In this document: one piece after another, positions 1 through 64,000 of the stretch
Layout of the letters: each line of letters starts with the position of its first letter
How positions within the stretch are numbered: position 1 is the first letter of the stretch
Sequence record: NC_054912.1
Direction: 5' to 3' (one strand)
Length of the DNA: 64,000 nt
Source: Escherichia phage vB_EcoM_F1
Position numbers and translations under genes: made by a program
Notes under the pieces: model-generated
What the model saw: only the letters and a program-made list of their open reading frames with translations
Database searches by the model: none
What the model was told of the DNA's origin: nothing

Positions 1-185
1 CCGAGAAAACCGTTCAAATCGTAAATTGCTACATCAAAATCAATAACGTCAGAAATATTTGCTTCCGCATAAGTTGTACCATTAACTGCGCGAGTCATAA
101 TAAATTGACCTGATTTAAGCATAATACCGGAGTTAATGGTAGCGAAATTTTTCAAAATATTCAGTGTATCTTTAGACAGTTTCAT
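1..185 (-). CDS. 45: DNA polymerase sliding clamp gp45, N-terminal part (truncated by window edge)
   Basis: Reverse-strand translation from ATG at 185 gives MKLSKDTLNILKNFATINSGIMLKSGQFIMTRAVNGTTYAEANISDVIDFDVAIYDLNGFL, recognised as the T4 gp45 N-terminus. Confidence 0.9.
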   Translation of the reverse strand, partial: MKLSKDTLNILKNFATINSGIMLKSGQFIMTRAVNGTTYAEANISDVIDFDVAIYDLNGFL

Positions 186-240
186 GTAATTTCCTTCAAT
201 TCAAATGAGATTTAATTTTATAACTAATTTAATAAAGCAA

Positions 241-630
241 TTAACGATTAAAATCAGCCGCAATTGTTTCCGCAATAATTTGAGCAGCAACAATTAGACG
301 TTCATCTGCATTACCACAATAATCATCTTCAAGGCGTTCACCACATGAAGTCATAATAAATTTAGCACCGGCGTTTAGGGATTCTGCAGTATGTTTGCGC
401 ATTAGTTCAATCCATTTATTACTTACTTCACGATCGATAGCTTCATAATACGCATGACGAGCAGGTGCAGATTTAATTTTGTTCTGAATAACTTCCATTG
501 CGTTATCAGAAAGAGACAAAACCCATGCTCGGCGAATTTTATTTTGGTTTTGCGGATTTGAGTCAGAACGCACGTGTTTTGGCTGAATATCTTTTACATC
601 AACAGTATAATTCACAGTAATTTTAGTCAT
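241..630 (-). CDS. rpbA: RNA polymerase-binding protein RpbA
   Basis: 129 aa; sequence and position between 45 and 46 match T4 RpbA. Confidence 0.8.
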
Positions 631-639
631 AATACACCT

Positions 640-828
640 TTAGTCATAATAATCAGTAACAGTCCAAGCTTCATTTCTGTTGGACATTATTTTTGTATAT
701 TCTGATTTAAATGCATTCTTAAGCATAGATTCAGTAACTATATGCTCTTCATTAGAAAAATTATTTCTCAGAATATATCGTTTTATTTCAGGAAAAGTTA
801 ATAAATGCTGTCCAGTTGAATATTCCAT
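640..828 (-). CDS. small hypothetical protein (T4 45.2 position)
   Basis: 62-aa ORF between rpbA and gene 46 on the early strand. Confidence 0.5.
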   Translation of the reverse strand: MEYSTGQHLLTFPEIKRYILRNNFSNEEHIVTESMLKNAFKSEYTKIMSNRNEAWTVTDYYD

Positions 829-883
829 GTTTTTCCTCCATAGAGATTATACTCTAATAAATTAAAGCATAATCTCTTATAAA

Positions 884-2566
884 TTAAACCATTACAGTAA
901 ATCGACCGACTTTCTTCATTTGAAGATGCTGACCATATTCTTGCGGGTCATGGTCTTTATGTGAAATTATAAAAACATTAGTGTTTTTCATTGAATTTAT
1001 AATATTAGCTACACCTTTAATACCTTCGGCATCAAATGACCCGTCAAACACTTCATCGAGTATTAATGTACTAATACTAACACCAGATACAATAGAAGCA
1101 ATATCACGCCAAGTAAATAAAAGAGCAATATCAATTCTTGCTTTTTCGCCTTCACTAAATGAAGCATAACTAAAATCTTCACGACCACGGGATTTAATTG
1201 TCTCATTAAATTCTTCATCTAATGTAAACACATAATCCGCTTCCATTATTTTAAGATAATGGTTAATCTGCTTATTAAATAATGGAATGTACTTTTTAAT
1301 AATAGCACCTTTAATACCAGAATCTTTGAGCATATCAGTCAAAATTCCTCGGTGATATTTTTCCATTACTAAATTAGTTTTTGTCTTAACAATTTTATCA
1401 AGTTCTTCTTGAAGCAGTGCTATTTCGTCAGCATGGTCAATAAACTCAGAAGATGCTTTTTCTATAGCCGCTTTAACCTTTTTAGCTTTATCTACCGTCG
1501 TGATTAGAGATTGCTTTTTATTGCGAATATCATTTGCCAACGACTGTTGGGTTTTAATATTATCTCGGTATTCATCAACAAGAACTTTTAAATTATCACG
1601 GTGTGTTGAAAGCTGTTCAAACGAATGCGTACATTCAGAAACTTTATCTTTAATTTTAGAAACAACTTTATCACCGGAACTCAATTGTGACAAACAGGTT
1701 GGACATAATCCACCTTCGTGATACATATTAATGACTTTATTATACGAGTCAATTTTTGATTTAATTAAAAATGCTTCTTGACCGATTTTATTAAATGCAT
1801 CAGTTGGGTCTTCGTCTAAAACAATATTAACTAATCTTTCATTAGCTTCTTCTATTTCCGATTTTAGCGTTCTAGCTTCTTTTGCCAAATCATCATACAT
1901 ATTTTGTAGACGAGTAAGGTTGTCACCAGTTAATTTTTTCTGGCGTTCAACGTTATCATTATATATTTTAATTTGTTGGATAATACTATCTTTTTTAACA
2001 TCAAGCACTTGGTTCTGCGAATTTAATTCACGTATTAGTGCTTTATTAAGCTTATCCATTTCAGCTAATGTTCCTACCTCAAGCAGGTCTTCCACAAGCT
2101 TTCTTCGTGCAGGGGTCGACAAACCCATGAAAGGGGTATACCCTGCTGTACCAAGGACAACAATCTGCTTGAAACTGGCATATGACATTCCGATAAGCTG
2201 TTCAAATTCTGCTTGGAAATCTTTACTGCTGGCAGATTCATTAAGACGTGTACCGTTAACGGTGATTTCGAAAACGTTTGGTTTTTGTCCTCTTTTGATA
2301 TAATACTTTTTCTCATCATATTCCATCCACAGTTCAACTAAAAGTTCTTTCTTATTTGTGCTGTTTATTAATTGACCTTTCTTTACATCACGAAATGGCT
2401 TGCCAAAAAGCCCAAACGTGATGGCTTCTAGCATAGTAGACTTACCACCGCCATTTCGTCCAGTAATAAGAGTTTTTTGAACCTTATCTAGTTGAATGTC
2501 AATAGGATTTCCACCTACTGACATTATATTTTGATACCTAACTCGGTTTAGTTTAAAATTCTTCAC
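884..2566 (-). CDS. 46: recombination endonuclease subunit gp46 (Rad50/SbcC-like ATPase)
   Basis: 560 aa; N-terminal Walker A GRNGGGKST, long coiled-coil middle, C-terminal signature/Walker B (LILDEVFD). Confidence 0.95.
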   Translation of the reverse strand: MKNFKLNRVRYQNIMSVGGNPIDIQLDKVQKTLITGRNGGGKSTMLEAITFGLFGKPFRDVKKGQLINSTNKKELLVELWMEYDEKKYYIKRGQKPNVFEITVNGTRLNESASSKDFQAEFEQLIGMSYASFKQIVVLGTAGYTPFMGLSTPARRKLVEDLLEVGTLAEMDKLNKALIRELNSQNQVLDVKKDSIIQQIKIYNDNVERQKKLTGDNLTRLQNMYDDLAKEARTLKSEIEEANERLVNIVLDEDPTDAFNKIGQEAFLIKSKIDSYNKVINMYHEGGLCPTCLSQLSSGDKVVSKIKDKVSECTHSFEQLSTHRDNLKVLVDEYRDNIKTQQSLANDIRNKKQSLITTVDKAKKVKAAIEKASSEFIDHADEIALLQEELDKIVKTKTNLVMEKYHRGILTDMLKDSGIKGAIIKKYIPLFNKQINHYLKIMEADYVFTLDEEFNETIKSRGREDFSYASFSEGEKARIDIALLFTWRDIASIVSGVSISTLILDEVFDGSFDAEGIKGVANIINSMKNTNVFIISHKDHDPQEYGQHLQMKKVGRFTVMV

Positions 2567-2826
2567 AAAAGATTCCTTTTAATGTATCTTTTAGACCATT
2601 CTATCATATCATCATAATCTAAAAAGTATTCATCAAATTCAGCCATGCAAACAACACCTTGTGCTGCTTTTGATGTGATATAAATTATTCCAACATATCT
2701 AGAATCTTCTTCGGTATAATCAATATTTGCTATGAATTCATCATTAATGTCAAATGTCGAAAACTTCACAATACGCATCCTTAATACAAGATACAGCCAT
2801 ATCTCGTAATGATTTAGGTGTGTCAT
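2563..2826 (-). CDS. hypothetical protein (46.1-like)
   Basis: 87-aa ORF; stop overlaps gene 46 start. Confidence 0.45.
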   Translation of the reverse strand: MTHLNHYEIWLYLVLRMRIVKFSTFDINDEFIANIDYTEEDSRYVGIIYITSKAAQGVVCMAEFDEYFLDYDDMIEWSKRYIKRNLL

Positions 2827-3013
2827 TATCTAAAATGTTGAAGTTAAAAGATACAGCCCAGTCAGTGCAGACAGTAACCTTTTTAATACAATTATCTTCA
2901 ACCTCTAACGGTTCAAACCAATATTCAATAATTTCTTTATGCCCAATATCATCTTTTACTTCGCATTCAAAATGCTGACTCATCATAACATTTTTAAATT
3001 CATCAAAAGTCAT
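2750..3013 (-). CDS. hypothetical protein (46.2-like)
   Basis: 87-aa ORF between 47 and 46; overlaps neighbour, start uncertain. Confidence 0.45.
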   Translation of the reverse strand: MTFDEFKNVMMSQHFECEVKDDIGHKEIIEYWFEPLEVEDNCIKKVTVCTDWAVSFNFNILDNDTPKSLRDMAVSCIKDAYCEVFDI

Positions 3014-4029
3014 TGTGTTGCCTCTACATATAGCTGATTTGCATATTGAATAAGTGCTTCACGGTCAGAATCAGTGATGTCTGGAATTGCATTAATATAC
3101 TCTTCCATCAACGTCTGAAGCGATTGAACTTCAACTTCTTCACTGTCATCTGACTCGACAGAGTTATCAATTTTTGACACAACTCGTAATGAATGCACAA
3201 CTTTTTCTAGTTCAGATTCGAACTTCGTTAGATTTTTGTCTACTTCAGTTACTATAACACGTACTGATAGATTTGTAAAATCTTTATAGTCAATTTTTCC
3301 TTTAAATGGATAATGAATTCTACGATGCCAGGTAGTATTGTTTGGAATAAATTCCATTCGTTCTGTTTCTGTATCAAACATCCAGAACCCACGAGGGTCA
3401 TTCTCGTCACCTGCAGTTAGTGTCCATGGTGTCCCAATATATCTGACGTTTGCAGCCTCAGAGATAGTATGGAAGTGACCAGACCACACTTCTTTATAAG
3501 TCTTAAGGAAATCAGGTTCAAGACCGTGAGATTTCATTCCTTTATAAAAATAAAATCCATTCAGTTCCCAGTGACCAACACAAAAAGAAGCAGATGAAGT
3601 TTTGATATGCTCAAGAATTTCACCAGTATTTTCTTCACACATCCAAGGAATTAAATCAATCAAACATCCGTCAAAATCTACTGTAGTAGGCTTATCATAT
3701 ACTTTAACATTAGGATATTTAGCCAAAAGCTCAGTAGAGGCATTTGGATGCATTACATTTTTATAGTGGAGATCGTGATTTCCTACAATAGTGTGTAATG
3801 TAATTCCAGCATCATCAAGCGTTTGAACTATTTCACGAGCGAACTCCATAGTTTTATGTGTGATTGCTTTTCGCACATCAAAAATATCACCGTATTGAAT
3901 CCAGGTAGTAATTCCATTTTTCTTAGAATATTCTATTGCTTGTTTAATTCCATCAATTTGAATACCGCGAATCCACTCATCATCGGCTTTAACGCCTAAA
4001 TGCCAATCACCTAAATTTAAAATTTTCAT
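3010..4029 (-). CDS. 47: recombination nuclease subunit gp47 (Mre11/SbcD-like phosphoesterase)
   Basis: 339 aa; calcineurin-like phosphoesterase motifs (LGDWHLG, GDIFD, GNHD). Confidence 0.95.
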   Translation of the reverse strand: MKILNLGDWHLGVKADDEWIRGIQIDGIKQAIEYSKKNGITTWIQYGDIFDVRKAITHKTMEFAREIVQTLDDAGITLHTIVGNHDLHYKNVMHPNASTELLAKYPNVKVYDKPTTVDFDGCLIDLIPWMCEENTGEILEHIKTSSASFCVGHWELNGFYFYKGMKSHGLEPDFLKTYKEVWSGHFHTISEAANVRYIGTPWTLTAGDENDPRGFWMFDTETERMEFIPNNTTWHRRIHYPFKGKIDYKDFTNLSVRVIVTEVDKNLTKFESELEKVVHSLRVVSKIDNSVESDDSEEVEVQSLQTLMEEYINAIPDITDSDREALIQYANQLYVEATQ

Positions 4030-4189
4030 ATATCAAGAACCGTCATTGAAATGCAAAATAAAATTATTGAAATAAATCCATCTGGAGTGCTAAAGAACCC
4101 AATCCAACATGCTCTAGTGAATAGATAAAATGCAAGAAAAAGTATCACATATCCAAGAAATATCATTATATCAAACTCCGTATAAAGCT

Positions 4190-4207
4190 AAAGGGCCGAA
4201 GCCCTTT
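4190..4207 (-). terminator. stem-loop with UUCG tetraloop after a-gt
   Basis: Plus aaagggc-cgaa-gcccttt; weak U tract downstream on minus strand. Confidence 0.45.
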
Positions 4208-5408
4208 ATTTTGTAATAATGTCAAACTGTTCTTTAAAGCAGAAGCTTGAATCTTGATGCTGATACAAAAATTCATATGCTTTTTCACGTTCACGGTCAT
4301 AAAGAGCTCGGTCAGATGACAGTTCTTTAATACGCTCGAATGTTGATTCCATGTCATTTTCATCAAACCAAATGATACCGCTATCATGTGAGGTCAAAGG
4401 AGTATTATCAACACGGAATTTTAAATTTTCGCCAGTAGATTTCCAGAAAACAGGAATTGTTCCACATGCACCAAGCTCGAGATGAGTATATTCGAGTGAG
4501 CGTTGTAAGTATTTCTGGTTAAGTTTACTCAACTGATATCCAAAGCCAGATTTACTCATTCGTTCAAGCATTTCACTATTAATATAACAATCTAGGATTT
4601 GTGCCGGTTGATTCGGCGCGAGATTCATTTTATCAATCTCACGATTACCGTAATATTCATACGGAATACCTTTTTCCTTAATTGCAATAAAAGCAGGGGA
4701 ACGTTCAAGACCTTCCATTACAGTGGATTTACCAGCAGGTTTTAAGAATTTTTCATGAAAATCAAACATCTGATAAAAACCTTTCCATGTAGTCGTACGA
4801 CCAATCCAACGGTTGATGTTCATGTTAATTTCAGAAACATCTTTCCAATAAGTTGACCGAACCTTCGCAATATCCATAGGAGGCTGAAAATTATATACTG
4901 TTGGTGCTTCTTCAATATCATCAAACAGAGAAACAGTTTCTGGATACCATTCTTTCATCAGAACTTTATTAAAATCGCCATTATCAGAATGACTAAAAAT
5001 AACATCAGCTCGACGAACAGTTTCTTCTAATCCCAAATTTCGACGCAAAGAAAGAACAGAATGATCATGCTGATAAACTACAACACGAATAGAAGGTTTA
5101 ATATTATCTAAAAGTTTTTTATAGTTATTAATCGTGGCTTCTTGAACGGAAGTAGCAGGAACAGAATTAATAATTAGAATATCACAATCATTTACCAGCT
5201 TAAGTGTTTTATCGTATTCTTTAGCTAAAATAACTGGAATTGAAAATGATTTGTGGTCATGAGAACTTGTACGAGTAAATGATTTATCTTTAGCATAAAC
5301 CAAAGTTACTTCATGACCATTTTTAATAAACCAATCACGCTGCTCAAGAGAAAATTTAGTTACACCGCAACCTTCAAGACCCCGAGCCAGAAAAATGCAT
5401 ACTTTCAT
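4206..5408 (-). CDS. a-gt: DNA alpha-glucosyltransferase
   Basis: 400 aa; near-identical to T4 alpha-glucosyltransferase as I recall it. Confidence 0.95.
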   Translation of the reverse strand: MKVCIFLARGLEGCGVTKFSLEQRDWFIKNGHEVTLVYAKDKSFTRTSSHDHKSFSIPVILAKEYDKTLKLVNDCDILIINSVPATSVQEATINNYKKLLDNIKPSIRVVVYQHDHSVLSLRRNLGLEETVRRADVIFSHSDNGDFNKVLMKEWYPETVSLFDDIEEAPTVYNFQPPMDIAKVRSTYWKDVSEINMNINRWIGRTTTWKGFYQMFDFHEKFLKPAGKSTVMEGLERSPAFIAIKEKGIPYEYYGNREIDKMNLAPNQPAQILDCYINSEMLERMSKSGFGYQLSKLNQKYLQRSLEYTHLELGACGTIPVFWKSTGENLKFRVDNTPLTSHDSGIIWFDENDMESTFERIKELSSDRALYDREREKAYEFLYQHQDSSFCFKEQFDIITK

Positions 5409-5459
5409 TTAATATCCTCTTTGTTTTGGTTTATTTTATCAAAAAATTTATAAAGCAAT

Positions 5460-5479
5460 ATAGGAGCCGAAGCTCCTAT
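5460..5479 (-). terminator. rho-independent terminator (UUCG-loop hairpin) upstream of a-gt
   Basis: Plus ataggagc-cgaa-gctcctat; U-rich tract follows on minus strand. Confidence 0.55.
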
Positions 5480-5652
5480 CCACATAATACGCCATACAGA
5501 GGCTCATTAGAACTTTTAAATTTTTATGCGCCTATATGTTATAGTTCCTTCTGCTTTAGCGTTATCATGAGACTCTTTAAAGCGTCTCATCATTTCCTCT
5601 TTAGAGGAACGAATTTTATTATAATCTATTTCAGAAGTCTGGTGTTCATCTT

Positions 5653-5859
5653 TCATAACTGCCACCATTTTTTGACTTGATAAGAATCAACCCACACTTT
5701 CATATTAGGGTCTGCTCTTACAATAGGAGGATTAACTTCTTTAATTGAACTATCATGGTATTCTTTTTCAGAAATTTTCACACAAAGATGACCATTCAAA
5801 GATTCAGTAAATCCTGCATTAATTTTAAGACGCTTGAATTTTACGTGTGTAAGCATCAA
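5653..5859 (-). CDS. hypothetical small protein
   Basis: 68-aa ORF on early strand. Confidence 0.4.
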   Translation of the reverse strand: MMLTHVKFKRLKINAGFTESLNGHLCVKISEKEYHDSSIKEVNPPIVRADPNMKVWVDSYQVKKWWQL

Positions 5860-6142
5860 TCATATCCTCAATCTGCGATCTAGTAGTCTTCCAAAGAATA
5901 CTAATGAGTTCATCGTTATATGGCTGTTTTAGAATATCCCGACTTTTCTTGATAGCATATTCGTATTGAGCAAAATTATTATTTTCAGCCGCAATCTGAG
6001 CATGCTTATAAAGACGATTCAGTTCGCGTTTGTTTTTAGACAATAACTTATTTGCTTTTCTTTCTGCTTCAAGACGGTTCTTTTCTTCAATAGAAGAAAT
6101 AAGCTTTTCCACTTCATCATTAATTTCGGGTTTATCAGTCAT
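5825..6142 (-). CDS. hypothetical protein, predicted coiled coil
   Basis: 105-aa ORF, charged helical sequence. Confidence 0.5.
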   Translation of the reverse strand: MTDKPEINDEVEKLISSIEEKNRLEAERKANKLLSKNKRELNRLYKHAQIAAENNNFAQYEYAIKKSRDILKQPYNDELISILWKTTRSQIEDMIDAYTRKIQAS

Positions 6143-6143
6143 A

Positions 6144-6362
6144 TTATTTCTCTAATATAAAATAAAAATCATCATCTGTTAAATGATACCGATAGTTTAA
6201 TTCTACACCATTAGATTTAAAAGCGGTATCATACGGATTTTCTGGGTCAATATCAATGTCAAGAGCTAAAACTTCCCTGAGATACATTTTAAGTAAATAG
6301 GGAATAGCTTCAACTTCAGGTATTTCTTCCAAGAATCCGGAGAGGTTAATCGTTAGCCTCAT
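6144..6362 (-). CDS. hypothetical small protein
   Basis: 72-aa ORF immediately downstream of gene 55. Confidence 0.5.
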
Positions 6363-6903
6363 ATAAAAAATCCAAACTAGGAGAATCGTCTACAACACTT
6401 TTCTTTTCAGCCCCCGGTGTTCTATAGGTTGATTCTTCGTAATGCGTCATTTTATCGTAGATGTCTTGAATAAAAGTTTCATCTACTAACGCAACCATAT
6501 CGTCGTCACGACTGTCATAGACATTGTGAACGAAGTAACTATATTTCTTTGCAACTTCCTTACGTTCTTTTTTAATACGTTGGACGAATGCATTAAAACA
6601 AGCTTGAGTTATATATGCATGTGGGTTTTTATATTTCGTTTCATCAAAATTATGAAGCCCCTTAATAGAAGCTTCTATACCATCTGCAATCATTTCTTGT
6701 TTCCAAGACTGGGTGTATCCTGAAAAGTTGAAACGTTTAGATAAGCCTTCTGCAATAAGCATAATGGCTAATCCGATAGTATCATTCTGACGAACTACTT
6801 TATTTGGGTCTTTATTATTTTCTAATTCTGTTTTCCAATCAATAATAGCTTGTAAAAGCTCTTTATTGTTTACGTAATTATATTTAGGCTTAGTTTCTGA
6901 CAT
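6346..6903 (-). CDS. 55: late-transcription sigma factor gp55
   Basis: Start taken at [20 protein letters not shown] (185 aa), matching T4 gp55. Confidence 0.93.
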
Positions 6904-6981
6904 TTTCACCTCTTAGCTCAATTCATAGATCTATTATATCATAATATTTGAAGATCTATCTTAAAGCATAGAGGATATCAG

Positions 6982-7251
6982 TTATCTAAGTAAACAGTAT
7001 GCTTGGAATACTTTCTCCATCATCTTTTTAAATTCATGAATATCTATGTAATGACTAGTTAAATCAGCATGATATAAAAAGTCTAAAAACTTTTCATGTG
7101 TACTAACATATTCACTTTCATTTAATTCAGAAACATGACTTTCCCAATATCCAACACCAGTCTTATTTGGGAAAAATGAAATTTTCATGTATTGGTCAAC
7201 ATAGAAAATGCCATAATTTTCAATAGTAATAGAAATATTAATAAATTTCAT
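6982..7251 (-). CDS. hypothetical protein
   Basis: 89-aa ORF. Confidence 0.45.
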   Translation of the reverse strand: MKFINISITIENYGIFYVDQYMKISFFPNKTGVGYWESHVSELNESEYVSTHEKFLDFLYHADLTSHYIDIHEFKKMMEKVFQAYCLLR

Positions 7252-7463
7252 ACATTCATCAACTTAGCCGCTTCAAGAGCTGCATCTAGTGAATCAAATT
7301 GGTCAACATATTCAATCAATTCGCCGTAATTGGCATATAACCACCATTGGCTAAATTCATACTCAAGGATGAATCCATTTCCTTCAATTTGAGTTAAACC
7401 AATGCCATTTGTATTTACTTCATACCCAGCAAGACGTAAATCGTTAATAAGAGCTTCGTTCAT
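7248..7463 (-). CDS. hypothetical protein
   Basis: 71-aa ORF, 4-nt overlap with neighbour. Confidence 0.45.
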   Translation of the reverse strand: MNEALINDLRLAGYEVNTNGIGLTQIEGNGFILEYEFSQWWLYANYGELIEYVDQFDSLDAALEAAKLMNV

Positions 7464-7465
7464 AA

Positions 7466-7792
7466 TTATACCTTAGTAATTTTCAGGTCTGCAAATTTTT
7501 TCTTGCGTTGATTTTTCATGCGACGAATAGTTTTATCGGAAATTTCATGCTTTTGATAAGCTTTAGATTCTACACCAAAAGCTTTAACATCAAATTCTGA
7601 CAAGATATATTGAACCAACAATTCACGGACAGTATTGCGTCCAATCTTCTGATCATTCTGTTTCATCATCTGATGAAGCTCTTTTTCCCATTTATCCAAA
7701 ATTTGAGGAGTTACAATATCGCCTTTTTCTAGCAAAGAAACTACTTTATCATATGCGTAAGAATTAATGACGTTTTTAATCTGAATAGTCAT
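7466..7792 (-). CDS. hypothetical protein
   Basis: 108-aa ORF. Confidence 0.5.
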   Translation of the reverse strand: MTIQIKNVINSYAYDKVVSLLEKGDIVTPQILDKWEKELHQMMKQNDQKIGRNTVRELLVQYILSEFDVKAFGVESKAYQKHEISDKTIRRMKNQRKKKFADLKITKV

Positions 7793-7825
7793 ACATTATC
7801 CTCAATTACGTTAAAATTTTATTAT

Positions 7826-7847
7826 CCAAAAAAGGGCCGAAGCCCTT
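7826..7847 (-). terminator. rho-independent terminator
   Basis: Plus aagggc-cgaa-gccctt preceded by a6 (U6 after the hairpin on minus strand). Confidence 0.65.
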
Positions 7848-8046
7848 AGCTAAACTTTTTGGCACCCTTCCAGCCTTCGTACATCATTGCTACTGACAAT
7901 GACAAAGCTCCTTCACATGCTGCATACTTATTATTCCAGAACCAATTTAGAAAAACTTCATCCTCAATACCATTGTGTTTCATGTTCTGGAAAAATTTGG
8001 CGCGTTCTTCAGCAATTCGCTGCGATAATTTAGATTCAGGATTCAT
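7846..8046 (-). CDS. hypothetical small protein
   Basis: 66-aa ORF. Confidence 0.45.
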   Translation of the reverse strand: MNPESKLSQRIAEERAKFFQNMKHNGIEDEVFLNWFWNNKYAACEGALSLSVAMMYEGWKGAKKFS

Positions 8047-8055
8047 TTAAATTTT

Positions 8056-8262
8056 TCAGTTACCGTTTTCATCAATAAATTTAATCCAGTCATTTACTGA
8101 CCACTTAGTTGTATCGCCTTTTGGAGTAACATTTAAAGTGTATAACCCTTGTTTAAAAAGCATTCGTTTGATATTCATATTTTCCTCAGCTGTAACGATA
8201 GCACTCGTTTGATTTACGCTTAGCAACTCGTTGAGAAGTATTATAATCAAAATCATCGTCAA
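8056..8262 (-). CDS. hypothetical small protein
   Basis: 68-aa ORF. Confidence 0.4.
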   Translation of the reverse strand: MTMILIIILLNELLSVNQTSAIVTAEENMNIKRMLFKQGLYTLNVTPKGDTTKWSVNDWIKFIDENGN

Positions 8263-8524
8263 TGTAAACTGATTTTTTCAACTTTCTTACTTCACCGCGT
8301 AATTGACGATTTAACTCATCTTTAACTTCTGAATCAATACCTTTCATTCTACGCCATTTATCTGAGCGAAAAATGTTTTCAACCATATCTTTATGATTTA
8401 CACCATCAGGAGCTTTACGCTTTCCGAAATAGTCATAATCACGCACTTTTAAGTCTTTACGACGATACGTTTTACCCATGGAGTTTAATTTCCTTAGCAA
8501 CTGAACTAAATACAGCACGGTCAC
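8186..8524 (-). CDS. hypothetical basic protein
   Basis: 112-aa ORF; true start may be the internal MGKTYRR. Confidence 0.45.
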   Translation of the reverse strand: MTVLYLVQLLRKLNSMGKTYRRKDLKVRDYDYFGKRKAPDGVNHKDMVENIFRSDKWRRMKGIDSEVKDELNRQLRGEVRKLKKSVYIDDDFDYNTSQRVAKRKSNECYRYS

Positions 8525-8654
8525 AAATCATCTGTTTATGTAACTTGAGTATAAGATAATAAACTTCAAAACCGTTTACATAAGTAACACGAACAACATT
8601 ACCATTAATAAAATAATACTGTCCCTTTTTAATTTCTTTATCAACCACAACCAT
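8472..8654 (-). CDS. hypothetical small protein
   Basis: 60-aa ORF downstream of an early promoter. Confidence 0.4.
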   Translation of the reverse strand: MVVVDKEIKKGQYYFINGNVVRVTYVNGFEVYYLILKLHKQMICDRAVFSSVAKEIKLHG

Positions 8655-8684
8655 ATCAATTCCTCAAAGGCAATTCATATGTTA

Positions 8685-8713
8685 ATAATACCACAGTTTG
8701 AACTTCTTGTAAA
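8685..8713 (-). promoter_or_regulatory. T4-type early promoter
   Basis: Minus strand reads GTTTACA-like -35 and TGTGGTATTAT extended -10 with an A/T-rich upstream element. Confidence 0.55.
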
Positions 8714-8795
8714 CAACTTTGTGAAAAATATTTTAGGGAATGACAAGAAGGGAACGATAGCTTAGAATGGTAATATACAGAATGTGAGAAAGAAA

Positions 8796-8809
8796 GGCCC
8801 AGAGGGCCC
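8796..8809 (-). terminator. GC hairpin followed by U-rich tract
   Basis: Plus ggccc-agag-ggccc; minus strand continues UUUCUUUCUC. Confidence 0.5.
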
Positions 8810-8812
8810 GCC

Positions 8813-9136
8813 TTAGTCTTCTATGATATCTCTATCATATCCAAGTGAAATGAGAGTTTCTTTGAAGTGTTTAATGTTCTTTTGTCTAGAATCATTGATG
8901 AAAATGACTGGATAACGAATGTTAAGAGATGTGAATCCAGCGCGTTTAGCAAGAGATACAATCAGTGGACGATCATACTCAATCTTACCATTATTTGTAA
9001 GAACTTTATAGAAAGTAAAAGGAGCATTAAGCTCCTTTAGAAGTTTTGTAACTGATTGACATCCAGGACAACGACCTACTTCATCTGGAATTCCATAGAC
9101 TTCAATCTTATTCTTTAAGTTCGAGTTTTGTTCCAC
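8813..9136 (-). CDS. nrdH: glutaredoxin-like protein (NrdH-like)
   Basis: C-terminal 100 aa carries a CPGC redox motif in a thioredoxin-fold context; the listed ORF extends to 9265 but I place the start at a GTG near 9136; start uncertain. Confidence 0.6.
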   Translation of the reverse strand: MEQNSNLKNKIEVYGIPDEVGRCPGCQSVTKLLKELNAPFTFYKVLTNNGKIEYDRPLIVSLAKRAGFTSLNIRYPVIFINDSRQKNIKHFKETLISLGYDRDIIED

Positions 9137-9419
9137 GAGAAATAATTCCTTGGTAAGCCCAATAAGGAGGATTAACAGAATCCTCACCAGAGTTTTCTTC
9201 AGGAAAATAAACCTGGATAACGAAACCGGATTCATCAAAGGTAAAATAAACCGTAGGCAGTTCACCTAACAAATCGGCACGAGCGTTGATTTCTTCGAGG
9301 TCTTGTTCACGTCCAGCCCAGAAGCTTGGGTTCAGACTACATTCATAGAAATAATAGTCATTACCGAACATATCAAAACCATTCCAACTCTCTACTACAT
9401 ATCGCTCAAAACTAATCAT
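9108..9419 (-). CDS. hypothetical protein
   Basis: 103-aa ORF. Confidence 0.45.
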   Translation of the reverse strand: MISFERYVVESWNGFDMFGNDYYFYECSLNPSFWAGREQDLEEINARADLLGELPTVYFTFDESGFVIQVYFPEENSGEDSVNPPYWAYQGIISRGTKLELKE

Positions 9420-9421
9420 AA

Positions 9422-9637
9422 TTATTCCTTTTTATCAAGAACCGCATTCAGCTTGTTAGTAATTTTATCCAGACGCTCACTGAACTCACTTGAAGATAAG
9501 CCCTTTTCTGGAGAAATTAAACTAATCACGAAAAATATAGCAATAAAAGGAATAAGGAAAATAGCTCCAACTGCCATAAACAGAAAGAATGTTACAGTTG
9601 TAAGAAAATCAGCTAAACCTTTACGAAATTTATACAT
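9422..9637 (-). CDS. small membrane protein
   Basis: 71 aa with one long hydrophobic segment. Confidence 0.5.
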   Translation of the reverse strand: MYKFRKGLADFLTTVTFFLFMAVGAIFLIPFIAIFFVISLISPEKGLSSSEFSERLDKITNKLNAVLDKKE

Positions 9638-9752
9638 ATTTTACCCTTAATTGATTAACCAAGCATTGATAAGCACTAAACTATATTGCGAATAAAATTC
9701 TGGACCAAAATGAAAAATCATATCATTTATAGTATCCATAATATAATTCAAT

Positions 9753-10223
9753 TTAATCATGTTTCCACACCCCATCGGTATTTGACCAAAGTCGCTGATT
9801 ATCTGATCCTCGCCACAGCTTTTTAGTCGGAAGATTTTTCTCATACTTCCCATCAATAATAACATCAACATATTTAAGCATTTCTAGTTGTTTAATATCT
9901 TCAAACTTATATCCTGTCCACAACCAAATGCTTTTATTGGGATAAAGATTTTTTACTGTTTGAACGATGCAATGAATCACGTCTCTGTTATCAGGATAAA
10001 GAGGGTCACCTCCGGTTATAGTTAATCCTTCTATATAATCATTATTCAAACATTCAATTAATTGTTCTAGTGTTTCACCAGTGAATGGAATACCATTTCT
10101 AGCATTCCATGTTGATTTATTATAACACCCTTCGCATTTATGCAAACAACCTGTAACGAAAAGAACGGTCCTGCATCCAGGGCCATTCACAAAATCGCAA
10201 GGATAAAATCTATCATAATTCAT
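9753..10223 (-). CDS. nrdG: anaerobic ribonucleotide reductase activating protein (radical SAM)
   Basis: 156 aa; CxxxCxxC-type cluster motif GCLHKCEGC. Confidence 0.9.
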   Translation of the reverse strand: MNYDRFYPCDFVNGPGCRTVLFVTGCLHKCEGCYNKSTWNARNGIPFTGETLEQLIECLNNDYIEGLTITGGDPLYPDNRDVIHCIVQTVKNLYPNKSIWLWTGYKFEDIKQLEMLKYVDVIIDGKYEKNLPTKKLWRGSDNQRLWSNTDGVWKHD

Positions 10224-11520
10224 TGGTGTTTAACCCTATGCATGATTTCTTTATTTTTACCGAGATTAAATCCGCGTTCGTTCGGATTTCCCAAATAACC
10301 ACATGTTCTTCTTATGGTATTCATCTTTTTAGGATCAGTTTCTCCACAAATAGAACAAACAAATCCGTTTTCAGTAGGAGTCATTTCATGGGTACTTCCA
10401 CATGTAAAACATTTATCTACTGGCATATTAACACCAAAATAATCTAAATGTTGTGCAGCATAATCCCACACGGCCTCAAGACCCTTTAAGTTATTTTTCA
10501 TATCAGGAAGTTCAACATAAGAAATGTGACCACCTGTCGCAATGAAATGATATGGCGCTTCACGAGAAATCTTTTCAAACGGAGTAATATTTTCTTCTAC
10601 TGAAACATGGAAACTGTTAGTGTACCAACCTTTATCAGTAACATCCTTTACACTTCCATATTTTTCTGTATCGAGTTTACAGAAGCGATAACAAAGGTTT
10701 TCAGCAGGAGTAGAATATAAACTAAAAGCAAAACCGGTTCTTTCAGTCCACTGTTTAAGATGAGCATTCATTTTAGTTAAAATTTCTCGTCCAATATCAC
10801 GACCGACAAGAATATTCAATTCGTGAATACCAATGTATCCTAGGGACACTGAACTTCTACCGTTTTTAAATAACTCAATTATGTCGTCATCAGGTTTAAG
10901 ACGAACCCCGAATGCACCTTCTTGGTAAAGAATAGGAGCAACAGTAGCTTTAACTCCTTTTAAGGAACTAATTCTACACATCAAGGCTTCAAAACATAAA
11001 TCCATTCGCTCATTGAATAATTCAGTAAATTTCTGTTCATTGAGCTGTGTTCCAATATAAGAATCTAACGCGATACGAGGAAGATTCAGTGTTACAACAC
11101 CAAGATTATTACGTCCATCAAGAATTTCATTACCAGTCGAATCTTTCCATACGCTCAAGAAACTACGGCAACCCATTGGAGAAACAGGAATAGATGAACC
11201 AGTGATAGCTTTATTGTTCTTAGCTGAAATAATATCAGGATACATTCTTTTGCTTGCACACTCTAGAGCAAGCTGCTTAATATCATAGTTCGGATCGTCT
11301 TTATAAAGATTAACACCTTCTTCAACAAACATAACAAGCTTAGGGAAAATAGGAGTTATCCCATCACGACCAAGACCTTTAATACGATTTTTCAGAATTG
11401 CTTTCTGAATCATTCGTTCAGTCCAGTCAGTTCCCGTACCAAATGTAATTGTTACAAAAGGCGTTTGCCCATTAGAGCTGAAAAGTGTATTTACTTCATC
11501 ATTATATTCAGCATGAGTCG
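10220..11520 (-). CDS. nrdD: anaerobic ribonucleotide reductase NrdD, exon 2
   Basis: Class III RNR sequence including the C-terminal glycyl-radical region (RRTCGYLG); 5' boundary is the 3' splice site, placed only to about 20 nt. Confidence 0.85.
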
Positions 11521-11727
11521 CAAATTCATGCCCGTTTATATGAAACAACAAAATTTGGATAGTCCATAGATATGCAACGTTCTTTTATAGTGCTAGGATG
11601 AAAATTTAGCGCTTTAGCTGCTTCTATATAAGACGTATACTTAATACCGTCAACAACCACATATTCAGGAACTTTATGAATAGTAGTCTTAATACTCAAA
11701 ACAAGAGGATGAGTTTCGACTTCACTT

Positions 11728-12297
11728 TCAGTGCAATTTAAATATTCCGCTGCTTTTTTTAAAACTTCTAAAAGTTTTATTTTTAAGCTTTATCGATACT
11801 TGTTTTTTACTTTTTCGACTATTGATATTATTTTGCACATGTTCCTTAGATCTTCCGTTTTTAGCATAATATTCAGCTATAGAAGATTTTATATTGTTTT
11901 TATGAGATTCGGATAACACTTTACCCTTATGAGCATCTCTTAATTTTTGAATATGTTCTTCAGTATCCGGATGCTTATAAAACTTTTTACCGCCTATGGA
12001 TTTATTTAAACATTTTTTGCTATAAAAATGTTTACGTATGACCTCTTCTTCATGTTTTAATGCATCTTTATAACTATCAAATGTTTTTAAAATTATCCAT
12101 TTAGTAGGTGTATCAGTTTTTAAGCGTTCATTTATATACTTAGATGACGTTGTGTAAGTTTTCCAGTTTGTGGGCTTGTTTTTAATTGTTCTAAATTTTT
12201 TATAACCGATATAAATGTCGCCGTTAGAAAACTTAACTAAGTATGTAAATGCGTCTTTATCTTTTATTTTAGTACAACGTCTTTTTATCCATTTCAT
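11728..12297 (-). CDS. intron-encoded GIY-YIG homing endonuclease (I-TevII-like), N-terminal catalytic part; gene appears frameshifted
   Basis: 189-aa ORF with GIY-YIG-type motif (FSNGDIYIGY); a C-terminal HTH-like segment continues in the +1 frame at 11528-11790. Confidence 0.7.
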   Translation of the reverse strand: MKWIKRRCTKIKDKDAFTYLVKFSNGDIYIGYKKFRTIKNKPTNWKTYTTSSKYINERLKTDTPTKWIILKTFDSYKDALKHEEEVIRKHFYSKKCLNKSIGGKKFYKHPDTEEHIQKLRDAHKGKVLSESHKNNIKSSIAEYYAKNGRSKEHVQNNINSRKSKKQVSIKLKNKTFRSFKKSSGIFKLH

Positions 12298-12336
12298 TGT
12301 TTCACCTCGTATTCATAAGATAATCTTATTTATACA

Positions 12337-12344
12337 AGATGACT
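12337..12344 (-). promoter_or_regulatory. late promoter (TATAAATA) inside the intron, upstream of the endonuclease ORF
   Basis: Plus tatttata = TATAAATA on minus strand, about 40 nt upstream of the ORF start. Confidence 0.55.
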
Positions 12345-12537
12345 GCTGCATGTCGCCATGCAGATTAGACTATATCTTCATCTTTCGATGCCGGCCGTTT
12401 CGAATAGCATTAGCTTCTATTCTACACCGCTACATTCATCACGGTTAGTCGTTAGGCATTTAGTTCAAAAGAACATTTAGCACGGGATTGTCTACTAGAG
12501 AGGTTCCCCGTTTAGACCGGTTTTACATGAGCCTGAA

Positions 12538-13083
12538 TTAAATTAACTCATACGCCTGGAACGCGTCATAGACATCTTTTTCTGTTTTAGATTGAGCATA
12601 ATTCAATGCATCAGCGATTTGCCATTTTTCTGCATCCTCAATATGTTTTGCATAGGTGCGTTTAACATAAGGAGAAAGTACTTTATCTACATTCGCAAAA
12701 GTCGTTCCGCCATATTGATGGGAAGCAACCTGTGCAGTAATTTGTGCCATAATTGCAGTAGCAACACCGATTGATTTAGGAGTTTCAATCTGTGCATTAC
12801 CAAGCTTAAATCCATTCTCAAGCATTCCTTTTAAATCTACTAAACAGCAATTAGTAAATGGAAGAGCAGGGGAATAATCAATATCGTGGAAATGAATAAT
12901 TCCGCTTTCATGCGCTTTCATAATAAAAGACGGGACCATATTTTTGGCAATGTGTTTAGACACAATACCAGCCATAAGGTCCCGTTGAGTTGGAAAAACA
13001 CGAGAATCTTTATTAGCATTCTCGTTTAAAAGGTCTTTATTAGTTTTATGAATCAATCCTTCAATTTCTTTTTCAATTGTCAT
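12538..13083 (-). CDS. nrdD: anaerobic ribonucleotide reductase NrdD, exon 1
   Basis: N-terminal NrdD sequence; the ORF reads through the 5' splice site, so the 3' boundary is approximate. Confidence 0.85.
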   Translation of the reverse strand: MTIEKEIEGLIHKTNKDLLNENANKDSRVFPTQRDLMAGIVSKHIAKNMVPSFIMKAHESGIIHFHDIDYSPALPFTNCCLVDLKGMLENGFKLGNAQIETPKSIGVATAIMAQITAQVASHQYGGTTFANVDKVLSPYVKRTYAKHIEDAEKWQIADALNYAQSKTEKDVYDAFQAYELI

Positions 13084-13553
13084 TTTAAACTCTTTCTAAG
13101 CTGCTTCTTAAATGAAGCTATTAACTGTGTTTTGGTGTCAGATTCATTATATTCAAATCCTCTTTGAAGCATCTCAGCCATCATTTCCTCTTTTCCTAAA
13201 CGAGAAAATTCCTTTGATTTATCTCCAACAAAGTTAGGGTGAATATTATTTTGGGTGTAATCGGATTTTAAATAAGTAAGTAAATTTTCTAACCATTCAA
13301 GATAATCAACACCTTGTCCCTTTAAGCCAGAACGATTAAATTTATGCTTCATTTGACCTTCTGCAGCATTGCAGAGATTACAAAGCAATCCACGTACCTT
13401 TCCTGCTTTTGGTCCATTTAATTCATGGTCATGGTCGAGGTGATTAGCTTGAACATCAGGATTTAGTTCTCGTTGGCAAATTAAGCATTTACCGTTTTGT
13501 GCATCATAAAATTTCTGTTTTTCTTCTTTGTATAATTTGCCAGTCAATAACAT
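13080..13553 (-). CDS. 49: endonuclease VII (Holliday-junction resolvase)
   Basis: 157 aa with Cys-rich zinc-binding N-terminus; matches T4 gp49. Confidence 0.9.
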   Translation of the reverse strand: MLLTGKLYKEEKQKFYDAQNGKCLICQRELNPDVQANHLDHDHELNGPKAGKVRGLLCNLCNAAEGQMKHKFNRSGLKGQGVDYLEWLENLLTYLKSDYTQNNIHPNFVGDKSKEFSRLGKEEMMAEMLQRGFEYNESDTKTQLIASFKKQLRKSLK

Positions 13554-13595
13554 AATAAAACCCTTACCTTAAATAGATAAGGGTATTTATTATTT

Positions 13596-13772
13596 TTAAG
13601 TATTGTAAAACATTCGATGCAATCGTTTATACTGTCGAATCATCTTTTTAGTAGGACGAGAATAGGTTCCTACGCAAGTGGTCATATGAGGGTCCGTAGA
13701 ATGTCCTTTAATAAAAAGTTTCCAAACCTTACCGCCATTTAACTTTTCAGTATAAACCAATTCGGTTTTCAT
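13596..13772 (-). CDS. small ORF (58 aa) sharing its C-terminal tail with Pin
   Basis: Not in the ORF track (below size cut-off); MKTELVYTEK...MIRQYKRLHRMFYNT; preceded by a purine-rich RBS. Confidence 0.5.
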   Translation of the reverse strand: MKTELVYTEKLNGGKVWKLFIKGHSTDPHMTTCVGTYSRPTKKMIRQYKRLHRMFYNT

Positions 13773-13807
13773 TAAAATGCCCTGTCAGAAAAAGAATTTT
13801 GAGTTTT

Positions 13808-14293
13808 TCAAGTATTATAAAACATTTGATTCAATCGCTTATATTGCCGAATCTTTTGGTCAGAAAAAGAAATTTGGGTTTCAAGCCATTCAATATATTC
13901 TGCCGCAGCTTGCATCAAATTTCCTTCATAGCCATCGTTATTTTCTTGTGCAGCTAATTTAGCTAATGCGTATGAAATACGTTCACCTTGAAAACCGGCT
14001 TTAGGTTTATGAATAGCTTGATCAACTCGTTCTACAACTTCTTCAATTTCGCCGTTTTCGACTGATTCAGTATTCCACAAACACCAATACGTAATTGGCT
14101 TATCATAGATGTTAATAATCTTTCCGTCGGAAAGTTCAATTTCAATAATTCCAGTATCAGGTTCTATATCATCTTCACATTCTTTTGCAAGTTCACGAAC
14201 TTTAAAGACAGTACCTGCACTAAGTTCCGGCCAGTAATTACATAGCCCTGTATCAGCACGATTAATTCTAAACCACTTATCTACTGTAATCAT
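13808..14293 (-). CDS. pin: Pin, inhibitor of host Lon protease
   Basis: 161 aa from the internal Met; position beside gene 49 and sequence as recalled for T4 pin. Confidence 0.7.
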   Translation of the reverse strand: MITVDKWFRINRADTGLCNYWPELSAGTVFKVRELAKECEDDIEPDTGIIEIELSDGKIINIYDKPITYWCLWNTESVENGEIEEVVERVDQAIHKPKAGFQGERISYALAKLAAQENNDGYEGNLMQAAAEYIEWLETQISFSDQKIRQYKRLNQMFYNT

Positions 14294-14415
14294 GTCCCAT
14301 CTCCATATCAATTAAGTCATTTATCGTTGGTTCATTATATACTGTTTCTTCATCAGTGTAAACCGGTTCTTCCGGCTCTGGCTCTACAGTTTCCCATCTA
14401 GCCGCCCACCAAGGT

Positions 14416-14625
14416 TTAACCCCGAAGCTTATTAAGTTCTTCATAACCAATCCAGGATTCTAATCCTGATGGCAGGTCACATTCAATTTCCCAAAGAAGT
14501 TCTTCAATTTTATGAAGACGATCTAATTCTTCAGCTGGAATAGTAACCATTGATGGAGTTATTGATACACTAATATCGTAAATCATATTTACCCCAGTTT
14601 GACCATGCAATCGCCGTATTTCCAC
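14416..14625 (-). CDS. hypothetical small protein
   Basis: 69-aa ORF. Confidence 0.45.
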   Translation of the reverse strand: MEIRRLHGQTGVNMIYDISVSITPSMVTIPAEELDRLHKIEELLWEIECDLPSGLESWIGYEELNKLRG

Positions 14626-14804
14626 TTAGAAATAGACTTTTCGCCATTAGAATAATAAACTTCGAGTTTAGCACGATTATTTTTAATTTGAATAACCTTT
14701 GCTGTCATCAAAGTTCCATACCCATAATAAACTGCAACTTCATCACCTACATATACCGCGCTTCCGCGGTAATCGTGAATATAGTCAGTTCCTTCGATCA
14801 TCAT
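14589..14804 (-). CDS. hypothetical small protein
   Basis: 71-aa ORF. Confidence 0.45.
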   Translation of the reverse strand: MMIEGTDYIHDYRGSAVYVGDEVAVYYGYGTLMTAKVIQIKNNRAKLEVYYSNGEKSISKWKYGDCMVKLG

Positions 14805-15064
14805 TTAAAATATTCTCGCAGTTGGTCAAATCCACCAATATGACTTCCATCAGGAGCAAATACCTGGGGCATTGTCAAGCCAATTTGAGTATCACGACCT
14901 AGTTTAGTCAGAATCTCAGCGATTTTCTCATCATCAAAAACACCTTTTTCCGGCATAATGTTGATAAATTCAAACGGCTGTTTCTTCACGGTCAAAAGAC
15001 GTTTTGCATTATCGCAATACACACATTTATGAATGTTGCTATCATAACCATATACTTTAAACAT
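14801..15064 (-). CDS. nrdC: phage thioredoxin/glutaredoxin
   Basis: 87 aa with CVYC active-site motif. Confidence 0.9.
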   Translation of the reverse strand: MFKVYGYDSNIHKCVYCDNAKRLLTVKKQPFEFINIMPEKGVFDDEKIAEILTKLGRDTQIGLTMPQVFAPDGSHIGGFDQLREYFK

Positions 15065-15065
15065 A

Positions 15066-15308
15066 TTATTCCTTAATTCCTAGTACTTGTTTAAAAGTCT
15101 CGTCGTAATCAAGACTTTGGCCCGTTTGTTCTTTATGTTTGTATATAATATCACTTACTTCTGATAGCATATTTTTATATGAACGAGTTAAAGCAGATTT
15201 AAGCACGCTGTATCTATCAGGAAATTTACCATGTTCATTATAATAAGCTATTGCTAATTCACGGACTGCCTTTTCAGCAGCCTCCATATATTCTTTACGC
15301 TTGGTCAT
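15066..15308 (-). CDS. hypothetical protein (nrdC.1 position)
   Basis: About 80 aa from the internal Met MTKRKEY; the listed ORF extends to 15449. Confidence 0.45.
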
Positions 15309-15609
15309 TTTCTTCTCGGTCAAATCGGTGTTTACAATGGCGACATTTATAACGAAGATTACTAGTCTGCCAATGGACCAATTGCACCTGTTCAGTTCCA
15401 CATTCAGGGCAATTAGGAACGTTTTTAGAAGCCCTTTCACGACGTTCAACCATGACCATTACAGAATCCCAATTAATAGGAGGGCTATAATCATCACAAC
15501 CATGAATCTTTCCACGCATTTCCAAATCGTCTTCTTCACCAGCCATAATAATTTTAATTAGACTAGAATTACTTGAAGCTGCAATGTCTTCTAATAAACG
15601 CTTTTTCAT
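15295..15609 (-). CDS. zinc-ribbon small protein
   Basis: 104 aa with CPEC...CRHC. Confidence 0.5.
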
Positions 15610-16532
15610 TTCAATACCTCAATAGCATTACGTAAACCATTTGCTTTGGAGGTTAAAGCCTTAAGAACTTTAGTATGCTCTTCAATTTGTTTTTCAACTT
15701 CAGCCAAACGGGCATTGAGATATTCGCGTTCTTCTTTCATAGTATCATTCCCATGATTGGGTTTTGGTGCAGATTTAAATTCACTAGGGTCCTTTAACTT
15801 AATAACAAATTTAGTTTCAAACAGTGAAAGACCATAATTCGTATTATCATCAAAGGATTTAACTACATCCATATTAGATAATAACTCATGCAAATTATAA
15901 GACAAAGAACTAATAGTTTCATTGTGTTTATTAGCTTCGCGTGGTTTCATATACGGAAGATTTTTATATATCTCATGCGGAGCGCAAACGATAATTGACA
16001 ATTCAAATTGTCCATTCTGGGACGATGGAATGAATTTAGCCGTAACCCAGTCTTTTACATTCACATTAATAGTACGGTTATCACCATGACAAAACAGTCT
16101 ACGAGAATGCTTAAAAAGCATATTCACGTTATTATTGAATTCGTGTGAAAATTCACTAGCAAATTTTTCTTTACTATCTTTAGAAAACCATTCTTCTAAA
16201 TAAGTTCTTTTCACGTCGTTAATAATATTAAATGTAACAACACTAGCATTTGATACATTAGTCTCAATGTAGCTTGGATACATAAATTTTTTAACATTAT
16301 TAACAGCTATCACAGAAGATAGTAATCGGGAACGTTTGAACCACTCGAGCAAAGAACCAAGAGAATGTGAATACGCATTTTGTGTATCTTTACAAATATG
16401 GTTTTCCCATCCAATATAGTCTAAAAAATCACGAAGAATATTATTGATTACTGCTCTGTGTCCGATCTGATAATTACGGTGTTTAGTAATAAGACTGTCA
16501 AAATAATCAATATAATGTTTACGAGTTTTCAT
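15606..16532 (-). CDS. paralogue A of a four-gene family with C-terminal coiled coil
   Basis: 308 aa; shares (L/F)xxMDVVxS and the C-terminal heptad helix with the next three genes. Confidence 0.6.
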   Translation of the reverse strand: MKTRKHYIDYFDSLITKHRNYQIGHRAVINNILRDFLDYIGWENHICKDTQNAYSHSLGSLLEWFKRSRLLSSVIAVNNVKKFMYPSYIETNVSNASVVTFNIINDVKRTYLEEWFSKDSKEKFASEFSHEFNNNVNMLFKHSRRLFCHGDNRTINVNVKDWVTAKFIPSSQNGQFELSIIVCAPHEIYKNLPYMKPREANKHNETISSLSYNLHELLSNMDVVKSFDDNTNYGLSLFETKFVIKLKDPSEFKSAPKPNHGNDTMKEEREYLNARLAEVEKQIEEHTKVLKALTSKANGLRNAIEVLK

Positions 16533-16586
16533 GTTCTTCTCACTTGGTTAATGATTTATGCTCCGAGCCATCCTTGGCTTTAAATT

Positions 16587-17588
16587 TTACTTAATTAACT
16601 GTAAAGCTTGTTCAAGACGATCAAGGCGATTAACAGATTCTTCCCAAATCCTTTTAGCCTGCTCATATTCTTTGTGCGCTTTATTAGAAATTTCTAGAAC
16701 TTCTTTATAAGCTTTTTCTAATGCAATAACTTCTGGACGAATTTCTACCGGTTCAGGTGAATCATCAAGATTATCCATTAGTTCCTCAAGAGTAGTTTCT
16801 TCTTTAGGAGTATTCACAATTTCATCACATTTTTGTTGATAAATTTCTTTACTAGTAGGTGAATAAGTACATTTCACTTCACGAAGACTAACTACAATTT
16901 TATATCCTTCCCAACCACACAGATTTTTGAAAGGATATGTATGAATACTTTTTACAGTTTTCATACAGCCCAAAGCCGCCTCTAATTGATGAGTTGTGGT
17001 TCTAGCAATTGAGAAAAATTTATTAATATTCTTTTGGTTAGTTTCTGGTGTAAAAAATCTGTAATTAATAAAAATAGCTACTTTGTTTTTATCAAGCTCA
17101 TATTCTTCTGCTATAATCATATCATCAGCTAAGGGATGAATTTGACGATAATCGCCATAACATAATTTAGAAGCTGATTTTAGAATTTGCTTCGTAAAAC
17201 TCCTAAATTCACTAACCCAACGACGAGTAAAAATATTCTCAGGGTCTTCTTTATTATTAAGATGATAAGAATTAACATCACCGAACCAATTATATCCTAC
17301 TACATCTTTGGTTCGTTTAATTTCTTTCCCAAAATTACCAAGAATATCCCGATTAACCAAATATGAAAGAAGACGAGACTCTTTAAAAGTTTTCTTGATA
17401 ACATCTTTATCTACACGGCTAGAAATTTTACGAATTTCATGAATAAATTTAGTAGAAGAAACAATACTTGCATCAACACTATTGAGCCATTGATTGATAA
17501 TAGAAAGAACGATATTTTGACCAAACATCGGTATAGCTTTATCATCAATAACTCTATTGAATGATTTGATATATTCGTTACGAGTCAT
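16587..17588 (-). CDS. paralogue B of the four-gene family
   Basis: 333 aa from MTRNEY with a GAGGAG RBS; FRSFTKQILKSASKL motif shared with paralogue C. Confidence 0.6.
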   Translation of the reverse strand: MTRNEYIKSFNRVIDDKAIPMFGQNIVLSIINQWLNSVDASIVSSTKFIHEIRKISSRVDKDVIKKTFKESRLLSYLVNRDILGNFGKEIKRTKDVVGYNWFGDVNSYHLNNKEDPENIFTRRWVSEFRSFTKQILKSASKLCYGDYRQIHPLADDMIIAEEYELDKNKVAIFINYRFFTPETNQKNINKFFSIARTTTHQLEAALGCMKTVKSIHTYPFKNLCGWEGYKIVVSLREVKCTYSPTSKEIYQQKCDEIVNTPKEETTLEELMDNLDDSPEPVEIRPEVIALEKAYKEVLEISNKAHKEYEQAKRIWEESVNRLDRLEQALQLIK

Positions 17589-17613
17589 AATAATCTCCTC
17601 AGTAGAAAGTAAG

Positions 17614-17648
17614 AACATTATACCACATCCTTGTGGCAAAGTAAACTA
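17614..17648 (-). promoter_or_regulatory. T4-type early promoter
   Basis: Minus strand GTTTAC -35 and TGGTATAAT extended -10. Confidence 0.55.
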
Positions 17649-18671
17649 GTTCAGTGCATTTAGTGCATTGTTCAGTTTAGAACGTTGCTTTGTCAGATTT
17701 TGAACCCTTGACTGAGCTTGTTCTAACGCCTTTTCAGCTTCTAGCACTTCATTGGTCGCTTTAACGAGTTCATCATCTACTGCCTTAAGAGACTTCTCAA
17801 TCGCGTCAGCGTGCCATTTTTCTACAGGTTTAAAATTTGAATTTTCAGTAGGAAGAAAACTCACTTTATTAAGTTTACATGCATCTATATTGCTTGAGCT
17901 ATACATCCAAAATTTAGGATCGTTTGATAAGTAATTGGATAAATTTAAATTTAAGTTATCTTGTACTTCCTGCTTTTTCTCTTGCGTGACTTCGTCCTTT
18001 CTCAAAAAATCGTATTTAAATGAAACGATCATATCAAGTTCATACGTTGTTGTGTCTAACTTAAATCGTTCAAAACGAGGTAAAATCTTAGATTGAACAG
18101 CAGCAACAACATCCATATACTTAAATGCTTCTGTCAACTGTGATTTAAGGCATTCACAAATTGAAAGAGAATTTTTTGTATTAGGTTTAAAGCTAATTCG
18201 CGCAGTTCTATTATTTTCTTTTAATGGTCTTACTTCCATTTGAAGAGTATAACCATCAAATTTCAGATTCTTTAAGTTAATATCAGAACCTTTTAATCGA
18301 CTAGCAGTAGACAAAATTTGCTTTAATTGTCTACGGAACAGAGCAATAAATCTCCATTCAATACGATAATGATTTGGATTGAAAAATCCAGATGATAAAT
18401 CGACCTTACTCTGACCAACGCCTTGAACAAATAGAGGATTTTTATAATCAATAGTTTTACAGAAATCGGTGAGCTGTTCACGAGCAGTCATTTGTGTAAT
18501 ATATCCAGCTTTATCAAAATGACGTAACCATTCACTGCTATTCATATACTTAAAGTGAATATCACGATTAACTTTATCAGGGTCTAAATTATTTTGGCAC
18601 AAAAATGTCATAACATCACGAGTATAGCTGGCATTACGAACCATATCTTCAATTTGAGAACGAGTTTTCAT
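17646..18671 (-). CDS. paralogue C of the four-gene family
   Basis: 341 aa; FRRQLKQILSTASRL and MDVVAAV motifs; C-terminal coiled coil. Confidence 0.6.
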   Translation of the reverse strand: MKTRSQIEDMVRNASYTRDVMTFLCQNNLDPDKVNRDIHFKYMNSSEWLRHFDKAGYITQMTAREQLTDFCKTIDYKNPLFVQGVGQSKVDLSSGFFNPNHYRIEWRFIALFRRQLKQILSTASRLKGSDINLKNLKFDGYTLQMEVRPLKENNRTARISFKPNTKNSLSICECLKSQLTEAFKYMDVVAAVQSKILPRFERFKLDTTTYELDMIVSFKYDFLRKDEVTQEKKQEVQDNLNLNLSNYLSNDPKFWMYSSSNIDACKLNKVSFLPTENSNFKPVEKWHADAIEKSLKAVDDELVKATNEVLEAEKALEQAQSRVQNLTKQRSKLNNALNALN

Positions 18672-18679
18672 AGTGTTCC

Positions 18680-19567
18680 TTAAGATTTAAGTAAATCAAC
18701 AATTTTAATTAATTTTTCACGCTCAGATTTAGCTTTACTACTCAATCCAGATAGTCTGAAAATTTCATCGTCATACTGTTGAATAGAAATATTCAGCTCT
18801 TCAATTTGCTTATTAAAATAATCAATTTGTTCAGAATGTTTTTCGTTACTACGAACTGGTACAGGTTTTGTAGGTAATTTAGATGAACTGGATTCATCCG
18901 GGCGATAAATTAAAATACAACTTGAACCAATAGGGCATTTTGCACCAGATGAATATTCTAATGTTCCGGCTTCTTTTAAAACTTCAAAAGCTAAACAGAG
19001 ATGATGCCCCATATTAACATAATCAGTAGAGCGAGCTCTGATATAATAATCATCGCCGCGAATACTAAATTTAAAGCATTTAAGGTCTTCTGTATTATTG
19101 GTCTTAAAAATCATTTGTTTATCTAGACCTTTAGCTAATCGAGCGCCTAATGCTAATAATCGTCGTTGATTTTCCCACAAATCCGCAATCATTTGATCAA
19201 ATGATAATTTCGGCATTAGTCGACCATAAAGGTCGTATCCTTTATTATAATTGCGAAGGATTTCACTCGCATTAATACGAGACAATGCTCCAATTTTATT
19301 AAGGGCTTTCATGATGCGATTAGATAAACCCATTCCAGACCCATTTGTTCGTTGTAAATGTTTATCTAATCCAAACCCAATATCAACTTTAAATTTATCT
19401 AAAATTTCAGCATGAACATCTCTGTCAATAACATTCAAATCCAAAGTTGGGTTAAATCTATGAAAAAATTTATCTGGCTCTCCACGACGAAGTACAGTCC
19501 ATTCATTCAATTTTTTATTAACTAAAGATTTAATTACTGCATTGACATTATTAATTACGACTGACAT
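18680..19567 (-). CDS. paralogue D of the four-gene family
   Basis: About 295 aa from MSVV with a GAGGAA RBS; the listed ORF extends to 19588. Confidence 0.55.
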   Translation of the reverse strand: MSVVINNVNAVIKSLVNKKLNEWTVLRRGEPDKFFHRFNPTLDLNVIDRDVHAEILDKFKVDIGFGLDKHLQRTNGSGMGLSNRIMKALNKIGALSRINASEILRNYNKGYDLYGRLMPKLSFDQMIADLWENQRRLLALGARLAKGLDKQMIFKTNNTEDLKCFKFSIRGDDYYIRARSTDYVNMGHHLCLAFEVLKEAGTLEYSSGAKCPIGSSCILIYRPDESSSSKLPTKPVPVRSNEKHSEQIDYFNKQIEELNISIQQYDDEIFRLSGLSSKAKSEREKLIKIVDLLKS

Positions 19568-19574
19568 ATTTTCC

Positions 19575-19982
19575 TCACTCAATTTCAATTTTACTAAATA
19601 CGCAGAATATGATGGAAAAGACTATATAAGCACCACACACAGATTGAACTAATACCATTCCAAAGAACCAAACAATATTATCAAACAATGTCTGTTTTAC
19701 GTCGAAAGGACGTAAACTTACAGTAATATTATCGCCTTTTTCTATTGATGAATACATCTCTGGGGAAATATATTCGCTAAATCTATAACCGTCATTGAGT
19801 TCATATACAGCAATAAACGATAAACTAGATCCCTTTCCTTGAGTTCCTGTAAGGGTATTAACTACAGTAACATCATAATCTTTATAATGCATATAATCAT
19901 TAATTGCGTAATAACCATATGCAATTACTATACATAAACAACATATCAATAAATTCAATCTTTTAATTATCAACTGTTTCAT
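19575..19982 (-). CDS. membrane protein
   Basis: 135 aa with N- and C-terminal hydrophobic helices. Confidence 0.5.
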   Translation of the reverse strand: MKQLIIKRLNLLICCLCIVIAYGYYAINDYMHYKDYDVTVVNTLTGTQGKGSSLSFIAVYELNDGYRFSEYISPEMYSSIEKGDNITVSLRPFDVKQTLFDNIVWFFGMVLVQSVCGAYIVFSIIFCVFSKIEIE

Positions 19983-20037
19983 AATAATCTCAGTTAAAAG
20001 GGCTTAGAACCATTATACCATCCTTGGTATAAAGCGG

Positions 20038-20565
20038 TTATGCGAGTACCGTCTTTAACCGTTCTTCAAACTTCCGAAGAGTATTCTGGCGTTCAGCTCT
20101 TTGCTTTTTGTAAGTTTCAATACGCTCTGAAATGAGAGTGTATCGTTCATTTACTGATTCTTTCATAAAATCAGGAATTTCACGAGAAGATTTAATCTCG
20201 TCAAATTTATCAATAACAGCTTGCTCTTCAGCAATTAAGTTATCATACATCAAAATATCTTTCTTGATGAACTCAATATCTTCTTGAGTTACACGAGATA
20301 ATTTAGATGCTTTATCCTTTTTGTACTGTTCATTAGTATCACGAGACCAGTGTAATGTACGATTTTTATTCGTATTTTTGTAAATTTCTACAATACCGAT
20401 CTCATCAATAATAACGATCCAATTCCAACGAGATTTGTAAATTTGCCCTCCATCAACCGTGATTTCACCTCCGATTGAGATGTCATTAAAGAACTTGCTT
20501 TGTGCTTCAGATTTAAATTTACCATCATTGTAGTTTACCAAGTTGAAAATATCTTTAGCATTCAT
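20038..20565 (-). CDS. hypothetical protein with C-terminal coiled coil
   Basis: About 175 aa from MNAKDIF with a GGAGGA RBS; the listed ORF extends to 20625. Confidence 0.5.
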   Translation of the reverse strand: MNAKDIFNLVNYNDGKFKSEAQSKFFNDISIGGEITVDGGQIYKSRWNWIVIIDEIGIVEIYKNTNKNRTLHWSRDTNEQYKKDKASKLSRVTQEDIEFIKKDILMYDNLIAEEQAVIDKFDEIKSSREIPDFMKESVNERYTLISERIETYKKQRAERQNTLRKFEERLKTVLA

Positions 20566-20591
20566 TTTCTGTTCCTCCGTAGTTGATAGTT

Positions 20592-20624
20592 GTATAGTAC
20601 CACAGAGGAACGGTCTTGTAAACA
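20592..20624 (-). promoter_or_regulatory. T4-type early promoter
   Basis: Same module as other early promoters (ttgtatagtacca ... tgtaaacaa on plus). Confidence 0.5.
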
Positions 20625-20625
20625 A

Positions 20626-20940
20626 CTAAAAGAAACTTCTTTCACAATTTTTTCCACTGAACCACGCGCTCACTGCTTTCTTAGTCTCAGGAGCAGTGTT
20701 ATCCATAAACCATTCAAAGGCAGCCTTTTTATGATTCTGGAGAGCTTCTCGGGCTTTAATCTGCTCACGGTCTATTAACACTAACATATGAGCCTTTCTT
20801 GTCACCAAGGGCTTCTTATGATTCTTGGAGTATTCCCAGTCATTTGTCCAACGCATTGTCGTTGCGAACTGAAATACTGCTTCTTTAATTTTAGTTTCGT
20901 AAATTTCACGAGCCTTTGAGTATAACATCATTACCTCCAT
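20626..20940 (-). CDS. hypothetical protein
   Basis: 104-aa ORF. Confidence 0.5.
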   Translation of the reverse strand: MEVMMLYSKAREIYETKIKEAVFQFATTMRWTNDWEYSKNHKKPLVTRKAHMLVLIDREQIKAREALQNHKKAAFEWFMDNTAPETKKAVSAWFSGKNCERSFF

Positions 20941-21029
20941 TTACCAGTTTAATTCTAGTCATCTTTTTGATGGCAGTCCATATAATCTATTTCTGAACTG
21001 CCTTTTTGTCATAGAAGGCCTCTTATGAA

Positions 21030-21998
21030 TTATTTCAGAAGAGTAACCTCAGCAATTTCTTCCCAACCATTTTTGTCGGTCATAATAAAGTCAGCAAGAT
21101 AAAGAGCAGTACGCAGTGAAACATTGCGTAAACGATTAACATTGACTTTCATCCATGATAATGCTTTATAAGTTTCTTCATCAGAAAGACCGCGCTTTTG
21201 CATCATGTCAGTTGAAAGAATAACATCTTCAACCCTGACCATAATTTCTTCATTAGTGTGAACACCCAAATCCAAATAAACCGAGCGGGACACTAATGCT
21301 TGTAAATGTGGAGCAAGTTTAGTACCACGGTCTAATTCGCGGTCAATGTCAACGTTTGTGATAAAAACAATCGTTCCTTTAAATTCAAACTCACGCTCAA
21401 TGCCTTTTTCTTCTAAGTAAGAAGATGCAGTGCTCCAGCAGACTTTACGGGTCTCTCCAGTGTCCAGAGCAGCTTTCAGAAGATTAAGAATGTCCATATC
21501 AGAGAAAACATCCACATCATCAATCAAAAGGACAGAATTCTCTTCACGATTATTCCAAAGCTGTTCATAAAGACCGATACCAGAGATTTTACCATTAATG
21601 CTTTTATACTCAATGTATCCAATGTCATTTGCTTTATTTAAAGCTTTATCTAAAGAATACGTTTTACCAATACCCGCCGCACCAGAGATAATTAATGAAC
21701 GAATGTTTCCGTTAATAATACCATTCGTCATCATTCCCATAACATTAAATCTTTTATTAATGCGGGTTTTCATATCTTCATATGATTCTTTAACTTCTTC
21801 AACTTTTACACCATCATATGAAATGTCTGATTTGTAAACCCAAACACCGCGACGCTTACCGTCAATTTCAACAAAAACTTTACCATCTCCTTGTGCATCT
21901 ACCGGAGCATTATCTGGGAACCATTCACCTAAGAGCTCAAAAGTTCCAGAGATTTCTTTACCGAAGTAGATACCCTTATTGATAGTTACAGTTTTCAT
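21030..21998 (-). CDS. AAA+/P-loop ATPase
   Basis: Walker A GAAGIGKTY, Walker B LLIDDVD; start taken at MKTVTINKG with a GGAG RBS. Confidence 0.7.
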   Translation of the reverse strand: MKTVTINKGIYFGKEISGTFELLGEWFPDNAPVDAQGDGKVFVEIDGKRRGVWVYKSDISYDGVKVEEVKESYEDMKTRINKRFNVMGMMTNGIINGNIRSLIISGAAGIGKTYSLDKALNKANDIGYIEYKSINGKISGIGLYEQLWNNREENSVLLIDDVDVFSDMDILNLLKAALDTGETRKVCWSTASSYLEEKGIEREFEFKGTIVFITNVDIDRELDRGTKLAPHLQALVSRSVYLDLGVHTNEEIMVRVEDVILSTDMMQKRGLSDEETYKALSWMKVNVNRLRNVSLRTALYLADFIMTDKNGWEEIAEVTLLK

Positions 21999-22030
21999 TT
22001 TATTCTCCAATCTCACATTTGTTTTGATAG

Positions 22031-22067
22031 GGTAATAGTATCACACTACTACCCTTCTGTAAACAAT
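22031..22067 (-). promoter_or_regulatory. T4-type early promoter
   Basis: ggtaatagtatcac ... tgtaaacaa module. Confidence 0.5.
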
Positions 22068-22331
22068 TTATTTTAACGTTCGCCAAATTTTTACTGCTTC
22101 ACGGCGAGATACTTCTACAGCTCCAAGTTCTACAGCTTTTTGGCGTCGCCGAGCGTGTAAGTCATAATGTTTAATGCGTTTATCTTGAAACCAAGAACGT
22201 TTCATTCCTATTGCTTCTGCCATTTCGTGAAGCTCTTCAATATCTCCATCAGTGAACATATGACAATTTTTAGTTGGATGACCGCGAAGTTTCCATCCAT
22301 GATTCATTAAAACATCTACGTAAACTGTCAT
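22068..22331 (-). CDS. DUF4031-like small protein
   Basis: 87 aa; MTVYVDV...CHMFTD...HYDL pattern as I recall for DUF4031; family assignment from memory. Confidence 0.5.
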   Translation of the reverse strand: MTVYVDVLMNHGWKLRGHPTKNCHMFTDGDIEELHEMAEAIGMKRSWFQDKRIKHYDLHARRRQKAVELGAVEVSRREAVKIWRTLK

Positions 22332-22477
22332 TGATTCTTCTCCAAATAAGTTTCGATAATTTTCTGGGCGAGATAAACCGCGTTATCTTCAGTTGCGTCT
22401 TCTAAGAAACTTTCAAAACACTCTGAAATTTCTTCTGTATCAATCAACTTTTTTACTTCAATTGGTGTAATTTTCAT
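22328..22477 (-). CDS. small ORF (49 aa) translationally coupled to the DUF4031-like gene
   Basis: Not in track; ATGA stop/start overlap with the downstream gene. Confidence 0.35.
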   Translation of the reverse strand: MKITPIEVKKLIDTEEISECFESFLEDATEDNAVYLAQKIIETYLEKNQ

Positions 22478-22512
22478 TTTGTTTTCCGTTTAAGTGTTTG
22501 TTTTGATAGTTG

Positions 22513-22544
22513 TATAGTACCATAAAGCTTTATGCTTGTAAACA
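22513..22544 (-). promoter_or_regulatory. T4-type early promoter
   Basis: Minus TTTACA -35, 18-nt spacer, TACTAT -10, A/T-rich upstream. Confidence 0.55.
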
Positions 22545-22565
22545 ACTTTGTGAAAAATTTTTGAA

Positions 22566-22591
22566 ATAAAAAAGGGAGCCCGAAGGCTCCC
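22566..22591 (-). terminator. rho-independent terminator
   Basis: Minus GGGAGCC-UUCG-GGCUCCC followed by U6. Confidence 0.7.
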
Positions 22592-22593
22592 TA

Positions 22594-23607
22594 TCATTTA
22601 TAATAACTTCGGTGGTTTTCAAGATAGACCTTCTCAAGGAAGTCATCCCAGAAACCCATGTCTACTTTTTGCTGCATACCGTTCTTAGAAGCTTCAGTAG
22701 ATGCTGCTTCTACTTGATCGACCACATCTTCCAAAAACTCTTGAACTGTTTTAAATGGATGCTTACCCAACTTCACGTCGAGAATAAATGGAGCATCTTG
22801 GAGTGGATAAACCAAGTCACCAGTTTTGTAAATTTCCAATAGTTGGAGTCCACCACGGCAAGCATGACTCAGAGCTTTCCAGTCAATACCTTCATTGGCT
22901 TCGGCCTTACGAGCGCGTTCACCATATTCAGCATCTAATTTGTTCAGTGACTGCTTAAGCTCAATAAGAGAAAGAGTTGTCTGATATTTACGACCCAACA
23001 CTGTGTAAAACGTCTGTGGGCCTGTTTTCTCATGATTATGGAACACCCATTCACAGAATTCGTTTTCTGGAAGACGATGCTTAATATCTTCAACTTTAGT
23101 ACGACGCTGCTTAATGGAACCGTCTTCTTGGTAATCAACCCATTGCTCAGGGATTTGATTAACTACTTTCAATACATCGCGTAATGCAGCCAAACGAGAA
23201 CCCTTAACGCCGTATTTAGAAGCTTGCTTACGGACATATCCTAAATATGATTTCATGTTAGTCGTATAAAAACGAGAACGGTTGTCTTGAATAAACTTCC
23301 ATACATCAGGCAAATCAGATTTAACCACTAGTTCAGGCGGAGTGTGAAGCATATCCAATGCTACAGTTTCACCATCTGCCGCTAATTTAAAGAAATACTT
23401 AAGACTGTATAGTTCATGGTCAATATCATCTTTAGTGTTTTTAGATGATGTGTTGTTAGTGTTTTTGCTCATATGCTCTTTAACATTTCCGATAAGAATA
23501 TCGCGAGCAGGAGGAACAAAAATTTCTTTAAAATCTACATCAGATTCTGGAGTAGAAGTTCCATAAAGATGACTACCAAAATAGCTTTTCATTACTGTTT
23601 TCATCAT
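22594..23607 (-). CDS. nucleotidyltransferase-fold protein (Pol-beta-like GS...DxD motif)
   Basis: 337 aa; N-terminal GSHLYGTSTPESDVD with a candidate third Asp about 60 aa downstream. Confidence 0.6.
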   Translation of the reverse strand: MMKTVMKSYFGSHLYGTSTPESDVDFKEIFVPPARDILIGNVKEHMSKNTNNTSSKNTKDDIDHELYSLKYFFKLAADGETVALDMLHTPPELVVKSDLPDVWKFIQDNRSRFYTTNMKSYLGYVRKQASKYGVKGSRLAALRDVLKVVNQIPEQWVDYQEDGSIKQRRTKVEDIKHRLPENEFCEWVFHNHEKTGPQTFYTVLGRKYQTTLSLIELKQSLNKLDAEYGERARKAEANEGIDWKALSHACRGGLQLLEIYKTGDLVYPLQDAPFILDVKLGKHPFKTVQEFLEDVVDQVEAASTEASKNGMQQKVDMGFWDDFLEKVYLENHRSYYK

Positions 23608-24065
23608 TCAGCCTTATATTCAATAACAGGACATACTTTAGCTTTACGAGCTTTTAAAAATTCAACGATAATCGATTTCTTGGGTTGAATAGGAGGTAAA
23701 CCTTTATTTTTCCTATCAATGTTTTCTACGTGTAAAGCATAATCCTTTTTCCATTTATAATCTTTATATTTTTCACGCAAATGTACAGGAATAACAAATG
23801 AACCAATAATAAGTAAAACAAGCAAAATGGCAAGTATAAATGCTGATGGAAGCAAAGTCCATAAACTACCGAAAATAAGCCATCGTTGTAAGCTTTCTGC
23901 ACAAATAATTGTTAGCCCTACGAGTATAGCACACCCAAAAATAGAAACGAAAAATGTAGGGATAACAATAGACCAAAAATATGCGCATAGTGTCTTAGGT
24001 CGTTGCCATTCATCGTTAAACAATTTGAATAATTTATAGTGCCAAGAGTTTTCATTAATAATCAT
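23604..24065 (-). CDS. membrane protein
   Basis: 153 aa with 2-3 predicted TM helices. Confidence 0.5.
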   Translation of the reverse strand: MIINENSWHYKLFKLFNDEWQRPKTLCAYFWSIVIPTFFVSIFGCAILVGLTIICAESLQRWLIFGSLWTLLPSAFILAILLVLLIIGSFVIPVHLREKYKDYKWKKDYALHVENIDRKNKGLPPIQPKKSIIVEFLKARKAKVCPVIEYKAE

Positions 24066-24067
24066 AA

Positions 24068-24589
24068 CTATCCTTTCATTGAAGGCGTAACAGTTGTTAA
24101 ATACTTAATCATAGCTTCAGCTTCTGATTTTGATAGTGAAATTTCTCCATTGTTTTGACGAATAGAAATAAAATCCGGATGACGGTCACCACCAGCTTTT
24201 AAAACACACATATAAGTATCAGTTTCATCTTCAATATCTGAAATGATTGAAGCAGTTCCACATGAATGTGGTTTTTGATAAATCAATACAGCTTTTCTTC
24301 CACCGTTTGACTGTTCATAAACTTTTAACACATCAAACAAATCGCTTCTTTTATCAATAGCTAAGATGTTGTTTTCATCTTCAATATTAAATCCTTCGGA
24401 TACTTCATAAAGTGTCACCCATAAATCACCAATATCAATAACAGCGTTCACTTTTCCATGACTTTCAAGAGCATTACAAATTTTCTTAATTTCATCATAA
24501 CTCATTTTAATAATATCATCTCCTTGAATAAGGAAGATGTCATTTTTAAATTCAACACGAATTAAACCACTTCCACTTGAAATAAACAT
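24068..24589 (-). CDS. hypothetical protein, paralogue of the next gene
   Basis: 173 aa; C-terminal ...SEAEAMIKYLTTVTPSMKG resembles the neighbour. Confidence 0.5.
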   Translation of the reverse strand: MFISSGSGLIRVEFKNDIFLIQGDDIIKMSYDEIKKICNALESHGKVNAVIDIGDLWVTLYEVSEGFNIEDENNILAIDKRSDLFDVLKVYEQSNGGRKAVLIYQKPHSCGTASIISDIEDETDTYMCVLKAGGDRHPDFISIRQNNGEISLSKSEAEAMIKYLTTVTPSMKG

Positions 24590-24595
24590 ATTTCC

Positions 24596-25150
24596 TCACT
24601 TTGAAATCATAGTTGGAATGACAGAATCGAGATAAGTCTTTAGCGCAATAGCTTCGTCTTTGGTAAATGTGACAATATACGATCGAAAATCATCAATTTG
24701 ACGAATAGTTAAGACATCACCATCTTCATAGCATTTTGATACGTTTAAAACAGTTTCATCATTCTGATTGCAAGCGTTAGTAATAATAGCATTGCAATTT
24801 TTGAGCCATTTTAAACTATGTTTTCTTTCATTAGAATAATAAAAATATTTAATCTTATCTATAAAACTATCCCAATGGATAACTGATAAACACATTGACT
24901 CACTTTTAATATTAAATCCTGGGCATGAAGAATAAAAATGAATTTTGTGCTCATCATTGATGCTTACTATTTTATCAGTATAAGGATATTCAATTTGGGT
25001 TAAATGAATGATTTCACTAGGCGTAAAATATAGCATATCGTCTTCTTGTGTCAAACGATACATATTATTTACTTTTTCTATAGCTAATTCACCAAAAAGC
25101 GGACTAACTTCTAATACTAATCGTTTCATATTAATCCTTTTTATTGGCAC
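24596..25150 (-). CDS. hypothetical protein, paralogue of the previous gene
   Basis: 184 aa; C-terminal ...DEAIALKTYLDSVIPTMISK. Confidence 0.5.
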   Translation of the reverse strand: MPIKRINMKRLVLEVSPLFGELAIEKVNNMYRLTQEDDMLYFTPSEIIHLTQIEYPYTDKIVSINDEHKIHFYSSCPGFNIKSESMCLSVIHWDSFIDKIKYFYYSNERKHSLKWLKNCNAIITNACNQNDETVLNVSKCYEDGDVLTIRQIDDFRSYIVTFTKDEAIALKTYLDSVIPTMISK

Positions 25151-25409
25151 GAATTTGTTCTAAAATTTTAGAATATTCCTTTGTATCAGATTTACGTACA
25201 ATTGATACACTATAAGGCATACTATCGGTGTCTTTTATAAAGCGTTCCAAATGACACTCTAACAAAATTTCTGGATTATAAATCGTGTACATCAAATTAC
25301 CTGTTGCTCCACGATATTGGCAGATTTCTACTGATTGAACACCATTCCATAATTTTGTTAAAACTAAATCACCTACTTCTAATTTAGGAAAGCCCATGTT
25401 ATTCACCAA
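25131..25409 (-). CDS. hypothetical small protein
   Basis: 92-aa ORF. Confidence 0.45.
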   Translation of the reverse strand: MVNNMGFPKLEVGDLVLTKLWNGVQSVEICQYRGATGNLMYTIYNPEILLECHLERFIKDTDSMPYSVSIVRKSDTKEYSKILEQIRANKKD

Positions 25410-25584
25410 TTAAAGTTTCAATATAAGAATCAAGATTTACTTTAGCTTCTTCCATAAGAGTTTTGTATTTAATCTTGTTAGCATGTCCGGAGAAAGCTGA
25501 TTCATCAATAACTGTTGCTGTATGAACAGCTTTGCTATATGTTTCAATTAATTCTTTTAATTTAAAAGCCTGCTCACTTGTCAT
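25399..25584 (-). CDS. small helical protein, member of tandem paralogue set
   Basis: 61 aa, MTSEQAFKLKELIETY... Confidence 0.45.
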   Translation of the reverse strand: MTSEQAFKLKELIETYSKAVHTATVIDESAFSGHANKIKYKTLMEEAKVNLDSYIETLIGE

Positions 25585-25748
25585 TACATACTCCTTTGAA
25601 TAATATCAATAATGTTGTTCACCAGATTATAAGTAAACATTGGGTAATTATATTGAATCATCACATACACAACAAACAAAACTTTCATTCTCTTCTCCTT
25701 GGCAGTTGACAAGATTACTATACCATAACCTTGCCAACTTGTAAACCA

Positions 25749-25922
25749 TTAAATGACGTTTTCAATAAAATTCTGAAGCTTTGTATGAGCATCAACCATG
25801 ATTTTCAATTCTTCTTTAGCGAAAGCTGTACCTCTTTCACGAGAAGAACATTCATAGTCAGAAACTGCATTAGCATATTCTTCAATTAGCTTCATTAAAA
25901 ACATCTGCTTTTCAGTTTTCAT
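25749..25922 (-). CDS. small helical protein, member of tandem paralogue set (unlisted)
   Basis: 57 aa MKTEKQMFLMKLIEEYANAV...; found by manual translation. Confidence 0.4.
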   Translation of the reverse strand: MKTEKQMFLMKLIEEYANAVSDYECSSRERGTAFAKEELKIMVDAHTKLQNFIENVI

Positions 25923-26106
25923 TATTCCACCTAATCATTTCAAGATATTGAACTAACTTAGCTTTGGATTTATCCAAATCCTTTTTAGCTGCTTCTATAC
26001 CGTCGTATGAATATCCTTCACAATGCTCAACTGCTAATTGGTATGAATCTATTTCAATATCACGTGCTAATTTAATGATTTTTTCAAACTGTTCACGTGT
26101 TAGCAT
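25912..26106 (-). CDS. small helical protein, member of tandem paralogue set
   Basis: 64 aa, MLTREQFEKIIKLARD... Confidence 0.45.
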   Translation of the reverse strand: MLTREQFEKIIKLARDIEIDSYQLAVEHCEGYSYDGIEAAKKDLDKSKAKLVQYLEMIRWNNEN

Positions 26107-26108
26107 AC

Positions 26109-26300
26109 TTACACTCTCGTATTATGATCGATAATTTCATCAAGAAACATATCTAACGCTTCTACAGCATTATTAAATTTAGCTTCAAATTCTTCAATAC
26201 CTGATAAACCTGATAAGGCAAAGTTAATGCGTTCCTCATCTGCTTTACGAATTGAAGCCACTAATTCCTTGATTTTATCCGCTTGCTCTACACTAATCAT
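26109..26300 (-). CDS. small helical protein, member of tandem paralogue set
   Basis: About 63 aa from [16 protein letters not shown]; the listed ORF extends to 26336. Confidence 0.45.
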   Translation of the reverse strand: MISVEQADKIKELVASIRKADEERINFALSGLSGIEEFEAKFNNAVEALDMFLDEIIDHNTRV

Positions 26301-26533
26301 TATTCCACCACATATGAAAGAGAGAATATTGCACACGCCATGTGAGTTGCAACTTCATCACACATATCATAACGTTTCTTAAGAAGTTCTACAAGTTCTT
26401 CACTAGTGACTTCATCCATGTCGACGAAAAAATCACCATTAATGATGACATAGATATTTCCTTCTTGATTAAGTGCTTCAATTTTCATGATGTTCTCCTC
26501 TTTATCCGATGGTTGTATAGTATCACAGCTCAA
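26300..26533 (-). CDS. hypothetical small protein
   Basis: 77-aa ORF. Confidence 0.45.
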
Positions 26534-26547
26534 ATGGAAAGTAAACC
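26513..26547 (-). promoter_or_regulatory. T4-type early promoter
   Basis: ggttgtatagtatcac ... agtaaacc module. Confidence 0.5.
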
Positions 26548-26556
26548 GGTAAAATG

Positions 26557-26578
26557 AAAAAAGTCTCCCGAAGGAGAC
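26557..26578 (-). terminator. rho-independent terminator
   Basis: Minus GUCUCC-UUCG-GGAGAC followed by U6. Confidence 0.65.
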
Positions 26579-26583
26579 TAATG

Positions 26584-26859
26584 TTATTCGAGGGAAAGAA
26601 GATACTTACTCTGGTAAAACATTCCAGTAATATCATCTATCGTGCTTTGGATGGCTGGAGGCATTTCTTTATAAATGCTGTTAGATTGGTCTAGTATGCG
26701 ATCAATCATTTTAATTGTGTCGGTAGGAAGTTTACTAGCATCTGGAATTGAAGGTGTGTATTTTCTACCAGAATACCCCAAATATTGCTCACCAAATTTA
26801 TCAATCAAATCTGGCAACTCGGAGAAAATAAAATCGTCTAGCATAACTTTTAGTTTCAA
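26584..26859 (-). CDS. hypothetical protein (rI.-1 position)
   Basis: 91-aa ORF just downstream of rI. Confidence 0.5.
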
Positions 26860-26955
26860 AATGCGCAGAATGAAAATAAGCTTGTGCAGCCATTAATAAA
26901 CCTAAGTATTCATCTGCCTTTGAAGGTTTTCCACTTTGTGAAAAGTCGCTGAATT

Positions 26956-27249
26956 TCATTCAGTCTCCAATTTAATGTTCATAATTCTAGCGTATGATTG
27001 TGCCATCTCCGCGCCTCGCTCTATACATTCAAAATCGGAAGAGCACGGGTCATTTTTATAAGTCGTTCGCATAAAACTATAGAACTGTTCAGATGATTCT
27101 ACGCTTTTATTTTCAAAAAGCATATAAACGTGTCTAATACCAGATTCCATAAATTTATCAAAATGAGGATCGACATTCGCTTCAATTGGTGGAGATAAAG
27201 CAAACGCTAATCCTAGCATGGCAAATAGTGCCGTTGCTTTTAAGGCCAT
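26956..27249 (-). CDS. rI: lysis-inhibition regulator rI
   Basis: 97 aa with N-terminal signal-anchor; matches T4 RI. Confidence 0.9.
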   Translation of the reverse strand: MALKATALFAMLGLAFALSPPIEANVDPHFDKFMESGIRHVYMLFENKSVESSEQFYSFMRTTYKNDPCSSDFECIERGAEMAQSYARIMNIKLETE

Positions 27250-27261
27250 AAAGGCCTCCTA

Positions 27262-27474
27262 TCATTTTTGTCCTGTATTTACTTTATGCCGATGCACGGC
27301 CTTAACTTTATCAAGGTATTTTTCAAAATTTCGCAATCTAGTATAGTCTGCCGGAGATTGGTTGAGTGATACTTCTCGACGCAAAGCTGAAATGATATTT
27401 CCAACTTCCCTACGAATTTCATCTAATTGAAGAACAGTAAGATTGCAAAGTTGCTTTTCAGTTAATTGTAGCAT
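27262..27474 (-). CDS. hypothetical protein (rI.1 position)
   Basis: 70-aa ORF. Confidence 0.5.
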
Positions 27475-27516
27475 ATATACCCCTTTAGTTAGATAAACCT
27501 ATTTATAACTTTTGCA

Positions 27517-28098
27517 CTAACCGAGCTTTTTAGTTAATTCGTTCCAATGTTTTCTACACAAAGAAACATAAATTTCATCACCAATACAGATTTGATTACC
27601 TTCTTTAACTGGTGTTCCATCTTCCATTAATCGAGCTGTCATAATAGCTTTTTTACCACAATGACAAACTGCCTTTAGTTCAATAAGTTTATCTGCAATC
27701 GCCAAAAGTTCTTTAGAACCTTCAAATAATTTTCCAGCGAAATCAGTCCTTAATCCATAAGCCATAACAGGAACATTATATGTATCAACAATTCGGCTTA
27801 ATTGATGCACTTGTTCAGTTTTTAAAAACTGAGCTTCATCTACAAATACGCAATGAATATCTTTTTGTGCTTCAGCCCATTTATAGAACTCGAAAATATC
27901 CATATCATCTGTAATAATATTCGCTTCCTGCTTAATTCCAATGCGAGAAACGACTTCACAGACAGAATCGCGAGTATCAATAGCGGGTTTAAGAACTAAT
28001 ACACTCATTCCACGTTCTTTATAATTATGTGCGGCAGTCAAAAGAGAAGCAGATTTTCCAGCATTCATTGCTGCATAAGTAAAAATTAAACTCGCCAT
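27517..28098 (-). CDS. tk: thymidine kinase
   Basis: 193 aa; P-loop AMNAGKS and C-terminal zinc-binding Cys pairs. Confidence 0.95.
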   Translation of the reverse strand: MASLIFTYAAMNAGKSASLLTAAHNYKERGMSVLVLKPAIDTRDSVCEVVSRIGIKQEANIITDDMDIFEFYKWAEAQKDIHCVFVDEAQFLKTEQVHQLSRIVDTYNVPVMAYGLRTDFAGKLFEGSKELLAIADKLIELKAVCHCGKKAIMTARLMEDGTPVKEGNQICIGDEIYVSLCRKHWNELTKKLG

Positions 28099-28107
28099 AT
28101 CACCTTC

Positions 28108-28293
28108 TTAAAGCGTATTCACATAAGCTATTAATTCATTTTCTTTCTTATCAAACCGATCAGCAAATTCTTCCTGCTGTTCGGGAGATAACGGGCCGTA
28201 TTCATCATAAAAGGTGTTTGCTTCTGTATGCTCATCTAGAAGTTCATGGATAAGCTCAAATAATTTATCTTTTTGTTCTTTACTCAGACTCAT
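28108..28293 (-). CDS. small helical protein (tk.1 position), related to the tandem small-protein family
   Basis: 61 aa, MSLSKEQKDKLFELIHELL... Confidence 0.5.
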   Translation of the reverse strand: MSLSKEQKDKLFELIHELLDEHTEANTFYDEYGPLSPEQQEEFADRFDKKENELIAYVNTL

Positions 28294-28459
28294 ATATTAA
28301 TTTCCAGGAGTTTTAAAATAATTCGCTTTTGCTTAAATATTTCCATAGTTAAATGACCAGTATCTTTTTGACCGATTCCAATGGCAAAACCTTTATTAAC
28401 AGCGAGTTCAATTAAATTATCAAGCTCACGTAACACTTCGTATTGTAACTCAAAACTAT

Positions 28460-28666
28460 TCATTTTGGTTTACCTTCTTTAACGAAATCTGGATAAGGAT
28501 AAAATCCCGAATAAAATCCTTCACCTTTATGATTGATACATCCTTTATTAGAACAATAGCACCAATAATCGAAATCACAAGCCATTTCATCGTTGCATAA
28601 AGCAAAAACAACCGGCCACTTACACTTTTCACAATGGGCATTTTTAAGAATACTAGTTTGGCTCAT
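28460..28666 (-). CDS. Cys-rich small protein
   Basis: About 68 aa with several Cys pairs; start set at the internal Met giving an ATGA overlap. Confidence 0.45.
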   Translation of the reverse strand: MSQTSILKNAHCEKCKWPVVFALCNDEMACDFDYWCYCSNKGCINHKGEGFYSGFYPYPDFVKEGKPK

Positions 28667-28875
28667 AACCATGTCACCTTCAAGCAATATTCTTCTACGT
28701 GCTGTTTGCGACCTTTCTTATCAATAAAGGTATATTCAACGAATGTTCCAATGTAGTCTTTATCTACATCATGTAGACTATTAATTGGGCATTTAGTACG
28801 GCAAATGCGTTCCCATTGACGAATAATTTCTGCTTTGTTTTTAGGATCAAACGGATGCGGGTAATGCACTTTCAT
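28663..28875 (-). CDS. hypothetical small protein
   Basis: 70-aa ORF. Confidence 0.45.
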   Translation of the reverse strand: MKVHYPHPFDPKNKAEIIRQWERICRTKCPINSLHDVDKDYIGTFVEYTFIDKKGRKQHVEEYCLKVTWL

Positions 28876-29326
28876 AATCCACCACTATTAAATCAATATC
28901 AGGAGTAAACATGTCGATTAATTTAGAAACCTTATCCCAATCACCGCCAGCAATACCACAACCTATGCGTGGAATGTAAATTACTGGTTTAAACAAAAGG
29001 GTTTCTGCCTGTAGATTTAATTCTATCATGCAGTTTACTAAAGCACCATAATCAAGATTAGGACCTGGTTCGTATTGCGTATACAAGTTATAACATATGC
29101 CAAAACCATTAGGTTTATGTTTAAAAACAATAGACATATCACCGAGTTTTTCACGCGAACCATATTCAGTAGTAGTTTTATCTATTTCTAAAATTTTAGG
29201 ATAGGCCCTTGCTAATTGACCAGCTACACCACTGCCCATTGTATGAAAACAATTGCATCCATGCGCAATATTTTTACCTTCAGCGAAAAGGGCGACAATA
29301 TCGCCCTTGATATATTTTACAATCAT
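28847..29326 (-). CDS. macro-domain protein (putative ADP-ribose-binding or -processing)
   Basis: 159 aa; GDIVALFAEGKNIAHGCNCFHTMGSGVAGQLARA resembles the macro-domain ADP-ribose-binding motif. Confidence 0.6.
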   Translation of the reverse strand: MIVKYIKGDIVALFAEGKNIAHGCNCFHTMGSGVAGQLARAYPKILEIDKTTTEYGSREKLGDMSIVFKHKPNGFGICYNLYTQYEPGPNLDYGALVNCMIELNLQAETLLFKPVIYIPRIGCGIAGGDWDKVSKLIDMFTPDIDLIVVDYESALPASV

Positions 29327-29670
29327 CTAGTACTCAATCCTCGATTATAAGAATCTACCAAACGGTCAACCATTGAATGACAAGCGGCTTTATCTTTCTC
29401 CTCCGCAACTGAACATTCTAAGGTATTCCACTTTTTAGCATATCGTTTTAATAATGTATCGTTTTTGTATCTGCTTGATTTATCTCTTTCTCCGTCTTTA
29501 TATGCATATATTAATTTCTGTGCAAATTCAGCTTGGCATGCTTTATTTTTCCCACAATAATCTGCCGCAGTGCGGTTTACATATTCTCTAATTTCAGTAT
29601 ATGATGTATCTGCTGACGCAGAAGCAGAAAATGAAATTAATCCTATACATAAAACCAAAATTTTAGTCAT
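29323..29670 (-). CDS. vs: secreted small protein at the T4 vs position
   Basis: 115 aa with N-terminal signal peptide (ILVLCIGLISFSASASA); assignment by position. Confidence 0.55.
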   Translation of the reverse strand: MTKILVLCIGLISFSASASADTSYTEIREYVNRTAADYCGKNKACQAEFAQKLIYAYKDGERDKSSRYKNDTLLKRYAKKWNTLECSVAEEKDKAACHSMVDRLVDSYNRGLSTR

Positions 29671-30208
29671 TTACTATTTCCAAAAGTTTATTATTTTTAA
29701 GGTAATTAGCCTTTTCTAGGACTTCAGAAGCATATTTAGAACCTGCTTTAACATTCCATCCCGAATTATAAGAGGATATTGCTTTTCTTATATCGCCCTT
29801 ATGTATATTTAACCAATAAGAAAGTTCAATGTACGCCCAGGAAGCTGAATTGGATCGTTTATTCAACATTCTTTTTATTTCAGCATCGGTCATATTATAA
29901 CCAAGTTCCTTAACTCTTGCTCGCATAGTAGGCAAATAATTTTGGAACATTCCATAAGCGTGATGCTTTGGTTTAGATTTTAAATTAACTCCGCCAGAGC
30001 TTTCTTGCCATAAAATAGCAGCCATTATATGACCTAATCCGCTCTTGTGGATATTTTTATGTGTTTTATATTTTCCATCCTTAGAAAATTGTTCCCCGAA
30101 TTGATACGCGTAACGCATGTTATCGAGTTGGACATTACTGAAAGTATGCTCGGAGCTATGTGCCATCATTGAAATGGCCAATAGACCAGCGAGTAGTGCT
30201 TTTCTCAT
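29663..30208 (-). CDS. periplasmic lytic-transglycosylase-like protein (vs.1 position)
   Basis: 181 aa; signal peptide and QESSG motif typical of SLT-domain catalytic Glu. Confidence 0.6.
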   Translation of the reverse strand: MRKALLAGLLAISMMAHSSEHTFSNVQLDNMRYAYQFGEQFSKDGKYKTHKNIHKSGLGHIMAAILWQESSGGVNLKSKPKHHAYGMFQNYLPTMRARVKELGYNMTDAEIKRMLNKRSNSASWAYIELSYWLNIHKGDIRKAISSYNSGWNVKAGSKYASEVLEKANYLKNNKLLEIVND

Positions 30209-30215
30209 GCTTACC

Positions 30216-30677
30216 TCATTGAGTTTTAATTACTGCTTTAGAAGCCTTTCCTGGTAAACGACGACTGTTAATAATTGCCATCCTACATTGAAGTGACGGG
30301 TCTTTGAACTTCGCATTAGGTTTACAAACTGTAAATCCAAGCCAAAGATTTCCATCTGTGATTTCTAAACGTCCAGGACGATATTCAACCCCATCAATAA
30401 AATCCTCGTCAATGTCAGGACGCGGAGGCATACTCAGGAATTCATTAACTTCTAAAACATGGTCTTTTATTTTATGGAATAATTCAAAAACGTATGTCTC
30501 ATCAATCTCCCGTTGAATTGCGCGATCAAGAAGATGTTGAGAATATTTTAGATGAAACGATGAGACCCCTGCTGCTTTTGATGCCTCACGAATCTCATTG
30601 TTAATTTGACGAAACTCCGACTCAAAGTGACGACGAAGCTTATTTCGACGGATAAAAACTTCTGTATTGATAGTCAT
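30216..30677 (-). CDS. regB: endoribonuclease RegB
   Basis: 153 aa; matches T4 RegB as recalled. Confidence 0.9.
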   Translation of the reverse strand: MTINTEVFIRRNKLRRHFESEFRQINNEIREASKAAGVSSFHLKYSQHLLDRAIQREIDETYVFELFHKIKDHVLEVNEFLSMPPRPDIDEDFIDGVEYRPGRLEITDGNLWLGFTVCKPNAKFKDPSLQCRMAIINSRRLPGKASKAVIKTQ

Positions 30678-30702
30678 GTTATTCTCCTCTTAACTGATAG
30701 AA

Positions 30703-30737
30703 AAATTATACCACAGTCAAGAGGAAAAGTAAACAGT
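30703..30737 (-). promoter_or_regulatory. T4-type early promoter upstream of regB
   Basis: Minus GTTTAC -35 and TGGTATAAT extended -10. Confidence 0.55.
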
Positions 30738-31057
30738 TATTCTTTAAATCTAATCAATTTATTCATAGACTTTGAAACTTCTGCACGAACCTCATGTAGA
30801 TTTTTGAGCTGTTCAAGACGCTGCTCATAGTAAGCAATTTCATCTTCTTCGAGACAGTCCTGTGAATCTTCTTTAAGATAACGTGCATAGTCCTGAAAAG
30901 CGTTACGAACTACTTCCTGGAAATCATCAAGACTTTGAATTTTCTTAGGAGCAGCAGATACACGACGAGGGGCAGTATAATACTCATAACCAAACCCTGC
31001 GCTTAATTGAGCCATTAGTATTTTTCCTCTGGTTGGAACACAGCACGGCAAGCCCAC
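30737..31057 (-). CDS. hypothetical protein (vs.3 position)
   Basis: 106-aa ORF. Confidence 0.5.
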
Positions 31058-31281
31058 ATACTGGCTTCTTTGAGTTTCGTTTTAGCAATAGTTAACTGAT
31101 CGAGGCTTTCGGCGTAATTCTTCGCGAGTTCATCATCTTCACAGCTATCAAATGCTTCCCAAAATTCATCGTATAAAGCATCAAAGATAAGTCCTAAACG
31201 AACTTCAGCGTCTTTGATAGCATTCACTTTACCGATTTTCTCTTCAGTATGTGGTTTATAACCTTTAATATCTTCAATCAT
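31015..31281 (-). CDS. small protein at the vs.4 position; candidate Acb2-type cyclic-nucleotide sponge
   Basis: About 88 aa from the internal Met with a GAGGAAG RBS; assignment by gene order only. Confidence 0.45.
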
Positions 31282-31495
31282 ATTTGACTTCCTCACCAGT
31301 ACATAAATCATATTCAACTAAACGAATAGGTTCATGAATGCCATATCCTTGAACAGAAATTTCTGTAGTAGGATAAATTCCATTAATATCACCCATGTTC
31401 CATGCTTCGTTAAATTGCTGTTCGCCTGAATTACTAAACCATTCGGCGAAAGCATTTAACACATCTTCAGAACCTTCAATAATTATCTTTGCCAT
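31274..31495 (-). CDS. hypothetical small protein (vs.5 position)
   Basis: 73-aa ORF. Confidence 0.5.
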   Translation of the reverse strand: MAKIIIEGSEDVLNAFAEWFSNSGEQQFNEAWNMGDINGIYPTTEISVQGYGIHEPIRLVEYDLCTGEEVKYD

Positions 31496-31857
31496 TACAA
31501 ACTCTCGGTAAAGGTACGAGCGATAACGTCGCGCTGCTGTTCCGGAGTCAGAGAGTTAAAGCGAACTGCATAACCGGATACACGGATGGTCAGCTGTGGA
31601 TATTTTTCCGGATGCTTAACTGCATCTTCCAGAGTTTCACGACGCAGAACGTTAACGTTCAGGTGTTGACCACCTTCAATTTTAACTGTAGGCTGTTGCT
31701 CAATTTCAATTTCACGGGCATGCAAACCATAGAAAATTTCTGGGTCTACAAAAGAGTCCTCTTTAAAGGTTTTAGAGACAATAATTCGCGCTTGAATACC
31801 ATCTTCAAAATAAATAGTACCTTTATGTGTGCCTTCAAGAATTTGATATGCTTTCAT
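31495..31857 (-). CDS. autonomous glycyl-radical cofactor (GrcA/YfiD-like)
   Basis: 120 aa ending with the glycyl-radical motif [17 protein letters not shown]. Confidence 0.85.
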
Positions 31858-31864
31858 ATAAACC

Positions 31865-32194
31865 TCAATTAGAAAATAAATTTATCCAAGATTGTTCTTT
31901 AATTAAAAATGGCTCAGAATCATATGCCATTAAACTCTGTGTGATTAGTCCTTTAAAAGGCCCATCAATAAATTCCATGGTAAAATATGGAATTTTATTC
32001 ATTAGCCGTGCATTAGGAGCAGTGCACAAAACTTTGCATCCTTTGAATACGCCTTTTTGCAATTTGTATTGCTTGGGATAAAATTCGCTCAAAATGTTAT
32101 TATTTGCTAAAATTTCAAAATGATTCACCAATTTATTTTTAATAGTTTTTGGTGAAAAATAAAGATATTCGAAAAGCTGTGTGTCTGTCATCAT
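31865..32194 (-). CDS. hypothetical protein (vs.7 position)
   Basis: About 109 aa from the internal Met; ATGA overlap with the upstream gene. Confidence 0.5.
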
Positions 32195-32730
32195 TGCATT
32201 CCGATTACGAAAAACTGTGGACGAGTAATACCACCAATACAACATTTAATATTACAGCAGCAGTGTACAGTGTCAATATGGACACTATAAATCTTATCCA
32301 TATCAGGAGATTTGACAGGCTCATCAATTATATACAAAATTCGCGAAAGCGATAAACCTCTGAACTTGCTTCCTTTATTACCGATAAAACTGCGCACAGA
32401 ATCAGTAAATAAACGAAAACGTATATCATCATTAGAATAACGCGAAAATTCCTTTTTGATGCTATTTGCAGAAATTTTAGCGTAAGCTGAAGTATTAGAA
32501 AGAACAATAACTGTTCCACCGTCATACAACCAATTAGCGGCAAAATTAGTTACTGCAGTTGATTTACCGGATTGACGTCCACCATCTAGTCGAAGTGTGC
32601 AATACTGCTTAAGTAAGTCTTCAAATGGTGGGATATAATCGTTTTTACAAATTTCTTCTACTCTAGCATCAGAATGGTGTGTAAAAGCATTCATCAGGGA
32701 TAGATAAGGACCAGTTAAAAATGTTCTCAT
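32191..32730 (-). CDS. P-loop NTPase-like protein (vs.8 position)
   Basis: 179 aa; Walker A GGRQSGKST and Walker-B-like ILYIIDEP; Cys-rich C-terminus. Confidence 0.55.
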   Translation of the reverse strand: MRTFLTGPYLSLMNAFTHHSDARVEEICKNDYIPPFEDLLKQYCTLRLDGGRQSGKSTAVTNFAANWLYDGGTVIVLSNTSAYAKISANSIKKEFSRYSNDDIRFRLFTDSVRSFIGNKGSKFRGLSLSRILYIIDEPVKSPDMDKIYSVHIDTVHCCCNIKCCIGGITRPQFFVIGMQ

Positions 32731-32882
32731 TTCTTCTCTCTAAGTTTGGGCCATTCCGTGGCGCATGAATTGTCCATTTCTGTATTTACCCATTACCGCA
32801 CTTGGGCTCGACCTTATTACAGGTTGGCGGGAATCCCTCACAAAATCATGAGGTCCAGGTTGTTCCCATATTTCTTATTTGC

Positions 32883-33356
32883 TTATTTGAATGATTTAAC
32901 GTACTGAATAGAACCTTTACTATTCACGAAAGCGATTTTACCATTTTTATTATACATGGTAGCAGTACGCTGATATCCATAAGTTTGCTTACCAGATTGA
33001 TAACCAACTAATGCGAAATTATCTTCACCCATTTTATTCTGTTTAGCGCGAATGCGTTCATGACCATGTGCCATAAGAACCTTAGCATCACCCGTTGCAA
33101 TGGATCTACGAGTTTTTTCATCTTCAACTGTATTAACAAAGTCGTCAAATGAATCAAATTTAGCATGAGATTTATTATACAGTTTTCCATCTACTGCATA
33201 ATTATATCCTTGTACATCCATCTCAACTTCTGTACCATCATCCAATACAGCAGTGATTTTCTGTCCTTTTTTAAATTTCAAAAGATCAGTAAAAGATTCA
33301 GCAATAATTTGAGAATTAATAGCTGCTTCAGTAATAAATTCTTGATATGTTTTCAT
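32883..33356 (-). CDS. head internal protein (IP-type) with capsid-targeting N-terminus
   Basis: 157 aa; N-terminal MKTYQEFITE|A matches the internal-protein targeting sequence and an LxE/IxE prohead-protease site. Confidence 0.7.
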   Translation of the reverse strand: MKTYQEFITEAAINSQIIAESFTDLLKFKKGQKITAVLDDGTEVEMDVQGYNYAVDGKLYNKSHAKFDSFDDFVNTVEDEKTRRSIATGDAKVLMAHGHERIRAKQNKMGEDNFALVGYQSGKQTYGYQRTATMYNKNGKIAFVNSKGSIQYVKSFK

Positions 33357-33392
33357 GTGTTTCCTTTAAATATTTTAATTAGTAACTGTGAA

Positions 33393-33427
33393 TATACTAT
33401 CACAGTTTTAGGAGAAAGTAAACAACT
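33393..33427 (-). promoter_or_regulatory. T4-type early promoter upstream of the IP gene
   Basis: atatactatcacag ... agtaaacaac module. Confidence 0.5.
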
Positions 33428-33958
<531 letters not shown>

Positions 33959-34414
33959 TTAAAAGAGGTTGTTCATTATTCGGTAAAGTGAAGGACCCAT
34001 CACATATTGCCACTGAGTACGAGGAATAAGAGCAAAAGCATCCATCTCTGGAATCATAACGCCATCTTTATTTTCAAAATAAGACTCGCAATGGCAATTT
34101 CTAAACATCTCATGCTCTACTGGAATCGTATAATAAAATAACTGTAAGTCTTTATTACTAGAATATTTAAATACACCTAGGTCTTCTAGAAGGTCTGGAT
34201 TATAATTGCTAAAACCGGTCTCTTCTAAGCATTCTCTTCGTGCTGCATCTAGTGCACTTAAATCAGAGTTTTCTACACGGCCCTTTGGAATATCCCAACG
34301 ATGTGCCATCATTCCAGGCTTACGAGAACCAGTAACCCGACCCATAAATAAATCTTTATCTTCTGTCATAAAGATAATACCAGCTGATAGTGTTTTCATT
34401 TTAATTTCCTGCAT
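33959..34414 (-). CDS. nudE: Nudix hydrolase NudE
   Basis: 151 aa; Nudix box GRVENSDLSALDAARRECLEETG. Confidence 0.85.
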   Translation of the reverse strand: MQEIKMKTLSAGIIFMTEDKDLFMGRVTGSRKPGMMAHRWDIPKGRVENSDLSALDAARRECLEETGFSNYNPDLLEDLGVFKYSSNKDLQLFYYTIPVEHEMFRNCHCESYFENKDGVMIPEMDAFALIPRTQWQYVMGPSLYRIMNNLF

Positions 34415-34587
34415 TCAGTGATAAAGTTATTTAAATTTTGAGTATATTTCTTTTCATCAAAAATCTTTTGCTGTCTGCGTAACCGCCATGGCATTTCAAT
34501 GAACATACGCCATATTCCTGATAATACTGCTGCTGTAAAAATATTAACAAGTATGGTTAAAAGAACCCAATCTCCTATTCTGTCCAT
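34396..34587 (-). CDS. small membrane protein
   Basis: 63 aa, hydrophobic N-terminus. Confidence 0.45.
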   Translation of the reverse strand: MDRIGDWVLLTILVNIFTAAVLSGIWRMFIEMPWRLRRQQKIFDEKKYTQNLNNFITECRKLK

Positions 34588-34883
34588 TGGATTTTTATAA
34601 AAAAGTAAAATACGAACGATGATATAGGAAGACTAATGATATACCACAGAAGAACCTTCTTATCTGTGAACCATTCAGCATTCGTTAACTTAGCGCGACC
34701 GTTTTGAATACATACGAACTTATCATCTGTTACAGTAAATGGCTTAGCTGCTTGATACCCCATTCTAAACTCCCTAATTAATCGTTTCTTTGTATCTTCA
34801 GAACAGCCGCTCCAGTCAACTCTATCAACTGAAATGCCATCGTCCCCATCATCTAAATCATACCAGCGAGTTTTTAAAATCAT
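34575..34883 (-). CDS. hypothetical protein with C-terminal TM segment
   Basis: 102-aa ORF. Confidence 0.45.
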   Translation of the reverse strand: MILKTRWYDLDDGDDGISVDRVDWSGCSEDTKKRLIREFRMGYQAAKPFTVTDDKFVCIQNGRAKLTNAEWFTDKKVLLWYIISLPISSFVFYFFIKIQWTE

Positions 34884-35242
34884 TTAATTTTCCTACAATC
34901 ACTCACAAACTCTTCCATTGATTCTTTTTCAATATAAGACATATAGCTATTATATTCCTTTAATTGTATTTTGTAATCCTTTTTTCTTTGCCAATTTATT
35001 TTAAAATTATCATAATGAAAATATAACATGGTACCAAAGAATGAAAATAATGAAATTGCTATAGTATAATGAAGTTCACTCCAAACTTCTATTATATTTA
35101 CTGTGCCGTCAATGTTTAAAATAAGACAGTCAATTAACAATCCAAAAAGACTACCCGCAAGAGCTGCAGCCAACGCCACAGCAAAAATTAAAAATGACTC
35201 AGGAAACGAATATTTGACTTTATTTAGTTTTGGCTTTTGCAT
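34880..35242 (-). CDS. membrane protein
   Basis: 120 aa, two hydrophobic helices. Confidence 0.5.
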   Translation of the reverse strand: MQKPKLNKVKYSFPESFLIFAVALAAALAGSLFGLLIDCLILNIDGTVNIIEVWSELHYTIAISLFSFFGTMLYFHYDNFKINWQRKKDYKIQLKEYNSYMSYIEKESMEEFVSDCRKIK

Positions 35243-35637
35243 CGTGATTCCTTAACAAATTTCATAATTTCATCAAATTCATACGCAGCAAGTTTAAGCT
35301 GATGTTCCTTTTTAATCTTTTTACACTGTGCTTTCCAATCACGTACGCGTTTACGATAATGCCTTCCTTGATACCAGTATCCTACCCAATTTACAGGTAC
35401 TAATAAAAGTGGAACTATTAATGGAAGAATTAGCGTTGCTCCAAATATTACACCAGATTCAATATCAGTCATAACATCTATAACTATTCCGGCAATCAGC
35501 AGAATCACAAATGATACAGCTACCACAGGACCTATTAACACATCAGTAGAAATTATCTGACGCTTTAATTCATACTTCAACGGTTTACTTGGAAGGTATA
35601 GTGATGGTTTTGACATATTCTCTACATTCCTTAACAA
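35224..35637 (-). CDS. membrane protein
   Basis: 137 aa, hydrophobic helices. Confidence 0.5.
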   Translation of the reverse strand: MLRNVENMSKPSLYLPSKPLKYELKRQIISTDVLIGPVVAVSFVILLIAGIVIDVMTDIESGVIFGATLILPLIVPLLLVPVNWVGYWYQGRHYRKRVRDWKAQCKKIKKEHQLKLAAYEFDEIMKFVKESRCKSQN

Positions 35638-36193
35638 ATTTTTCTAGTAATAAATCGCTTTCAAAATTGGGATTTTCTACGAATTTATCAAAAAGATCAT
35701 CAACAATAGTTAAGATATTCTTTTTGCTAAGAATACGTTTATTTTCATGCTTCGTTTCAGAGTCAACTATAAGAGTAAAGAAATATTTCTTTCCCTGAAA
35801 TTTTACCGTAGTATCAATATAAAATAAATTTGACTTTTGTAAATTACGTTTAAACCATGCGTCACTTAAACTATAAACACCGAGATAATCAAAATCGTCA
35901 TTTAAATAACAAACTGTCCATTCAGGAGAAATGAAATCAGTAAATTCAACATCAAAATCACATGTTAATGAATGAATTGATTCAATACTGTTAATAAGTA
36001 TTCCAGGACGTATTAAAGACTTTTTACCTCTGGAAAATCTTCCAGAAAGACTTTCATTAGTTTCATATGAAGAACCCCAATAATAATTACGCCCTTCTGC
36101 CATACGTTTAAGAGCATTTAATAATTGGTCTGGAACATCAACTTGTCTTTGGAACTCTTCAAACATTGAATTGAAATCATTTTGCATTCTCAT
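35585..36193 (-). CDS. hypothetical protein
   Basis: 202-aa ORF. Confidence 0.5.
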   Translation of the reverse strand: MRMQNDFNSMFEEFQRQVDVPDQLLNALKRMAEGRNYYWGSSYETNESLSGRFSRGKKSLIRPGILINSIESIHSLTCDFDVEFTDFISPEWTVCYLNDDFDYLGVYSLSDAWFKRNLQKSNLFYIDTTVKFQGKKYFFTLIVDSETKHENKRILSKKNILTIVDDLFDKFVENPNFESDLLLEKFVKECREYVKTITIPSK

Positions 36194-36213
36194 TTCTATT
36201 TACTCCAAGTAAT

Positions 36214-36229
36214 AGGGGCCGAAGCCCCT
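36214..36229 (-). other. intergenic GC hairpin (UUCG loop), function unclear
   Basis: Plus aggggc-cgaa-gcccct; no U tract on the minus strand. Confidence 0.35.
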
Positions 36230-36234
36230 TATCA

Positions 36235-36828
36235 TTATTTCAGAGAATTAATGTATTCCTGAACATCGGCAGAGGTAGTTTCAACCCCAGAAATATTACC
36301 ATTAAAGGTTTCAACTCGAGCAAGGGTATCTTCAATATCAACCTTAGTCAGTGCTGCAATTTCAACTACATCATCGGCAGTACTAATTCCAAGGGCATTT
36401 GCCGCACGAGTTTCACGGATATATTCCAATTTAACTGCAAGCTCTTGACGAGCATCATCTAACTCAACTACTTTCTTGGCGATTTCAATTCGCATTTCAG
36501 CATAACCGTCAGCCTTAGTAGTCAACTGCTCAGCTGTTCGACGATATAGTAAACCGAGTTTAGCATGCATTGTTACATCTTGACCTTCGGAAAGAAGTTT
36601 ACGAATTTCACGCTCTTTTGATTCAGCCTGTCGATTCTTTTCGACAATAAGTTCACGAATACGTTTTTCTTCGTTAATAGATTTAACAGAAGCAGTTTTT
36701 AGATCTTTAATTTTATCAAGTAGTTTTGCTGCTGCAGCAGTATACTGTTCTTCAACAGATAGATTTTTAGCCATAGCAGAACCAAGTTTAGTGCGAATAA
36801 ACTCAACAATTTTCTTCAGTGTGTTCAT
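36235..36828 (-). CDS. PspA/IM30-like coiled-coil protein (tentative)
   Basis: 197 aa; amphipathic N-terminal helix then long heptad-rich helices; resemblance judged by eye. Confidence 0.4.
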
Positions 36829-36871
36829 AGTATTTCCTTAGGTTGATTAAAAATTAAAATCTGTGGAAGAA

Positions 36872-37417
36872 TTATATCATGCTATTTAAGAGATGTAAAC
36901 TATTTTTAATTTTACAAATTCGTTCAGCTTCTTCAACAGCGGCGGCGATAATGCTTTTAGCTATAGGAGTACTAATACTAGTAGCTTTTACACTTAACAC
37001 GATTTCTTTATCTTTACCAGGCCAACCCCACGATTTTTCACCATGAGTGCCTTTAATTACAGCAGACACCTCAAGTGAGCATCCATTATCACATGTTTTT
37101 ACATTAACAACCCAAGGATCACTTTTCTCAACCGGTTTATCAAACGGTTTATCCCAGTAAATATTAAGAGTACGTGGGACATCAAATTTAGCAGGGCAAA
37201 TCTTAACCGTAAGACCTTCGCTTTCTAGCCAATTAATAAGAGGGCGTTCATACATGCGGCGATGTGGGCTTTGAACTCGACAAGCTTTGTACCCATTGCT
37301 TGCGGCTTCACTAAGCTCTTCTAATACCTGCTTTTGCATTATTGATAAGATACCATCAAAAGATTTTTCGGAAGTTTCATTCAGTTCGGTATAAAGAGAC
37401 ATAACAGTTTTCCTCAA
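36872..37417 (-). CDS. hypothetical protein
   Basis: 181-aa ORF. Confidence 0.5.
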   Translation of the reverse strand: MRKTVMSLYTELNETSEKSFDGILSIMQKQVLEELSEAASNGYKACRVQSPHRRMYERPLINWLESEGLTVKICPAKFDVPRTLNIYWDKPFDKPVEKSDPWVVNVKTCDNGCSLEVSAVIKGTHGEKSWGWPGKDKEIVLSVKATSISTPIAKSIIAAAVEEAERICKIKNSLHLLNSMI

Positions 37418-37458
37418 ATTATAGGCTCATAATATCTCAATCATGAGCCTATGTAAAC

Positions 37459-37776
37459 TTATTTCATATTATTGAAATATTCTTCTGCGATTTCATCGTT
37501 ATCATGGTAAACTTTAGAAGACAGTTTAACATAACCTTCAGCAGTGAACATATTAATCACAACCTTTACAGTATACCACTGTCCGTCTTCATTACCCATT
37601 ACTGCGTAAGTTTCAAACATCGGATGGTCAGGACCGATAACTTTAATATCATTCACTGTACGACCAAAATCTTCTGAAACGCATTTCATAAAGAAGTTGA
37701 ACAGTTCGCCGTAATTATCCATTTCATTCTCCAAGTTGTTTTTCTGTATCAGTAGTTGATAGTTGTATAGTACCAT
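37459..37776 (-). CDS. hypothetical protein
   Basis: 105-aa ORF. Confidence 0.5.
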   Translation of the reverse strand: MVLYNYQLLIQKNNLENEMDNYGELFNFFMKCVSEDFGRTVNDIKVIGPDHPMFETYAVMGNEDGQWYTVKVVINMFTAEGYVKLSSKVYHDNDEIAEEYFNNMK

Positions 37777-37797
37777 GGAAGAACAGGGATGTAAACC
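37763..37797 (-). promoter_or_regulatory. T4-type early promoter
   Basis: gttgtatagtaccatgg ... gtaaacc module. Confidence 0.5.
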
Positions 37798-37923
37798 ATT
37801 TTGTGAAAAAAATTTTTAAAAGTTTTAGGGAATTCTAGGGAGGGATGGGCAATTAAAGGATAGGATAATATATTATAAAGGGTATAAACTAAATGATGCC
37901 TAGAGAGGTCCAGAAAGGCCTAG

Positions 37924-37958
37924 ATACCAAAAAGCCCCAACCTTTCGGCTAGGGCTAA
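37924..37958 (-). terminator. terminator hairpin, copy 1 of a 35-bp direct repeat
   Basis: Minus-strand RNA forms a 9-bp stem with GAAA loop and U5; the plus-strand version has two mismatches that are G-U pairs only on the minus transcript. Confidence 0.6.
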
Positions 37959-37963
37959 GAATG

Positions 37964-38437
37964 TTATTTGATTTGTTTAGCAGACCAAATGCGGTCTTTA
38001 ATAATTTTTTGGATGTCTTCAACATACTCAAGAGAGTGAGCATGTGGGTTATCTTTGAAACTATAAGCACGAGCTAGTTTTTGGCCTTCAGTTTTGATTA
38101 CTAAAAGCTCTTTAAGGATAGCTTCATATTTGGAGATAATTCCTTTAACAATATTTTTCTCTTGTGCGACTTTAGGATCTGCTTTAGGAGCAGGTTTACC
38201 CGAAGCCTTTGCAAAAGCAGCGCCAGTAGCAACTAAACTTTTCCAGGCCATACTAACTGCATTTCCCGTAAATCCTTCCGCTTTCATGTCGCGTGCGAAC
38301 TGGAATCGTGATTCATCAGAAGCATCTTTGTAAGAATATTTACCCGCTGCAATGGCTGCTTTTGCGACAGCTTGAATTTCGGTGCTAGATGCTTCATTTA
38401 ACACCGCTTCATTTAAAAATTGAGTATATGATTTCAT
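37964..38437 (-). CDS. head internal protein (IP-type), second copy class
   Basis: 157 aa; N-terminal MKSYTQFLNE|A targeting sequence. Confidence 0.65.
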   Translation of the reverse strand: MKSYTQFLNEAVLNEASSTEIQAVAKAAIAAGKYSYKDASDESRFQFARDMKAEGFTGNAVSMAWKSLVATGAAFAKASGKPAPKADPKVAQEKNIVKGIISKYEAILKELLVIKTEGQKLARAYSFKDNPHAHSLEYVEDIQKIIKDRIWSAKQIK

Positions 38438-38478
38438 CTTATTTCCTGTTTTAATTCGTGGATTTAATATACTACTAT

Positions 38479-38486
38479 ATTTATAC
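38479..38486 (-). promoter_or_regulatory. late promoter (TATAAATA) for the IP gene
   Basis: Plus tatttata about 40 nt upstream of the IP start. Confidence 0.6.
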
Positions 38487-38518
38487 CAAAAAGCCCCAAC
38501 CTTTCGGTCGGGGCTAAG
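38484..38518 (-). terminator. terminator hairpin, copy 2 of the 35-bp direct repeat
   Basis: ataccaaaaagccccaacctttcgg... near-identical to copy 1. Confidence 0.6.
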
Positions 38519-38566
38519 CCTTGCGGCAACCTTGTCGGGGTTCCACCTGCTAAGGCAAGTGTTTGT

Positions 38567-38658
38567 ACGAAACGCCGGGATTCGAACCCGGTTATTAAGC
38601 AGTTGACGCTACTCAATATTTTTAAAAGGCCATATCTCGACCATATCCGAACGTTCCG
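38567..38658 (-). ncRNA. tRNA-like structured RNA candidate (possible stable RNA species)
   Basis: Canonical T-arm CCGGG-UUCGAAU-CCCGG with flanking 7-bp acceptor-like pairing (CGGAACG / CGUUUCG), but a 60-nt insert; no ORF in 38520-38824. Confidence 0.35.
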
Positions 38659-38824
38659 TCAAAAACGCTACTCGGCTTATGGCAAAGATATTTCCTCGAA
38701 TCGATAATTCGGTGCGCCGTTTCTGCTGTGATGTAAGAGGGCATCAATAAACGCAAAGATTATTAACGCAATTCCTTACTCAGGGAACATCAGTCCGACG
38801 ACTTACCGGTAGCGACCCGGTTTC

Positions 38825-39175
38825 TTAATATTCTTTTAAAGAATCAATATATTCACGGCGTTTACGCCACAAATCAATTGCTTCATACGCGGATTCAGCA
38901 TTTCGAATTGGTCGGCATTTATGTAAAGACTTATGATTTTGATATTTTGTAGATAATGGAATTTTATCTAAAAGGTCTTTACGTTCAAAGTATTCGTAAC
39001 CATCTAAGCCAAATGAACGATTTTTGAGAAATTGCCAATGACCAAATTCGTTTTGAATATAAATATAATCCGCATGTTGATAAAGTAAATTAATTTCACG
39101 AAATGAGATATGTTTTTCATATTCATTGAAGTAAAATGTTAAATCATGAACTACTAAATAAACATTACCTTTCAT
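38825..39175 (-). CDS. hypothetical protein
   Basis: About 116 aa from MKGNVYLVV with a GAGGAA RBS; the listed ORF start at 39223 would overlap tRNA-Arg. Confidence 0.5.
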   Translation of the reverse strand: MKGNVYLVVHDLTFYFNEYEKHISFREINLLYQHADYIYIQNEFGHWQFLKNRSFGLDGYEYFERKDLLDKIPLSTKYQNHKSLHKCRPIRNAESAYEAIDLWRKRREYIDSLKEY

Positions 39176-39193
39176 ATTTTCCTCACTTATAAT

Positions 39194-39270
<77 letters not shown>

Positions 39271-39273
39271 TAA

Positions 39274-39939
39274 TTAAAATTTCATTTTTCGACCTTTAAA
39301 CCATCCTTCTGGAATTGGGTCAGTTTTCTTAATACGTTTAGAAACTTTTTCATCTAATGAATGAATCCACATCATACCAAATTGGGAATTCTTTTCACCT
39401 TTCTGGTGATTATTTTTAGCGTGAATTTCTTTCATTTTATTAATAGTTTCAAGAGTATGATGCTTATTTAAAAATCTGCTATTATTTAAAAATTTTTCCC
39501 TGTATTCAGGAGTTGACCACAAGCGTTTAAATACATTTGAACCATGTTTACGATATTTTTCTTGAAGTAAAATATCATTTTTAAAACGTGACTTAAACGA
39601 TTTAGCTCCTTTTAAACTAGCGTCTTTCTTCTGGTTTAGCATCTCAGGAATATTTATATGATCCCATCCGCCTTCACCGCCAAGTTTTAAATTATACACA
39701 TCTGGTCTATTTAAAAACTCTTCTGTGACAATATTTTTCTCGGCTTCAAGCATAGATTCTTTATCATCAAAATATTCTAATATTTCTTTAGAAAAATTTT
39801 CTATACCATACCTGTCTTGGGCTCTTTTTAATAATTTACCAGAACCCATATATCCATCATCTAAATTTTCGGTAGAATGCACACCAATATAAATTTTATT
39901 ATTAATTTTATTTGTTATTTTATAAGTGTAATGGAACAT
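39274..39939 (-). CDS. segB: GIY-YIG homing endonuclease SegB
   Basis: 221 aa; YTYKITNKINNKIYIGVH GIY-YIG motif; sits inside the tRNA cluster as in T4. Confidence 0.85.
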   Translation of the reverse strand: MFHYTYKITNKINNKIYIGVHSTENLDDGYMGSGKLLKRAQDRYGIENFSKEILEYFDDKESMLEAEKNIVTEEFLNRPDVYNLKLGGEGGWDHINIPEMLNQKKDASLKGAKSFKSRFKNDILLQEKYRKHGSNVFKRLWSTPEYREKFLNNSRFLNKHHTLETINKMKEIHAKNNHQKGEKNSQFGMMWIHSLDEKVSKRIKKTDPIPEGWFKGRKMKF

Positions 39940-39980
39940 AAATATCTCCTATTTCTAAGAGTATTTATGTTCCCAAAATA

Positions 39981-40052
39981 TGGCCCTGGGTGGAATTGAA
40001 CCACCATCTGGCGATTATGAGTCGCTTGCTTGAACCTTCCAGCTACAGGGCC
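39981..40052 (-). tRNA. tRNA-Ile/Met type (anticodon CAU), no encoded CCA
   Basis: Manual cloverleaf; anticodon loop CUCAUAA; acceptor GGCCCUG/CAGGGCC. Confidence 0.8.
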
Positions 40053-40053
40053 T

Positions 40054-40129
40054 TGGTGCTGATTGACGGAATCGAACCGCCGACATCCTCATTACAAGTG
40101 AGGTGCTCTACCTACTGAGCTAAATCAGC
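40054..40129 (-). tRNA. tRNA-Thr (UGU), CCA encoded
   Basis: Anticodon loop CUUGUAA; 1 nt from the Ile-type tRNA (dimeric precursor arrangement). Confidence 0.85.
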
Positions 40130-40136
40130 GAAATTA

Positions 40137-40223
40137 CGGAGGCGATAGGATTTGAACCTATGAGTCGCCGGAGCGACTGCCGGTTTTCAAGACCGGTGCA
40201 TTAAACCACTCTGCCACGCCTCC
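40137..40223 (-). tRNA. tRNA-Ser (UGA), class II, no encoded CCA
   Basis: Long variable arm; anticodon loop CUUGAAA. Confidence 0.85.
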
Positions 40224-40225
40224 AG

Positions 40226-40299
40226 TCTCCGCGGCAGGATTTGAACCTACGACATTCTGCTCCCAAAGCAGACGCTCTACCAAACTGAGCTACACGGAG
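40226..40299 (-). tRNA. tRNA-Pro (UGG), no encoded CCA
   Basis: Anticodon loop UUUGGGA; 2 nt from tRNA-Ser. Confidence 0.85.
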
Positions 40300-40309
40300 T
40301 AAATTAAAT

Positions 40310-40383
<74 letters not shown>

Positions 40384-40388
40384 AAATT

Positions 40389-40475
40389 TGGTGCGAGAAG
40401 TGGGACTCGAACCCACAAGGAAATCATTCCGCAGCATTTTAAGTGCTGTGCCTTTACCAATTTGACCATTCTCGC
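40389..40475 (-). tRNA. tRNA-Leu (UAA), class II, CCA encoded
   Basis: Anticodon loop CUUAAAA; long variable arm. Confidence 0.85.
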
Positions 40476-40476
40476 G

Positions 40477-40549
40477 CTGGGAATAAAGGACTCGAACCTT
40501 TGCATCCTGGAATCAAAATCCAGTGCCTTACCAACTTGGCTAATTCCCA
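40477..40549 (-). tRNA. tRNA-Gln (UUG), no encoded CCA
   Basis: Anticodon loop UUUUGAU; 1 nt from tRNA-Leu. Confidence 0.85.
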
Positions 40550-40646
40550 ATTATTAACAAAGGCTCTTAAGCAAGAACCCTTGATGATAGAGGGTATTAA
40601 TCAGTGCGATATAAGTTAATAATAACAAATAATTCTTAAAGCATAT

Positions 40647-40934
40647 TTACCATTTATGATGATACATACTTACGATGCATTCAAGACCCAAAGGATTCTT
40701 GAAAATATCATATTCAAGAGGACCTTTTTCTGTTTCAATAAAGAAATCAAAATTTACTGTATTAAATTTACGGTCTTCCTTTACTAATTTAACCTGAGAA
40801 GATGAACGGTCAATGTAAACCTTTTCAACTTCAAAACACGTTAAAATGCCATAATCATCAATCAAGGCTTTGGCTGCTTCTTGATCATATTTATATCCAT
40901 TTTCAACGGATGATACTTTCGCATAAAGAATCAT
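40647..40934 (-). CDS. hypothetical protein
   Basis: 95-aa ORF. Confidence 0.5.
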   Translation of the reverse strand: MILYAKVSSVENGYKYDQEAAKALIDDYGILTCFEVEKVYIDRSSSQVKLVKEDRKFNTVNFDFFIETEKGPLEYDIFKNPLGLECIVSMYHHKW

Positions 40935-40936
40935 TA

Positions 40937-41326
40937 TCAGCCTTCATCAACAATAGTATGAGTGTGGGCATTTACAATTTGCCACCAATCAAAGCGATTA
41001 GAACCATACATCGGTTTGTTTTCATTTTCTTTGATAATATCACGGAGTTCATCTTCGGTAGCGGCTTTCGCGATTAAATCAGCATATCCACCACGAGGAT
41101 AATAATTATCACCTGCAAAAAGTAAAAAGTTTGGTTTAATATTATTAAACTCTTCAAGAGTAATAACTGTTCCACCAGGTTGAACAATATCTACATAACT
41201 ATATCCTAATTTTTGAGCAGCATCTACTGCTTCAAGCAGGGTATCATGAGCCCATCCAATTTGGCAATCTGGCTTTTCAGATGGATTAGCCTGATAATCC
41301 GCGTACACTTTATACATTCTATTCAC
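40937..41326 (-). CDS. hypothetical protein
   Basis: 129-aa ORF. Confidence 0.5.
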   Translation of the reverse strand: MNRMYKVYADYQANPSEKPDCQIGWAHDTLLEAVDAAQKLGYSYVDIVQPGGTVITLEEFNNIKPNFLLFAGDNYYPRGGYADLIAKAATEDELRDIIKENENKPMYGSNRFDWWQIVNAHTHTIVDEG

Positions 41327-41504
41327 CTTTAGAAATTTTATCCATAACGATAGCGATTAAACCAACTAAAAATGCTACTACAAGTGAAAAAACATTTTCT
41401 GCTGTAGTTAATAATCCGCATATAAATCCAACAAACATTGAAAAACTAAAAGCGGAAGCAGAAATTGCAATAGCAACATTTCGAATTAATTCACAACGTT
41501 TCAT
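41319..41504 (-). CDS. small membrane protein
   Basis: 61 aa, largely hydrophobic. Confidence 0.45.
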   Translation of the reverse strand: MKRCELIRNVAIAISASAFSFSMFVGFICGLLTTAENVFSLVVAFLVGLIAIVMDKISKGE

Positions 41505-41528
41505 TTTATTCTCCTCAGTAGTTGATAG

Positions 41529-41565
41529 GGTAATAGTATCACAACTAAAACCCTATGTAAACAAC
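41529..41565 (-). promoter_or_regulatory. T4-type early promoter
   Basis: ggtaatagtatcac ... tgtaaacaac module. Confidence 0.5.
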
Positions 41566-41579
41566 TTTGTGAAAATTTA

Positions 41580-41870
41580 TTACAAAAGATTTTTTGCAAT
41601 AATTTTAAGCTGAGCTACTGAAATATGCTTGGCTTTAAACAAAGCAGTTTCTTCAGCAGGGGAGATAACGATTGTAGCACCATCTTTCTTAGCGGACCAT
41701 CCATCACCCAGGTAAACAGTACCTTTGACTTCTTCGCCATCAACCAGACTAATCATTGGTTTACCTTCTCGTCCTTTATTTGCTTTAATAACTTCAGAAG
41801 TAAGAGTAGCTTCGGTAATAGTAGAAACCGGGGTAGTTGTAGTAGAAGTAAATTCTTTAAATGTTTTCAT
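41580..41870 (-). CDS. ipI: internal protein I (IPI), injected inhibitor of GmrSD-type restriction
   Basis: 96 aa; targeting sequence ends ...TITE|A, leaving a 76-aa mature part ATLTSEVIKANKGREGKPMISL... that matches IPI* as I recall it. Confidence 0.8.
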   Translation of the reverse strand: MKTFKEFTSTTTTPVSTITEATLTSEVIKANKGREGKPMISLVDGEEVKGTVYLGDGWSAKKDGATIVISPAEETALFKAKHISVAQLKIIAKNLL

Positions 41871-41896
41871 TTTATTTTCCTAATTAATTTTGATGA

Positions 41897-41930
41897 GGTA
41901 ATAGTATCACTACCTCATCAGCATGTAAAC
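41897..41930 (-). promoter_or_regulatory. T4-type early promoter upstream of ipI
   Basis: ggtaatagtatcac ... tgtaaac module. Confidence 0.5.
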
Positions 41931-41942
41931 AACTTTGTGAAA

Positions 41943-42639
<697 letters not shown>

Positions 42640-42640
<1 letters not shown>

Positions 42641-43365
42641 TATAGTACCTTTAGTGTATTTTTAATTTTAGAAAAAAGTTCTTCAAGAGAACCATCGTTT
42701 GTAATTACTAAATCGCCATCACGAATTGGCAATCCAGCTTCTGTAATATGTGTATCATTGGATTTTTGACCAGGACGAACTACATGAATTACTGTAGCAC
42801 CCATCGCCCTAGCCGCATCCATTTCATGATCTTGACGAGTATCAGGAACGATATAATAATCATAACCTGAGTTAAATTTATCAAGATAATCTAAAGCAAA
42901 TAATTTTACCCAGTACATGCGATCGAAGTTATTAACAATCAAATCCGTACCTAGGGCTTGCATCAGACGACGGACTGACCATTGATCTTCAATATTATTT
43001 ATAACGTCAATAATCTTGTTAAATGCTACGGAATTAACTGATTCTTGTCCTTCGTCATCAAAAACAAACACACCTTTAATTGGGCTTTTACCATTAAGAT
43101 AGCAAAATGCTTGTTCCATAATCGTGATTACTTCTGATTTAGTCAGATTTAAATTAGTCTCACGATCATAGTCAATTCCTTCAAACTCTTTACGAGTTAA
43201 GCAAGGATAGTAAGTGTTTTCTGCAAATACGCCCCATGCATAAGCCAATGCATCCTTAATAGGACCAGCAAGTTGGTATTTAACTGCAGAATAATTGCTC
43301 ATGATAAAATCAGCAGTAGTATCTTTTCCACTACGCTTTACACCGCTTAAAAAGACTAGTTTCAT
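42640..43365 (-). CDS. 1: deoxynucleoside monophosphate kinase gp1
   Basis: 241 aa; P-loop GVKRSGKDT. Confidence 0.93.
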
Positions 43366-43414
43366 GTGTTTCTCCTCAAATTTAATTAAGATTATAACAC
43401 ATAAAACTGAAGCA

Positions 43415-43945
43415 TTAAACTTCTGCTATAATTTTACCATCTTTTTCTACTTGAAAATACGTATAAGGAATCGTTGCTGTACATACTAAAGCCGGGTCTG
43501 AATCTTCTGTGTAGCTAAATTCTACTTCAGACAGGTCAGAAACCCAAGGCTTATAAAAATTTATTGACATCACGATTTCAGTTTTGCTATTATCTAAGAT
43601 GTAAAGCGTAATGTACTCAGGACCTGTTTTTTGGGCAGTATTTTCACCTGTAAGATAGTTGCTAGTTCCTAGCATCCATTCATACATTCCTATCCACGAC
43701 TTAAGTTCTTCATCAACTATAAATCTCACAATGAGTGGATCGTACTCAAATGTAACTCCTGGACGCTGTGCTCGGCCTAGTCCAAACGGCCCAGTCACGG
43801 TATCAGTAACAGGTATTCTAATTCCTGGAATAGGAACTGACTGAGCATTTAAAGTAAAAGCAGATGTAGTATTACTATGTGGTATTGATACTACAAAGTT
43901 AGTTGTATTTGCTTGGTTAAAAATTTGTTGCAGAGCTTGCGACAT
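43415..43945 (-). CDS. 3: tail completion / sheath stabiliser gp3
   Basis: 176 aa from MSQALQQIF; the listed ORF extends to 44026. Confidence 0.85.
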   Translation of the reverse strand: MSQALQQIFNQANTTNFVVSIPHSNTTSAFTLNAQSVPIPGIRIPVTDTVTGPFGLGRAQRPGVTFEYDPLIVRFIVDEELKSWIGMYEWMLGTSNYLTGENTAQKTGPEYITLYILDNSKTEIVMSINFYKPWVSDLSEVEFSYTEDSDPALVCTATIPYTYFQVEKDGKIIAEV

Positions 43946-44051
43946 ATATTCCTCATAATGCTTTATAACTGTTGGTGGTATAATGGGTCTAAGTCCCTTC
44001 CATTCAATTCCATTTAGAACAAACAACAGAAAAGAATGGAAGATAATAGAA

Positions 44052-44876
44052 TTAGATATTTGACCAGACTTTGTTTGCAGAGAAACGTTTTCCTTTTGAA
44101 ACGAACTGCTGAAGTGGCATCAACACAACGTTCGCCCAGTCTTTCGGGGCGATTTCAACAAGGCTACCCATAATATTACCAGGTATATATGCCTTAATCA
44201 TTTGGTCTGCACCCCTAAATCCTTTCACTTGACTCCAATCAATTTTTAATTTCGTTTTATTAGTAATAGTAGGTGTATTTGCATATTGCTTTAAAAGCTC
44301 TTCTAGGAATTGCTGACGAGCTTTAGGTGGAATATAGTGCAAGTTTAATCCGTACATTAAATTATGCTTACCTAAACCAAGGTAAATTATCAAAGGAAAT
44401 TTATCCCAGTAAGGAAGAGTTTCCTTGTGTTTAGCATCATAAGCAAAAGCATATATTCGTCCCGGCTGCGGGCGAACAACTTTATGTCCTTTTACTTGCT
44501 TAATAGTTTCAGCAAACCACTTTCTGGTTTTATTATTAATTGCTGCGCCTTCATTACGAATTTTATCACGCAATGTTTGTCTGAATGAATTTATCATAAG
44601 CAATTGTCTTTCTTGCTTATTGAGTTTATTCATCGGTTTTGATTCAAGCTTTTGAATCTTTTCAGCCGTTTTAATTCCTGAAGCATATTTTGACATTGCT
44701 GAAGTAAACGTAGAGTATTTGATTCCTCTTTCTTCAGCAAATTGCTTTCCTGTCATTCCTTTTGCTTTGGCCTTTTTATATTCAAGACCTATCTGAATCC
44801 ATTTCTTTTCGTTTAATGATTGCTTAACCTTTGGAACTTGGGGAGTGCTTTCATTAATTATTTGAAAAATAGCCAT
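44052..44876 (-). CDS. 2: DNA end protector gp2
   Basis: 274 aa; matches T4 gp2. Confidence 0.88.
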
Positions 44877-45328
44877 TATGCCCCCTTAAAGCCAAGAGCT
44901 CGTAATCCATCTTCTGTTAAAATTCTAAATTTTATTCCACGCTTTTCAGCTAAAGATTGTGCTGCTTTCCATTTGTCGGTGTTAACAGACCAGGTATAAA
45001 TTTCATTCATAAATCTTTTCTTCGCTGCGGTTGTTAGATGCGCCGGTTTAACTGGTGGTTGTGTTTCTTTTTTAGGTTTTATTTCAATAAAAAATTCTTG
45101 TCCAGAAGAATCTTTCATCCAAATATCCATGAAGTATCTACGTTTTTTCCCTTCTGCATTACAAAAATAAGGAATTACTGCTGTTTCACTACCCCATGCA
45201 ATAATTTCTGGATTTTTATCTAACCATTCAAAAAAGAATTTTTCCCAATTTGATCTATACGTAATTTTTTTAGGGTCACCTCTATACTTTGATATATTTT
45301 TAGGAACCCATTTTCCAGAATATGCCAT
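44876..45328 (-). CDS. 4: head completion protein gp4
   Basis: 150 aa; matches T4 gp4. Confidence 0.88.
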
Positions 45329-45339
45329 TGGATTCTCCT

Positions 45340-45347
45340 TATAAATA
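45340..45347 (+). promoter_or_regulatory. late promoter (TATAAATA) for gene 53
   Basis: Exact TATAAATA 29 nt upstream of the gene 53 ATG. Confidence 0.7.
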
Positions 45348-45353
45348 GATAAT

Positions 45354-45361
45354 ATATTTAT
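45354..45361 (-). promoter_or_regulatory. late promoter (TATAAATA) for gene 4, divergent from the gene 53 promoter
   Basis: Plus tatttata 26 nt upstream of the gene 4 start. Confidence 0.65.
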
Positions 45362-45375
45362 AAACAGGAGGGCCC

Positions 45376-45966
45376 ATGCTCTTTACATTTTTTGATCCGA
45401 TTGAATATGCGGCCAAAACGGTGAATAAAAACGCGCCGACTATTCCTATGACAGATATTTTTAGAAACTATAAAGACTATTTTAAACGCGCTCTTGCGGG
45501 ATACCGCTTACGTACTTATTATATCAAAGGTTCACCACGCCCGGAAGAATTAGCAAATACTATATATGGAAATCCACAGTTGTATTGGGTTTTATTGATG
45601 TGTAATGATAATTATGACCCGTATTATGGATGGATTACTTCACAAGAAGCAGCTTATCAAGCATCTATACAAAAATACAAAAATGTAGGTGGAGACCAAA
45701 TAGTATATCATGTGAATGAGAACGGTGAAAAATTTTATAATTTAATATCATACGATGATAATCCATATGTTTGGTATGATAAAGGTGATAAAGCTAGAAA
45801 ATATCCTCAATATGAAGGAGCACTTGCTGCTGTTAATACGTATGAAGATGCTGTTCTTGAAAATGAAAAACTTCGTCAAATAAAAATAATAGCAAAATCA
45901 GACATTAATTCATTTATGAACGACCTTATACGTATAATGGAGAAATCTTATGGAAATGATAAGTAA
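45376..45966 (+). CDS. 53: baseplate wedge protein gp53
   Basis: 196 aa; matches T4 gp53. Confidence 0.9.
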   Translation: MLFTFFDPIEYAAKTVNKNAPTIPMTDIFRNYKDYFKRALAGYRLRTYYIKGSPRPEELANTIYGNPQLYWVLLMCNDNYDPYYGWITSQEAAYQASIQKYKNVGGDQIVYHVNENGEKFYNLISYDDNPYVWYDKGDKARKYPQYEGALAAVNTYEDAVLENEKLRQIKIIAKSDINSFMNDLIRIMEKSYGNDK

Positions 45967-47677
45967 TAACCTTAATTGGTTTGTTGGTGTTGTTGAAGAT
46001 AGAATGGACCCATTAAAATTAGGTCGTGTTCGTGTTCGTGTGGTTGGTCTGCATCCACCTCAAAGAGCACAAGGCGATGTAATGGGTATTCCAACTGAAA
46101 AATTACCATGGATGTCAGTTATTCAACCTATAACTTCTGCAGCAATGTCTGGAATTGGAGGTTCTGTTACTGGACCGGTAGAAGGAACTAGAGTTTATGG
46201 TCATTTTTTAGACAAATGGAAAACTAACGGAATTGTCCTTGGCACGTATGGTGGAATAGTTCGCGAAAAACCGAATAGACTTGAAGGATTTTCTGACCCA
46301 ACTGGGCAATATCCTAGACGTTTAGGAAATGATACTAATGTATTAAACCAAGGCGGAGAAGTAGGATATGATTCGTCTTCTAATATTATCCAAGATAGTA
46401 ACTTAGACACTGCAATAAATCCCGATGATAGACCACTATCAGAGATTCCAACCGATGATAATCCAAATATGTCAATGGCTGAAATGCTTCGCCGTGATGA
46501 AGGATTAAGATTAAAAGTTTATTGGGATACCGAAGGATATCCGACAATTGGTATTGGTCATCTTATCATGAAGCAGCCAGTTCGTGATATGGCTCAAATT
46601 AATAAAGTTTTATCAAAACAAGTTGGTCGTGAAATTACTGGAAACCCAGGTTCTATTACGATGGAAGAGGCGACGACTTTATTTGAACGTGATTTGGCTG
46701 ATATGCAACGGGACATTAAATCACATTCTAAAGTAGGACCAGTCTGGCAAGCTGTCAACCGTTCTCGTCAAATGGCGTTAGAAAATATGGCATTTCAGAT
46801 GGGTGTTGGTGGTGTAGCTAAATTTAACACAATGTTAACTGCTATGTTAGCAGGAGATTGGGAAAAAGCGTATAAAGCCGGTCGTGATTCATTATGGTAT
46901 CAACAAACAAAAGGCCGTGCATCCCGTGTTACCATGATTATTCTTACGGGAAATTTAGAATCATATGGCGTTGAAGTGAAAACCCCAGCTAGGTCTCTAT
47001 CAGCAATGGCTGCTACTGTAGCTAAATCTTCTGACCCTGCTGACCCTCCTATTCCAAATGACTCGAGAATTTTATTCAAAGAACCAGTTTCTTCATATAA
47101 AGGTGAATATCCTTATGTGCATACAATGGAAACTGAAAGTGGACATATTCAGGAATTTGATGATACCCCTGGGCAAGAACGATACAGATTAGTTCATCCA
47201 ACTGGAACTTATGAAGAAGTATCACCGTCAGGAAGAAGAACAAGAAAAACTGTTGATAATTTGTATGATATAACCAACGCTGATGGTAATTTTTTGGTAG
47301 CCGGTGATAAAAAGACTAACGTCGGTGGATCAGAAATTTATTACAACATGGATAATCGTCTTCACCAGATAGATGGAAGCAATACAATATTTGTACGTGG
47401 CGACGAAACGAAAACTGTTGAAGGCAATGGAACTATCCTAGTTAAAGGTAATGTTACTATTGTAGTTGAAGGTAATGCTGACATTACAGTTAAAGGAGAT
47501 GCTACCACTTTAGTTGAAGGAAATCAAACTAACACAGTAAATGGAAATCTTTCTTGGAAAGTTGCTGGGACAGTTGATTGGGACGTTGGTGGTGATTGGA
47601 CAGAAAAAATGGCATCTATGAGTTCTATTTCATCTGGTCAATACACAATTGATGGATCGAGGATTGACATTGGCTAA
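45950..47677 (+). CDS. 5: baseplate hub and tail lysozyme gp5
   Basis: 575 aa; internal T4-lysozyme-like domain (MAEMLRRDEGLRLKVYWDTEGYPTIGIGHL) and C-terminal VxGxxxxx beta-helix repeats. Confidence 0.95.
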   Translation: MEMISNNLNWFVGVVEDRMDPLKLGRVRVRVVGLHPPQRAQGDVMGIPTEKLPWMSVIQPITSAAMSGIGGSVTGPVEGTRVYGHFLDKWKTNGIVLGTYGGIVREKPNRLEGFSDPTGQYPRRLGNDTNVLNQGGEVGYDSSSNIIQDSNLDTAINPDDRPLSEIPTDDNPNMSMAEMLRRDEGLRLKVYWDTEGYPTIGIGHLIMKQPVRDMAQINKVLSKQVGREITGNPGSITMEEATTLFERDLADMQRDIKSHSKVGPVWQAVNRSRQMALENMAFQMGVGGVAKFNTMLTAMLAGDWEKAYKAGRDSLWYQQTKGRASRVTMIILTGNLESYGVEVKTPARSLSAMAATVAKSSDPADPPIPNDSRILFKEPVSSYKGEYPYVHTMETESGHIQEFDDTPGQERYRLVHPTGTYEEVSPSGRRTRKTVDNLYDITNADGNFLVAGDKKTNVGGSEIYYNMDNRLHQIDGSNTIFVRGDETKTVEGNGTILVKGNVTIVVEGNADITVKGDATTLVEGNQTNTVNGNLSWKVAGTVDWDVGGDWTEKMASMSSISSGQYTIDGSRIDIG

Positions 47678-47711
47678 TATACTTCCAATGAGCGCTGATT
47701 TAGGAGAATCC

Positions 47712-48206
47712 ATGGAAGGTTCTTCTATCGACGTCACCTTTACCGCTCAATTAGAAACAGGTGAAACGTTAGTATCTATAAATATAACTAGTTACGAAGA
47801 AACTCCTGGGGTTTTAGTAGAAGAAAATCGCTTATACGGAACATATGAATCTGTGTTTGGATTTGGAAATGACGCGTTGAAATATCGTTTAGGCGATGAA
47901 TTTAAAACTGCTGCTTCATGGGAAGAACTTCCTACTGATTCTGATACTCAGTTGTATTTATGGAAAGCTCCTCAAAACCTCCAGAAGACATTCACTTACG
48001 AAGTAACATTAATATATGACTACCAAGAACAAAGTGAATCTGGAGGTTCTGGCAGTAATTCTAGGTCATCTTCTGATACTACTGAACCGACAGATCCTCC
48101 TGCTCCAGTAAGAAAAACTCTCGTTAAAAATTATACTAAAACTATAGTTGGAAATTGGAGTCGTTGGGCTAATAAATTAAGAAGCTATGTGTATGAGAGG
48201 TCATAG
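47712..48206 (+). CDS. 5.1: gp5.1-like protein
   Basis: About 164 aa from [10 protein letters not shown] with an AGGAGAA RBS; the listed ORF starts inside gene 5. Confidence 0.7.
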
Positions 48207-48500
48207 ATGTCAGGATTAAGTTATGATAAGTGTGTTACTGCCGGCCATGAAGCATGGCCTCCAACAGTTGTGAATGCTACACAAAGTAAAGTATTCACTG
48301 GAGGAATTGCTGTTCTCGTAGCAGGTGATCCAATTACAGAACATACAGAAATTAAAAAGCCATATGAAACACATGGCGGAGTGACACAACCTAGAACTTC
48401 TAAGGTATATGTCACTGGAAAGAAAGCGGTTCAAATGGCTGATCCAATATCATGCGGTGATACTGTGGCTCAGGCATCATCTAAAGTATTCATTAAATAG
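48207..48500 (+). CDS. 5.4: PAAR-repeat spike-tip protein gp5.4
   Basis: 97 aa; matches T4 gp5.4. Confidence 0.85.
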
Positions 48501-48508
48501 GATTTAAA

Positions 48509-50491
48509 ATGGCAAATACCCCTGTAAATTATCAATTAACAAGAACAGCAAATGCTATTCCCGAGATATTCGTCGGGGGTACGTTTGCTGAAATAAAACA
48601 AAACCTCATTGAATGGCTTAATGGCCAAAATGAATTTTTGGATTATGATTTTGAAGGCTCAAGATTAAACGTTCTGTGTGACCTTTTGGCTTATAATACG
48701 CTGTACATTCAACAGTTTGGTAATGCTGCTGTGTATGAAAGCTTTATGCGTACTGCTAACTTACGAAGTTCAGTTGTTCAAGCTGCACAAGATAACGGAT
48801 ATTTACCTACTTCAAAATCCGCTGCGCAGACCGAAATTATGTTAACATGCACCGACGCATTGAATAGGAATTACATTACTATTCCTCGCGGAACTCGCTT
48901 TTTAGCATATGCAAAAGATACTTCTGTTAATCCATATAACTTCGTTTCTACCGAAGACGTTATTGCTATTCGTGATAAAAATAACCAATATTTTCCGCGT
49001 TTAAAATTGGCCCAGGGACGTATAGTAAGAACTGAAATCATTTATGATAAATTAACACCTATTATCATTTATGATAAAAATATTGATAGAAACCAGGTTA
49101 AATTATACGTTGATGGAGCAGAATGGATTAACTGGACAAGAAAGTCAATGGTTCATGCTGGTTCTACATCGACAATTTACTACATGCGTGAAACTATTGA
49201 TGGAAATACTGAATTCTATTTTGGTGAAGGTGAAATTTCTGTTAATGCTTCTGAAGGAGCTTTGACCGCTAATTATATCGGAGGTCTTAAACCTACTCAG
49301 AACTCTACGATTGTTATTGAGTACATCAGTACTAATGGTGCTGACGCGAACGGAGCAGTCGGATTTTCATACGCAGATACATTAACAAATATAACTGTCA
49401 TCAATATTAATGAAAATCCAAACGATGACCCAGATTTTGTTGGGGCAGATGGCGGCGGTGATCCAGAAGATATTGAGCGTATCCGCGAATTGGGTACTAT
49501 TAAACGCGAAACCCAGCAACGCTGCGTAACTGCAACTGACTATGATACATTCGTTTCAGAAAGATTTGGTTCTATTATTCAAGCAGTTCAGACTTTCACT
49601 GATTCTACTAAACCTGGTTATGCATTTATTGCTGCTAAACCTAAATCAGGTCTGTATTTAACTACTGTACAGCGCGAAGATATTAAAAATTATCTCAAAG
49701 ACTATAATTTAGCTCCTATTACGCCATCAATTATTTCTCCTAATTATCTTTTTATTAAGACTAATTTAAAAGTCACATATGCTTTAAATAAACTGCAAGA
49801 ATCCGAACAGTGGCTCGAAGGTCAAATAATTGATAAAATTGATCGTTATTATACCGAAGATGTAGAAATTTTTAACTCGTCTTTCGCTAAATCTAAGATG
49901 TTAACTTATGTAGATGATGCAGATCATTCTATCATTGGTTCATCAGCGACAATTCAAATTGTTCGTGAAGTACAAAACTTCTATAAAACGCCTGAAGCAG
50001 GTATTAAATACAATAATCAAATAAAAGATCGTTCTATGGAATCTAATACGTTTTCATTTAATTCTGGACGAAAGGTTGTAAATCCTGATACTGGTTTAGA
50101 AGAAGATGTATTATATGACGTTCGTATAGTATCAACAGACCGAGATTCTAAAGGAATTGGTAAAGTTATTATTGGTCCATTTGCTTCCGGCGATGTTACA
50201 GAAAATGAAAACATTCAGCCGTATACAGGCAACGATTTTAACAAATTAGCAAATTCTGATGGACGCGACAAATACTATGTTATCGGTGAAATAAATTATC
50301 CGGCTGACATGATTTATTGGAATATCGCTAAAATTAATTTAACATCTGAAAAATTTGAAGTTCAAACTATTGAATTATATTCTGACCCAACCGATGATGT
50401 TATCTTTACTCGCGATGGTTCACTGATTGTATTTGAAAATGACTTACGTCCACAATACTTAACTATCGATTTGGAGCCTATATCACAATGA
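48509..50491 (+). CDS. 6: baseplate wedge protein gp6
   Basis: 660 aa. Confidence 0.93.
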   Translation: MANTPVNYQLTRTANAIPEIFVGGTFAEIKQNLIEWLNGQNEFLDYDFEGSRLNVLCDLLAYNTLYIQQFGNAAVYESFMRTANLRSSVVQAAQDNGYLPTSKSAAQTEIMLTCTDALNRNYITIPRGTRFLAYAKDTSVNPYNFVSTEDVIAIRDKNNQYFPRLKLAQGRIVRTEIIYDKLTPIIIYDKNIDRNQVKLYVDGAEWINWTRKSMVHAGSTSTIYYMRETIDGNTEFYFGEGEISVNASEGALTANYIGGLKPTQNSTIVIEYISTNGADANGAVGFSYADTLTNITVININENPNDDPDFVGADGGGDPEDIERIRELGTIKRETQQRCVTATDYDTFVSERFGSIIQAVQTFTDSTKPGYAFIAAKPKSGLYLTTVQREDIKNYLKDYNLAPITPSIISPNYLFIKTNLKVTYALNKLQESEQWLEGQIIDKIDRYYTEDVEIFNSSFAKSKMLTYVDDADHSIIGSSATIQIVREVQNFYKTPEAGIKYNNQIKDRSMESNTFSFNSGRKVVNPDTGLEEDVLYDVRIVSTDRDSKGIGKVIIGPFASGDVTENENIQPYTGNDFNKLANSDGRDKYYVIGEINYPADMIYWNIAKINLTSEKFEVQTIELYSDPTDDVIFTRDGSLIVFENDLRPQYLTIDLEPISQ

Positions 50492-53400
50492 CAGTAAAAG
50501 CACCTTCAGTCACTAGTCTCAGAATTTCCAAGTTATCCGCAAATCAGGTGCAAGTACGCTGGGATGACGTTGGTGCTAATTTCTACTATTTTGTAGAAAT
50601 CGCTGAGACCAAAACAGACTCGGGGGAAAATCTCCCGAGTGATCAATATCGTTGGATTAATTTAGGGTATACAGCAAATAATAGTTTCTTTTTTGATGAT
50701 GCTGATCCACTGACATCATATGTTATTAGAGTAGCTACGGCGGCTCAAGATTTTGAGCAGTCTGACTGGATTTATACCGAAGAGTTTGAAACTTTTGCTA
50801 CGAATGCTTACACATTTCAAAACATGATTGAAATGCAATTAGCCAATAAATTCATTCAGGAAAAATTTACTCTTAACAATTCTAATTATGTCAATTTTAA
50901 TAATGACACTATAATGGCTGCATTGATGAATGAATCGTTTCAATTCAGCCCATCATATGCTGATGTCTCATCAATCAGTAATTTTATTATTGGCGAAAAT
51001 GAGTATCATGAAATACAAGGTTCTATTCAGCAAGTGTGTAAGGATATTAACCGAGTTTATTTGATGGAATCAGAAGGAATTTTGTACCTCTTTGAGCGCT
51101 ATCAACCTGTGGTTAAAGTATCTAATGATAAAGGACAAACCTGGAAAGCTGTAAAGCTCTTCAATGACCGCGTAGGATATCCTTTATCTAAGACAGTATA
51201 TTACCAATCTGCAAACACAACATACGTTCTAGGATACGACAAGATTTTCTATGGCCGTAAATCGACTGACGTTAGATGGTCAGCTGATGATGTCAGATTT
51301 AGTTCACAGGATATAACATTCGCTAAACTTGGTGACCAATTGCATCTAGGATTTGATGTAGAAATTTTTGCCACTTATGCGACTTTACCAGCGAATGTAT
51401 ACCGCATTGCAGAAGCTATTACTTGCACCGATGATTACATTTACGTTGTCGCCAGAGACAAAGTTAGATACATAAAAACGAGTAATGCACCTATAGATTC
51501 TGATCCATTATCTCCAACATATTCGGAAAGACTTTTTGAACCTGATACAATGACTATAACTGGAAATCCTAAAGCAGTATGCTATAAAATGGATTCTATT
51601 GGTGATAAAGTTTTTGCTCTTATTATTGGAGAAGTTGAAACATTAAATGCTAATCCTAGAACATCAAAAATAATTGATTCTGCTGATAAAGGAATATATG
51701 TTTTAAATCATGACACGAAAACATGGAAAAGAGTTTTTGGCAACACTGAAGAAGAAAGAAGACGTATTCAACCTGGATATGCGAATATGTCAACTGATGG
51801 TAAATTAGTTTCTCTGTCTTCGAGTAATTTTAAATTTTTAAGTGATAACGTTGTTAATGACCCTGAAACTGCAGCGAAATATCAGTTAATCGGTGCTGTT
51901 AAATATGAATTTCCTCGTGAATGGCTAGCCGATAAGCATTATCATATGATGGCATTTATAGCAGATGAAAAATCTGATTGGGAAACTTTTACGCCTCAAC
52001 CGATGAAATATTATGCAGAACCATTCTTTAACTGGTCTAAAAAATCTAACACACGTTGTTGGATAAACAACTCTGACAGAGCTGTAGTAGTTTATGCTGA
52101 TTTAAAATACACTAAAGTTATAGAAAATATTCCGGAAACATCGCCAGATAGATTAGTTCATGAATACTGGGATGATGGTGATTGTACTATAGTAATGCCA
52201 AATGTTAAATTCACTGGATTTAAAAAATACGCATCAGGAATGCTTTTCTATAAAGCCTCTGGTGAAATAATTTCTTACTATGATTTTAACTATCGTGTGA
52301 GAGATACAGTAGAAATTATTTGGAAGCCAACTGAAGTATTTTTAAAAGCATTTTTACAAAACCAAGAGCATGAGACTCCTTGGTCACCAGAAGAAGAGCG
52401 TGGACTAGCTGACCCTGATTTAAGACCATTGATTGGCACAATGATGCCTGATTCTTATTTGTTGCAGGATTCGAATTTTGAGGCATTTTGCGAAGCATAT
52501 ATTCAGTATCTTTCTGATGGATATGGAACTCAGTATAACAATTTACGAAATTTAATTCGTAATCAGTATCCACGAGAAGAGCATGCATGGGAATATTTGT
52601 GGTCAGAGATATATAAAAGAAACATTTATTTAAATGCTGACAAACGTGATGCTGTTGCAAGATTTTTTGAATCACGTAGCTACGATTTTTATTCTACTAA
52701 AGGAATTGAAGCATCATACAAATTTCTTTTTAAAGTTCTTTATAATGAAGAAGTTGAAATTGAAATTGAATCTGGGGCTGGTACTGAATATGACATAATC
52801 GTTCAATCTGATTCTTTGACTGAAGACTTAGTAGGACAAACGATTTATACGGCAACAGGAAGATGTAATGTTACTTATATAGAAAGAAGTTATTCTAATG
52901 GTAAATTGCAATGGACCGTAACTATTCATAATCTTTTGGGACGATTAATTGCTGGCCAAGAAGTTAAAGCAGAAAGACTTCCTAGTTTTGAAGGCGAAAT
53001 TATTCGTGGGGTTAAAGGAAAGGATTTGCTTCAAAACAATATAGACTATATTAATAGAAGTAGATCATACTATGTAATGAAAATTAAATCCAATTTACCT
53101 TCTTCCCGCTGGAAATCTGACGTTATTCGTTTTGTTCATCCAGTAGGATTTGGATTTATAGCAATTACCCTTTTAACAATGTTTATTAATGTTGGTTTAA
53201 CTCTTAAACATACAGAGACTATAATTAATAAATACAAAAACTATAAATGGGATTCTGGATTGCCTACTGAATATGCCGATAGAATAGCTAAATTGACTCC
53301 AACTGGTGAAATTGAGCATGATTCAGTAACAGGCGAAGCAATTTATGAGCCTGGCCCAATGGCTGGTGTAGAATATCCTCTTCCTGATGACTATAATGCT

Positions 53401-53586
53401 GAAAATAATAATTCAATATTTCAAGGTCAATTGCCGTCTGAACGACGTAAATTAATGAGTCCTTTATTTGATGCATCTGGAACAACATTTGCGCAATTTA
53501 GAGATTTAGTTAATAAACGTCTAAAAGATAATATAGGAAATCCAAGAGACCCTGAAAATCCAACACAGGTTAAAATAGATGAATGA
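50488..53586 (+). CDS. 7: baseplate wedge initiator gp7
   Basis: 1032 aa. Confidence 0.93.
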   Translation: MTVKAPSVTSLRISKLSANQVQVRWDDVGANFYYFVEIAETKTDSGENLPSDQYRWINLGYTANNSFFFDDADPLTSYVIRVATAAQDFEQSDWIYTEEFETFATNAYTFQNMIEMQLANKFIQEKFTLNNSNYVNFNNDTIMAALMNESFQFSPSYADVSSISNFIIGENEYHEIQGSIQQVCKDINRVYLMESEGILYLFERYQPVVKVSNDKGQTWKAVKLFNDRVGYPLSKTVYYQSANTTYVLGYDKIFYGRKSTDVRWSADDVRFSSQDITFAKLGDQLHLGFDVEIFATYATLPANVYRIAEAITCTDDYIYVVARDKVRYIKTSNAPIDSDPLSPTYSERLFEPDTMTITGNPKAVCYKMDSIGDKVFALIIGEVETLNANPRTSKIIDSADKGIYVLNHDTKTWKRVFGNTEEERRRIQPGYANMSTDGKLVSLSSSNFKFLSDNVVNDPETAAKYQLIGAVKYEFPREWLADKHYHMMAFIADEKSDWETFTPQPMKYYAEPFFNWSKKSNTRCWINNSDRAVVVYADLKYTKVIENIPETSPDRLVHEYWDDGDCTIVMPNVKFTGFKKYASGMLFYKASGEIISYYDFNYRVRDTVEIIWKPTEVFLKAFLQNQEHETPWSPEEERGLADPDLRPLIGTMMPDSYLLQDSNFEAFCEAYIQYLSDGYGTQYNNLRNLIRNQYPREEHAWEYLWSEIYKRNIYLNADKRDAVARFFESRSYDFYSTKGIEASYKFLFKVLYNEEVEIEIESGAGTEYDIIVQSDSLTEDLVGQTIYTATGRCNVTYIERSYSNGKLQWTVTIHNLLGRLIAGQEVKAERLPSFEGEIIRGVKGKDLLQNNIDYINRSRSYYVMKIKSNLPSSRWKSDVIRFVHPVGFGFIAITLLTMFINVGLTLKHTETIINKYKNYKWDSGLPTEYADRIAKLTPTGEIEHDSVTGEAIYEPGPMAGVEYPLPDDYNAENNNSIFQGQLPSERRKLMSPLFDASGTTFAQFRDLVNKRLKDNIGNPRDPENPTQVKIDE

Positions 53587-54583
53587 TTCAAGTGTTATCT
53601 ATCGTGCGATAGTTACTTCAAAATTTAGAACAGAAAAAATGTTGAATTTTTATAATTCAATTGGAAGTGGTCCGGATAAAAACACTATCTTTATCACATT
53701 TGGAAGATCAGAACCGTGGTCATCAAATGAAAATGAGGTGGGCTTTGCCCCACCTTATCCAACCGATTCTGTATTAGGCGTAACTGACATGTGGACGCAT
53801 ATGATGGGAACAGTAAAGGTTCTTCCATCAATGCTTGACGCAGTTATTCCTCGTCGAGATTGGGGAGATACTAGATATCCGGATCCATACACATTTAGAA
53901 TTAACGATATTGTAGTGTGTAACTCAGCTCCTTACAACGCTACTGAATCAGGCGCTGGCTGGTTAGTATATCGTTGTTTAGATGTTCCTGATACTGGAAT
54001 GTGCTCAATTGAGTCTTTAACTAATAAGGATGAATGCCTTAAGCTAGGTGGAAAATGGACTCCTTCTGTTAGGTCAATGACTCCTCCTGAAGGTCGAGGA
54101 GATGCTGAAGGAACAATTGAACCTGGGGACGGGTATGTATGGGAATATCTTTTTGAGATTCCACCCGATGTATCTATAAATAGATGCACGAATGAATATA
54201 TTGTGGTTCCTTGGCCTGAGGAATTAAAAGAAGACCCGACTAGATGGGGATATGAAGATAATCTCACTTGGCAGCAAGATGATTTTGGATTAATTTACCG
54301 GGTTAAGGCAAATACTATCCGTTTTAAAGCATATTTAGATTCAGTTTATTTTCCTGATGCTGCATTGCCAGGAAATAAAGGATTTAGACAAATATCAATA
54401 ATCACGAATCCTCTTGAAGCTAAAGCTCATCCAAATGACCCAAACGTTAAAGCTGAAAAGGATTATTATGACCCAGAAGATTTAATGAGGCATTCGGGCG
54501 AAATGATTTATATGGAAAATAGGCCACCTATTATCATGGCAATGGATCAGACAGAAGAAATCAATATTCTGTTTACATTTTAA
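53579..54583 (+). CDS. 8: baseplate wedge protein gp8
   Basis: 334 aa. Confidence 0.93.
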   Translation: MNDSSVIYRAIVTSKFRTEKMLNFYNSIGSGPDKNTIFITFGRSEPWSSNENEVGFAPPYPTDSVLGVTDMWTHMMGTVKVLPSMLDAVIPRRDWGDTRYPDPYTFRINDIVVCNSAPYNATESGAGWLVYRCLDVPDTGMCSIESLTNKDECLKLGGKWTPSVRSMTPPEGRGDAEGTIEPGDGYVWEYLFEIPPDVSINRCTNEYIVVPWPEELKEDPTRWGYEDNLTWQQDDFGLIYRVKANTIRFKAYLDSVYFPDAALPGNKGFRQISIITNPLEAKAHPNDPNVKAEKDYYDPEDLMRHSGEMIYMENRPPIIMAMDQTEEINILFTF

Positions 54584-54588
54584 ATTAA

Positions 54589-54611
54589 GGGAGCCCATGG
54601 GCTCCCTTTTT
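54589..54611 (+). terminator. rho-independent terminator after gene 8
   Basis: GGGAGCC-CAUG-GGCUCCC followed by T5. Confidence 0.75.
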
Positions 54612-54614
54612 CTT

Positions 54615-54622
54615 TATAAATA
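54615..54622 (+). promoter_or_regulatory. late promoter (TATAAATA) for gene 9
   Basis: Exact TATAAATA 25 nt upstream of the gene 9 ATG. Confidence 0.7.
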
Positions 54623-54646
54623 CTATAAACTCATAAGGAAACCGCT

Positions 54647-55513
54647 ATGTTCATTCAAGAACCAAAGAAATTGATTGATACCGGCGAAATTGGTAACGCT
54701 TCTACTGGTGATATCTTATTCGACGGTGGTAATAAAATTAATAGTGATTTTAACGCAATTTATAATGCGTTTGGCGATCAGCGTAAAATGGCAGTAGCAA
54801 ATGGCACTGGAGCAGATGGTCAAATTATCCATGCTACTGGATATTATCAAAAGCACTCTATCGCGGAGTACGCAACTCCAGTGAAAGTTGGCACTAGACA
54901 TGATATTGATACCTCTACTGTAGGTGTTAAAGTTATTATTGAAAGAGGAGAACTTGGCGATTGTGTTGAATTCATTAACTCTAATGGATCAATATCAGTT
55001 ACTAATCCTTTAACGATTCAGGCTATTGATTCAATTAAAGGCGTTTCAGGTAATTTAGTAGTAACTAGTCCATATAGTAAAGTTACTTTACGTTGTATTT
55101 CATCTGATAATTCTACGTCGGTTTGGAATTATTCTATTGAAAGTATGTTTGGTCAAAAGGAATCACCGGCCGAAGGTACATGGAATATTTCTACATCTGG
55201 GTCAGTTGACATTCCATTGTTTCATCGTACTGAATATAACATGGCTAAATTGTTAGTTACATGCCAATCAGTAGATGGAAGAAAAATTAAAACGGCAGAA
55301 ATAAATATTCTTGTAGATACTGTTAATTCAGCGGTCATTTCTTCTGAATATGCTGTCATGCGGGTTGGAAATGAAACAGAAGAAGACGAAATCGCTAATA
55401 TTGCATTTAGTATTAAAGAAAATTATGTAACGGCAACTATAAGTTCTTCAACTGTCGGTATGAGAGCAGCAGTTAAAGTTATCGCTACGCAGAAAATCGG
55501 GGTGGCTCAATAA
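54647..55513 (+). CDS. 9: baseplate protein gp9 (long-tail-fibre socket)
   Basis: 288 aa. Confidence 0.93.
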   Translation: MFIQEPKKLIDTGEIGNASTGDILFDGGNKINSDFNAIYNAFGDQRKMAVANGTGADGQIIHATGYYQKHSIAEYATPVKVGTRHDIDTSTVGVKVIIERGELGDCVEFINSNGSISVTNPLTIQAIDSIKGVSGNLVVTSPYSKVTLRCISSDNSTSVWNYSIESMFGQKESPAEGTWNISTSGSVDIPLFHRTEYNMAKLLVTCQSVDGRKIKTAEINILVDTVNSAVISSEYAVMRVGNETEEDEIANIAFSIKENYVTATISSSTVGMRAAVKVIATQKIGVAQ

Positions 55514-57318
55514 TGAAACAAAATATTAATATCGGTAATGTTGTTGATGATGGTACCGGTGACTACCTGCGTAAAGGTGGTATAAAAATAAATGAAAACT
55601 TTGATGAACTTTATTATGAACTTGGCGATGGAGATGTTCCATATTCAGCCGGTGCCTGGAAAACTTATAATGCTTCATCCGGTCAAACATTAAAAGCTAA
55701 GTGGGGAAAATCATACGCTATTAATACCTCTTCTGGAAGAGTAACTTTACAACTTCCTAAAGGAACTGTTAATGATTATAATAAAGTAATTAGAGCTAGG
55801 GATGTATTTGCAACATGGAACATTAATCCAGTTACTTTAGTAGCTGCTTCTGGGGATACAATTAAAGGGTCGTCATCGTCAGTTGAAATTAATATTCAAT
55901 TTAGTGATTTAGAGCTCGTTTATTGTGCTCCAGGACGTTGGGAATATGTCAAAAACAAACAAATTGACAAAATTATTAGTTCAGATATTAGTAATGTAGC
56001 ACGTAAAGAATTTTTAGTCGAAGTTCAAGGACAAACAGACTTTTTAGATGTTTTCCGTGGAACTAGCTATAATGTTAATAACATCCGAGTAAAACACCGC
56101 GGTAATGAATTATATTATGGCGATGTATTTAGTGAAAACAGTGACTTTGGCTCTCCTGGGGAAAATGAAGGAGAATTGATTCCTCTTGATGGATTTAACA
56201 TTCGATTAAGACAGCCTTGTAATATTGGTGACACCGTTCAAATTGAAACATTTATGGATGGTGTATCACAATGGAGAAGTTCATATACAAGACGCCAAAT
56301 AAAAGTATTAGATTCAAAATTAACGTCAAAAACTTCTTTAGAAGGAAGTATTTACGTTACTGATTTATCGGCGATGAAATCAATTCCATTCTCTGCATTT
56401 GGATTAATTCCTGGAGAACCTATTAATCCTAATTCTCTTGAAGTTCGTTTTAATGGAATTTTACAACAACAAGCTGGAACAGCCGGATATCCTCTGTTTT
56501 TGTGTGAAGGTGCTAATTCAGATACGCAAGCAGGATGTATATCTCTTGGCGGTGAATGGAAAGAATCGAATACAGATTATTCTATAGAATATGAAGATGG
56601 AAAACCTACCAGTCTTTTATTTGATAGAAAATTTGAATCCGGTGACATTATCGTTATAACATGGTTCAATAATGATTTAGGAACTCTTTTAGAAAAAGAT
56701 GACATCATTGAATTGACTGATGACCGTTATGTTAGCAAAGGATCATCTACCGAAGTTACTGGTGATGTAGCCTTAACAGATTTTGATAAAATCGGTTGGC
56801 CAAATGTTGAAAAAGTTGATTCTTATACTAGAACGTATAATTCAATATCATCTATTTTCGATAGCATTTATCCTGTAGGTTCAATTTATGAAAATGCTAT
56901 AAATCCAAATAATCCGGTGACTTATATGGGATTTGGTTCATGGAAATTATTTGGTAAAGGACAAGTTTTAGTAGGATGGAATGATGATGTTACGGATCCA
57001 AACTTTGCTTTAAACAATAATGATTTAGATTCTAGCGGAAATCCTTCACATACTGCAGGTGGAACAGTTGGAACAACATCAGTAACGCTTGAAAACGCAA
57101 ATCTTCCTGCAACTAAAACCGACGAAAGAGTTTTAATTGAAGACGAAAATGGATCGGTTATTATTGGAGGTTGCCAATATGACCCAGATGAAACTGGTCC
57201 TATATATACAAAATATCGTGAAGACTACGCAACAACAAACTCTTCACATACTCCTCCTGCTAATATTAGTAATATTCAACCGTCTATTACTGTATACCGT
57301 TGGATAAGGATTGCATAA
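55513..57318 (+). CDS. 10: baseplate protein gp10
   Basis: 601 aa. Confidence 0.93.
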
Positions 57319-57977
57319 TGAGTTTACTTAATAATAAAGCGGGAGTTATTTCCCGCTTAGCAGATTTTCTTGGTTTTAGAACTAAGAAAAATGATATTTC
57401 GGTTATGAATAATCAGCCAGTAGGCGCTGTAACAATTTCACAAATAGCAAAAGGTTTTTATGACCCAAATGTAGAATCTGCTATCAATGATGTTAGAAAT
57501 ATGGCAGAGCAACAGGTTGGAGCTGTATTAGTTAATATAAGCGGCGTATCTCCTACTGGCGTGCAACAAACAGACTATTGGTCATTTGAAGGAACTGTTA
57601 CTGATACTTCAGCCAAACCAGGTGACCCAGTTATTGTTAATATGTTTGGCATTCCTGTTAAAGCTACTAATGGAATGACTTCAATCGAATTTACCAGTGC
57701 CGTTAGAACAGCTCTGCAGGAAATGGTTGCAAAATTTATTGCAATTGATTCATTTGAAGACCATCCTACCATAGGAAATAAAATACAAGTTAAGTATTTA
57801 GATAACCAAGAACATATCTTAGAACAATACTCTGATAAAGGAATTACTTTCAAACAAGAAATAATTTCTCCTTCTAAACCTGGATACGGAACTTGGCAAT
57901 TATTAGGTGCGCAAACTGTCACGCTAGATAGTCACACACAACCTACGGTATTTTATTATTTTGAGAGAATAGCATGA
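57318..57977 (+). CDS. 11: baseplate protein gp11 (short-tail-fibre attachment)
   Basis: 219 aa from [20 protein letters not shown]. Confidence 0.92.
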
Positions 57978-59524
57978 GTAACAATACATATCAGCACGTA
58001 TCAAATGAATCAAAATATGTTAAATTCGATCCTACTGGATCGAATTTTCCTGACACTGTCACGACAGTGCAGTCTGCATTATCAAAAATAAGTAATATCG
58101 GCGTAAATGGTATTCCTGATGCAACTATGGAAGTTAAAGGAATAGCAATGATTGCGTCAGAGCAAGAGGTTTTAGATGGAACTAATAATTCTAAAATCGT
58201 TACACCCGCTACATTAGCAACAAGATTATTGTATCCAAATGCTACTGAAACTAAGTATGGTTTAACGCGCTATTCAACAAATGAAGAAACATTAGAAGGC
58301 TCAGATAATAATTCATCAATAACGCCGCAAAAACTGAAATACCATACTGACGATGTGTTCCAAAATAGATATTCGTCTGAGTCATCAAACGGGGTTATTA
58401 AAATATCATCTACACCTGCAGCTTTAGCTGGAGTTGATGATACTACGGCAATGACTCCACTGAAAACACAAAAACTTGCAATAAAATTAATTTCACAAAT
58501 AGCTCCTTCCGAAGATACTGCATCAGAATCTGTGAGAGGTGTAGTTCAATTATCTACTGTTGCGCAAACACGTCAAGGAACTCTCCGCGAAGGATATGCA
58601 ATTTCTCCGTATACATTTATGAATTCTGTTGCAACACAAGAATATAAGGGCGTTATACGTTTAGGAACACAATCGGAAATTAACAGTAATTTAGGAGATG
58701 TTGCAGTAACAGGTGAAACACTAAATGGTCGAGGAGCTACCGGTTCTATGCGTGGGGTAGTAAAATTAACGACGCAAGCCGGTATTGCCCCTGAAGGTGA
58801 TAGCTCTGGAGCATTAGCATGGAACGCAGATGTAATTAATACTCGTGGTGGACAAACTATTAATGGTTCTTTAAATTTAGACCATCTTACAGCAAACGGA
58901 ATTTGGTCGCGCGGCGGAATGTGGAAAAATGGCGATCAACCTGTTGCCACTGAAAGATATGCGTCCGAAAGAGTTCCAGTTGGAACTATTATGATGTTTG
59001 CGGGTGATTCAGCACCTCCAGGTTGGATTATGTGTCATGGTGGAACTGTGTCAGGAGACCAATATCCTGATTATAGAAACACTGTTGGAACAAGATTTGG
59101 TGGGGATTGGAATAATCCAGGGATTCCTGATATGCGAGGTCTTTTTGTTAGAGGAGCGGGCACAGGTGGTCATATTTTAAATCAGCGAGGACAAGATGGT
59201 TATGGGAAGGATAGACTTGGTGTAGGATGTGATGGAATGCATGTTGGTGGTGTTCAAGCACAACAAATGTCATACCATAAACATGCTGGTGGTTGGGGAG
59301 AATATAACAGAAGTGAAGGTCCATTTGGCGCGTCTGTTTATCAAGGATATCTTGGAACTAGAAAATATTCCGACTGGGATAACGCTTCATACTTCACCAA
59401 TGATGGATTTGAATTAGGTGGACCGAGAGATGCCCTTGGTACACTTAATCGTGAAGGATTAATTGGTTATGAAACTAGACCATGGAATATATCATTAAAC
59501 TATATTATTAAAATTCATTACTAA
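57974..59524 (+). CDS. 12: short tail fibre gp12
   Basis: 516 aa, [13 protein letters not shown]...; I recall T4 gp12 as slightly longer. Confidence 0.92.
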
Positions 59525-59533
59525 GGATTACAA

Positions 59534-60991
59534 ATGATTGAATTAAAAGATTTACCTTTTGTTGATAGCGTTCCTGGCGAAGGTCAGGAACGTATTTCAT
59601 GGATTAAAAATGGTGAAGAAATATTAGGAGCTAGTACTAAGTATGGAAACGATGGATCAATGAATAGACCAACTGTTTCCGTGTTTAAAAATGTCGAGGT
59701 TCTCGACGAAAATGTAGGAATTCTTAAAACAGCATTAGAAACATCCCAGGAAGATATTAAAACCATTCAGGGTATCTTAGATGTATCTGGTGATATAGAA
59801 GCTTTATCGCAAATAAGTATCAATAAAAAGGATATCACTGATCTTAAAACGCTTACGAGTGAACATACCGAAATATTAAATGGAACTAATAATACTGTCG
59901 ATAGCATTCTTGCTGACATTGGTCCATTTAATTCGCAAGCAAATTCAGTTTATAGAACGATTAGAAATGATTTGTTATGGATTAAAAGGGAATTAGGACA
60001 ATATGCTGGGCAAGACATTAATGGTCTTCCTGTTGTAGGAAATAGCAGCACGGGTATGAAGCACCGCATCATTAATAATACAGATGCTATAACTTCCCAA
60101 GGAATACGTCTAAGTGATTTGGAAGAAAAATTTATTGAATCTGATGTAGGTTCACTGACAATTGAAGTCGGAAATCTTAGACAAGAACTTGGACAAAGAC
60201 CATCTTCATTCAGTGAAAGCATATATTCACGTGTGCATAATTTAGATCAATCTCAGATTAATCTTAGTTCCGAAATTAAATCTATCAAAACTTCTATTGG
60301 ATATCCAGGAAATACTTCAATAATCACAGATGTTAACACTAATACCCAAGAAATTTCAGCTTTAAATGATGAACTAAATAAAAGCGGAGGTATTAAACAA
60401 CGATTGACTGTCATTGAAACATCAATTGGCTCAGATGATATTCCTTCTAGTATTAAAGGTCAAATTAAAGATAATACTACCTCTATTGAGTCTTTAAATG
60501 GAATTGTAGGTGAAAACACCTCGTCTGGTTTAAGAGCTAATGTTTCGTGGTTAAACCAAATTGTTGGAACTGATTCTAGCGGTGGACAACCTTCTCCTCC
60601 TGGGTCTCTTTTAAATAGAATTTCAACAGTTGAAACTTCCGTTAATAGATTGAACAATGATGTTCAAAACTTACAAGTTGAAATTGGTAATAACAATTCC
60701 GGAATTAAAGGACAAGTTGTAGCATTAAATAAATTAGTAAATGGAACAAATCCAAATGGCTCAACTGTCGAAGAACGCGGATTGACTAATTCAATAAAAG
60801 CTAATGAGACTAACATTGCTTCAATTAATCAAGAGATTCGTAGCATTAAAAGCGATGTATCTTCATTACAAAGGGATGTTCAGACTTTACAGGAAGCAGG
60901 TTATATCCCTGAAGCTCCAAAAGATGGCCAAGCTTACGTTCGTAAAGACGGCGAATGGGTACTACTTTCTACCTTTTTATCACCAGCATAA
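59534..60991 (+). CDS. wac: fibritin (whisker) Wac
   Basis: 485 aa coiled coil with C-terminal foldon [27 protein letters not shown]. Confidence 0.95.
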
Positions 60992-60994
60992 CAT

Positions 60995-61010
60995 GGGGCC
61001 GCAAGGCCCC
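60995..61010 (+). other. GC hairpin with GNRA-type loop between wac and 13
   Basis: ggggcc-gcaa-ggcccc; no immediate T tract. Confidence 0.4.
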
Positions 61011-61022
61011 AAAGGATTTTAA

Positions 61023-63532
<2,510 letters not shown>

Positions 63533-63573
63533 TAAATATTATAAACTAATTAAAGCCCAGATTAGGAGAAATC

Positions 63574-64000
63574 ATGTTTGGTTATTTTTATAATTCGTCT
63601 TTTAGACGATATGCTACCTTGATGGGCGATTTGTTTTCAAATATCCAAATCAAACGTCAGTTAGAATCTGGTGATAAGTTTATACGTGTTCCTATTACGT
63701 ATGCATCAAAGGAACACTTTATGATGAAATTGAATAAATGGACATCAATAAATTCACAAGAAGATGTAGCTAAAGTTGAAACCATTCTACCTCGTATAAA
63801 TTTACATTTAGTTGATTTTAGCTATAATGCTCCATTTAAAACAAACATTTTAAATCAGAATTTACTACAAAAAGGTGCAACTTCTGTAGTATCGCAGTAT
63901 AATCCATCTCCTATTAAAATGATTTATGAATTGAGTATCTTTACTCGCTACGAAGATGATATGTTTCAAATAGTTGAACAGATTCTTCCATATTTTCAGC
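63574..64000 (+). CDS. 15: tail sheath stabiliser/terminator gp15, N-terminal part (truncated by window edge)
   Basis: MFGYFYNSSFRRYATLMGDLFSNIQIKRQ... read directly from the sequence. Confidence 0.85.
   Translation, partial: MFGYFYNSSFRRYATLMGDLFSNIQIKRQLESGDKFIRVPITYASKEHFMMKLNKWTSINSQEDVAKVETILPRINLHLVDFSYNAPFKTNILNQNLLQKGATSVVSQYNPSPIKMIYELSIFTRYEDDMFQIVEQILPYFQ

Follow-up and report, generated by a model that had tools for sequence, protein, structure and literature searches.

The class III ribonucleotide reductase gene nrdD of Escherichia phage vB_EcoM_F1 (NC_054912.1) has been entered in the existing annotation as two separate coding sequences, and the question raised by this locus is what separates them and whether a single reductase can be made from the two parts. 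The whole 64,000-nt stretch of the record analysed here is referred to as the window; in the region concerned, every gene is carried by the minus strand. It had been proposed in the first-pass annotation that nrdD is split around about 1 kb of DNA holding an endonuclease ORF and that the insert is a group I intron. The split was borne out, and the interpretation as a group I intron is supported by the core, by splice sites that could be placed exactly and by the colinearity of the spliced NrdD. Taken as a whole, the explanation that a group I intron splits nrdD and that its splicing restores the anaerobic ribonucleotide reductase is held here with high confidence. The features on which it is based are listed in Table 1.

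Table 1. Features of the interrupted nrdD locus, with positions given in the window
Feature	Positions	Strand	Description
nrdD exon 1	12546-13083	minus	538 nt; based on ORF list, alignment with T4 and splice join
Ribozyme core	12346-12551	minus	P1, P3, P4, P5, P6, P6a, P7, P7.1, P7.2, P8, P9
Group I intron	11500-12545	minus	1046 nt; based on intronless relative and T4 insertion point
td-identical patch	12475-12516	minus	Intron nt 30-71: J3/4, P4, P5, P6 5' strand
RBS-sequestering hairpin	12302-12342	minus	11-bp outer stem and 6-bp inner hairpin
T4 late-promoter consensus TATAAATA	12327-12334	minus	Exact match, in 5' half of the hairpin
Putative homing-site mimic ATCTTATGAATACGAGGTGA	12302-12321	minus	16/20 match to intronless junction AGCTTATGAATATGAAGTAA
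Truncated endonuclease ORF	11728-12297	minus	189 aa: 181 native residues, then 8 out-of-frame
A7 run with extra A	11754-11760	minus	Frame shifts after residue 181, stop at 11728
Out-of-frame endonuclease remainder	11526-11753	minus	C-terminal 75 codons and stop; NUMOD1-like DNA-binding part; based on SA20RB/T4 alignment
3'-terminal hairpin	11511-11531	minus	GCAUGA...UCAUGC; overlaps endonuclease stop codon
nrdD exon 2	10220-11499	minus	1280 nt; 5' end AUGAAGUAAAU

The positions of the splice sites were determined computationally. The intronless Mosigvirus NBG1 carries the contiguous sequence TATGAATATGAAG at the insertion point, and joining of the two exons gives an identical junction; an uninterrupted nrdD junction was found in 621 phage records. 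In the alignment with T4, the insertion point is that of T4, after GAGU and before AUGAAG. The 3' end of exon 1 is ...GCG UAU GAG U, the final U of which enters the U-G pair of P1, and the intron starts with UAAUUUAAUU and ends with AUAUAAUG (...AUAAUG), its last base being G. By direct reading of the sequence, nucleotides +2 to +5 of exon 2 are complementary to nucleotides 9-12 of the intron and could form a P10. The intron limits first given, 11520-12540, were 20 and 5 nt off the actual ends, within the tolerance of about 20 nt that had been attached to them. The exon join is precise and in frame and results in a NrdD of 605 aa, which is colinear with the Pfam NRDD model over positions 1-562 of 562 (E = 3e-171) and also with Gly_radical. 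Read unspliced, the frame of exon 1 runs into a stop codon 5 nt inside the insert.

The full group I core was found within 200 nt of the intron's 5' end, wholly 5' of the endonuclease ORF. In a permissive scan of 1.5 kb it scored 74 bits with Rfam RF00028, for which the gathering score is 50 (E = 1.5e-18), and the match covered model positions 1-253 of 253; the whole-window Rfam scan with default filters and gathering thresholds returned eight tRNAs only and missed the intron. The absence of a core structure had been named in the first-pass annotation as an observation that would speak against an intron; the core is present. Of the two segments suggested there for folding, the 5' 240 nt and the 3' 170 nt, the first contains the core and the second proved to be mostly leftover coding sequence. 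The placement of P1 by the RF00028 model, on exon sequence, was wrong, and P1 was set by hand and then checked: exon AUGAGU pairs with intron GCUCAU, with U-G at the 5' splice site. In the covariation analysis of 49 base pairs, 99.6% of the cells were paired and 13 pairs had changed on both sides in comparison with phage T4, the structure having been derived from the sequences tested and the comparison comprising only two truly distinct lineages. The real result was matched by none of 500 shuffles, and slid controls were paired at 31-36%. Since MAFFT misregistered P8 and the RBS hairpin's 5' arm between the lineages, these were omitted from the pair count and checked per sequence; every helix, P8 and the 3' hairpin included, is paired in the window type as well as in the T4 type. 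P1, P5, P6, P7, and P9 are invariant between the lineages and thus carry no covariation information. Phage FL23 has an extra compensated change in P6a, from C-G to U-A.

At the other end of the intron, the 3'-terminal hairpin is followed by UGAAUAUAAUG and then by the 3' splice site. It is predicted by RNA folding and has six of six pairs both here and in T4 (GUAGAG/CUCUAC), four of them changed on both sides. A plus-strand terminator considered at 11511-11531 was rejected, as it is this same hairpin in reverse reading, and the terminator annotated in the relative SA20RB was likewise rejected, being P9. A long-range pairing closing the ORF-containing loop, for which T4 has GUUUAU/AUAAAC, was also sought; the window has no equivalent, and this element was discarded as unverifiable, the 5' element of T4 being able to pair locally.

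The closest known system is the T4 nrdD (sunY) intron with its endonuclease I-TevII, which occupies the same insertion point in the same host gene and shows the same order of parts, i.e., the P1-P9 core, a hairpin with a late promoter, a GIY-YIG gene, a short 3' hairpin, and the splice site. The P1, P7, and P9 stems are identical, with a one-base difference in the loop of P9, and the arms of the RBS hairpin are kept, whereas other base pairs are found in P3, P4, P6a, P7.1, P7.2, P8, and the 3' hairpin. In a pairwise search, DNA identity to the T4 intron was 66% over 97% of the intron (E = 4e-125), while the exons are about 95-99% identical. The intron is 1045 nt long in most relatives and 1033 nt in T4, and a 9-nt insertion in the RBS hairpin of the window forms the inner hairpin. 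The T4 td intron with I-TevI belongs to the same intron class and follows the same control logic of late promoter and hairpin (PMC2988022), but resides in another host gene and carries its ORF within P6, in contrast to the position after P9 in the window.

If the intron behaves as its T4 counterpart does, guanosine would attack at the U-G pair of P1 and the exons would be ligated after the terminal G, yielding the 605-aa anaerobic ribonucleotide reductase. The viability of the phage is no proof of splicing, since nrdD is not needed in aerobic laboratory growth. The GIY-YIG gene lies downstream of P9, and its control elements would be expected to act as in T4, where middle and late promoters have been mapped for the three intron endonucleases and where late-only expression needs both the promoter and a hairpin hiding the ribosome-binding site (PMC2988022). 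The same arrangement, with the late-promoter motif inside the hairpin in which the Shine-Dalgarno sequence is paired, is present in the window and matches both T4 and the description in that review. The Shine-Dalgarno GAGG of the endonuclease gene (12305-12308) is buried in the predicted hairpin, which has a folding energy of -17.3 kcal/mol (z = -6.3; 0/200 shuffles equally stable), compared with -15.3 for the T4 counterpart, and eight of eight pairs of its arms are formed in both lineages; an RNA beginning at 12320 is predicted to be unstructured. In read-through pre-mRNA the stable hairpin would cover the ribosome-binding site of the endonuclease, and late transcripts, which would start near 12320 and lack the inhibitory arm, would be translatable, because TATAAATA sits in the 5' half of the hairpin and the start lies beyond that arm. 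The stretch from the predicted start to the ribosome-binding site contains the homing-site mimic, whose match was reached by at most one of 500 shuffles. The mimic may serve as an operator for autorepression, as has been proposed in an analogous way for I-TevII (PMC2988022), or it could be a relic of the invasion by the endonuclease gene.

On several details of this control region the first-pass annotation has to be amended. The exact TATAAATA upstream of the ORF is present; however, there is only one site in the region and not two, as the tatttata reported at 12337-12344 is the same site on the plus strand, misplaced by 10 nt. The spacing to the ORF had been put at about 40 nt; the A of the endonuclease ATG lies 30 nt from the motif when its last base is taken and 37 nt when its first base is taken. 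The idea that the promoter restricts the endonuclease to late times is consistent with the T4-aligned motif, but was incomplete, since by analogy with T4 the hairpin, which had gone unmentioned and is present here, would be needed as well.

The endonuclease ORF had been taken at its apparent length of 189 aa; it is shortened by a frameshift, and the coding sequence continues to 11526. The GIY-YIG domain was detected at residues 9-87 (Pfam SegE_GIY-YIG, 28.1 bits against a cut-off of 25), and two pieces were required by tblastn to cover the endonuclease in the source phage. The intact allele of the relatives has 256 aa (258 aa in T4) with a NUMOD1 match at residues 171-193, shows 56% full-length identity to I-TevII, and is annotated as a single homing-endonuclease ORF in most records of the lineage. 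In the window, no ORF running through to the C-terminal DNA-binding part was found, and only about 26 nt of non-coding sequence follow the true stop codon. Since the predicted product lacks the DNA-binding domain, the intron would probably splice and yet be unable to home unaided, although the loss of endonuclease activity is itself judged from T4. Because of the frameshift, the control elements described above may now govern a dead gene. Lesions were also found elsewhere in the lineage, namely two more frameshifts and two internal deletions (567 and 701 nt) in four other phages, the deletions leaving the core and the 3' end untouched. Decay of the endonuclease is thus common in the lineage, where the frame has been shifted independently in three copies and two others carry internal deletions, and the ribozyme is intact. 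In exact-pattern scans of IMG/VR, neither the A6 nor the A7 context was found.

The frameshift could possibly be caused by an error in the sequencing or assembly of the source genome, in which case the endonuclease would be intact at 256 aa and the intron copy fully mobile. A one-base change in the length of a homopolymer is a typical error of this kind, and among the five full-length window-type copies aligned, A7 was found only in the window and A6 in the other four; a single endonuclease ORF is entered in most of the 42 records. However, the same endonuclease copy carries three further substitutions absent from the other four copies (12223, 12030, and 11880), two of which are amino-acid changes, whereas no private substitution is present in its ribozyme core, and the independent inactivating lesions in four other phages indicate that decay is common. 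An error is considered unlikely, although it is the most serious of the alternatives. There is only a very slight chance that the A7 run acts as a slippage site, at which some transcripts or ribosomes regain the frame and give a low level of full-length endonuclease: transcriptional slippage is possible on long A-runs and a single-base shift would suffice, but the relatives have A6 in frame, so that the arrangement is not conserved, and seven A's are short for efficient slippage.

The splicing itself and the promoter have to be weighed in the same way. The stop codon that ends the exon 1 frame and the two annotated nrdD coding sequences would also be explained if nrdD were a pseudogene, or if the two parts were made as separate polypeptides like the nrdA of Aeromonas phage Aeh1, which is split by mobE; such intronless split reductase genes are functional and provide a precedent (PMC3653736). 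This is highly improbable in view of the complete, covariation-supported core, in which P7 and the P8-to-P7 joining strand do not differ from the T4 intron, and of the U-G pair at the 5' splice site, the terminal G, and the exact in-frame junction. As for the promoter, TATAAATA might be no more than a part of the hairpin or a chance match in AT-rich DNA, and the endonuclease, if translated at all, would then come from read-through RNA. The 8-mer occurs 14 times in the window with 11.5 +/- 3.6 expected from shuffles, which is not above chance, and the scan for sigma-70 promoters and terminators, which has no T4 late-promoter model, found nothing relevant. The weight of the site comes from its position and its homology with T4. 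It aligns with the copy upstream of I-TevII and is exact in both lineages, in an unchanged position with respect to the hairpin arm, although the flanks have diverged and the two lineages differ at about one-third of positions and by the adjacent 9-nt insertion. The mapped middle and late promoters of the three T4 intron endonucleases (PMC2988022) point the same way, and a non-functional motif is accordingly regarded as quite improbable. In SA20RB the site carries a late-promoter annotation. Splicing from this core and late transcription from this motif would both be expected from T4.

The introns at this site fall into two separate clusters with no intermediates. The T4 type was found in 25 records, phage U5 among them, and the window type in 44 phage records (42 full and two deleted copies); within each type the copies are mutually at least 99% identical. 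The window intron shares with the T4 element the site and homology over the whole intron, and is not near-identical to it as a copy of the same allele would be. U5 (AY262145), the only other nrdD intron deposited from an earlier T-even survey, is of the T4 type, and no description of the window-type lineage was found in the literature searched.

Parts of the core resemble introns other than that of T4 nrdD. The patch running from J3/4 into P6 agrees with the T4 td intron at 42 of 42 positions, compared with 32 of 42 for the T4 nrdD intron over the same stretch, and the remaining core is about 68% identical to td. Judged from the sequence, this suggests natural recombination between different introns; domain shuffling between phage introns has been achieved in the laboratory. 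Vequintavirus navn and Vibrio phage 1.084.O likewise have group I introns in nrdD, and their P6-P9 core is 80-85% identical to that of the window, versus 76% for the T4 nrdD intron. They belong to other phage groups and contain other ORFs (annotated as hypothetical, winged-helix or HNH), and the nrdD of navn is divided into three pieces, with an insertion point that seems not to be the same. It is tentatively suggested, as a plausible reading rather than a probable one, that the window intron represents a second, uncharacterised T-even lineage of nrdD introns, a rival of that of T4 for one site and a natural mosaic of an nrdD-type P1 and guide region, a td-identical 42-nt P4-P5 module, and a P6-P9 part nearest to Vibrio/rV5-like nrdD introns, whose endonuclease, with 56% identity to I-TevII, may differ from it in how the common target is cut or bound. 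If this were true, the locus would offer a natural example of intron domain shuffling and of two diverged enzymes directed at a single target.

The architecture and control logic are those established for phage T4 in the 1980s-1990s and are ordinary biology. What the comparison adds is the presence of two deeply diverged intron/endonuclease lineages at one site, each near-clonal over many phages, which fits recent horizontal spread of old elements, and, in the window-type lineage, a decay of the endonuclease gene in progress with the ribozyme kept. The exact splice coordinates should also be helpful for curation, because annotation pipelines still enter nrdD as two genes, and the endonuclease is often labelled hypothetical.

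The first-pass annotation proposed that nrdD is interrupted by a group I intron whose endonuclease gene has a late promoter inside the intron, and this is supported by the ribozyme core, the splice junction and the conserved late-promoter consensus TATAAATA. The nrdD coding sequence is split by an ORF-containing insert as claimed, and the locus is transcribed from the minus strand only, in the order gene 49, first nrdD piece, insert, second nrdD piece and nrdG. Splice sites were set by alignment with T4, in which nrdD is annotated in two pieces (intron of 1033 nt), and with the intronless Mosigvirus NBG1, in which the junction is contiguous (...TATGAATATGAAGT...). They fall after the U at 12546 (5') and after the G at 11500 (3'), so that the intron spans 11500-12545 (1046 nt); the intron as such stood, while the limits first given for it (11520-12540) had to be moved. 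The placement is unambiguous, since a one-base shift of either boundary changes the joined sequence. The exons joined in silico (1818 nt) encode 605 aa, which match the Pfam NRDD profile completely (1-562/562) in a single stretch (E = 3e-171), plus a glycyl-radical domain. The uninterrupted nrdD junction occurs in 621 phage records. The junction codon reads GAG-U in intron-bearing alleles and GAA-U in NBG1; because its G pairs with the intron guide sequence, this synonymous change was probably co-inherited with the intron, judging from one intronless sequence.

Features of the nrdD locus, in order of transcription
Feature	Position	Strand
Gene 49 (endonuclease VII)	13080-13553	minus
nrdD, first piece	ends 12546	minus
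nrdD insert	about 1 kb between the two nrdD pieces	minus
nrdD, second piece	10220-11499	minus
nrdG	9753-10223	minus

At gathering thresholds and default settings, Rfam missed the intron in the full 64 kb. When 11300-12800 (1.5 kb) was scanned alone with the same model and laxer filters, Intron_gpI matched at 12346-12577 (74 bits, gathering score 50, E = 1.5e-18); ORF-carrying introns can thus be lost by default scans. According to this match, the first 200 intron nt contain the whole core, which thus precedes the ORF. The 3' 170 nt, where part of the core had been expected, are mostly dead coding sequence, since the coding sequence runs to 11526-11528; only 26 nt follow the true endonuclease stop, with a 3' hairpin (11511-11531) that overlaps the stop codon. 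Helices P1, P3, P4, P5, P6, P6a, P7, P7.1, P7.2, P8, P9 and the 3'-terminal hairpin were positioned by hand, and all pair fully in the window and T4 alike. In a formal count of 49 pairs in five sequences (the window, T4, and FL23, SA20RB and F27, phages with the window-type intron), 99.6% of cells were paired and 13 pairs showed two-sided changes, the structure being derived from the very sequences counted and these representing really two distinct lineages only. None of 500 shuffles was as good, and sliding the structure by 1-3 columns left only 31-36% paired. Compensatory changes are located in P3, P4, P6a, P7.1 and P7.2, and P8 and the 3' hairpin use different base pairs in the window and T4 with pairing kept; FL23 has its own compensated change in P6a (C-G to U-A), and in F27 a P3 pair is changed from U-G to U-A. 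P1, P7 and the P8-to-P7 joining strand are identical to those of the T4 nrdD intron, the classic self-splicing sunY intron. The 5' splice site falls at a U-G pair of P1, G is the last intron nucleotide, and a possible P10 could be read from exon 2 nt +2 to +5 (UGAA) with intron nt 9-12 (UUCA).

The late-promoter motif TATAAATA is present upstream of the ORF as reported, but exactly once in the region (12334..12327, minus strand); the "tatttata" listed separately at 12337-12344 is this element read on the other strand and misplaced by 10 nt. The 8-mer match taken alone proves nothing, and the 14 copies in the window are not an over-representation (11.5 +/- 3.6 in shuffles). At 33936-33956, the minus strand carries two exact copies 13 nt apart. 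The evidence for the putative late promoter is instead the conservation of the motif, which is exact in both intron lineages despite diverged surroundings. In T4, the intron endonuclease genes are under mapped middle and late promoters of their own, a hairpin in read-through RNA hides the ribosome-binding site and silences them, and the late start lies inside the hairpin, so that late RNA is translatable (PMC2988022, citing the original 1988 mapping). This design of promoter and hairpin is, as far as folding predictions indicate, retained in the window, and the hairpin supplies the second component of the timing control, which the first account lacked. The RNA 12345..12290 is predicted to fold at -17.3 kcal/mol (z = -6.3; equal stability in 0/200 shuffles), compared with -15.3 kcal/mol for the T4 counterpart. 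In its outer stem of 11 bp, UCAUCUUGUAU pairs with AUACGAGGUGA, and the GAGG at 12305-12308, 7 nt before the AUG, is buried in the stem. At the two positions where the 5' arm shows C-to-U differences, pairing is preserved as G-U, and a 9-nt insertion relative to T4 forms an additional inner hairpin; TATAAATA extends from the last part of the outer 5' arm across this inner hairpin. T4 late transcripts typically start 6-8 nt downstream of the motif, which predicts a start at about 12319-12321, and RNA from 12320 has no predicted structure.

A stretch of 20 nt between the predicted late start and the ribosome-binding site (12321..12302, ATCTTATGAATACGAGGTGA) agrees with the intronless junction AGCTTATGAATATGAAGTAA at 16 positions, with 14/16 in the best 16-nt stretch, a level reached in at most 1 of 500 shuffles. 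Homing-site-like "operators" have been described over the promoters of I-TevI (autorepression shown) and I-TevII (untested), the endonucleases of the T4 td and nrdD introns (PMC2988022). The mimic may just as well have been left behind when the endonuclease gene first entered the intron, an idea from the literature of the 1990s.

A GIY-YIG domain (Pfam SegE_GIY-YIG, 28.1 bits) is encoded by the ORF that begins at 12297. Most relatives have a single endonuclease ORF of 256 aa, 56% identical to I-TevII over its full length and with a NUMOD1-type match at residues 171-193. In the window, the A-run at 11754-11760 has seven A's, compared with six in all four other full-length copies aligned, and the frame is shifted after residue 181, with a stop at 11728; 75 codons remain out of frame up to the original stop at 11526-11528. 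The extra A could be a homopolymer sequencing error, although we consider this rather unlikely. The endonuclease of vB_EcoM_FN (Tequatrovirus, MZ170041), which is 100% identical to the window over 1.5 kb around the intron, also required two pieces in tblastn and is recorded in GenBank as two "hypothetical proteins". Three substitutions in the window copy are absent from the other four copies, all within the ORF and none in the core. Independent lesions in other phages are an additional G near 11959 in 236Ecol005PP, a missing A at 12286 in F27, and internal deletions in 215Ecol030PP (567 nt, equivalent to 11691-12257) and BYEP01 (701 nt, 11582-12282), natural "mini-introns" that retain the 5' core together with the terminal 82-191 nt. 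Such lesions in several phages are the expected decay of a homing-endonuclease gene after its target sites are occupied.

The window intron is not the T4 element: its identity to the T4 intron is only 66%, although the flanking exons share about 95-99% with T4. Introns in the phage collection formed two tight clusters with nothing between, each with at least 99% mutual identity: a T4 type (25 records, including T4, RB55, RB59, PST and the U5 fragment AY262145) and the window type (42 full-length records and two deletion derivatives), the latter in Tequatrovirus and Mosigvirus phages of Escherichia, Shigella, Salmonella and Proteus. That near-clonal introns sit in phages of varied background is consistent with recent spread through homing. 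The window-type core is an apparent mosaic. Its nt 1-29 most resemble the T4 nrdD intron (84% over 25 aligned nt); nt 30-71 (12475-12516, minus; J3/4, P4, P5 and the start of P6) are identical to the T4 td intron at 42/42 positions, compared with 32/42 for T4 nrdD; and for nt 72-203 the nearest sequences are the nrdD introns of a Vibrio phage (85%) and a Vequintavirus (80%), then T4 nrdD (76%) and td (68%). The perfect 42-nt run, flanked by sequence of about 68% identity, suggests recombination between the window-type nrdD intron and td. Hundreds of T4-like phages match the query solely through this stretch. Group I introns with different ORFs, and with P6-P9 cores 80-85% identical to that of the window intron, also split nrdD in unrelated phage groups, namely in the Vequintavirus navn, where three nrdD pieces are annotated, and in Vibrio phage 1.084.O. 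A search of the accessible literature found no description of the window-type lineage; the kind of element is textbook, and the lineage is apparently a new, uncharacterised member.

As for the neighbourhood, nrdG directly abuts nrdD with a stop/start overlap, whereas in T4 the free-standing endonuclease gene mobC, absent there in the window, lies between them. A 58-aa ORF between gene 49 and a pin-like gene (13596-13772, minus strand), at a position where T4 has no ORF, ends in ...IRQYKRLHRMFYNT, nearly the same as the C-terminus ...IRQYKRLNQMFYNT of the adjoining 167-aa ORF (13808-14311, minus strand), as if the end of a gene had been partly duplicated. Eight tRNA genes are clustered at 39197-40549 (minus strand), as in T4.

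Follow-up and report, generated by a model that had tools for sequence, protein, structure and literature searches.

The closest described systems to the locus considered here are three intron-encoded homing endonucleases: I-TevI of the td intron, I-TevII of the T4 nrdD (sunY) intron, and I-TevIII of the T4 nrdB intron. All three share a control layout that combines a late promoter with a hairpin sequestering the ribosome-binding site, and a role for the late promoter in I-TevII expression has been described (PMC2988022). Target binding by I-TevI is carried out by its C-terminal domain, which a linker tethers to the catalytic domain (PMC2988022). An intact version of I-TevIII is found in the relative RB3 (PMC2988022). 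Homopolymeric runs provide a further point of reference. Runs of A or T are known sites of transcriptional slippage and of the rescue of frameshift mutations (PMC1088944; PMC5009743). Baranov et al. found selection against such runs, linked to slippage, to be evident only at about 9 bases in many bacterial genomes (PMC1088944).

Here we describe an endonuclease gene that lies in an nrdD intron and is split at a run of seven A residues. It was found in a 64,000-nt stretch of phage DNA, hereafter the window, which matches Escherichia phage vB_EcoM_FN (MZ170041.1, Tequatrovirus) at 100% identity. All genes around the nrdD intron are read from the minus strand. A preliminary description, made from the sequence alone, had proposed that the gene is either inactivated, expressed by frameshifting, or mis-sequenced.

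The nrdD intron and its expression signals

On the minus strand, nrdD consists of exon 1 (12546..13083), whose last base is the U ahead of the 5' splice site, a group I intron of 1046 nt (11500..12545) that ends in G and occupies the insertion site of the T4 nrdD (sunY) intron, and exon 2 (10220..11499), placed from the ORF list and in-silico splicing. The Rfam model RF00028 scored 74 bits at 12577-12346 (gathering threshold 50, E = 2.1e-18), and the intron could be aligned along its length with the 1033-nt T4 nrdD intron. Joining the exons produced an ORF of 1818 nt, the length of the intron-less nrdD of phage WilhelmHis, with 601/606 positions of the product identical. In-silico splicing restored a full 605-aa NrdD, with the junction falling between AYE and YEVN as in T4. 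The features by which a group I intron is recognized (covariance model match, U before the 5' splice site, final G, and restored host ORF) were all found in silico.

Signals for expression of the endonuclease resemble those described for its relatives. Just upstream of the endonuclease ORF, the minus strand reads TATAAATA at 12327..12334, a match to the T4 late-promoter consensus, and the T4 nrdD intron has the same motif in the equivalent position. The Shine-Dalgarno sequence of the endonuclease, GAGG, is covered by a predicted RNA hairpin (12302..12342, minus strand) with arms at 12342-12332 and 12312-12302, a folding energy of -17.8 kcal/mol, and z = -4.65 relative to shuffled sequences. 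Apart from the reading frame, the promoter, ribosome-binding site, and hairpin of the endonuclease look intact at the sequence level.

The surroundings of the intron were also compared with related phages, using the flanking exon regions 11460-11499 and 12546-12575. The 40 nt of exon 2 beside the splice site carry about 9 differences from the intron-less WilhelmHis allele, and the protein across the splice junction is identical to that of WilhelmHis over the 18 residues shown. Such exon-flank differences may reflect co-conversion or target-site divergence protecting the intron-containing allele. Further downstream, nrdG (9753-10223) follows directly after nrdD (to 10220) with a 4-nt overlap. 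At this junction T4 carries the HNH endonuclease gene mobC and phage FL23 carries another homing endonuclease gene. Because nrdG abuts nrdD, this hotspot for homing endonucleases is empty in the window.

A reading frame split at an A7 run

The endonuclease gene extends over two reading frames of the minus strand. Its first part (11728..12297) consists of 189 codons and a stop, from ATG at 12297 to TGA at 11730-11728. This part encodes the catalytic GIY-YIG domain, the linker, and the N-terminal half of a NUMOD1 module; the last 8 residues it encodes are out of frame. The second part (11526..11753, 75 codons plus stop) lies in the +1 frame and encodes the remainder of the NUMOD1 module and a C-terminal helix-turn-helix module. 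Between them is the A7 homopolymer (11754..11760, minus strand; T7 on the plus strand), the site of a one-base insertion relative to all other copies, which have A6. The run takes up two Lys codons, 180 and 181, along with the first base of codon 182, and the frames overlap around it by about 20 codons. The +1 frame is open for 87 codons (11789-11529), 75 of them past the run, and terminates with TGA at 11528-11526. At the window's stop-triplet frequency of 0.071, at least 85 open codons would be expected by chance with p ~0.002. Deleting one A from the run yields a single protein of 256 aa; T4 I-TevII has 258 aa.

These measurements reproduced every coordinate in the preliminary description, including the end of the GIY-YIG ORF after 189 codons and the overlap of the frames at plus-strand T7. 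Its estimate of about 85 codons in the +1 frame was close to the 87 measured, of which 75 follow the run, and the combined length of about 258 aa that it anticipated is within two residues of the repaired ORF.

Long A/T runs are strongly depleted in the window as a whole. Only 3 runs of at least 7 bases were observed in 64 kb against 61 +/- 7 predicted by a first-order Markov model, and exact A6/T6 runs are common (n = 56). Besides 11754-11760, the long runs are 37806-37812, just outside the nearest ORF of at least 50 aa, and 45265-45271, which is in frame within the gp4 head completion gene.

Identity of the repaired protein

The repaired 256-aa protein and T4 I-TevII are colinear from the first to the third-from-last residue, with 56% identity (256/258 residues aligned, E = 9e-102). 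This pairwise alignment, named as a check in the preliminary description, holds end to end. Taken by themselves, the 75 residues after the run aligned with I-TevII residues 182-255 at 53% identity (E = 2e-28). Homology to T4 I-TevII is a more decisive argument that the downstream frame is coding than the chance expectation of its open length.

Domain searches gave a consistent picture. Pfam placed the GIY-YIG domain at residues 9-86 (SegE_GIY-YIG, 27-28 bits, cut-off 25) and NUMOD1 at residues 171-193 (25.2 bits, cut-off 22.8), the latter straddling the frameshift, and found a second, weaker NUMOD1/HTH match in the C-terminal piece. PHROGs assigned the repaired protein to a homing endonuclease family, and in NCBIfam no family matched the endonuclease. 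A phmmer search of the single endonuclease sequence against the PDB returned no match, and a family profile was needed. The profile matched both the catalytic domain of I-TevI (1MK0/1LN0, E = 7.7e-7) and, at profile positions 208-250, the helix-turn-helix end of its DNA-binding domain (1I3J/1T2T, E = 5.5e-7). The AlphaFold model had a mean pLDDT of 81.9, reaching about 95 for residues 211-250.

Conservation among relatives extends to both ends of the protein. An exhaustive HMMER search found 252 relatives with E <= 0.001; among the best 150 of these 252 listed, about a dozen were full-length (~240-280 aa) and aligned out to about residue 250. Across 14 aligned full-length relatives, no variation was seen at the catalytic Y19, Y29, G31, and E83 or at A226 and A227 of the C-terminal module. 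The best-conserved block in these relatives was the C-terminal V-x-I-D-G-x-x-Y-x-S-Y-x-x-A-A-x-A-L-G-V. At its N terminus, the ORF in the window retains the GIY-YIG domain and its characteristic Tyr, Tyr-x-Gly, and Glu residues. The 41 A6 copies encode the DNA-binding modules in one polypeptide with the catalytic domain, whereas in the window these modules are present in the DNA but fall in the +1 frame beyond the A7 run, outside the zero-frame product.

Pfam, the profile matches, and the intron site all agree with the original assignment to an nrdD-intron GIY-YIG endonuclease. Likewise, the NUMOD1 match and the profile match to 1I3J support the view that the +1 frame encodes a C-terminal helix-turn-helix DNA-binding domain. 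The comparison with I-TevII needs one refinement: judging by its sequence, the enzyme is an I-TevII-like variant, 56% identical to T4 I-TevII and carried by about 35 sequenced phages, rather than T4 I-TevII itself. This form and the T4 form were the only two clusters found in the protein-homologue search.

Two further observations came from the set of relatives. Three metagenome proteins of 650-778 aa (P0019, P0020, and P0022) repeat the C-terminal module (~213-253) 9-11 times each, forming long arrays of the NUMOD1-like DNA-binding unit. In the nrdD record of phage U5 (AY262145.2), the endonuclease match starts only at residue 41 (84% coverage, 57% identity), which suggests that the T4-type I-TevII gene of this phage may lack its 5' end.

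Run length and broken alleles in other copies

The intron ORF was present at high DNA identity in 42 phage records, with the 41 others at least 99% identical. Run length in these 41 was determined with an 86-base query around the run, which aligned to a stretch one base shorter. All 41/41, corresponding to about 34 distinct phages without RefSeq/GenBank duplicates, have A6 and a single frame of 256 codons (771 nt), and in A6 records this 771-nt ORF is annotated as a homing endonuclease. A metagenome contig carrying the intron ORF at 99% identity or more (L008) has A6 as well. When the site was sought as an exact pattern allowing A5-A9, IMG/VR viral contigs gave no match, and the metagenome scan gave this one contig. 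T4-type I-TevII genes read TTT AAA TCA GCT at the frameshift site and lack a run. With A7 in the window's source alone, the frameshift is a derived singleton, the opposite of what programmed recoding would lead one to expect.

Other copies of the gene are broken elsewhere. In phage 236Ecol005PP (1852-2623 of L003), one additional G lies at about codon 114 of the endonuclease. On 7 Logan contigs the product is 96 aa long and closes with ...YSKNV; this ending fits the loss of one A from an A6 run at about codon 95 (A6-to-A5), as read from the protein and the ORF DNA. A 130-aa C-terminal fragment was found on 14 Logan/ENA contigs. Taking the broken-allele proteins together (P0016, P0014, P0011, and P0012), decay of the nrdD-intron endonuclease gene is recurrent as judged from these sequences. 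We also asked whether Y90H and V140I in the window copy point to relaxed selection. Neither substitution occurs in the five other copies used for comparison, but a T4-type relative also has H90, and the two substitutions were set aside as uninformative.

Weighing mutation against sequencing error

A single additional base in a homopolymer, unique among 42 records, is what a miscall in the consensus of a true A6 run would look like, and both A7 records come from one laboratory that used MiSeq sequencing and the Geneious assembler for each. One of them is the window's match, vB_EcoM_FN (168,411 bp; Illumina, TruSeq Nano library; bioRxiv 10.1101/2022.07.04.498734). The other is vB_EcoM_F1 from the same laboratory, whose deposited proteins include identical 189-aa and 57-aa products (QLF81648.1 and QLF81815.1). 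For the F1 genome (MT682712, 168,410 bp), a KAPA HyperPlus library was read on the Illumina MiSeq to 125x coverage (run SRR12228473; PMC7471389). F1 and FN share their source type and the locus-tag numbers 0078/0079 as well as their laboratory, and FN tags begin with FN1NEW_. Given these tags, the near-equal genome lengths (168,411 vs 168,410 bp), and the shared split products, F1 and FN may represent a single phage that was deposited under two names, possibly with shared data, which would favor an artefact. The two records are independent in library and software rather than in isolate, and their support for A7 is at the assembly level, which would be compatible with a minority of A6 genomes in the population.

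Nevertheless, several results make a sequencing or assembly artefact very unlikely. A Logan contig assembled from the raw reads of SRR12228473 is identical to window positions 12504-8728 at 3777/3777 nt (100%), A7 included; this assembly was made with different software and is independent in software only. The extra A appears with two library kits, KAPA HyperPlus and TruSeq Nano. Errors in an Illumina consensus are rare at a 7-base run with 125x coverage. Finally, no homopolymer frameshift affects an essential gene of the 64-kb window. Mis-sequencing, one of the options left by the preliminary description, is therefore largely excluded, since the Logan assembly of reads from the sibling phage also has A7.

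An assembly prone to homopolymer errors overall was also rejected. Relative to the 96%-identical phage Isf-Pm2, no replication, structural, or essential gene is split in 64 kb, and the only other split genes are the accessory rI.-1 and e.2. In rI.-1 (~26836, minus strand; ORFs around 26587-26959), an 11-bp deletion, rather than a homopolymer change, splits a 128-aa gene into two frames. FN alone among 494 matching records has this deletion, whose sequence suggests that a second accessory gene has probably undergone a genuine loss of function. The e.2-like gene (34399-34883, minus strand) has T5 at 34592 against T6 in Isf-Pm2 and phage T6, splitting a 162-aa ORF. At least 5 records (fPS-2 twice, ELT1, AV121, and FN itself) aligned at the window length at this site, and ELT1 and AV121 have two CDSs annotated there. 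The e.2 split looks like a circulating polymorphism in sequenced phages rather than one specific to FN.

Less likely alternatives: recoding, switching, and split function

If the extra A is real, the gene could still yield active enzyme. Leaky or programmed recoding, by loss of one A by RNA polymerase or a +1 slip of Lys-tRNA on AAA-AAA-A, would keep the intron mobile through the wild-type 256-aa enzyme. The frames overlap by about 20 codons around the run, slippage within the run would restore the exact wild-type FKKAAEY, and a Lys-tRNA paired with AAA in the P site could shift one base downstream and pair perfectly again, so that some full-length product is physically possible. However, the frameshift is not conserved, with A6 in frame in the homologues and no run in T4. 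At 7 bases the run is also below the approximately 9 taken as long enough for efficient RNA-polymerase slippage. Past the run, AGC occupies the A site; it is a common codon and not a stop, and inspection of the sequence near the A7 run revealed no stop codon or Shine-Dalgarno-like stimulator. A -1 shift on a dnaX-type A-AAA-AAG heptamer was also rejected: the heptamer does not match the phase of the zero frame, and a -1 shift yields the wrong frame. Programmed frameshifting is recognized by a conserved two-frame architecture and by a phased slippery site with a stimulator or a run of about 9 bases, neither of which exists here. We therefore regard maintenance of homing by recoding as a very improbable account, and the suggestion that the gene is expressed by frameshifting went unsupported, every other copy having A6 in a single frame.

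A related idea is that the A6/A7 tract acts as a reversible on/off switch, flipped by replication slippage and leaking through RNA-polymerase or +1 ribosomal slippage. The recurrence of frameshifts at A runs in other copies would fit such contingency-locus behavior. If the tract were a switch, the phage could silence a potentially costly nuclease and re-activate intron homing in mixed infections, yet we consider this extremely unlikely. Even less credible to us is that the split gene is functional as it stands, with the 189-aa fragment cooperating with a 57-aa fragment started at TTG 11699, or with the truncated protein having acquired a new role. The two pieces are annotated as separate CDSs in GenBank, and the 57-aa piece does hold the entire C-terminal helix-turn-helix module. 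Against this, no Shine-Dalgarno sequence precedes TTG 11699, the arrangement is confined to one lineage, and the breakpoints of other broken alleles lie elsewhere in the gene, a pattern that looks more like random decay than like a split under selection.

Probable inactivation and its consequences

Among these explanations, a genuine and very recent A6-to-A7 insertion that pseudogenizes an I-TevII-like homing endonuclease of the nrdD intron is highly probable. Inactivation thus ranks as by far the most likely of the three options in the preliminary description. The extra A most likely originated by replication slippage in the vB_EcoM_F1/FN lineage. The predicted zero-frame product of 189 aa would keep the GIY-YIG domain (Y19, Y29, G31, and E83) and most of the linker. 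Truncation would fall in the middle of the first NUMOD1, and the product would end before the C-terminal helix-turn-helix module, where conservation in the family is highest.

The I-TevI literature assigns target binding to a C-terminal domain tethered by a linker. By analogy, a catalytic domain without its DNA-binding domain should be unable to find the homing site in an intron-less nrdD. Because the DNA-binding modules are missing from the zero-frame product, the intron in the window can, on this analogy, no longer drive its own spread, and we infer that its homing drive has been lost. The intron would then be inherited vertically, with splicing and NrdD production unaffected. Traces of full-length enzyme might still arise through rare RNA-polymerase or +1 slippage, or by A7-to-A6 reversion, and would be incidental rather than designed. 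A break of this kind is how the decay of homing endonucleases classically begins, and I-TevIII of T4 is a known precedent.

The finding is an ordinary one, of little importance beyond annotation. FN1NEW_0079 and FN1NEW_0078 ("hypothetical protein"), along with their F1 twins, should be merged and flagged as one I-TevII-like pseudogene, and the pair of CDSs labelled "ribonucleotide reductase" should become one gene that spans the group I intron. Nonetheless, the locus offers a clean, datable snapshot of the first step in the cycle of homing-endonuclease gain, decay, and loss, in which the intron is perfect and the gene freshly broken. Moreover, vB_EcoM_SP1 from the same laboratory has the intact allele and forms with FN/F1 a natural, isogenic-like pair for studying an uncharacterized I-TevII variant.

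Comparison with known systems

The A7 run resembles established slippage sites, such as the A9 of Thermus thermophilus dnaX, the A9/A8 runs of IS elements, and the A-AAA-AAG of E. coli dnaX, in that a run of A lies at the overlap of two frames encoding one protein. It differs from them in being unconserved, only 7 bases long, in the wrong phase and direction for a -1 heptamer, and unaccompanied by a stimulator. With I-TevI of the td intron, the repaired enzyme shares the succession of GIY-YIG domain, linker, and modular DNA-binding domain ending in a helix-turn-helix, although the similarity is at the profile and fold level only and the target gene is different.

I-TevII of the T4 nrdD (sunY) intron is alike in host gene, in its insertion site between AYE and YEVN, in the position of the ORF in the 3' part of the intron, in the layout of late promoter and ribosome-binding-site hairpin, and in colinearity over the full length. 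In contrast, the two proteins differ at about 44% of residues, the A run is lacking in T4, and the T4 copy is intact and active (PMC2988022). As for the state of the gene, I-TevIII of the T4 nrdB intron, an HNH-family enzyme, was inactivated by a large deletion rather than by a one-base homopolymer insertion, but it too is a naturally inactivated endonuclease in a still-splicing group I intron of a T-even ribonucleotide reductase gene.

Follow-up and report, generated by a model that had tools for sequence, protein, structure and literature searches.

The Pin protein of phage T4 (PinA; UniProt P07068; Inhibitor_I24, PF10465) binds the Lon protease of E. coli directly and is not degraded (PMC8835725); in this source and the references it cites, all biochemistry on Lon inhibition was done with T4 PinA. 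A literature search returned nothing on the C-terminus of PinA or on C-terminal truncations, and no paper in this search mentioned DUF7279, the second protein family of interest here (phrog_3272; RB32ORF078c, RB69ORF087c, S16 gp48.1). Two kinds of genetic event in T4-like phages are comparable to what is described below. The classical T4 rII deletion r1589 joins rIIA to rIIB in frame. In the hyperplastic regions of T4-type genomes, small ORFs are shuffled modularly, including as promoter/stem-loop (PeSL) cassettes.

The window, the whole stretch of 64,000 nucleotides that was analysed, carries a pin gene whose product is the 161-aa orthologue of T4 Pin with the same, apparently fused, C-terminus. 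Between pin and gene 49 lies a 58-aa ORF, a full-length member of the DUF7279 family in its usual place upstream of gene 49. At the protein level it does not differ from the rest of the family. Its context is special, since the pin gene upstream of it is fused and carries a second copy of its last 15 codons. We consider it probable that the DUF7279 tail was fused onto Pin by a deletion and that the intact small gene was later regained by recombination. As in r1589, an upstream stop codon and a downstream start codon would have been deleted, giving one chimeric reading frame. In contrast to r1589, the pin fusion is natural and fixed in a large clade, and the intact downstream gene would have been regained later. 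Like the regions of PeSL-type shuffling, the interval between pin and gene 49 is a plastic slot, which depending on the phage is empty or holds DUF7279 or an ORF of another family of 89-94 aa. A PeSL mobile cassette was considered and rejected, because the repeats of the locus are coding remnants and no sigma-70-like site precedes the ORF. The type of event is ordinary for the plastic early regions of T4-like genomes and does not represent a new kind of system.

Layout of the locus and its two pairs of direct repeats

Across positions 13000-14500 the window is 100% identical to the Tequatrovirus vB_EcoM_FN (MZ170041.1), and several hundred T4-like phages match it at 97-98% identity. According to the ORF listing, every gene of the neighbourhood lies on the minus strand (Table 1). 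The 58-aa ORF had been taken to be unlisted in the original prediction, but it is annotated as FN1NEW_0082 in the vB_EcoM_FN record and as a hypothetical protein in hundreds of relatives; a note on its counterpart in the RB32 record reads 'similar to RB69ORF087c, JS98orf087clike, pin'. The sigma-70-like site upstream of pin is the sole strong one in the neighbourhood, and no promoter-like site was found in front of the DUF7279 gene, on its pin side. Co-transcription of the two genes is therefore probable. The terminator-like hairpin is located 3' of repeat copy A1, outside the repeat, and is identical across the alignment of all three types of the locus described below. A search of positions 10500-15200 against Rfam at gathering thresholds gave no structured RNA element.

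Table 1. Features of the pin-gene 49 neighbourhood (positions in the window)
Feature	Positions	Strand	Remarks
nrdC	14801-15064	-	first in transcription order, followed by three small ORFs
sigma-70-like promoter TTTACA-17-TATAAT, 11/12	14334-14362	-	5' of pin; consensus match only
pin	13808-14293	-	161-aa Lon protease inhibitor; apparent chimera: codons 1-146/147 native, 147-161 (13811-13855) from DUF7279
repeat copy B2	13859-13881		inside live pin, codons about 138-146; 91% identical to B1
repeat copy A2	13805-13853		3' end of pin; 86% identical to A1
junction J2, A run right after the pin stop	13804-13808	-	T4-type left meets HY01-type right
repeat copy B1	13784-13806		inside the relic
relic of the original tail-less pin 3' end, 33 nt	13772-13804	-	non-coding; from alignments and the SP1 match
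DUF7279 small gene, intact	13596-13772	-	58 aa; between pin and gene 49
native tail, DUF7279 codons 44-58 (MIRQYKRLHRMFYNT)	13599-13643	-	C-terminal helix of the fold
repeat copy A1	13593-13641		3' end of the DUF7279 gene
hairpin (terminator-like)	13560-13584	-	just upstream of the gene 49 start codon
gene 49 / endonuclease VII	13080-13553	-	after the 58-aa ORF, followed by nrdD

The repeat search yielded two pairs of direct repeats. In the longer pair, A1 and A2, 42 of 49 nucleotides match (86%) at a spacing of 212 nt, and each copy ends at the stop codon of a minus-strand ORF. When positions 13400-14400 were shuffled 200 times with the dinucleotide composition preserved, the best 49-nt self-match had 28.4 ± 1.0 matching positions and never more than 31. 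The A1/A2 repeat is therefore not due to chance. The repeat of the pin 3' end reported in the original prediction is thus real and lies almost exactly where it had been placed. The translations likewise agree with the C-terminal residues that had been quoted as shared: the 58-aa ORF ends in ...MIRQYKRLHRMFYNT and Pin in ...KIRQYKRLNQMFYNT, and the N-terminal parts of the two proteins are unrelated. The second pair, B1 and B2, comprises 23 nt at 91% identity and a spacing of 75 nt. It was absent from the earlier description and is needed for reading the anatomy of the locus. In the direction of the minus strand the elements follow each other in the order B2, A2 (with the pin stop), B1, X and A1 (with the ORF stop); X denotes the N-terminal portion of the small ORF, which is unique.

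The DUF7279 gene and the C-terminal tail of Pin

The 58-aa ORF matches the Pfam model DUF7279 (PF23945) with 62.7 bits at a cut-off of 24.5 (E 3e-17). Its residues 7-56 cover all 53 positions of the model (1-53), and the tail lies inside the domain. It also matches phrog_3272 (E 3.4e-34), whereas no match at E <= 1 was obtained with PF10465 and phrog_2167. Reading the ORF as a Pin was rejected, because it has no PF10465 match and shares with Pin only the 15 residues that Pin seems to have acquired secondarily. A comparison with T4 49.1 had also been proposed; the gene of gp49.1 lies on the upstream side of pin, and its product shows no similarity to the 58-aa ORF that could be aligned. In the AlphaFold2 model of the 58-aa protein (best pLDDT 81.7), three beta-strands are followed by a helix of residues 42-56, which corresponds to the tail. 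The protein is strongly basic, with a pI of 10.2 and a charge of about +9. Compared with the orthologues of HY01 and NC-G, the gene has a dN/dS of 0.15-0.17 (Nei-Gojobori), with 0.16-0.24 in the body and 0-0.11 in the tail. A dN/dS of about 0.16 indicates that the small gene is under purifying selection.

Members of DUF7279 were found in Tequatrovirus, Dhakavirus, Gaprivervirus, Mosigvirus, Carettavirus and Gelderlandvirus, and at the sensitivity of the query used a full-length homologue was present in 424 records across genera. Judged by these comparisons, the 58-aa ORF has the behaviour of a protein-coding gene that is conserved across phage genera, and DUF7279 stands out as a conserved small gene with a possible link to pin. 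The helix motif RPTK..R..KR.HR.F is conserved in DUF7279 paralogues that are only 41% identical. The members from Mosigvirus, Dhakavirus, Carettavirus and Gelderlandvirus retain this motif and pass the Pfam threshold, and in Salmonella phage S16 (Gelderlandvirus) and in phiE142 (Carettavirus) DUF7279 is present without pin. Outside these phages little was found. A word-indexed search with DUF7279 gave 10 close relatives, and an exhaustive profile search of 1.84 billion representatives only 9 matches at E <= 0.001. Long multi-repeat proteins among the profile matches (P0047, P0050-52) look spurious. Sequence searches of the PDB returned no relative of Pin or DUF7279, and Foldseek found nothing in the PDB below E 0.27; resemblances to dsRBD, HigB2 and Pur-alpha are weak and not significant. 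In a structure search of BFVD, the sole significant neighbour was an uncharacterised S16 protein, which itself belongs to DUF7279.

The pin product matches Inhibitor_I24 with 163.6 bits at a cut-off of 27, but only with residues 4-141, and the Pin family phrog_2167 (146 positions) matches only residues 1-146. Residues 147-161 align instead to positions 44-58 of phrog_3272. Tequatrovirus Pins come in two lengths, one of 161 aa ending in ...FSD(R/Q)(M/K)I(Q/R)QYKRL(H/N)QMFYNT and one of 148 aa ending in ...FSDRAF. Distant Pins (40-50% identity) from three metagenomic lineages are tail-less and end in ...FSSKSF, ...FNAKSF and ...FSDRGF directly before the stop. The same holds for the distant Pins of Karamvirus CC31 (...FNSRKF), Dhakavirus NC-G (...FADKAF) and Mosigvirus (...LERRLS). 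In L018 and CC31 gene 49 comes immediately after the tail-less pin, and the small ORF is absent. Every Pin examined outside the T4-type and FN-type Tequatroviruses, two locus types defined below, is without the tail and ends in either F-x-x-x-x-F or LERRLS. Since the tail lies inside the DUF7279 domain and is conserved there in the absence of pin, and since the Pin profiles stop short of it and outgroup Pins are tail-less, these comparisons indicate that the tail is a DUF7279 element and a secondary addition to Pin.

By the same comparisons T4 PinA, the reference inhibitor of Lon, itself appears to be chimeric, with its final 15 residues derived from a DUF7279 gene. This is a modestly useful result and the one of note here. 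These residues would be a captured helix from outside the Pin family, which bears on the design of constructs and on future PinA-Lon structures. For annotation it means that 148-aa Pins are to be regarded as complete and not as truncated. The body of Pin is strongly acidic (pI 4.3, charge of about -16). In its AlphaFold2 model (pLDDT 68.9), the tail forms a low-confidence extension of the last helix.

Three states of the locus and their probable order

Base-for-base alignment of T4-type, HY01-type and FN-type loci defined three states. In the HY01-type (HY01, SP1), a tail-less pin ends with ...TCT GAC CGA GCA TTT TAA and its TAA overlaps the ATG of the DUF7279 gene (TAATG). This architecture is also present in Dhakavirus and Gaprivervirus, and with a 9-nt spacer in Mosigvirus. 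In the T4-type, exemplified by T4 and the IMG/VR contigs L010-L012 and L014, a segment of this arrangement is missing. T4 lacks exactly the HY01 sequence between ...TCTGACCGA and ATGATTC..., that is, from GCATTTTAATG... through ...ACTAAAAAG, and this amounts to 137 nt as computed from HY01 coordinates. As 137 equals 3x45+2, the deletion exactly offsets the frame difference between pin and DUF7279. At the resulting junction J1, which joins pin codon 147 to DUF7279 codon 44, GAC CGA is followed by ATG ATT..., so that Pin(1-147) is continued by DUF7279(44-58) and the DUF7279 stop is used. No microhomology beyond 0-1 nt was found at this deletion.

The FN-type is represented by this window, fFiEco06, RB32, RB33 and L013. 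Here the fused pin with A2 and its stop is followed by a run of A residues, by the sequence ACT CAA AAT TCT TTT TCT GAC AGG GCA TTT TAA (continuing TG...), by X and by A1. Up to and including its TAA this sequence is the relic: in the old pin frame it reads TQNSFSDRAF and a stop, and the TAA overlaps the DUF7279 ATG (TAATG), leaving the old stop/start overlap intact. The relic now appears to form the spacer and the native translation-initiation region of the DUF7279 gene. The A run of junction J2 has 5 A residues in the window and 6 in fFiEco06, RB32 and L013. Apart from this length polymorphism, J2 is common to all FN-type records inspected. We used a synthetic join of pin-body sequence, relic and the start of X as a query, and it matched SP1 (MT682709) in a single piece at 99% over 100 nt; in SP1 the matched sequence forms the 3' end of a live 148-aa pin, after which DUF7279 follows. 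In the multiple alignment, the FN pin with its tail matches the T4-type contig L010, and the FN relic with the DUF7279 gene matches SP1 with 2-3 differences. A2 equals the pin tail of L010 up to the pin stop, save for one synonymous TAC/TAT difference. The repeats are thus homologous in position to single-copy sequence of relatives and the junctions are identifiable, which marks the FN-type locus, on alignment, as a recombination scar. The original prediction had offered a scar as one alternative, and this alternative is supported by the three aligned states, their junctions, the relic and the parent-like sequence of SP1.

The IMG/VR survey contained only 6 loci, and a census was therefore drawn from GenBank phages by means of BLAST summaries. 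By extrapolation from rows sampled at even intervals in a single BLAST table, the roughly 436 Tequatrovirus-like records with a match comprise about 250 of the T4-type (roughly 58%), about 110 of the FN-type and about 75 of the HY01-type. A record was counted as T4-type when only the tail part matched, as FN-type when the match was one collinear piece and as HY01-type when it consisted of two non-collinear pieces; because BLAST summaries join non-collinear pieces, the split between FN-type and HY01-type is approximate.

It seems likely that the HY01-type is ancestral, since its architecture is common to four genera and outgroup Pins are all tail-less. In this ancestor the DUF7279 gene would have occupied the interval from pin to gene 49, its translation coupled to that of a tail-less pin by the TAATG overlap. 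In one Tequatrovirus lineage, the in-frame deletion of 137 nt would then have removed the last two codons and the stop of pin together with DUF7279 codons 1-43, giving the T4-type and with it the 161-aa Pin of T4, composed of Pin(1-147) and the C-terminal helix of DUF7279. All fused tails carry a derived CGA>CAA change (H-R-M to H-Q-M) that is absent from every Tequatrovirus DUF7279 tail seen, and this shared change argues for a single fusion ancestor. The first codons past the fusion point read R-M-I-Q in T4, Q-M-I-R in RB32 and Q-K-I-R in FN. Three of these four differ, a dense cluster of changes that could reflect several independent fusions or an adaptive adjustment of the junction.

The FN-type would have arisen when a T4-type left half was joined to a HY01-type right half in the A run after the pin stop. 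The right half would have brought in the last 33 nt of an unfused pin, which are now non-coding, and the intact DUF7279 gene. One unequal crossover at the level of microhomology between co-infecting T4-type and HY01-type phages most likely accounts for this, with the crossover point between ...ACTTGAAAA and ACTCAAA...; GGCTTGAAACTCAAA inside pin may be compared. Against a clean crossover, J2 does not fall cleanly in the 7-nt microhomology CTTGAAA and contains 2-3 extra A residues. The 49-nt and 23-nt repeat pairs would be the scars of these events. In principle, the locus could pass between the three states through these repeats: an exchange between A2 and A1 would excise 212 nt and restore the T4-type, and one between B2 and B1 would excise 75 nt and restore the HY01-type with the correct ...SDRAF end of pin. 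With this as the most likely order of events and crossover mechanism, the locus would be a fully traceable natural case of gene fusion, re-acquisition and short-repeat scars in a plastic early region of T4-like genomes.

The states might also have followed each other in another order. A HY01-type locus could have turned into the FN-type in one complex replication event, with a template switch to the tail and back to the pin 3' end, and the T4-type could then have arisen by simple recombination of the 49-nt repeats. Deletion between direct repeats is indeed the simplest route to a T4-type locus, the FN pin tail is almost identical to T4-type tails such as that of L010, and a single J2 junction is present in all FN-type records sampled. 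However, this order demands two simultaneous template switches or an unobserved intermediate with two full copies of DUF7279, and J1 can be explained without any repeat. In addition, FN-type pin bodies are mosaic, as a comparison of FN with fFiEco06 demonstrates. Mosaic bodies would be the expected outcome if recombination had carried J2 into T4-type backgrounds that already existed. We therefore regard the FN-type as an unlikely starting point for the T4-type and prefer the order in which the deletion came first.

Functional readings and comparable fusions

A further possibility is that selection maintains the tail on both proteins as a module, for example as a Lon- or Pin-binding helix, with the small protein acting as a second effector or decoy. 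Several observations would fit. The two genes are adjacent in Tequatrovirus, Dhakavirus, Gaprivervirus and Mosigvirus, with usually overlapping or near-overlapping stop and start codons, and Mosigviruses have a DUF7279 paralogue on either side of pin. Fusions have arisen in at least three ways (T4-type, P0038 and P0037), the Pin body is acidic (about -16) and DUF7279 basic (about +9), and the tail frame is open in all nine tailed pins inspected. On the other hand, tail-less Pins are the norm, and DUF7279 occurs without pin in S16 and phiE142. The changes in the Pin tail, few as the sites are, are mostly non-synonymous and replace basic residues (R>Q, H>N), a pattern resembling relaxed constraint. 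The nucleotide identity of 86-94% reflects common descent rather than convergence. Neither the PDB, by sequence or by fold, nor the literature search offers a described relative, and the sole structural neighbour is the S16 protein mentioned above. As the tail-less Pin seems to be the ancestral and widespread form, the idea of a decoy or a shared interaction motif loses its premise, and maintenance of the tail as a module appears improbable to us.

It is likewise doubtful, judged from sequence, that DUF7279 is a functional partner of Pin against Lon or another host target and that its basic helix serves as a portable module for binding. Such a link is hinted at only by the repeated fusions. 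If it were true, the repeated Pin fusions and the coupled adjacency would be a 'Rosetta-stone' signal and T4 PinA a streamlined two-in-one inhibitor.

That the tail is native to Pin and that the pin 3' end was copied onto, or captured by, an unrelated downstream ORF, the direction assumed in the original prediction, is suggested by the tailed Pin and the missing small ORF of the reference phage T4 and by the T4-type being the most numerous (roughly 58% of about 436 Tequatrovirus-like records, extrapolated), but is very hard to reconcile with a Pfam DUF7279 model that includes the tail, with a tail motif kept in paralogues of 41% identity and in pin-less genomes, and with Pin profiles that end before the tail and Pins that all lack it outside the T4-type and FN-type Tequatroviruses; the direction of transfer is thus to be reversed, with the tail intrinsic to DUF7279.

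The proposed transfer of the tail from DUF7279 to Pin has analogues elsewhere. In P0038, Pin is fused after ..LERR (Pin residue 132) to FHRDFYNVY, the end of the downstream paralogue of Mosigvirus; a deletion at an ACGTTT common to both sequences could account for this fusion. In P0037, a whole upstream DUF7279 is fused to the N-terminus of Pin. In phiE142, a crossover in ACTTTTATA, which is shared by the tails of the two flanking DUF7279 paralogues, removed pin, leaving behind a chimeric DUF7279. Considering phiE142, P0038 and the other fusion events, the tail-coding DNA seems to be a recurrent breakpoint. In Mosigvirus UGJNEcP1, DUF7279 paralogues flank pin.

Paralogues flanking pin and the loss of pin

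Mosigviruses have a DUF7279 gene on either side of pin, and the two paralogues are divergent: an upstream copy (MQVKLLYR...HRNFYREY) and a downstream copy (MKTELFYG...HRDFYNVY). Some of these phages carry the upstream paralogue alone, and in mar005P1 this copy is present without annotation. The Carettavirus phiE142 lacks pin and has a single, chimeric DUF7279 ORF, the body of which corresponds to the upstream paralogue, while the last codons and the 3′ flank correspond to the downstream one. The crossover lies inside ACTTTTATA, which is common to both paralogues, indicating that the two DUF7279 tails recombined and pin was lost in the process.

Coordinates of the features described in this part (L handles denote compared pin/gene 49 loci, with coordinates within each locus sequence)
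Feature	Sequence	Position	Strand
pin and DUF7279, Mosigvirus UGJNEcP1	L006	906-1680	
pin and DUF7279, mar005P1	L009	1474-2098	
Chimeric DUF7279 ORF, phiE142	L007	1501-1671	
Frameshifted DUF7279, IMG/VR contig	L015	~1899-2080	
Locus with 89-94-aa family, Gaprivervirus VR26	L019	1059-1501	
pin fragment, VR26	L019	1059-1232	
Locus with 89-94-aa family	L016	2446-2730	
Hairpin directly before gene 49 start	window	13560-13584	minus
Small ORF two genes upstream of pin	window	14416-14625	minus
Insert interrupting nrdD	window	11552-12537	minus
nrdD flanking pieces	window	10220-11551 and 12538-13083	
189-aa ORF in nrdD insert	window	11728-12297	
57-aa ORF in nrdD insert	window	11526-11699	

Further fusions and remnants

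Two proteins from metagenome assemblies are additional Pin-DUF7279 fusions with different breakpoints. In P0038 (141 aa), Pin is joined after LERR to FHRDFYNVY. In P0037 (191 aa), loss of a stop codon joins the whole upstream DUF7279 to the N-terminus of Pin. Since each is represented by one or two contigs, assembly error is possible. The DUF7279 gene of an IMG/VR contig has a frameshift in a run of T's around codon 6, so that it is a pseudogene unless the homopolymer was misread in sequencing.

A different family of small ORFs, of 89-94 aa, is likewise found between pin and gene 49 (...ITEYMI...ECEYP.F...), for which no Pfam assignment was obtained. Upstream of the member in VR26, the annotation shows only a 57-aa fragment of pin. 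In Dhakavirus NC-G, pin survives as an ORF only in its C-terminal part.

Neighbouring elements in the window

Just after AATAAATA, a late-promoter-like motif, lies a hairpin of 10 pairs, followed by TTTATTATG. This hairpin is kept in every aligned locus type (T4-, HY01- and FN-type) and is probably similar to the translational hairpin known from gene 49 of T4.

An insert of about 1 kb separates two pieces of nrdD in the window. A scan of positions 10500-15200 gave no match to an Rfam intron family at the gathering score. The nrdD gene of T4 contains a group I intron with I-TevII, whereas in the window insert the endonuclease reading frame appears to be split or different.

On the other side of pin, the small ORF two genes upstream bears the label 'antitoxin from a toxin-antitoxin system' in RefSeq relatives; this putative antitoxin ORF is unrelated to the pin/DUF7279 finding.

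Follow-up and report, generated by a model that had tools for sequence, protein, structure and literature searches.

A tandem mobD.1 paralog and a PHROG-944 membrane-protein gene at the mobD site of a Tequatrovirus

Introduction

What are the three adjacent open reading frames (ORFs) that Escherichia phage vB_EcoM_F1 (sequence record NC_054912.1) carries in the neighborhood where phage T4 has the homing-endonuclease gene mobD, and which of the two arrangements is the older? An initial annotation of the 64,000-nt stretch analyzed here (the window) described a membrane-protein gene followed by two paralogs that share a C-terminal region, and suggested that the three might be a lineage-specific replacement of mobD. 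The window matches Escherichia phage vB_EcoM_FN (Tequatrovirus) at 100% identity, and the region lies in the tk-nrdC accessory block, a dispensable part of a Tequatrovirus genome; the block containing the membrane-protein gene also holds the lysis-inhibition gene rI. The nrdC.11-mobD.3 segment can be deleted in T4 (PMC9825161), and T2 carries broken copies. All three genes are ordinary accessory genes that are already catalogued and have been annotated as hypothetical for about twenty years. Our literature search returned no functional study under mobD.1/y05I, the PHROG and Pfam families or the RB ORF names, and no publication on PHROG 944. The features discussed are as follows.

22594..23607, minus strand: nrdC.11, RlaP-family nucleotidyltransferase (98.5% identity to T4 NrdC.11; Pfam RlaP E 2.5e-11)
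23604..24065, minus strand: two-pass inner-membrane protein, 153 aa (PHROG 944; RB69ORF104c family; phrog_944 E 2.9e-51)
23609..24570, minus strand: block replaced in T4 (962 bp, versus 808 bp in T4 with the HNH homing-endonuclease gene mobD)
24068..24589, minus strand: tandem mobD.1 paralog, 173 aa (RB32ORF097c in RB32/RB14; full-length similarity to mobD.1)
24596..25129, minus strand: mobD.1 (Y05I) ortholog, 177 aa (86% amino-acid identity to T4 MobD.1, syntenic position)

Results

Gene order and start sites

The three ORFs lie where the initial annotation placed them, but its order applies to plus-strand coordinates only. On the transcribed minus strand the 177/184-aa gene comes first, followed by the 173-aa gene, the membrane-protein gene (the last of the three), nrdC.11 and a terminator. 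These genes overlap or are separated by spacers of 2-6 nt, and each has a Shine-Dalgarno sequence of its own. The start of nrdC.11 overlaps the stop of the membrane-protein gene (ATGA), and nrdC.11 is the final gene ahead of the terminator, with a hairpin at 22573-22592. Scans for sigma-70 and late/MotA promoters inside the block gave nothing exceeding shuffled expectation.

Of the ORF sizes first reported, 153 and 173 aa stand. The third, 184 aa, is the maximal ORF (24596-25150), which begins with a GTG at 25150 and overlaps the upstream gene. A start at the ATG at 25129, giving 177 aa, is more likely judging from the sequence, because the Shine-Dalgarno sequence ahead of it (AAGGA-N6-ATG), the GenBank CDS of vB_EcoM_FN and the N-terminus of T4 MobD.1 all agree on it.

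Two full-length paralogs of the Y05I family

The 177-aa gene is placed between mobD.2 and the nrdC.11 side with collinear flanks, shares 89.6% nucleotide identity with T4 mobD.1 (UniProt Y05I_BPT4), against which its dN/dS is 0.18 and its dS, at 0.39, is elevated, and matches phrog_1502 (E 7e-81). In a Pfam scan, the 184-aa protein matched PF24449 (T4_y05I_N; E 3.5e-39, 133.9 bits) and PF24448 (T4_y05I_C; E 1.4e-20, 73.9 bits), and the 173-aa protein matched the same two models (E 1e-34, 119.6 bits and E 2e-23, 82.7 bits, respectively). Both proteins exceed both curated gathering thresholds (24.9 bits for PF24449 and 27 bits for PF24448), and T4 MobD.1, for comparison, reaches 146.7 and 73.7 bits. 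BLASTP aligned the two proteins over 176 columns at 27% identity (E 2e-9). At the sequence level, then, the two soluble proteins are paralogs along their full length, well above chance. The paralogy first noticed is thus upheld, whereas its restriction to a C-terminal region is not, although the C-terminal helix (EAxAxxxYLxxVxPxM) is the best-conserved part of the family.

Over its full length the 173-aa protein shows the two-domain layout of T4 MobD.1, but it shares only 25-27% identity with it and has no T4 counterpart; at 24.6% identity its gene fails an orthology test against T4 mobD.1. It is acidic (pI 4.7; N-terminal domain 4.3; family members 4.5-5.8), and its gene is under purifying selection (dN/dS of the 173-aa and 153-aa genes: 0.08-0.19). 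None of the three window proteins had a match in NCBIfam or PADLOC.

T4 as the derived state

We compared the window with T4 by blastn and found that homology breaks at 23608/23609 and again at 24570/24571. In T4, mobD sits exactly between nrdC.11 and mobD.1, in the neighborhood where the initial annotation had placed it, and its report of no HNH gene here agrees with our searches: T4 mobD has no blastp or blastn match in this region of the window, and the ORFs scanned have no HNH Pfam match. The mobD gene of T4 is a free-standing HNH cassette in the identical slot, unrelated in sequence to the window genes, and is the replacing element. Of the three window genes, T4 has the 177/184-aa gene at this position, as mobD.1 (86%), and lacks the other two: the 153-aa gene is missing, and of the 173-aa gene only the Shine-Dalgarno sequence and the first ~19-20 nt are retained, beside mobD. 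No member of the PHROG-944 family occurs anywhere in the T4 genome, which keeps mobD.1 and nrdC.11 without one.

The distribution of the two arrangements among phage records is uneven. The 173-aa gene is present at ≥90% identity in 432 phage records and the window arrangement in ~430, and the membrane-protein gene is found in 932 records from several Straboviridae genera. In RB69 the order is mobD.1, ORF104c (the membrane-protein gene) and nrdC.11. Only 47 records contain the mobD block, and their copies are all ≥99% identical, as expected for a recent invader, so that the window arrangement outnumbers it by ~9:1. Taken together, the remnant of the 173-aa gene beside mobD and this distribution indicate that T4 lost both genes to the mobD cassette. 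By sequence comparison T4 is thus the derived state, in which the cassette replaced the second paralog and the membrane-protein gene, and the window arrangement is the common and ancestral one.

It is therefore very improbable that this phage acquired the three genes in place of mobD as a lineage-specific event. That mobD is absent here and that both blocks lie in exactly the same slot would fit such an event. Nevertheless, T4 has one of the three genes as its mobD.1 and keeps a remnant of another, and the window arrangement is the one that predominates and reaches other genera, while the mobD copies are nearly uniform. A replacement did occur in this slot, but its direction was opposite to the one first suggested, with T4 as the exception.

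A three-repeat fold is predicted for the 173-aa protein

Structural modeling predicts a three-repeat PC4-like/PUR-like fold for the 173-aa protein. The N-terminal domain is predicted with good confidence as two beta-beta-beta-beta-alpha repeats, packed as one domain, that superpose on the type I PC4-like domain of Pur-alpha. The C-terminal domain, modeled with five strands and one helix at a low pLDDT (44-70), resembles a third repeat that closes with the conserved helix. Internal repeats were detected weakly by hhalign, between repeats 1 and 3 alone (E 8.5e-4, probability 24%).

Database searches returned little that resembles this model. Foldseek against the PDB gave no match at E≤0.001, the only credible one being the SsgA-like protein 3cm1 (probability 0.77), and its BFVD matches were confined to the family itself and to uncharacterised proteins of phages. 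A sequence-profile search of the PDB found nothing significant (only CsoS1D, at E 0.53), and the Pfam scan found no PUR, Whirly or PC4 family at E≤0.1. Pur-alpha and the PC4-like (Whirly) proteins (PDB 3k44, 5fgo, 3n8b, 1l3a, 2gia) share ≤12% identity with the phage family, and the likeness to Pur-alpha is qualified both by the low confidence of the third repeat and by the lack of a Pur-alpha match in Foldseek. The SsgA-like proteins of actinomycetes have no sequence similarity to the phage family, are single-domain proteins that lack the third repeat, and have an unrelated biology (sporulation septation). A further difference from the Pur-alpha, PC4 and Whirly proteins is the acidity of the phage family, which speaks against a typical nucleic-acid binder while leaving room for binding. 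The Pfam label "putative transcription factor" for the Y05I family is fold-based.

The membrane protein belongs to a large family

Hydropathy analysis of the 153-aa protein revealed two long hydrophobic stretches (residues ~25-60 and 62-98). AF2 placed helices at 26-64 and 68-120, in a model that is unreliable (pLDDT 61, pTM 0.27) and too low in confidence for a fold search. The protein carries N-terminal SWHY and LCxYFW motifs and a C-terminal KAxKxKxCPxxE motif, and its C-terminal tail is basic (pI 9.75) and predicted to be cytoplasmic. Residues H9, L26, C27, Y29, C145 and P146 are invariant in PHROG 944, and the SWH, LCxYFW and KxCP motifs all occur in 110 of 137 family representatives. The window protein and RB69ORF104c are in the same length class, have the same terminal motifs and are both encoded upstream of nrdC.11. 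The 153-aa gene is under purifying selection (dN/dS 0.14-0.19).

A profile search of the whole library recovered at least 2183 PHROG-944 clusters (50% identity), and all 31 distant relatives sampled also matched phrog_944. The family, which PHROG files under moron / host takeover, is present in phages of 93 kb, 230 kb and >350 kb. The only Pfam hit of the 153-aa protein was sub-threshold (DUF2207_C, 14.9 bits against a cut-off of 33). Searches of Pfam, NCBIfam and PADLOC assigned it to no family, it matched no Imm, Sp, SieB or holin model, and the 31 distant members gave only scattered single-member noise in Pfam (SieB, holin, Oleosin and others). A scan of bacterial genomes, restricted to narrow patterns, yielded a single MAG contig and says little.

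Conserved adjacency of y05I and membrane-protein genes

A y05I C-domain gene, at least, lies directly upstream of the membrane-protein gene across Tevenvirinae. The ORF ending at the start of the membrane-protein gene was y05I-like in 26-27 of 31 T4-like IMG/VR loci, either at full length or as a stand-alone C-domain of 68-87 aa, a form that occurs in Karam/Slopek-type phages, and in T4-like phages this C-domain gene persists where the membrane protein has diverged to ~30% identity. The charges of the two products are complementary (pI 4.3-5.8 for the soluble proteins versus 9.75 for the membrane tail).

Two other candidate relationships were rejected. The 165-aa ORF upstream of a distant membrane homolog, considered as a divergent y05I, is a second PHROG-944 paralog. 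The 173-aa and membrane-protein genes were also considered as a duplicate of T4 nrdC.8/nrdC.7 (a 175-aa and a membrane protein), but nrdC.8 and nrdC.7 match neither family.

Many PHROG-944 genes of non-T4-like phages have unrelated upstream genes and no y05I, so that the adjacency in T4-like phages could be inherited synteny alone. T4, for its part, retains mobD.1 without a PHROG-944 partner.

Discussion

The reading that we favor as a whole, with a probability of roughly 0.55, joins the locus layout, the Y05I family and the loss in T4 with a putative pair of adaptor and membrane protein. Since the soluble Y05I proteins are acidic, they would serve as adaptors that bind proteins or mimic nucleic acids, not as DNA binders of the classical kind, and by analogy with Pur-alpha they might dimerise via the third repeat. 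The paralog adjoining the membrane-protein gene would act with the two-pass protein on the cytoplasmic side of the inner membrane, and the basic tail of the two-pass protein, together with its juxtamembrane His/Cys/Cys motifs, would provide a site for docking or for metal binding; the idea of a metal site is based on sequence conservation. We infer a dispensable, membrane-associated accessory pair, which would serve host takeover or relate to defence rather than perform a core replication function.

How far the two partners depend on each other is where other explanations compete with this one. The most serious of them, which we regard as possible though it falls well short of even odds, is that the membrane protein acts alone, for example in superinfection exclusion, modulation of the envelope or of lysis timing, or defence evasion, and that its adjacency to y05I is inherited gene order. 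The great breadth of PHROG 944, its members in non-T4-like phages that have neither y05I nor RlaP neighbors, the presence of mobD.1 and nrdC.11 without it in T4, its moron / host takeover class and the location of rI in the same block are all consistent with this possibility. Yet T4-like phages have kept the upstream C-domain gene through the divergence of the membrane protein and the shrinkage of y05I, and the window protein matches none of the Imm, Sp, SieB, holin or PADLOC models. It is rather unlikely that the Y05I proteins are instead, as the Pfam label would have it, ssDNA- or RNA-binding regulators in the manner of Pur-alpha, Whirly or PC4 and independent of the membrane protein; the acidity of the family points away from this.

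A partnership of the membrane protein with the translationally coupled downstream RlaP-type NrdC.11 seems less likely still. Although the stop/start overlap and the presence of an RlaP gene downstream of the membrane-protein gene in all T4-like loci examined would fit it, other genes spanning 0.5-1.3 kb intervene in many of these loci, nrdC.11 exists in T4 without the membrane-protein gene, and most other phages lack RlaP near their PHROG-944 genes (in the one exception it lies upstream). The strongest form of the pairing is itself doubtful, namely that the y05I C-domain and PHROG 944 form a conserved two-component module, in which an acidic dimeric PUR-like adaptor would sit on an inner-membrane protein with a metal-binding or redox-sensitive His/Cys/Cys site.

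Phages can do without these genes in the laboratory, and the current understanding of T4-like phages is unchanged. T4, the reference genome, is the exception at this locus: a homing-endonuclease cassette has overwritten two genes there, both of which most of its relatives possess. The mobD-less alleles of the junction between nrdC.11 and the 173-aa gene are thus a concrete place to seek the MobD target site, and T4 is a natural knock-out for testing the role of the 173-aa and 153-aa genes. The locus also flags two under-studied families: an acidic, Pur-alpha-like three-repeat phage family and a very large family of small membrane proteins without a Pfam model. Were the two-component module real, PHROG 944 would amount to a large group of membrane effectors of phages that has so far gone unrecognised, with a role in taking over the host or evading its defences.

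Gene order and coding status

The tk-nrdC part of the window is encoded entirely on the minus strand. When each minus-strand ORF was compared by BLASTP with the T4 tk-nrdC block, the resulting gene order included all three ORFs of the initial annotation. The membrane gene is transcribed last of the three, not ahead of the two paralogs as had been described. The 2-kb stretch around these ORFs matches Escherichia phage vB_EcoM_FN (Tequatrovirus effone) at 100% identity and several hundred further Tequatrovirus genomes at 96-99%.

Gene order in the tk-nrdC part of the window, in transcription order (T4 names from BLASTP against T4)
27517-28098, minus: tk
27262-27474, minus: rI.1
26956-27249, minus: rI
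26584-26959, minus: rI.-1
25584-26533, minus: mobD.5 to mobD.2
25131-25584, minus: Phage_tudor and DUF7438, two genes missing from T4
24596-25150, minus: 184-aa ORF
24068-24589, minus: 173-aa ORF
23604-24065, minus: 153-aa ORF, membrane protein
22594-23607, minus: nrdC.11
22068-22477, minus: second pair of genes missing from T4
14801-22016, minus: nrdC.10 onward to nrdC

The reported sizes of 173 and 153 aa stand, but 184 aa is that of a maximal ORF with a GTG start that overlaps the gene upstream. Starting instead from the ATG at 25129, which follows an AAGGA, the protein is 177 aa long; this version is the CDS in the identical GenBank record and its N-terminus aligns with that of T4 MobD.1. 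The three genes and nrdC.11 are tightly joined, through TGA-GGAAAT-ATG (184/177-aa to 173-aa gene), TAG-TT-ATG (173-aa to membrane gene) and an ATGA stop/start overlap (membrane gene to nrdC.11). Directly 3' of nrdC.11, a strong 8-bp GC-rich hairpin with a T-run (22573-22592, AGGGAGCC-TTCG-GGCTCCCT) reads as a minus-strand terminator ending the transcription unit that holds the three ORFs, and scans for consensus promoters inside the block found none above shuffled expectation. The 173-aa and 153-aa genes are true protein-coding genes, with dN/dS of 0.08-0.19 against homologs ~92-99% identical.

Several other features of the region were recorded. The rI.-1 gene (DUF5856), a single 128-aa gene in T4, is present as two ORFs, is likewise annotated as two CDS in the identical GenBank phage, and appears to be frameshifted or pseudogenised. 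Tandem DUF7438 (PF24219) mini-genes of ~60 aa each occupy 25399-26300 (minus); mobD.2a has 57 aa here and only 38 aa in T4, and the T4 copy therefore looks truncated. Two indels relative to T4 comprise the Phage_tudor (PF24144) and DUF7438 genes between mobD.2 and mobD.1 (25128-25572, minus) and, between nrdC.11 and nrdC.10 (22011-22470, minus), a DUF4031 gene together with an ORF of 49 aa; T4 has none of these. Misannotations derived from gene names have spread among GenBank matches to the 2-kb stretch: nrdC.x genes are labelled 'thioredoxin' and one mobD.x gene 'molybdopterin-guanine dinucleotide biosynthesis protein MobD', and in T2 (L084) the membrane gene is a 'prohead core protein' and a y05I fragment a 'prohead core scaffold protein'.

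Components of rI.-1 and of the DUF7438 array
26801-26959, minus: rI.-1 part 1, 52-aa ORF (T4 residues 1-41)
26584-26859, minus: rI.-1 part 2, 91-aa ORF (T4 residues 46-128)
26109-26300, minus: mobD.4
25912-26106, minus: mobD.3
25749-25922, minus: mobD.2a
25399-25584, minus: unnamed DUF7438 mini-gene

Two full-length Y05I paralogs

The paralogy of the two soluble proteins is real, although it extends over their whole length (27% identity, 176 columns, E 2e-9) and not over the C-terminal region alone; no part of the family is more highly conserved than the C-terminal motif first noticed. Both proteins belong to PHROG 1502 and score above the gathering cut-offs of Pfam T4_y05I_N (PF24449) and T4_y05I_C (PF24448), which T4 MobD.1 also matches. 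At 86% identity to MobD.1 and with collinear flanks, the 184/177-aa gene is the mobD.1 ortholog. The 173-aa protein, named RB32ORF097c in older annotation, shares just 25% identity with MobD.1.

The y05I paralogs recombine and decay, as a metagenomic chimera and broken copies in T2 show. In T4-like metagenomic contigs (L003:4001-4540, also L004-L006), a single 179-aa y05I gene is mobD.1-type over its first ~125 residues and near-identical to the 173-aa paralog over its last ~55, which implies a deletion through recombination of the tandem copies.

Replacement by mobD in T4

In blastn, positions 23609-24570 (962 bp), comprising the membrane gene and the 173-aa gene minus its first ~19-20 nt, give way in T4 to 808 bp containing the homing-endonuclease gene mobD. 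The initial annotation correctly placed mobD in this neighbourhood, and it occupies the same slot; a published review places its insertion site at nrdC.11/mobD.1 (PMC2988022). Of the three genes, only the 184/177-aa gene is present in T4, as mobD.1, and the other two are missing. At the upstream junction T4 still has the 173-aa gene's Shine-Dalgarno sequence and initial ~19-20 nt (ATGTTTATTTCAAGTGGAA) before diverging, and downstream homology resumes at the nrdC.11 start.

The mobD block was found in 47 phage records (all at least 99% identical), the 173-aa gene in 432 (at least 90% identity) and the membrane gene in 932, from Tequatrovirus and other phages, the latter including RB69 (Mosigvirus), JS10, PG7, Klebsiella KPV15 and Mineola, Yersinia TG1 and Aeromonas phages. 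RB69 has the order mobD.1, ORF104c (the membrane protein), nrdC.11. A six-frame profile search of a complete T4 genome turned up a single y05I member and nothing from PHROG 944. Together, the T4 remnant, the record distribution, the RB69 order and the six-frame search indicate that y05I gene, membrane gene, nrdC.11 is the ancestral order. The lineage-specific replacement initially suggested for the window thus runs in the opposite direction, given the T4 remnant and the record counts: the mobD cassette cost T4 one y05I paralog and the membrane gene. The tandem y05I duplication is a property of the window's lineage.

The dS of mobD.1 between the window (24596-25129) and T4 (L001:9284-9829) is 0.39, 2-4 times that of the flanking nrdC.11, nrdC.10, rI and tk (0.10-0.22), and may reflect a mosaic, allele replacement or co-conversion adjoining the mobD insertion.

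The membrane protein and its neighborhood

The 153-aa protein matches PHROG 944 (E 2.9e-51) and no family in Pfam, NCBIfam or PADLOC. It carries two long hydrophobic segments, with helices 26-64 and 68-120, and its basic C-terminal tail (pI 9.75) fits an N-in/C-in hairpin; the AF2 model is of too low quality to compare folds. A whole-library profile search for PHROG 944 reached 2183 clusters (50% identity) with a cut-off of E<=1e-3 and 268 with E<=1e-10; almost every one is 100-240 aa long. All 31 sampled members matched phrog_944 and they shared no consistent Pfam match. Residues H9, L26, C27, Y29, C145 and P146 are invariant across distant members, and 110 of 137 representatives carry all of SWH, LCxYFW and KxCP, with KxCP lying 5-9 residues from the C-terminus. 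The conserved His/Cys/Cys set at the two predicted cytoplasmic ends suggests a candidate metal or redox site.

Relatives of the membrane protein were examined at 72 IMG/VR loci, 31 of them T4-like. Each T4-like locus has an RlaP/nrdC.11 gene downstream, either immediately adjacent or no more than ~1.3 kb away. At 26-27 of the 31, a y05I-like ORF ends where the membrane gene starts; it encodes a full-length protein or an isolated C-domain of 68-87 aa that ends in EAEALVKYLNSVIPTMKG. Loci from non-T4-like phages (contigs of ~93 kb, 230 kb and >350 kb) lack RlaP and have unrelated ORFs upstream. The pairing of y05I C-domain and membrane gene is therefore conserved in Tevenvirinae, not beyond. Functional coupling of the two is plausible; in T4 a y05I gene persists without the membrane gene. 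A more distant T4-like metagenomic phage (L008:3507-4390) carries two tandem PHROG-944 paralogs (165 and 129 aa) directly after rI, followed by a 94-aa ORF and RlaP, with no y05I gene detected.

Predicted fold and possible role

The AlphaFold2 model of the 173-aa protein, built from a 27-sequence alignment of three subfamilies, has a mean pLDDT of 72.6 (N-domain, residues 1-95, 82-93; C-domain 44-70). Fold comparison scored Drosophila Pur-alpha 3k44 highest (10.4; 97 residues, 2.6 A), then SsgA-like 3cm1 (8.2), MRP2 (8.0), Whirly p24 (7.0), StWhy2 (6.5), and Pur-alpha repeat III, Borrelia Pur-alpha and PC4/Sub1 (about 5-6). A Foldseek search of the PDB returned nothing significant, sequence comparison matched neither the PUR, Whirly and PC4 families nor any PDB chain, and profile similarity between repeats 1 and 3 is weak. 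The acidity of the family (N-domain pI 4.3, whole proteins 4.5-5.8) argues against a conventional nucleic-acid binder. SsgA is a Whirly-fold protein that binds protein, and the acidic Y05I proteins would be more in keeping with that type. The predicted fold is PC4-like as described in PMC7549692, and its layout would mimic that of Pur-alpha, the only protein reported to have both an intramolecular (type I) and an intermolecular (type II) domain (PMC7549692).

The T4 segment nrdC.11-mobD.3 is missing from a viable genome-reduced T4 (PMC9825161), the 173-aa and membrane genes are naturally absent from T4, and nrdC.11 encodes an RlaP-family nucleotidyltransferase (bioRxiv 10.64898/2025.12.29.696909). 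On the basis of fold, charge, conserved adjacency and dispensability we propose, with low confidence, that an acidic PUR-like dimeric adaptor might partner a small protein of the inner membrane, serving a non-essential role in host interaction. Pfam and PHROG already list the families themselves, and annotation of these genes as hypothetical proteins dates from RB-phage genome sequencing (PMC1524935). Mildly novel are the size of the uncharacterised PHROG-944 family with its conserved His/Cys/Cys signature and, as predicted from the model, an acidic phage protein whose three repeats would be laid out as in Pur-alpha.

Follow-up and report, generated by a model that had tools for sequence, protein, structure and literature searches.

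Gene content and organization of the locus

We analysed a stretch of 64,000 nucleotides, hereafter called the window. Its region 25000–28500 was a 100% match to Escherichia phage vB_EcoM_FN (MZ170041.1, Tequatrovirus) and showed about 97.6% identity to RB3-type phages; positions 32001–57000 of the vB_EcoM_FN genome correspond to bases 1–25000 of the window. All genes treated here are encoded on the minus strand and belong to the accessory region bounded by nrdC.11 and vs, within which rI and tk are also found; the accessory setting proposed in an earlier note on this DNA was confirmed. The note had described a tandem array of at least four adjacent small ORFs, together with a related gene in the position of T4 tk.1. 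The ORFs were present where the note had placed them (paralogues A to E, Table 1), but the array is broken between A and B by mobD.2 and an early-type promoter. The gene on the tk side was likewise found at the position given, but it is the orthologue of T4 tk.2 and not of tk.1.

Table 1. Features of the paralogue locus (window coordinates)
Feature	Position	Strand	Product	Remarks
Paralogue A	25399..25584	-	61 aa	RB3 orthologue present, none in T4
mobD.2	25584..25688	-	34 aa	Hydrophobic; unrelated gene splitting the array between B and A
Putative T4-early-type promoter	25717..25745	-		TTTACA, 17 nt, TATAGT, with TG; between B and mobD.2
Paralogue B	25749..25922	-	57 aa	Orthologue of T4 mobD.2a (RB3 note 'mobD.2a')
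Paralogue C	25912..26106	-	64 aa	Orthologue of T4 mobD.3 (RB3 and T4 annotation)
Paralogue D	26109..26300	-	63 aa from ATG	Orthologue of T4 mobD.4
mobD.5	26300..26488	-	62 aa	phrog_3024; heads the operon; outside the DUF7438 family
Putative T4-early-type promoter	26517..26546	-		GTTTAC, spacer, TG-n-TACTAT; read from sequence; upstream of mobD.5
Terminator-like hairpin, then T run	26562..26579	-		Between rI.-1 and the mobD.5 promoter
Paralogue E	28108..28293	-	61 aa	Orthologue of T4 tk.2 (RB3 note 'tk.2'); directly upstream of tk

A longer, GTG-started ORF for D, reaching to 26336, was supported neither by the RB3 annotation nor by the family alignment and was not adopted. Loop-length variants of D of 60, 63 and 67 aa occurred among relatives. 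In paralogue C, a CEGYSY motif was conserved in the hairpin loop.

Spacing between the genes is minimal, neighbours either overlapping (as TAATG or ATGA) or lying 2 nt apart: the start of A overlaps the stop of mobD.2 as TAATG, E overlaps its upstream gene as ATGA, and B and C overlap physically by 11 nt. A recognisable ribosome-binding site preceded four of the five genes (A to D), that of A being AAGGAG. The predicted promoter upstream of mobD.5, which corresponds to the T4 mobD.5 promoter mapped by experiment (PMC1702504), would drive mobD.5, D, C and B. The predicted promoter between B and mobD.2, whose position matches that of the T4 early promoters Pe57954/Pe57.9 (PMC6024815), would drive mobD.2 and A. 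In published T4 data, early mRNA was recorded for all five of mobD.2a, mobD.3, mobD.4, tk.1 and tk.2 (PMC9697503 supplement). In the same data the proteins of mobD.3 and mobD.4 (class 'early protein') and of tk.1 and tk.2 (class 'middle protein') were detected, and no protein was detected from the truncated T4 mobD.2a.

The five ORFs belong to one protein family

All five ORFs matched the Pfam family DUF7438 (PF24219) over its full length, with E-values from 3e-14 to 3e-19 and scores of 53–70 bits against a curated gathering cut-off of 25 bits. The scores of A, B, C, D and E were 58.1, 54.2, 64.1, 53.4 and 69.6 bits (E-values 1.1e-15, 1.9e-14, 1.5e-17, 3.3e-14 and 2.9e-19, respectively), and the matches covered positions 1–56 or 1–57 of the 57-position profile. 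The proteins have a single domain and 57–64 aa, in line with the two-helix hairpin of about 55–67 aa that characterizes the family (judged from the lengths and, for B and E, from AlphaFold2 models). In PHROGs, the five fell into three families (653, 2758 and 4859) with cross-hits among them: A matched phrog_4859 (E 4e-38) and also gave cross-hits to phrog_653 and phrog_2758, B matched phrog_2758, and both C and D matched phrog_653. Deposited T-even proteins at the same genome positions were 70–100% identical to the five ORFs.

Pairwise protein identity among the paralogues was 14–32%. In Smith-Waterman comparisons against 1000 shuffles, five pairs gave z-scores of 6.0 (A-D), 5.2 (A-B), 3.5 (C-E), 3.3 (A-E) and 2.5 (D-E), and the other five of the ten pairs were individually non-significant (z <1.5). 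Because only half of the pairwise scores beat the shuffles, the question of whether helical bias could account for the similarity was tested in three further ways. In the first, reversed and shuffled sequences of the proteins (five of each) gave no DUF7438 match, even at E<=10; the reversed controls preserve both composition and amphipathic periodicity. In the second, a profile was built from four orthologue groups with the fifth omitted, and the six-frame segments of the window (about 914 others) were scanned with it. The omitted paralogue ranked first of about 914 segments in all five cases, with E-values of 8e-8 (A), 3.6e-4 (D), 0.016 (C), 0.044 (B) and 0.073 (E), whereas the best unrelated ORF reached 0.5–1.0. 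In the third, sequences from other T4-like genera served as intermediates that joined the groups in one alignment. The similarity thus survived the check for helical and compositional bias. With all five proteins above the DUF7438 cut-off and the reversed and shuffled controls blank, the small ORFs and the tk-side gene are paralogues, as the note had supposed.

At the DNA level, no similarity was found between the paralogues, and the one 11-nt match was the physical overlap of B and C. Protein identity of 14–32% without similarity at the DNA level indicates that the duplications are old. The five ORFs are genuine, diverged paralogues of one Straboviridae-restricted family; they are of an expressed type and are selectively maintained. 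The DUF7438 family, its PHROGs and the hypothetical genes of T4 are all already catalogued, and nothing here is new in kind.

Two functional labels carried by members of the family were rejected. The PHROG 4859 label of A is 'helicase loader'; however, BLASTP of A against gp59 of this phage gave a best E-value of 0.46 over 8 residues, and A has 61 aa, in contrast to a gp59 gene of 654 nt. RefSeq names the product of T4 mobD.4 'molybdopterin-guanine dinucleotide biosynthesis protein MobD', but apart from DUF7438 the protein matched nothing in Pfam or NCBIfam. Since mobD stands for 'mobile endonuclease D', this label is a gene-name collision.

A predicted two-helix hairpin with paralogue-specific surfaces

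The note had also pointed to a common N-terminal pattern and to an all-helical character. In the alignment, the T/S, E, Q, K, L/I, L and I/V columns of the pattern were conserved, with B fitting only partly, and AlphaFold2 predicted a two-helix hairpin in the two members that were modelled, so that both observations held. The model of E was an antiparallel two-helix hairpin (helices 5–32 and 37–60, pLDDT 91.3), and that of B, the most divergent member, showed the same hairpin (helices 4–30 and 32–55, pLDDT 95.3).

Per-column analysis showed that about 11 columns are common to the paralogues, and these make up the hydrophobic core and a probable helix N-cap. They comprise the N-terminal S/T-x-E-Q-x-x-K, L/I10, L13, I/V14 and position 17 in helix 1, and L52, Y/F55, I/L/V56 and L/I59 in helix 2. 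In the models, the S/T residue stands just before the first helical residue, E and Q are in the first turn and K is one turn further on, an arrangement that probably represents a helix N-cap with a salt-bridge motif. Beyond the E-Q codons, no shared nucleotide motif was seen near the start codons, and a nucleotide-level cause of the conserved N-terminus was unsupported. Most of the other columns held four or five different group consensus residues, yet identity within groups averaged 0.7–1.0 per column, which indicates that each paralogue keeps its own surface. No conserved polar surface that could serve as a shared active or binding site was seen across the paralogue columns. The hydrophobic positions correspond to heptad a, d and e and form a face wider than a two-helix interface requires. 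The net charges of A, B, C, D and E were -3, -2, -3, -7 and -10, respectively, with pI values of 4.3–5.3.

No solved relative was found by sequence, the best E-value being 0.07, to designed repeat proteins, and NCBIfam holds no model for the family. The structural neighbours in BFVD were solely uncharacterised proteins of 53–61 aa from T4-like phages of Escherichia, Citrobacter, Yersinia, Enterobacter and Klebsiella. Foldseek against the PDB returned nothing at an E-value below 0.2. Its top PDB matches were to the DHp hairpin of sensor kinases (HK853; probability up to 0.92, 22–25% identity over about 60 columns), and E carries 'IHELLDEH' in helix 1, where the H-box of DHp domains has its conserved phospho-acceptor histidine; the histidine of E (column 15) is not conserved in A to D. 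We rejected mimicry of DHp or of a histidine kinase, given Foldseek E-values of 0.2 or worse, the lack of a HisKA Pfam match at threshold and the restriction of the histidine to E; the resemblance is generic to hairpins.

The same fold and charge data bear on an action directed at nucleic acids, in which the proteins would be Rop-like RNA binders or acidic DNA mimics that block host DNA-binding enzymes in the manner of T7 Gp5.9, Ocr and Arn. ColE1 Rop/Rom is a comparable object, a 63-aa helical hairpin that dimerises to a four-helix bundle and binds RNA kissing complexes. The DUF7438 proteins, by contrast, are acidic, and their net negative charge disfavours binding of RNA or DNA. Homology to Rop/Rom (PF01815) was rejected (hhalign probability 0.3%, no Pfam Rop hit at E<=1), leaving Rop as an analogue at most. 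As for mimicry of DNA, only D and E are strongly acidic, whereas A, B and C are mildly so (-2 to -3), and mimicry is thus unlikely to be a trait of the family. We regard a nucleic-acid-directed role as very improbable.

Distribution and copy number of DUF7438 genes

Profile scans in six frames, covering the window and the remainder of the 168-kb vB_EcoM_FN genome, detected no further copies (best unrelated E about 0.3). The neighbouring 57-aa gene at 28290–28463 (phrog_3452) was considered as a member, but with an E-value of 2.6 it was not detectable as one. An exhaustive HMMER search of 1.84 billion (1.84e9) cluster representatives returned only 32 at E<=1e-3, one of them spurious. The HMMER match P0132, a 936-aa repeat protein, is unrelated and matches only through a repeated 'LSSEQR..LTELLH' motif. 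Two apparent natural fusions, P0013 and P0055, reflected stop-codon read-through into mobD.2 and a chimeric N-terminus on short contigs and were not informative. A word-indexed search of 5.8e9 proteins gave 120 clusters, each at least 54% identical to one of the five window proteins. Matches that could be named came from T-even phages of E. coli or Shigella or from phage contigs within bacterial assemblies, and wherever the family was traced it was confined to Straboviridae and to the nrdC-tk accessory region. A related-locus search with mobD.3 alone found 7 loci.

We also scanned the surroundings of tk in nine phages outside Tequatrovirus. Three copies were found in Mosigvirus and in Dhakavirus, two in Gelderlandvirus and in Citrobacter phage Ursula, and one in Jiaodavirus, whereas no DUF7438 gene was detectable within 8 kb of tk in Karamvirus, Gualtarvirus, Slopekvirus or Biquartavirus, all of which have tk. 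Copy number between genera therefore ranges from 0 to 5. The copy set also differs among Tequatroviruses, in which A, B and tk.1 come and go. T4 has counterparts of four of the window genes but lacks A, and its tk.1 is a sixth subfamily that is absent from the window phage. Its reference mobD.2a is frameshifted, truncated and split over two frames, whereas the gene is intact in the window phage; in the T4D genome used for the HIDEN-SEQ study, a full 174-nt mobD.2a is annotated (bioRxiv 10.1101/2025.11.20.689424).

These variable copy sets bear on the idea that the paralogues form a self-associating set, whose functional unit would be a combinatorial assembly of homo- or heterodimeric four-helix bundles. 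Jiaodavirus has a single copy and the copy sets vary freely, so that no obligatory pairing is evident. We think a self-associating set improbable.

The tk-adjacent copy is the one most widely kept across genera, with synteny in Mosigvirus, Dhakavirus, Gelderlandvirus, Jiaodavirus and Ursula, and the mobD-side array is an expansion in genera of E. coli phages. This adjacency raises a further alternative, namely that the proteins are phage-internal accessory subunits which tune phage early proteins, with Tk or the nucleotide-precursor machinery as the partner of the tk-adjacent copy. Five genera (Tequatrovirus, Mosigvirus, Dhakavirus, Gelderlandvirus and Jiaodavirus) have one copy just upstream of tk, often abutting or overlapping its start, and T4 tk.1, tk.2 and tk are all classed as 'early RNA, middle protein' (PMC9697503 supplement). 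In phage Ursula, two small ORFs separate tk from the two copies upstream of it. Against such a role, the four genera without a detectable copy within 8 kb nevertheless have tk, the mobD-side copies adjoin no enzyme gene, and adjacency of the T4 type is often simple synteny. T4 tk itself was also non-essential in HIDEN-SEQ (bioRxiv 10.1101/2025.11.20.689424). A phage-internal function for the family appears improbable on this evidence, although it is the likeliest of the alternatives to the reading that we favour; the others follow in the order self-pairing set, Rop-like binder or DNA mimic, and near-neutral ORFans.

Selection on the five genes and published data on their T4 orthologues

Among Tequatrovirus orthologues, dN/dS was about 0–0.3 at dS of 0.06–0.6 for all five genes, with D somewhat higher. 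The values were 0.16–0.24 for A, 0.0–0.13 for B, 0–0.22 for C and 0.07–0.5 for D, in which one pair reached 0.8. Two deeply separated alleles of paralogue E exist, one of the window/RB3 type and one of the T4 type (dN 0.36, dS >1). Across the Tequatrovirus records listed, identity of the tk protein never fell below 99%. The five genes are maintained coding genes under purifying selection and are not noise.

Published screens of T4 bear on the same genes. A spontaneous nrdC.11-mobD.3 deletion is viable (PMC9825161), and CRISPRi-ART knockdown of mobD.2a, mobD.3, mobD.4, tk.1 and tk.2 was scored 'Not Fit', that is, without a fitness effect (PMC11879866 supplement). In HIDEN-SEQ transposon mapping, all five T4 orthologues were 'Non-essential'. 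Under RexAB challenge tk.1 and tk.2 were not depleted, and in one further comparison none of the five was depleted. The T4 orthologues were not among the conditionally essential genes reported for defence-expressing or clinical hosts (bioRxiv 10.1101/2025.11.20.689424). Few defence systems were covered by HIDEN-SEQ, and its single insertions do not address redundancy among paralogues. The same study describes proven anti-defence genes in this accessory region, namely nrdC.1 against Septu and bas37_0203 against Druantia III (bioRxiv 10.1101/2025.11.20.689424). In the literature searched, we found no mention of DUF7438, no mention of mobD.2a or mobD.4 in a main text and no assigned function; mobD.3 was mentioned once, as a deletion endpoint. 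A search for toxicity or interactome screens of T4 early genes likewise turned up nothing on them.

The lack of phenotype invites the view that these are functionless or near-neutral ORFans carried in a hyperplastic region prone to recombination. The absence of a phenotype in three genome-wide T4 data sets, the frequent loss of copies and the frameshifted mobD.2a of the T4 reference all fit this view. However, all five groups kept dN/dS at 0–0.3 for dS values as high as 0.6, and the reading frames were kept across genera at dS>1. Proteins were detected in T4, and ribosome-binding sites and translational coupling were conserved. Near-neutral carriage is, in our judgement, the least likely of the explanations considered and highly improbable.

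Discussion

The paralogues share only a core and a probable N-cap, and the surface of each orthologue group is its own and is held by purifying selection; this combination suggests paralogue-specific stoichiometric binders. The suggestion in the note that small repeated paralogues of this kind often bind host factors is a reasonable one and may hold here. An enzymatic role is not plausible for such a hairpin scaffold. We tentatively favour, at a little under an even chance, a reading in which each paralogue is an early stoichiometric binder, acting as inhibitor or modulator of its own target, and benefits the phage on particular hosts through host takeover or counter-defence. The protein would appear within minutes of the start of infection, and its broad hydrophobic face would be buried, either in a four-helix bundle formed by dimerisation or against a partner on which it docks. 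The specificity for the target, which may be a host or a phage protein, would sit in the paralogue-specific surfaces, and the benefit would be limited to particular hosts.

Early promoters and early expression, small acidic hairpins without a catalytic polar site and paralogue-specific surfaces are consistent with the binder reading. The variable copy number, the dispensability on laboratory hosts and the anti-defence neighbours are consistent with it as well. T7 Gp5.9, T4 AsiA and Dmd, lambda CIII and the anti-CRISPRs are small early inhibitors encoded by phages. Such inhibitors are tiny, early, dispensable on laboratory hosts, patchily distributed and located in accessory regions, and the same traits are found in the DUF7438 family; no sequence or specific structural similarity to them was found. 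Against the binder reading stands the absence of a phenotype in genome-wide T4 screens, the RexAB challenge included, and the conserved tk adjacency could point to a phage-internal role instead of host targets. Redundancy among the paralogues could hide the effects of single insertions, and we count this as an excuse rather than as evidence.

A more far-reaching version, possible but rather unlikely in our estimation, is that DUF7438 proteins are a diversifying set of T-even counter-defence or host-takeover inhibitors. The hairpin scaffold would have been duplicated up to five or six times, with each copy directed against a different host protein or against variants of one, and redundancy or host specificity would explain the missing phenotype.

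The analysis disposes of two database annotations that mislead, 'helicase loader' and 'molybdopterin-guanine dinucleotide biosynthesis protein MobD'. Because the five genes form one family, redundancy may mask the effect of single knock-outs or insertions. No large virulent phage has been studied more thoroughly than T4, yet about half of its early genes are without a function, and DUF7438 covers five such genes in one phage. They are compact, expressed and under selection, and their copy number varies in close relatives, a profile that recently yielded anti-defence genes in the same region.

Gene content around the DUF7438 array

The 92-aa ORF adjoining paralogue A, the 61-aa member of the DUF7438 two-helix array, is present in RB3 but absent from T4. 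The two genes seem to have been gained or lost jointly, as a single insertion relative to T4. On the same side, the array adjoins a second tandem pair of paralogues. The 184-aa member of this pair is the mobD.1 orthologue (86% identity to T4), and the neighbouring 173-aa ORF is its paralogue (27% identical, E 2e-9). T4 and RB3 carry the homing endonuclease gene mobD at the site where the window phage has the 173-aa ORF, and the window phage appears to be without mobD.

Features near the DUF7438 array and tk
Feature	Position	Strand	Remarks
ORF likened to bas37_0203	about 20038-20625	minus	
173-aa ORF	24068-24589	minus	between 153-aa membrane-protein gene and mobD.1
mobD.1 orthologue, 184 aa	24596-25150	minus	
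92-aa ORF	25131-25409	minus	between mobD.1 and paralogue A
Paralogue A, 61 aa	25399-25584	minus	
mobD.4 orthologue	26109-26300	minus	
rI.-1	26584-26959	minus	DUF5856, phrog_858; database label "starvation-inducible transcriptional regulator"
rI.-1 fragment, 91 aa	26584-26859	minus	
rI.-1 fragment, 52 aa	26801-26959	minus	
tk-adjacent gene	28108-28293		T4 tk.2 orthologue

The region 19575-25150 corresponded in gene order and sizes to genes 0202-0209 of phage Bas37. It includes an ORF matching, by size and synteny alone, bas37_0203 (528 nt), a reported inhibitor of Druantia type III (bioRxiv 10.1101/2025.11.20.689424).

Two product names in the array were rejected, as neither had any sequence support: "helicase loader" (phrog_4859) for paralogue A, and [quoted passage not shown] for the mobD.4 orthologues. 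Both misleading names have propagated into public records.

Two genes showed disrupted reading frames. In the window, rI.-1 lacks 11 bp relative to the T4 copy and is broken into two ORFs; it is probably a pseudogene here, or else the deposited record contains a sequencing error. In the T4 reference (NC_000866, 58049-58165), mobD.2a is cut to 38 aa with the rest readable in another frame. A full-length mobD.2a of 174 nt is annotated in the T4D genome of the HIDEN-SEQ transposon-mapping study (bioRxiv 10.1101/2025.11.20.689424). The reference may contain a frameshift error, or else a mutation specific to its strain.

Two alleles of the tk-adjacent gene

The gene beside tk occurs in Tequatrovirus as two deeply diverged alleles, one represented by the window copy and the other by T4 tk.2. 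Amino-acid identity between the alleles was about 63%, with dS >1, whereas the neighbouring tk gene was nearly identical across the same phages. Such divergence directly beside a near-identical gene suggests that recombination has replaced the allele at the tk-adjacent site.
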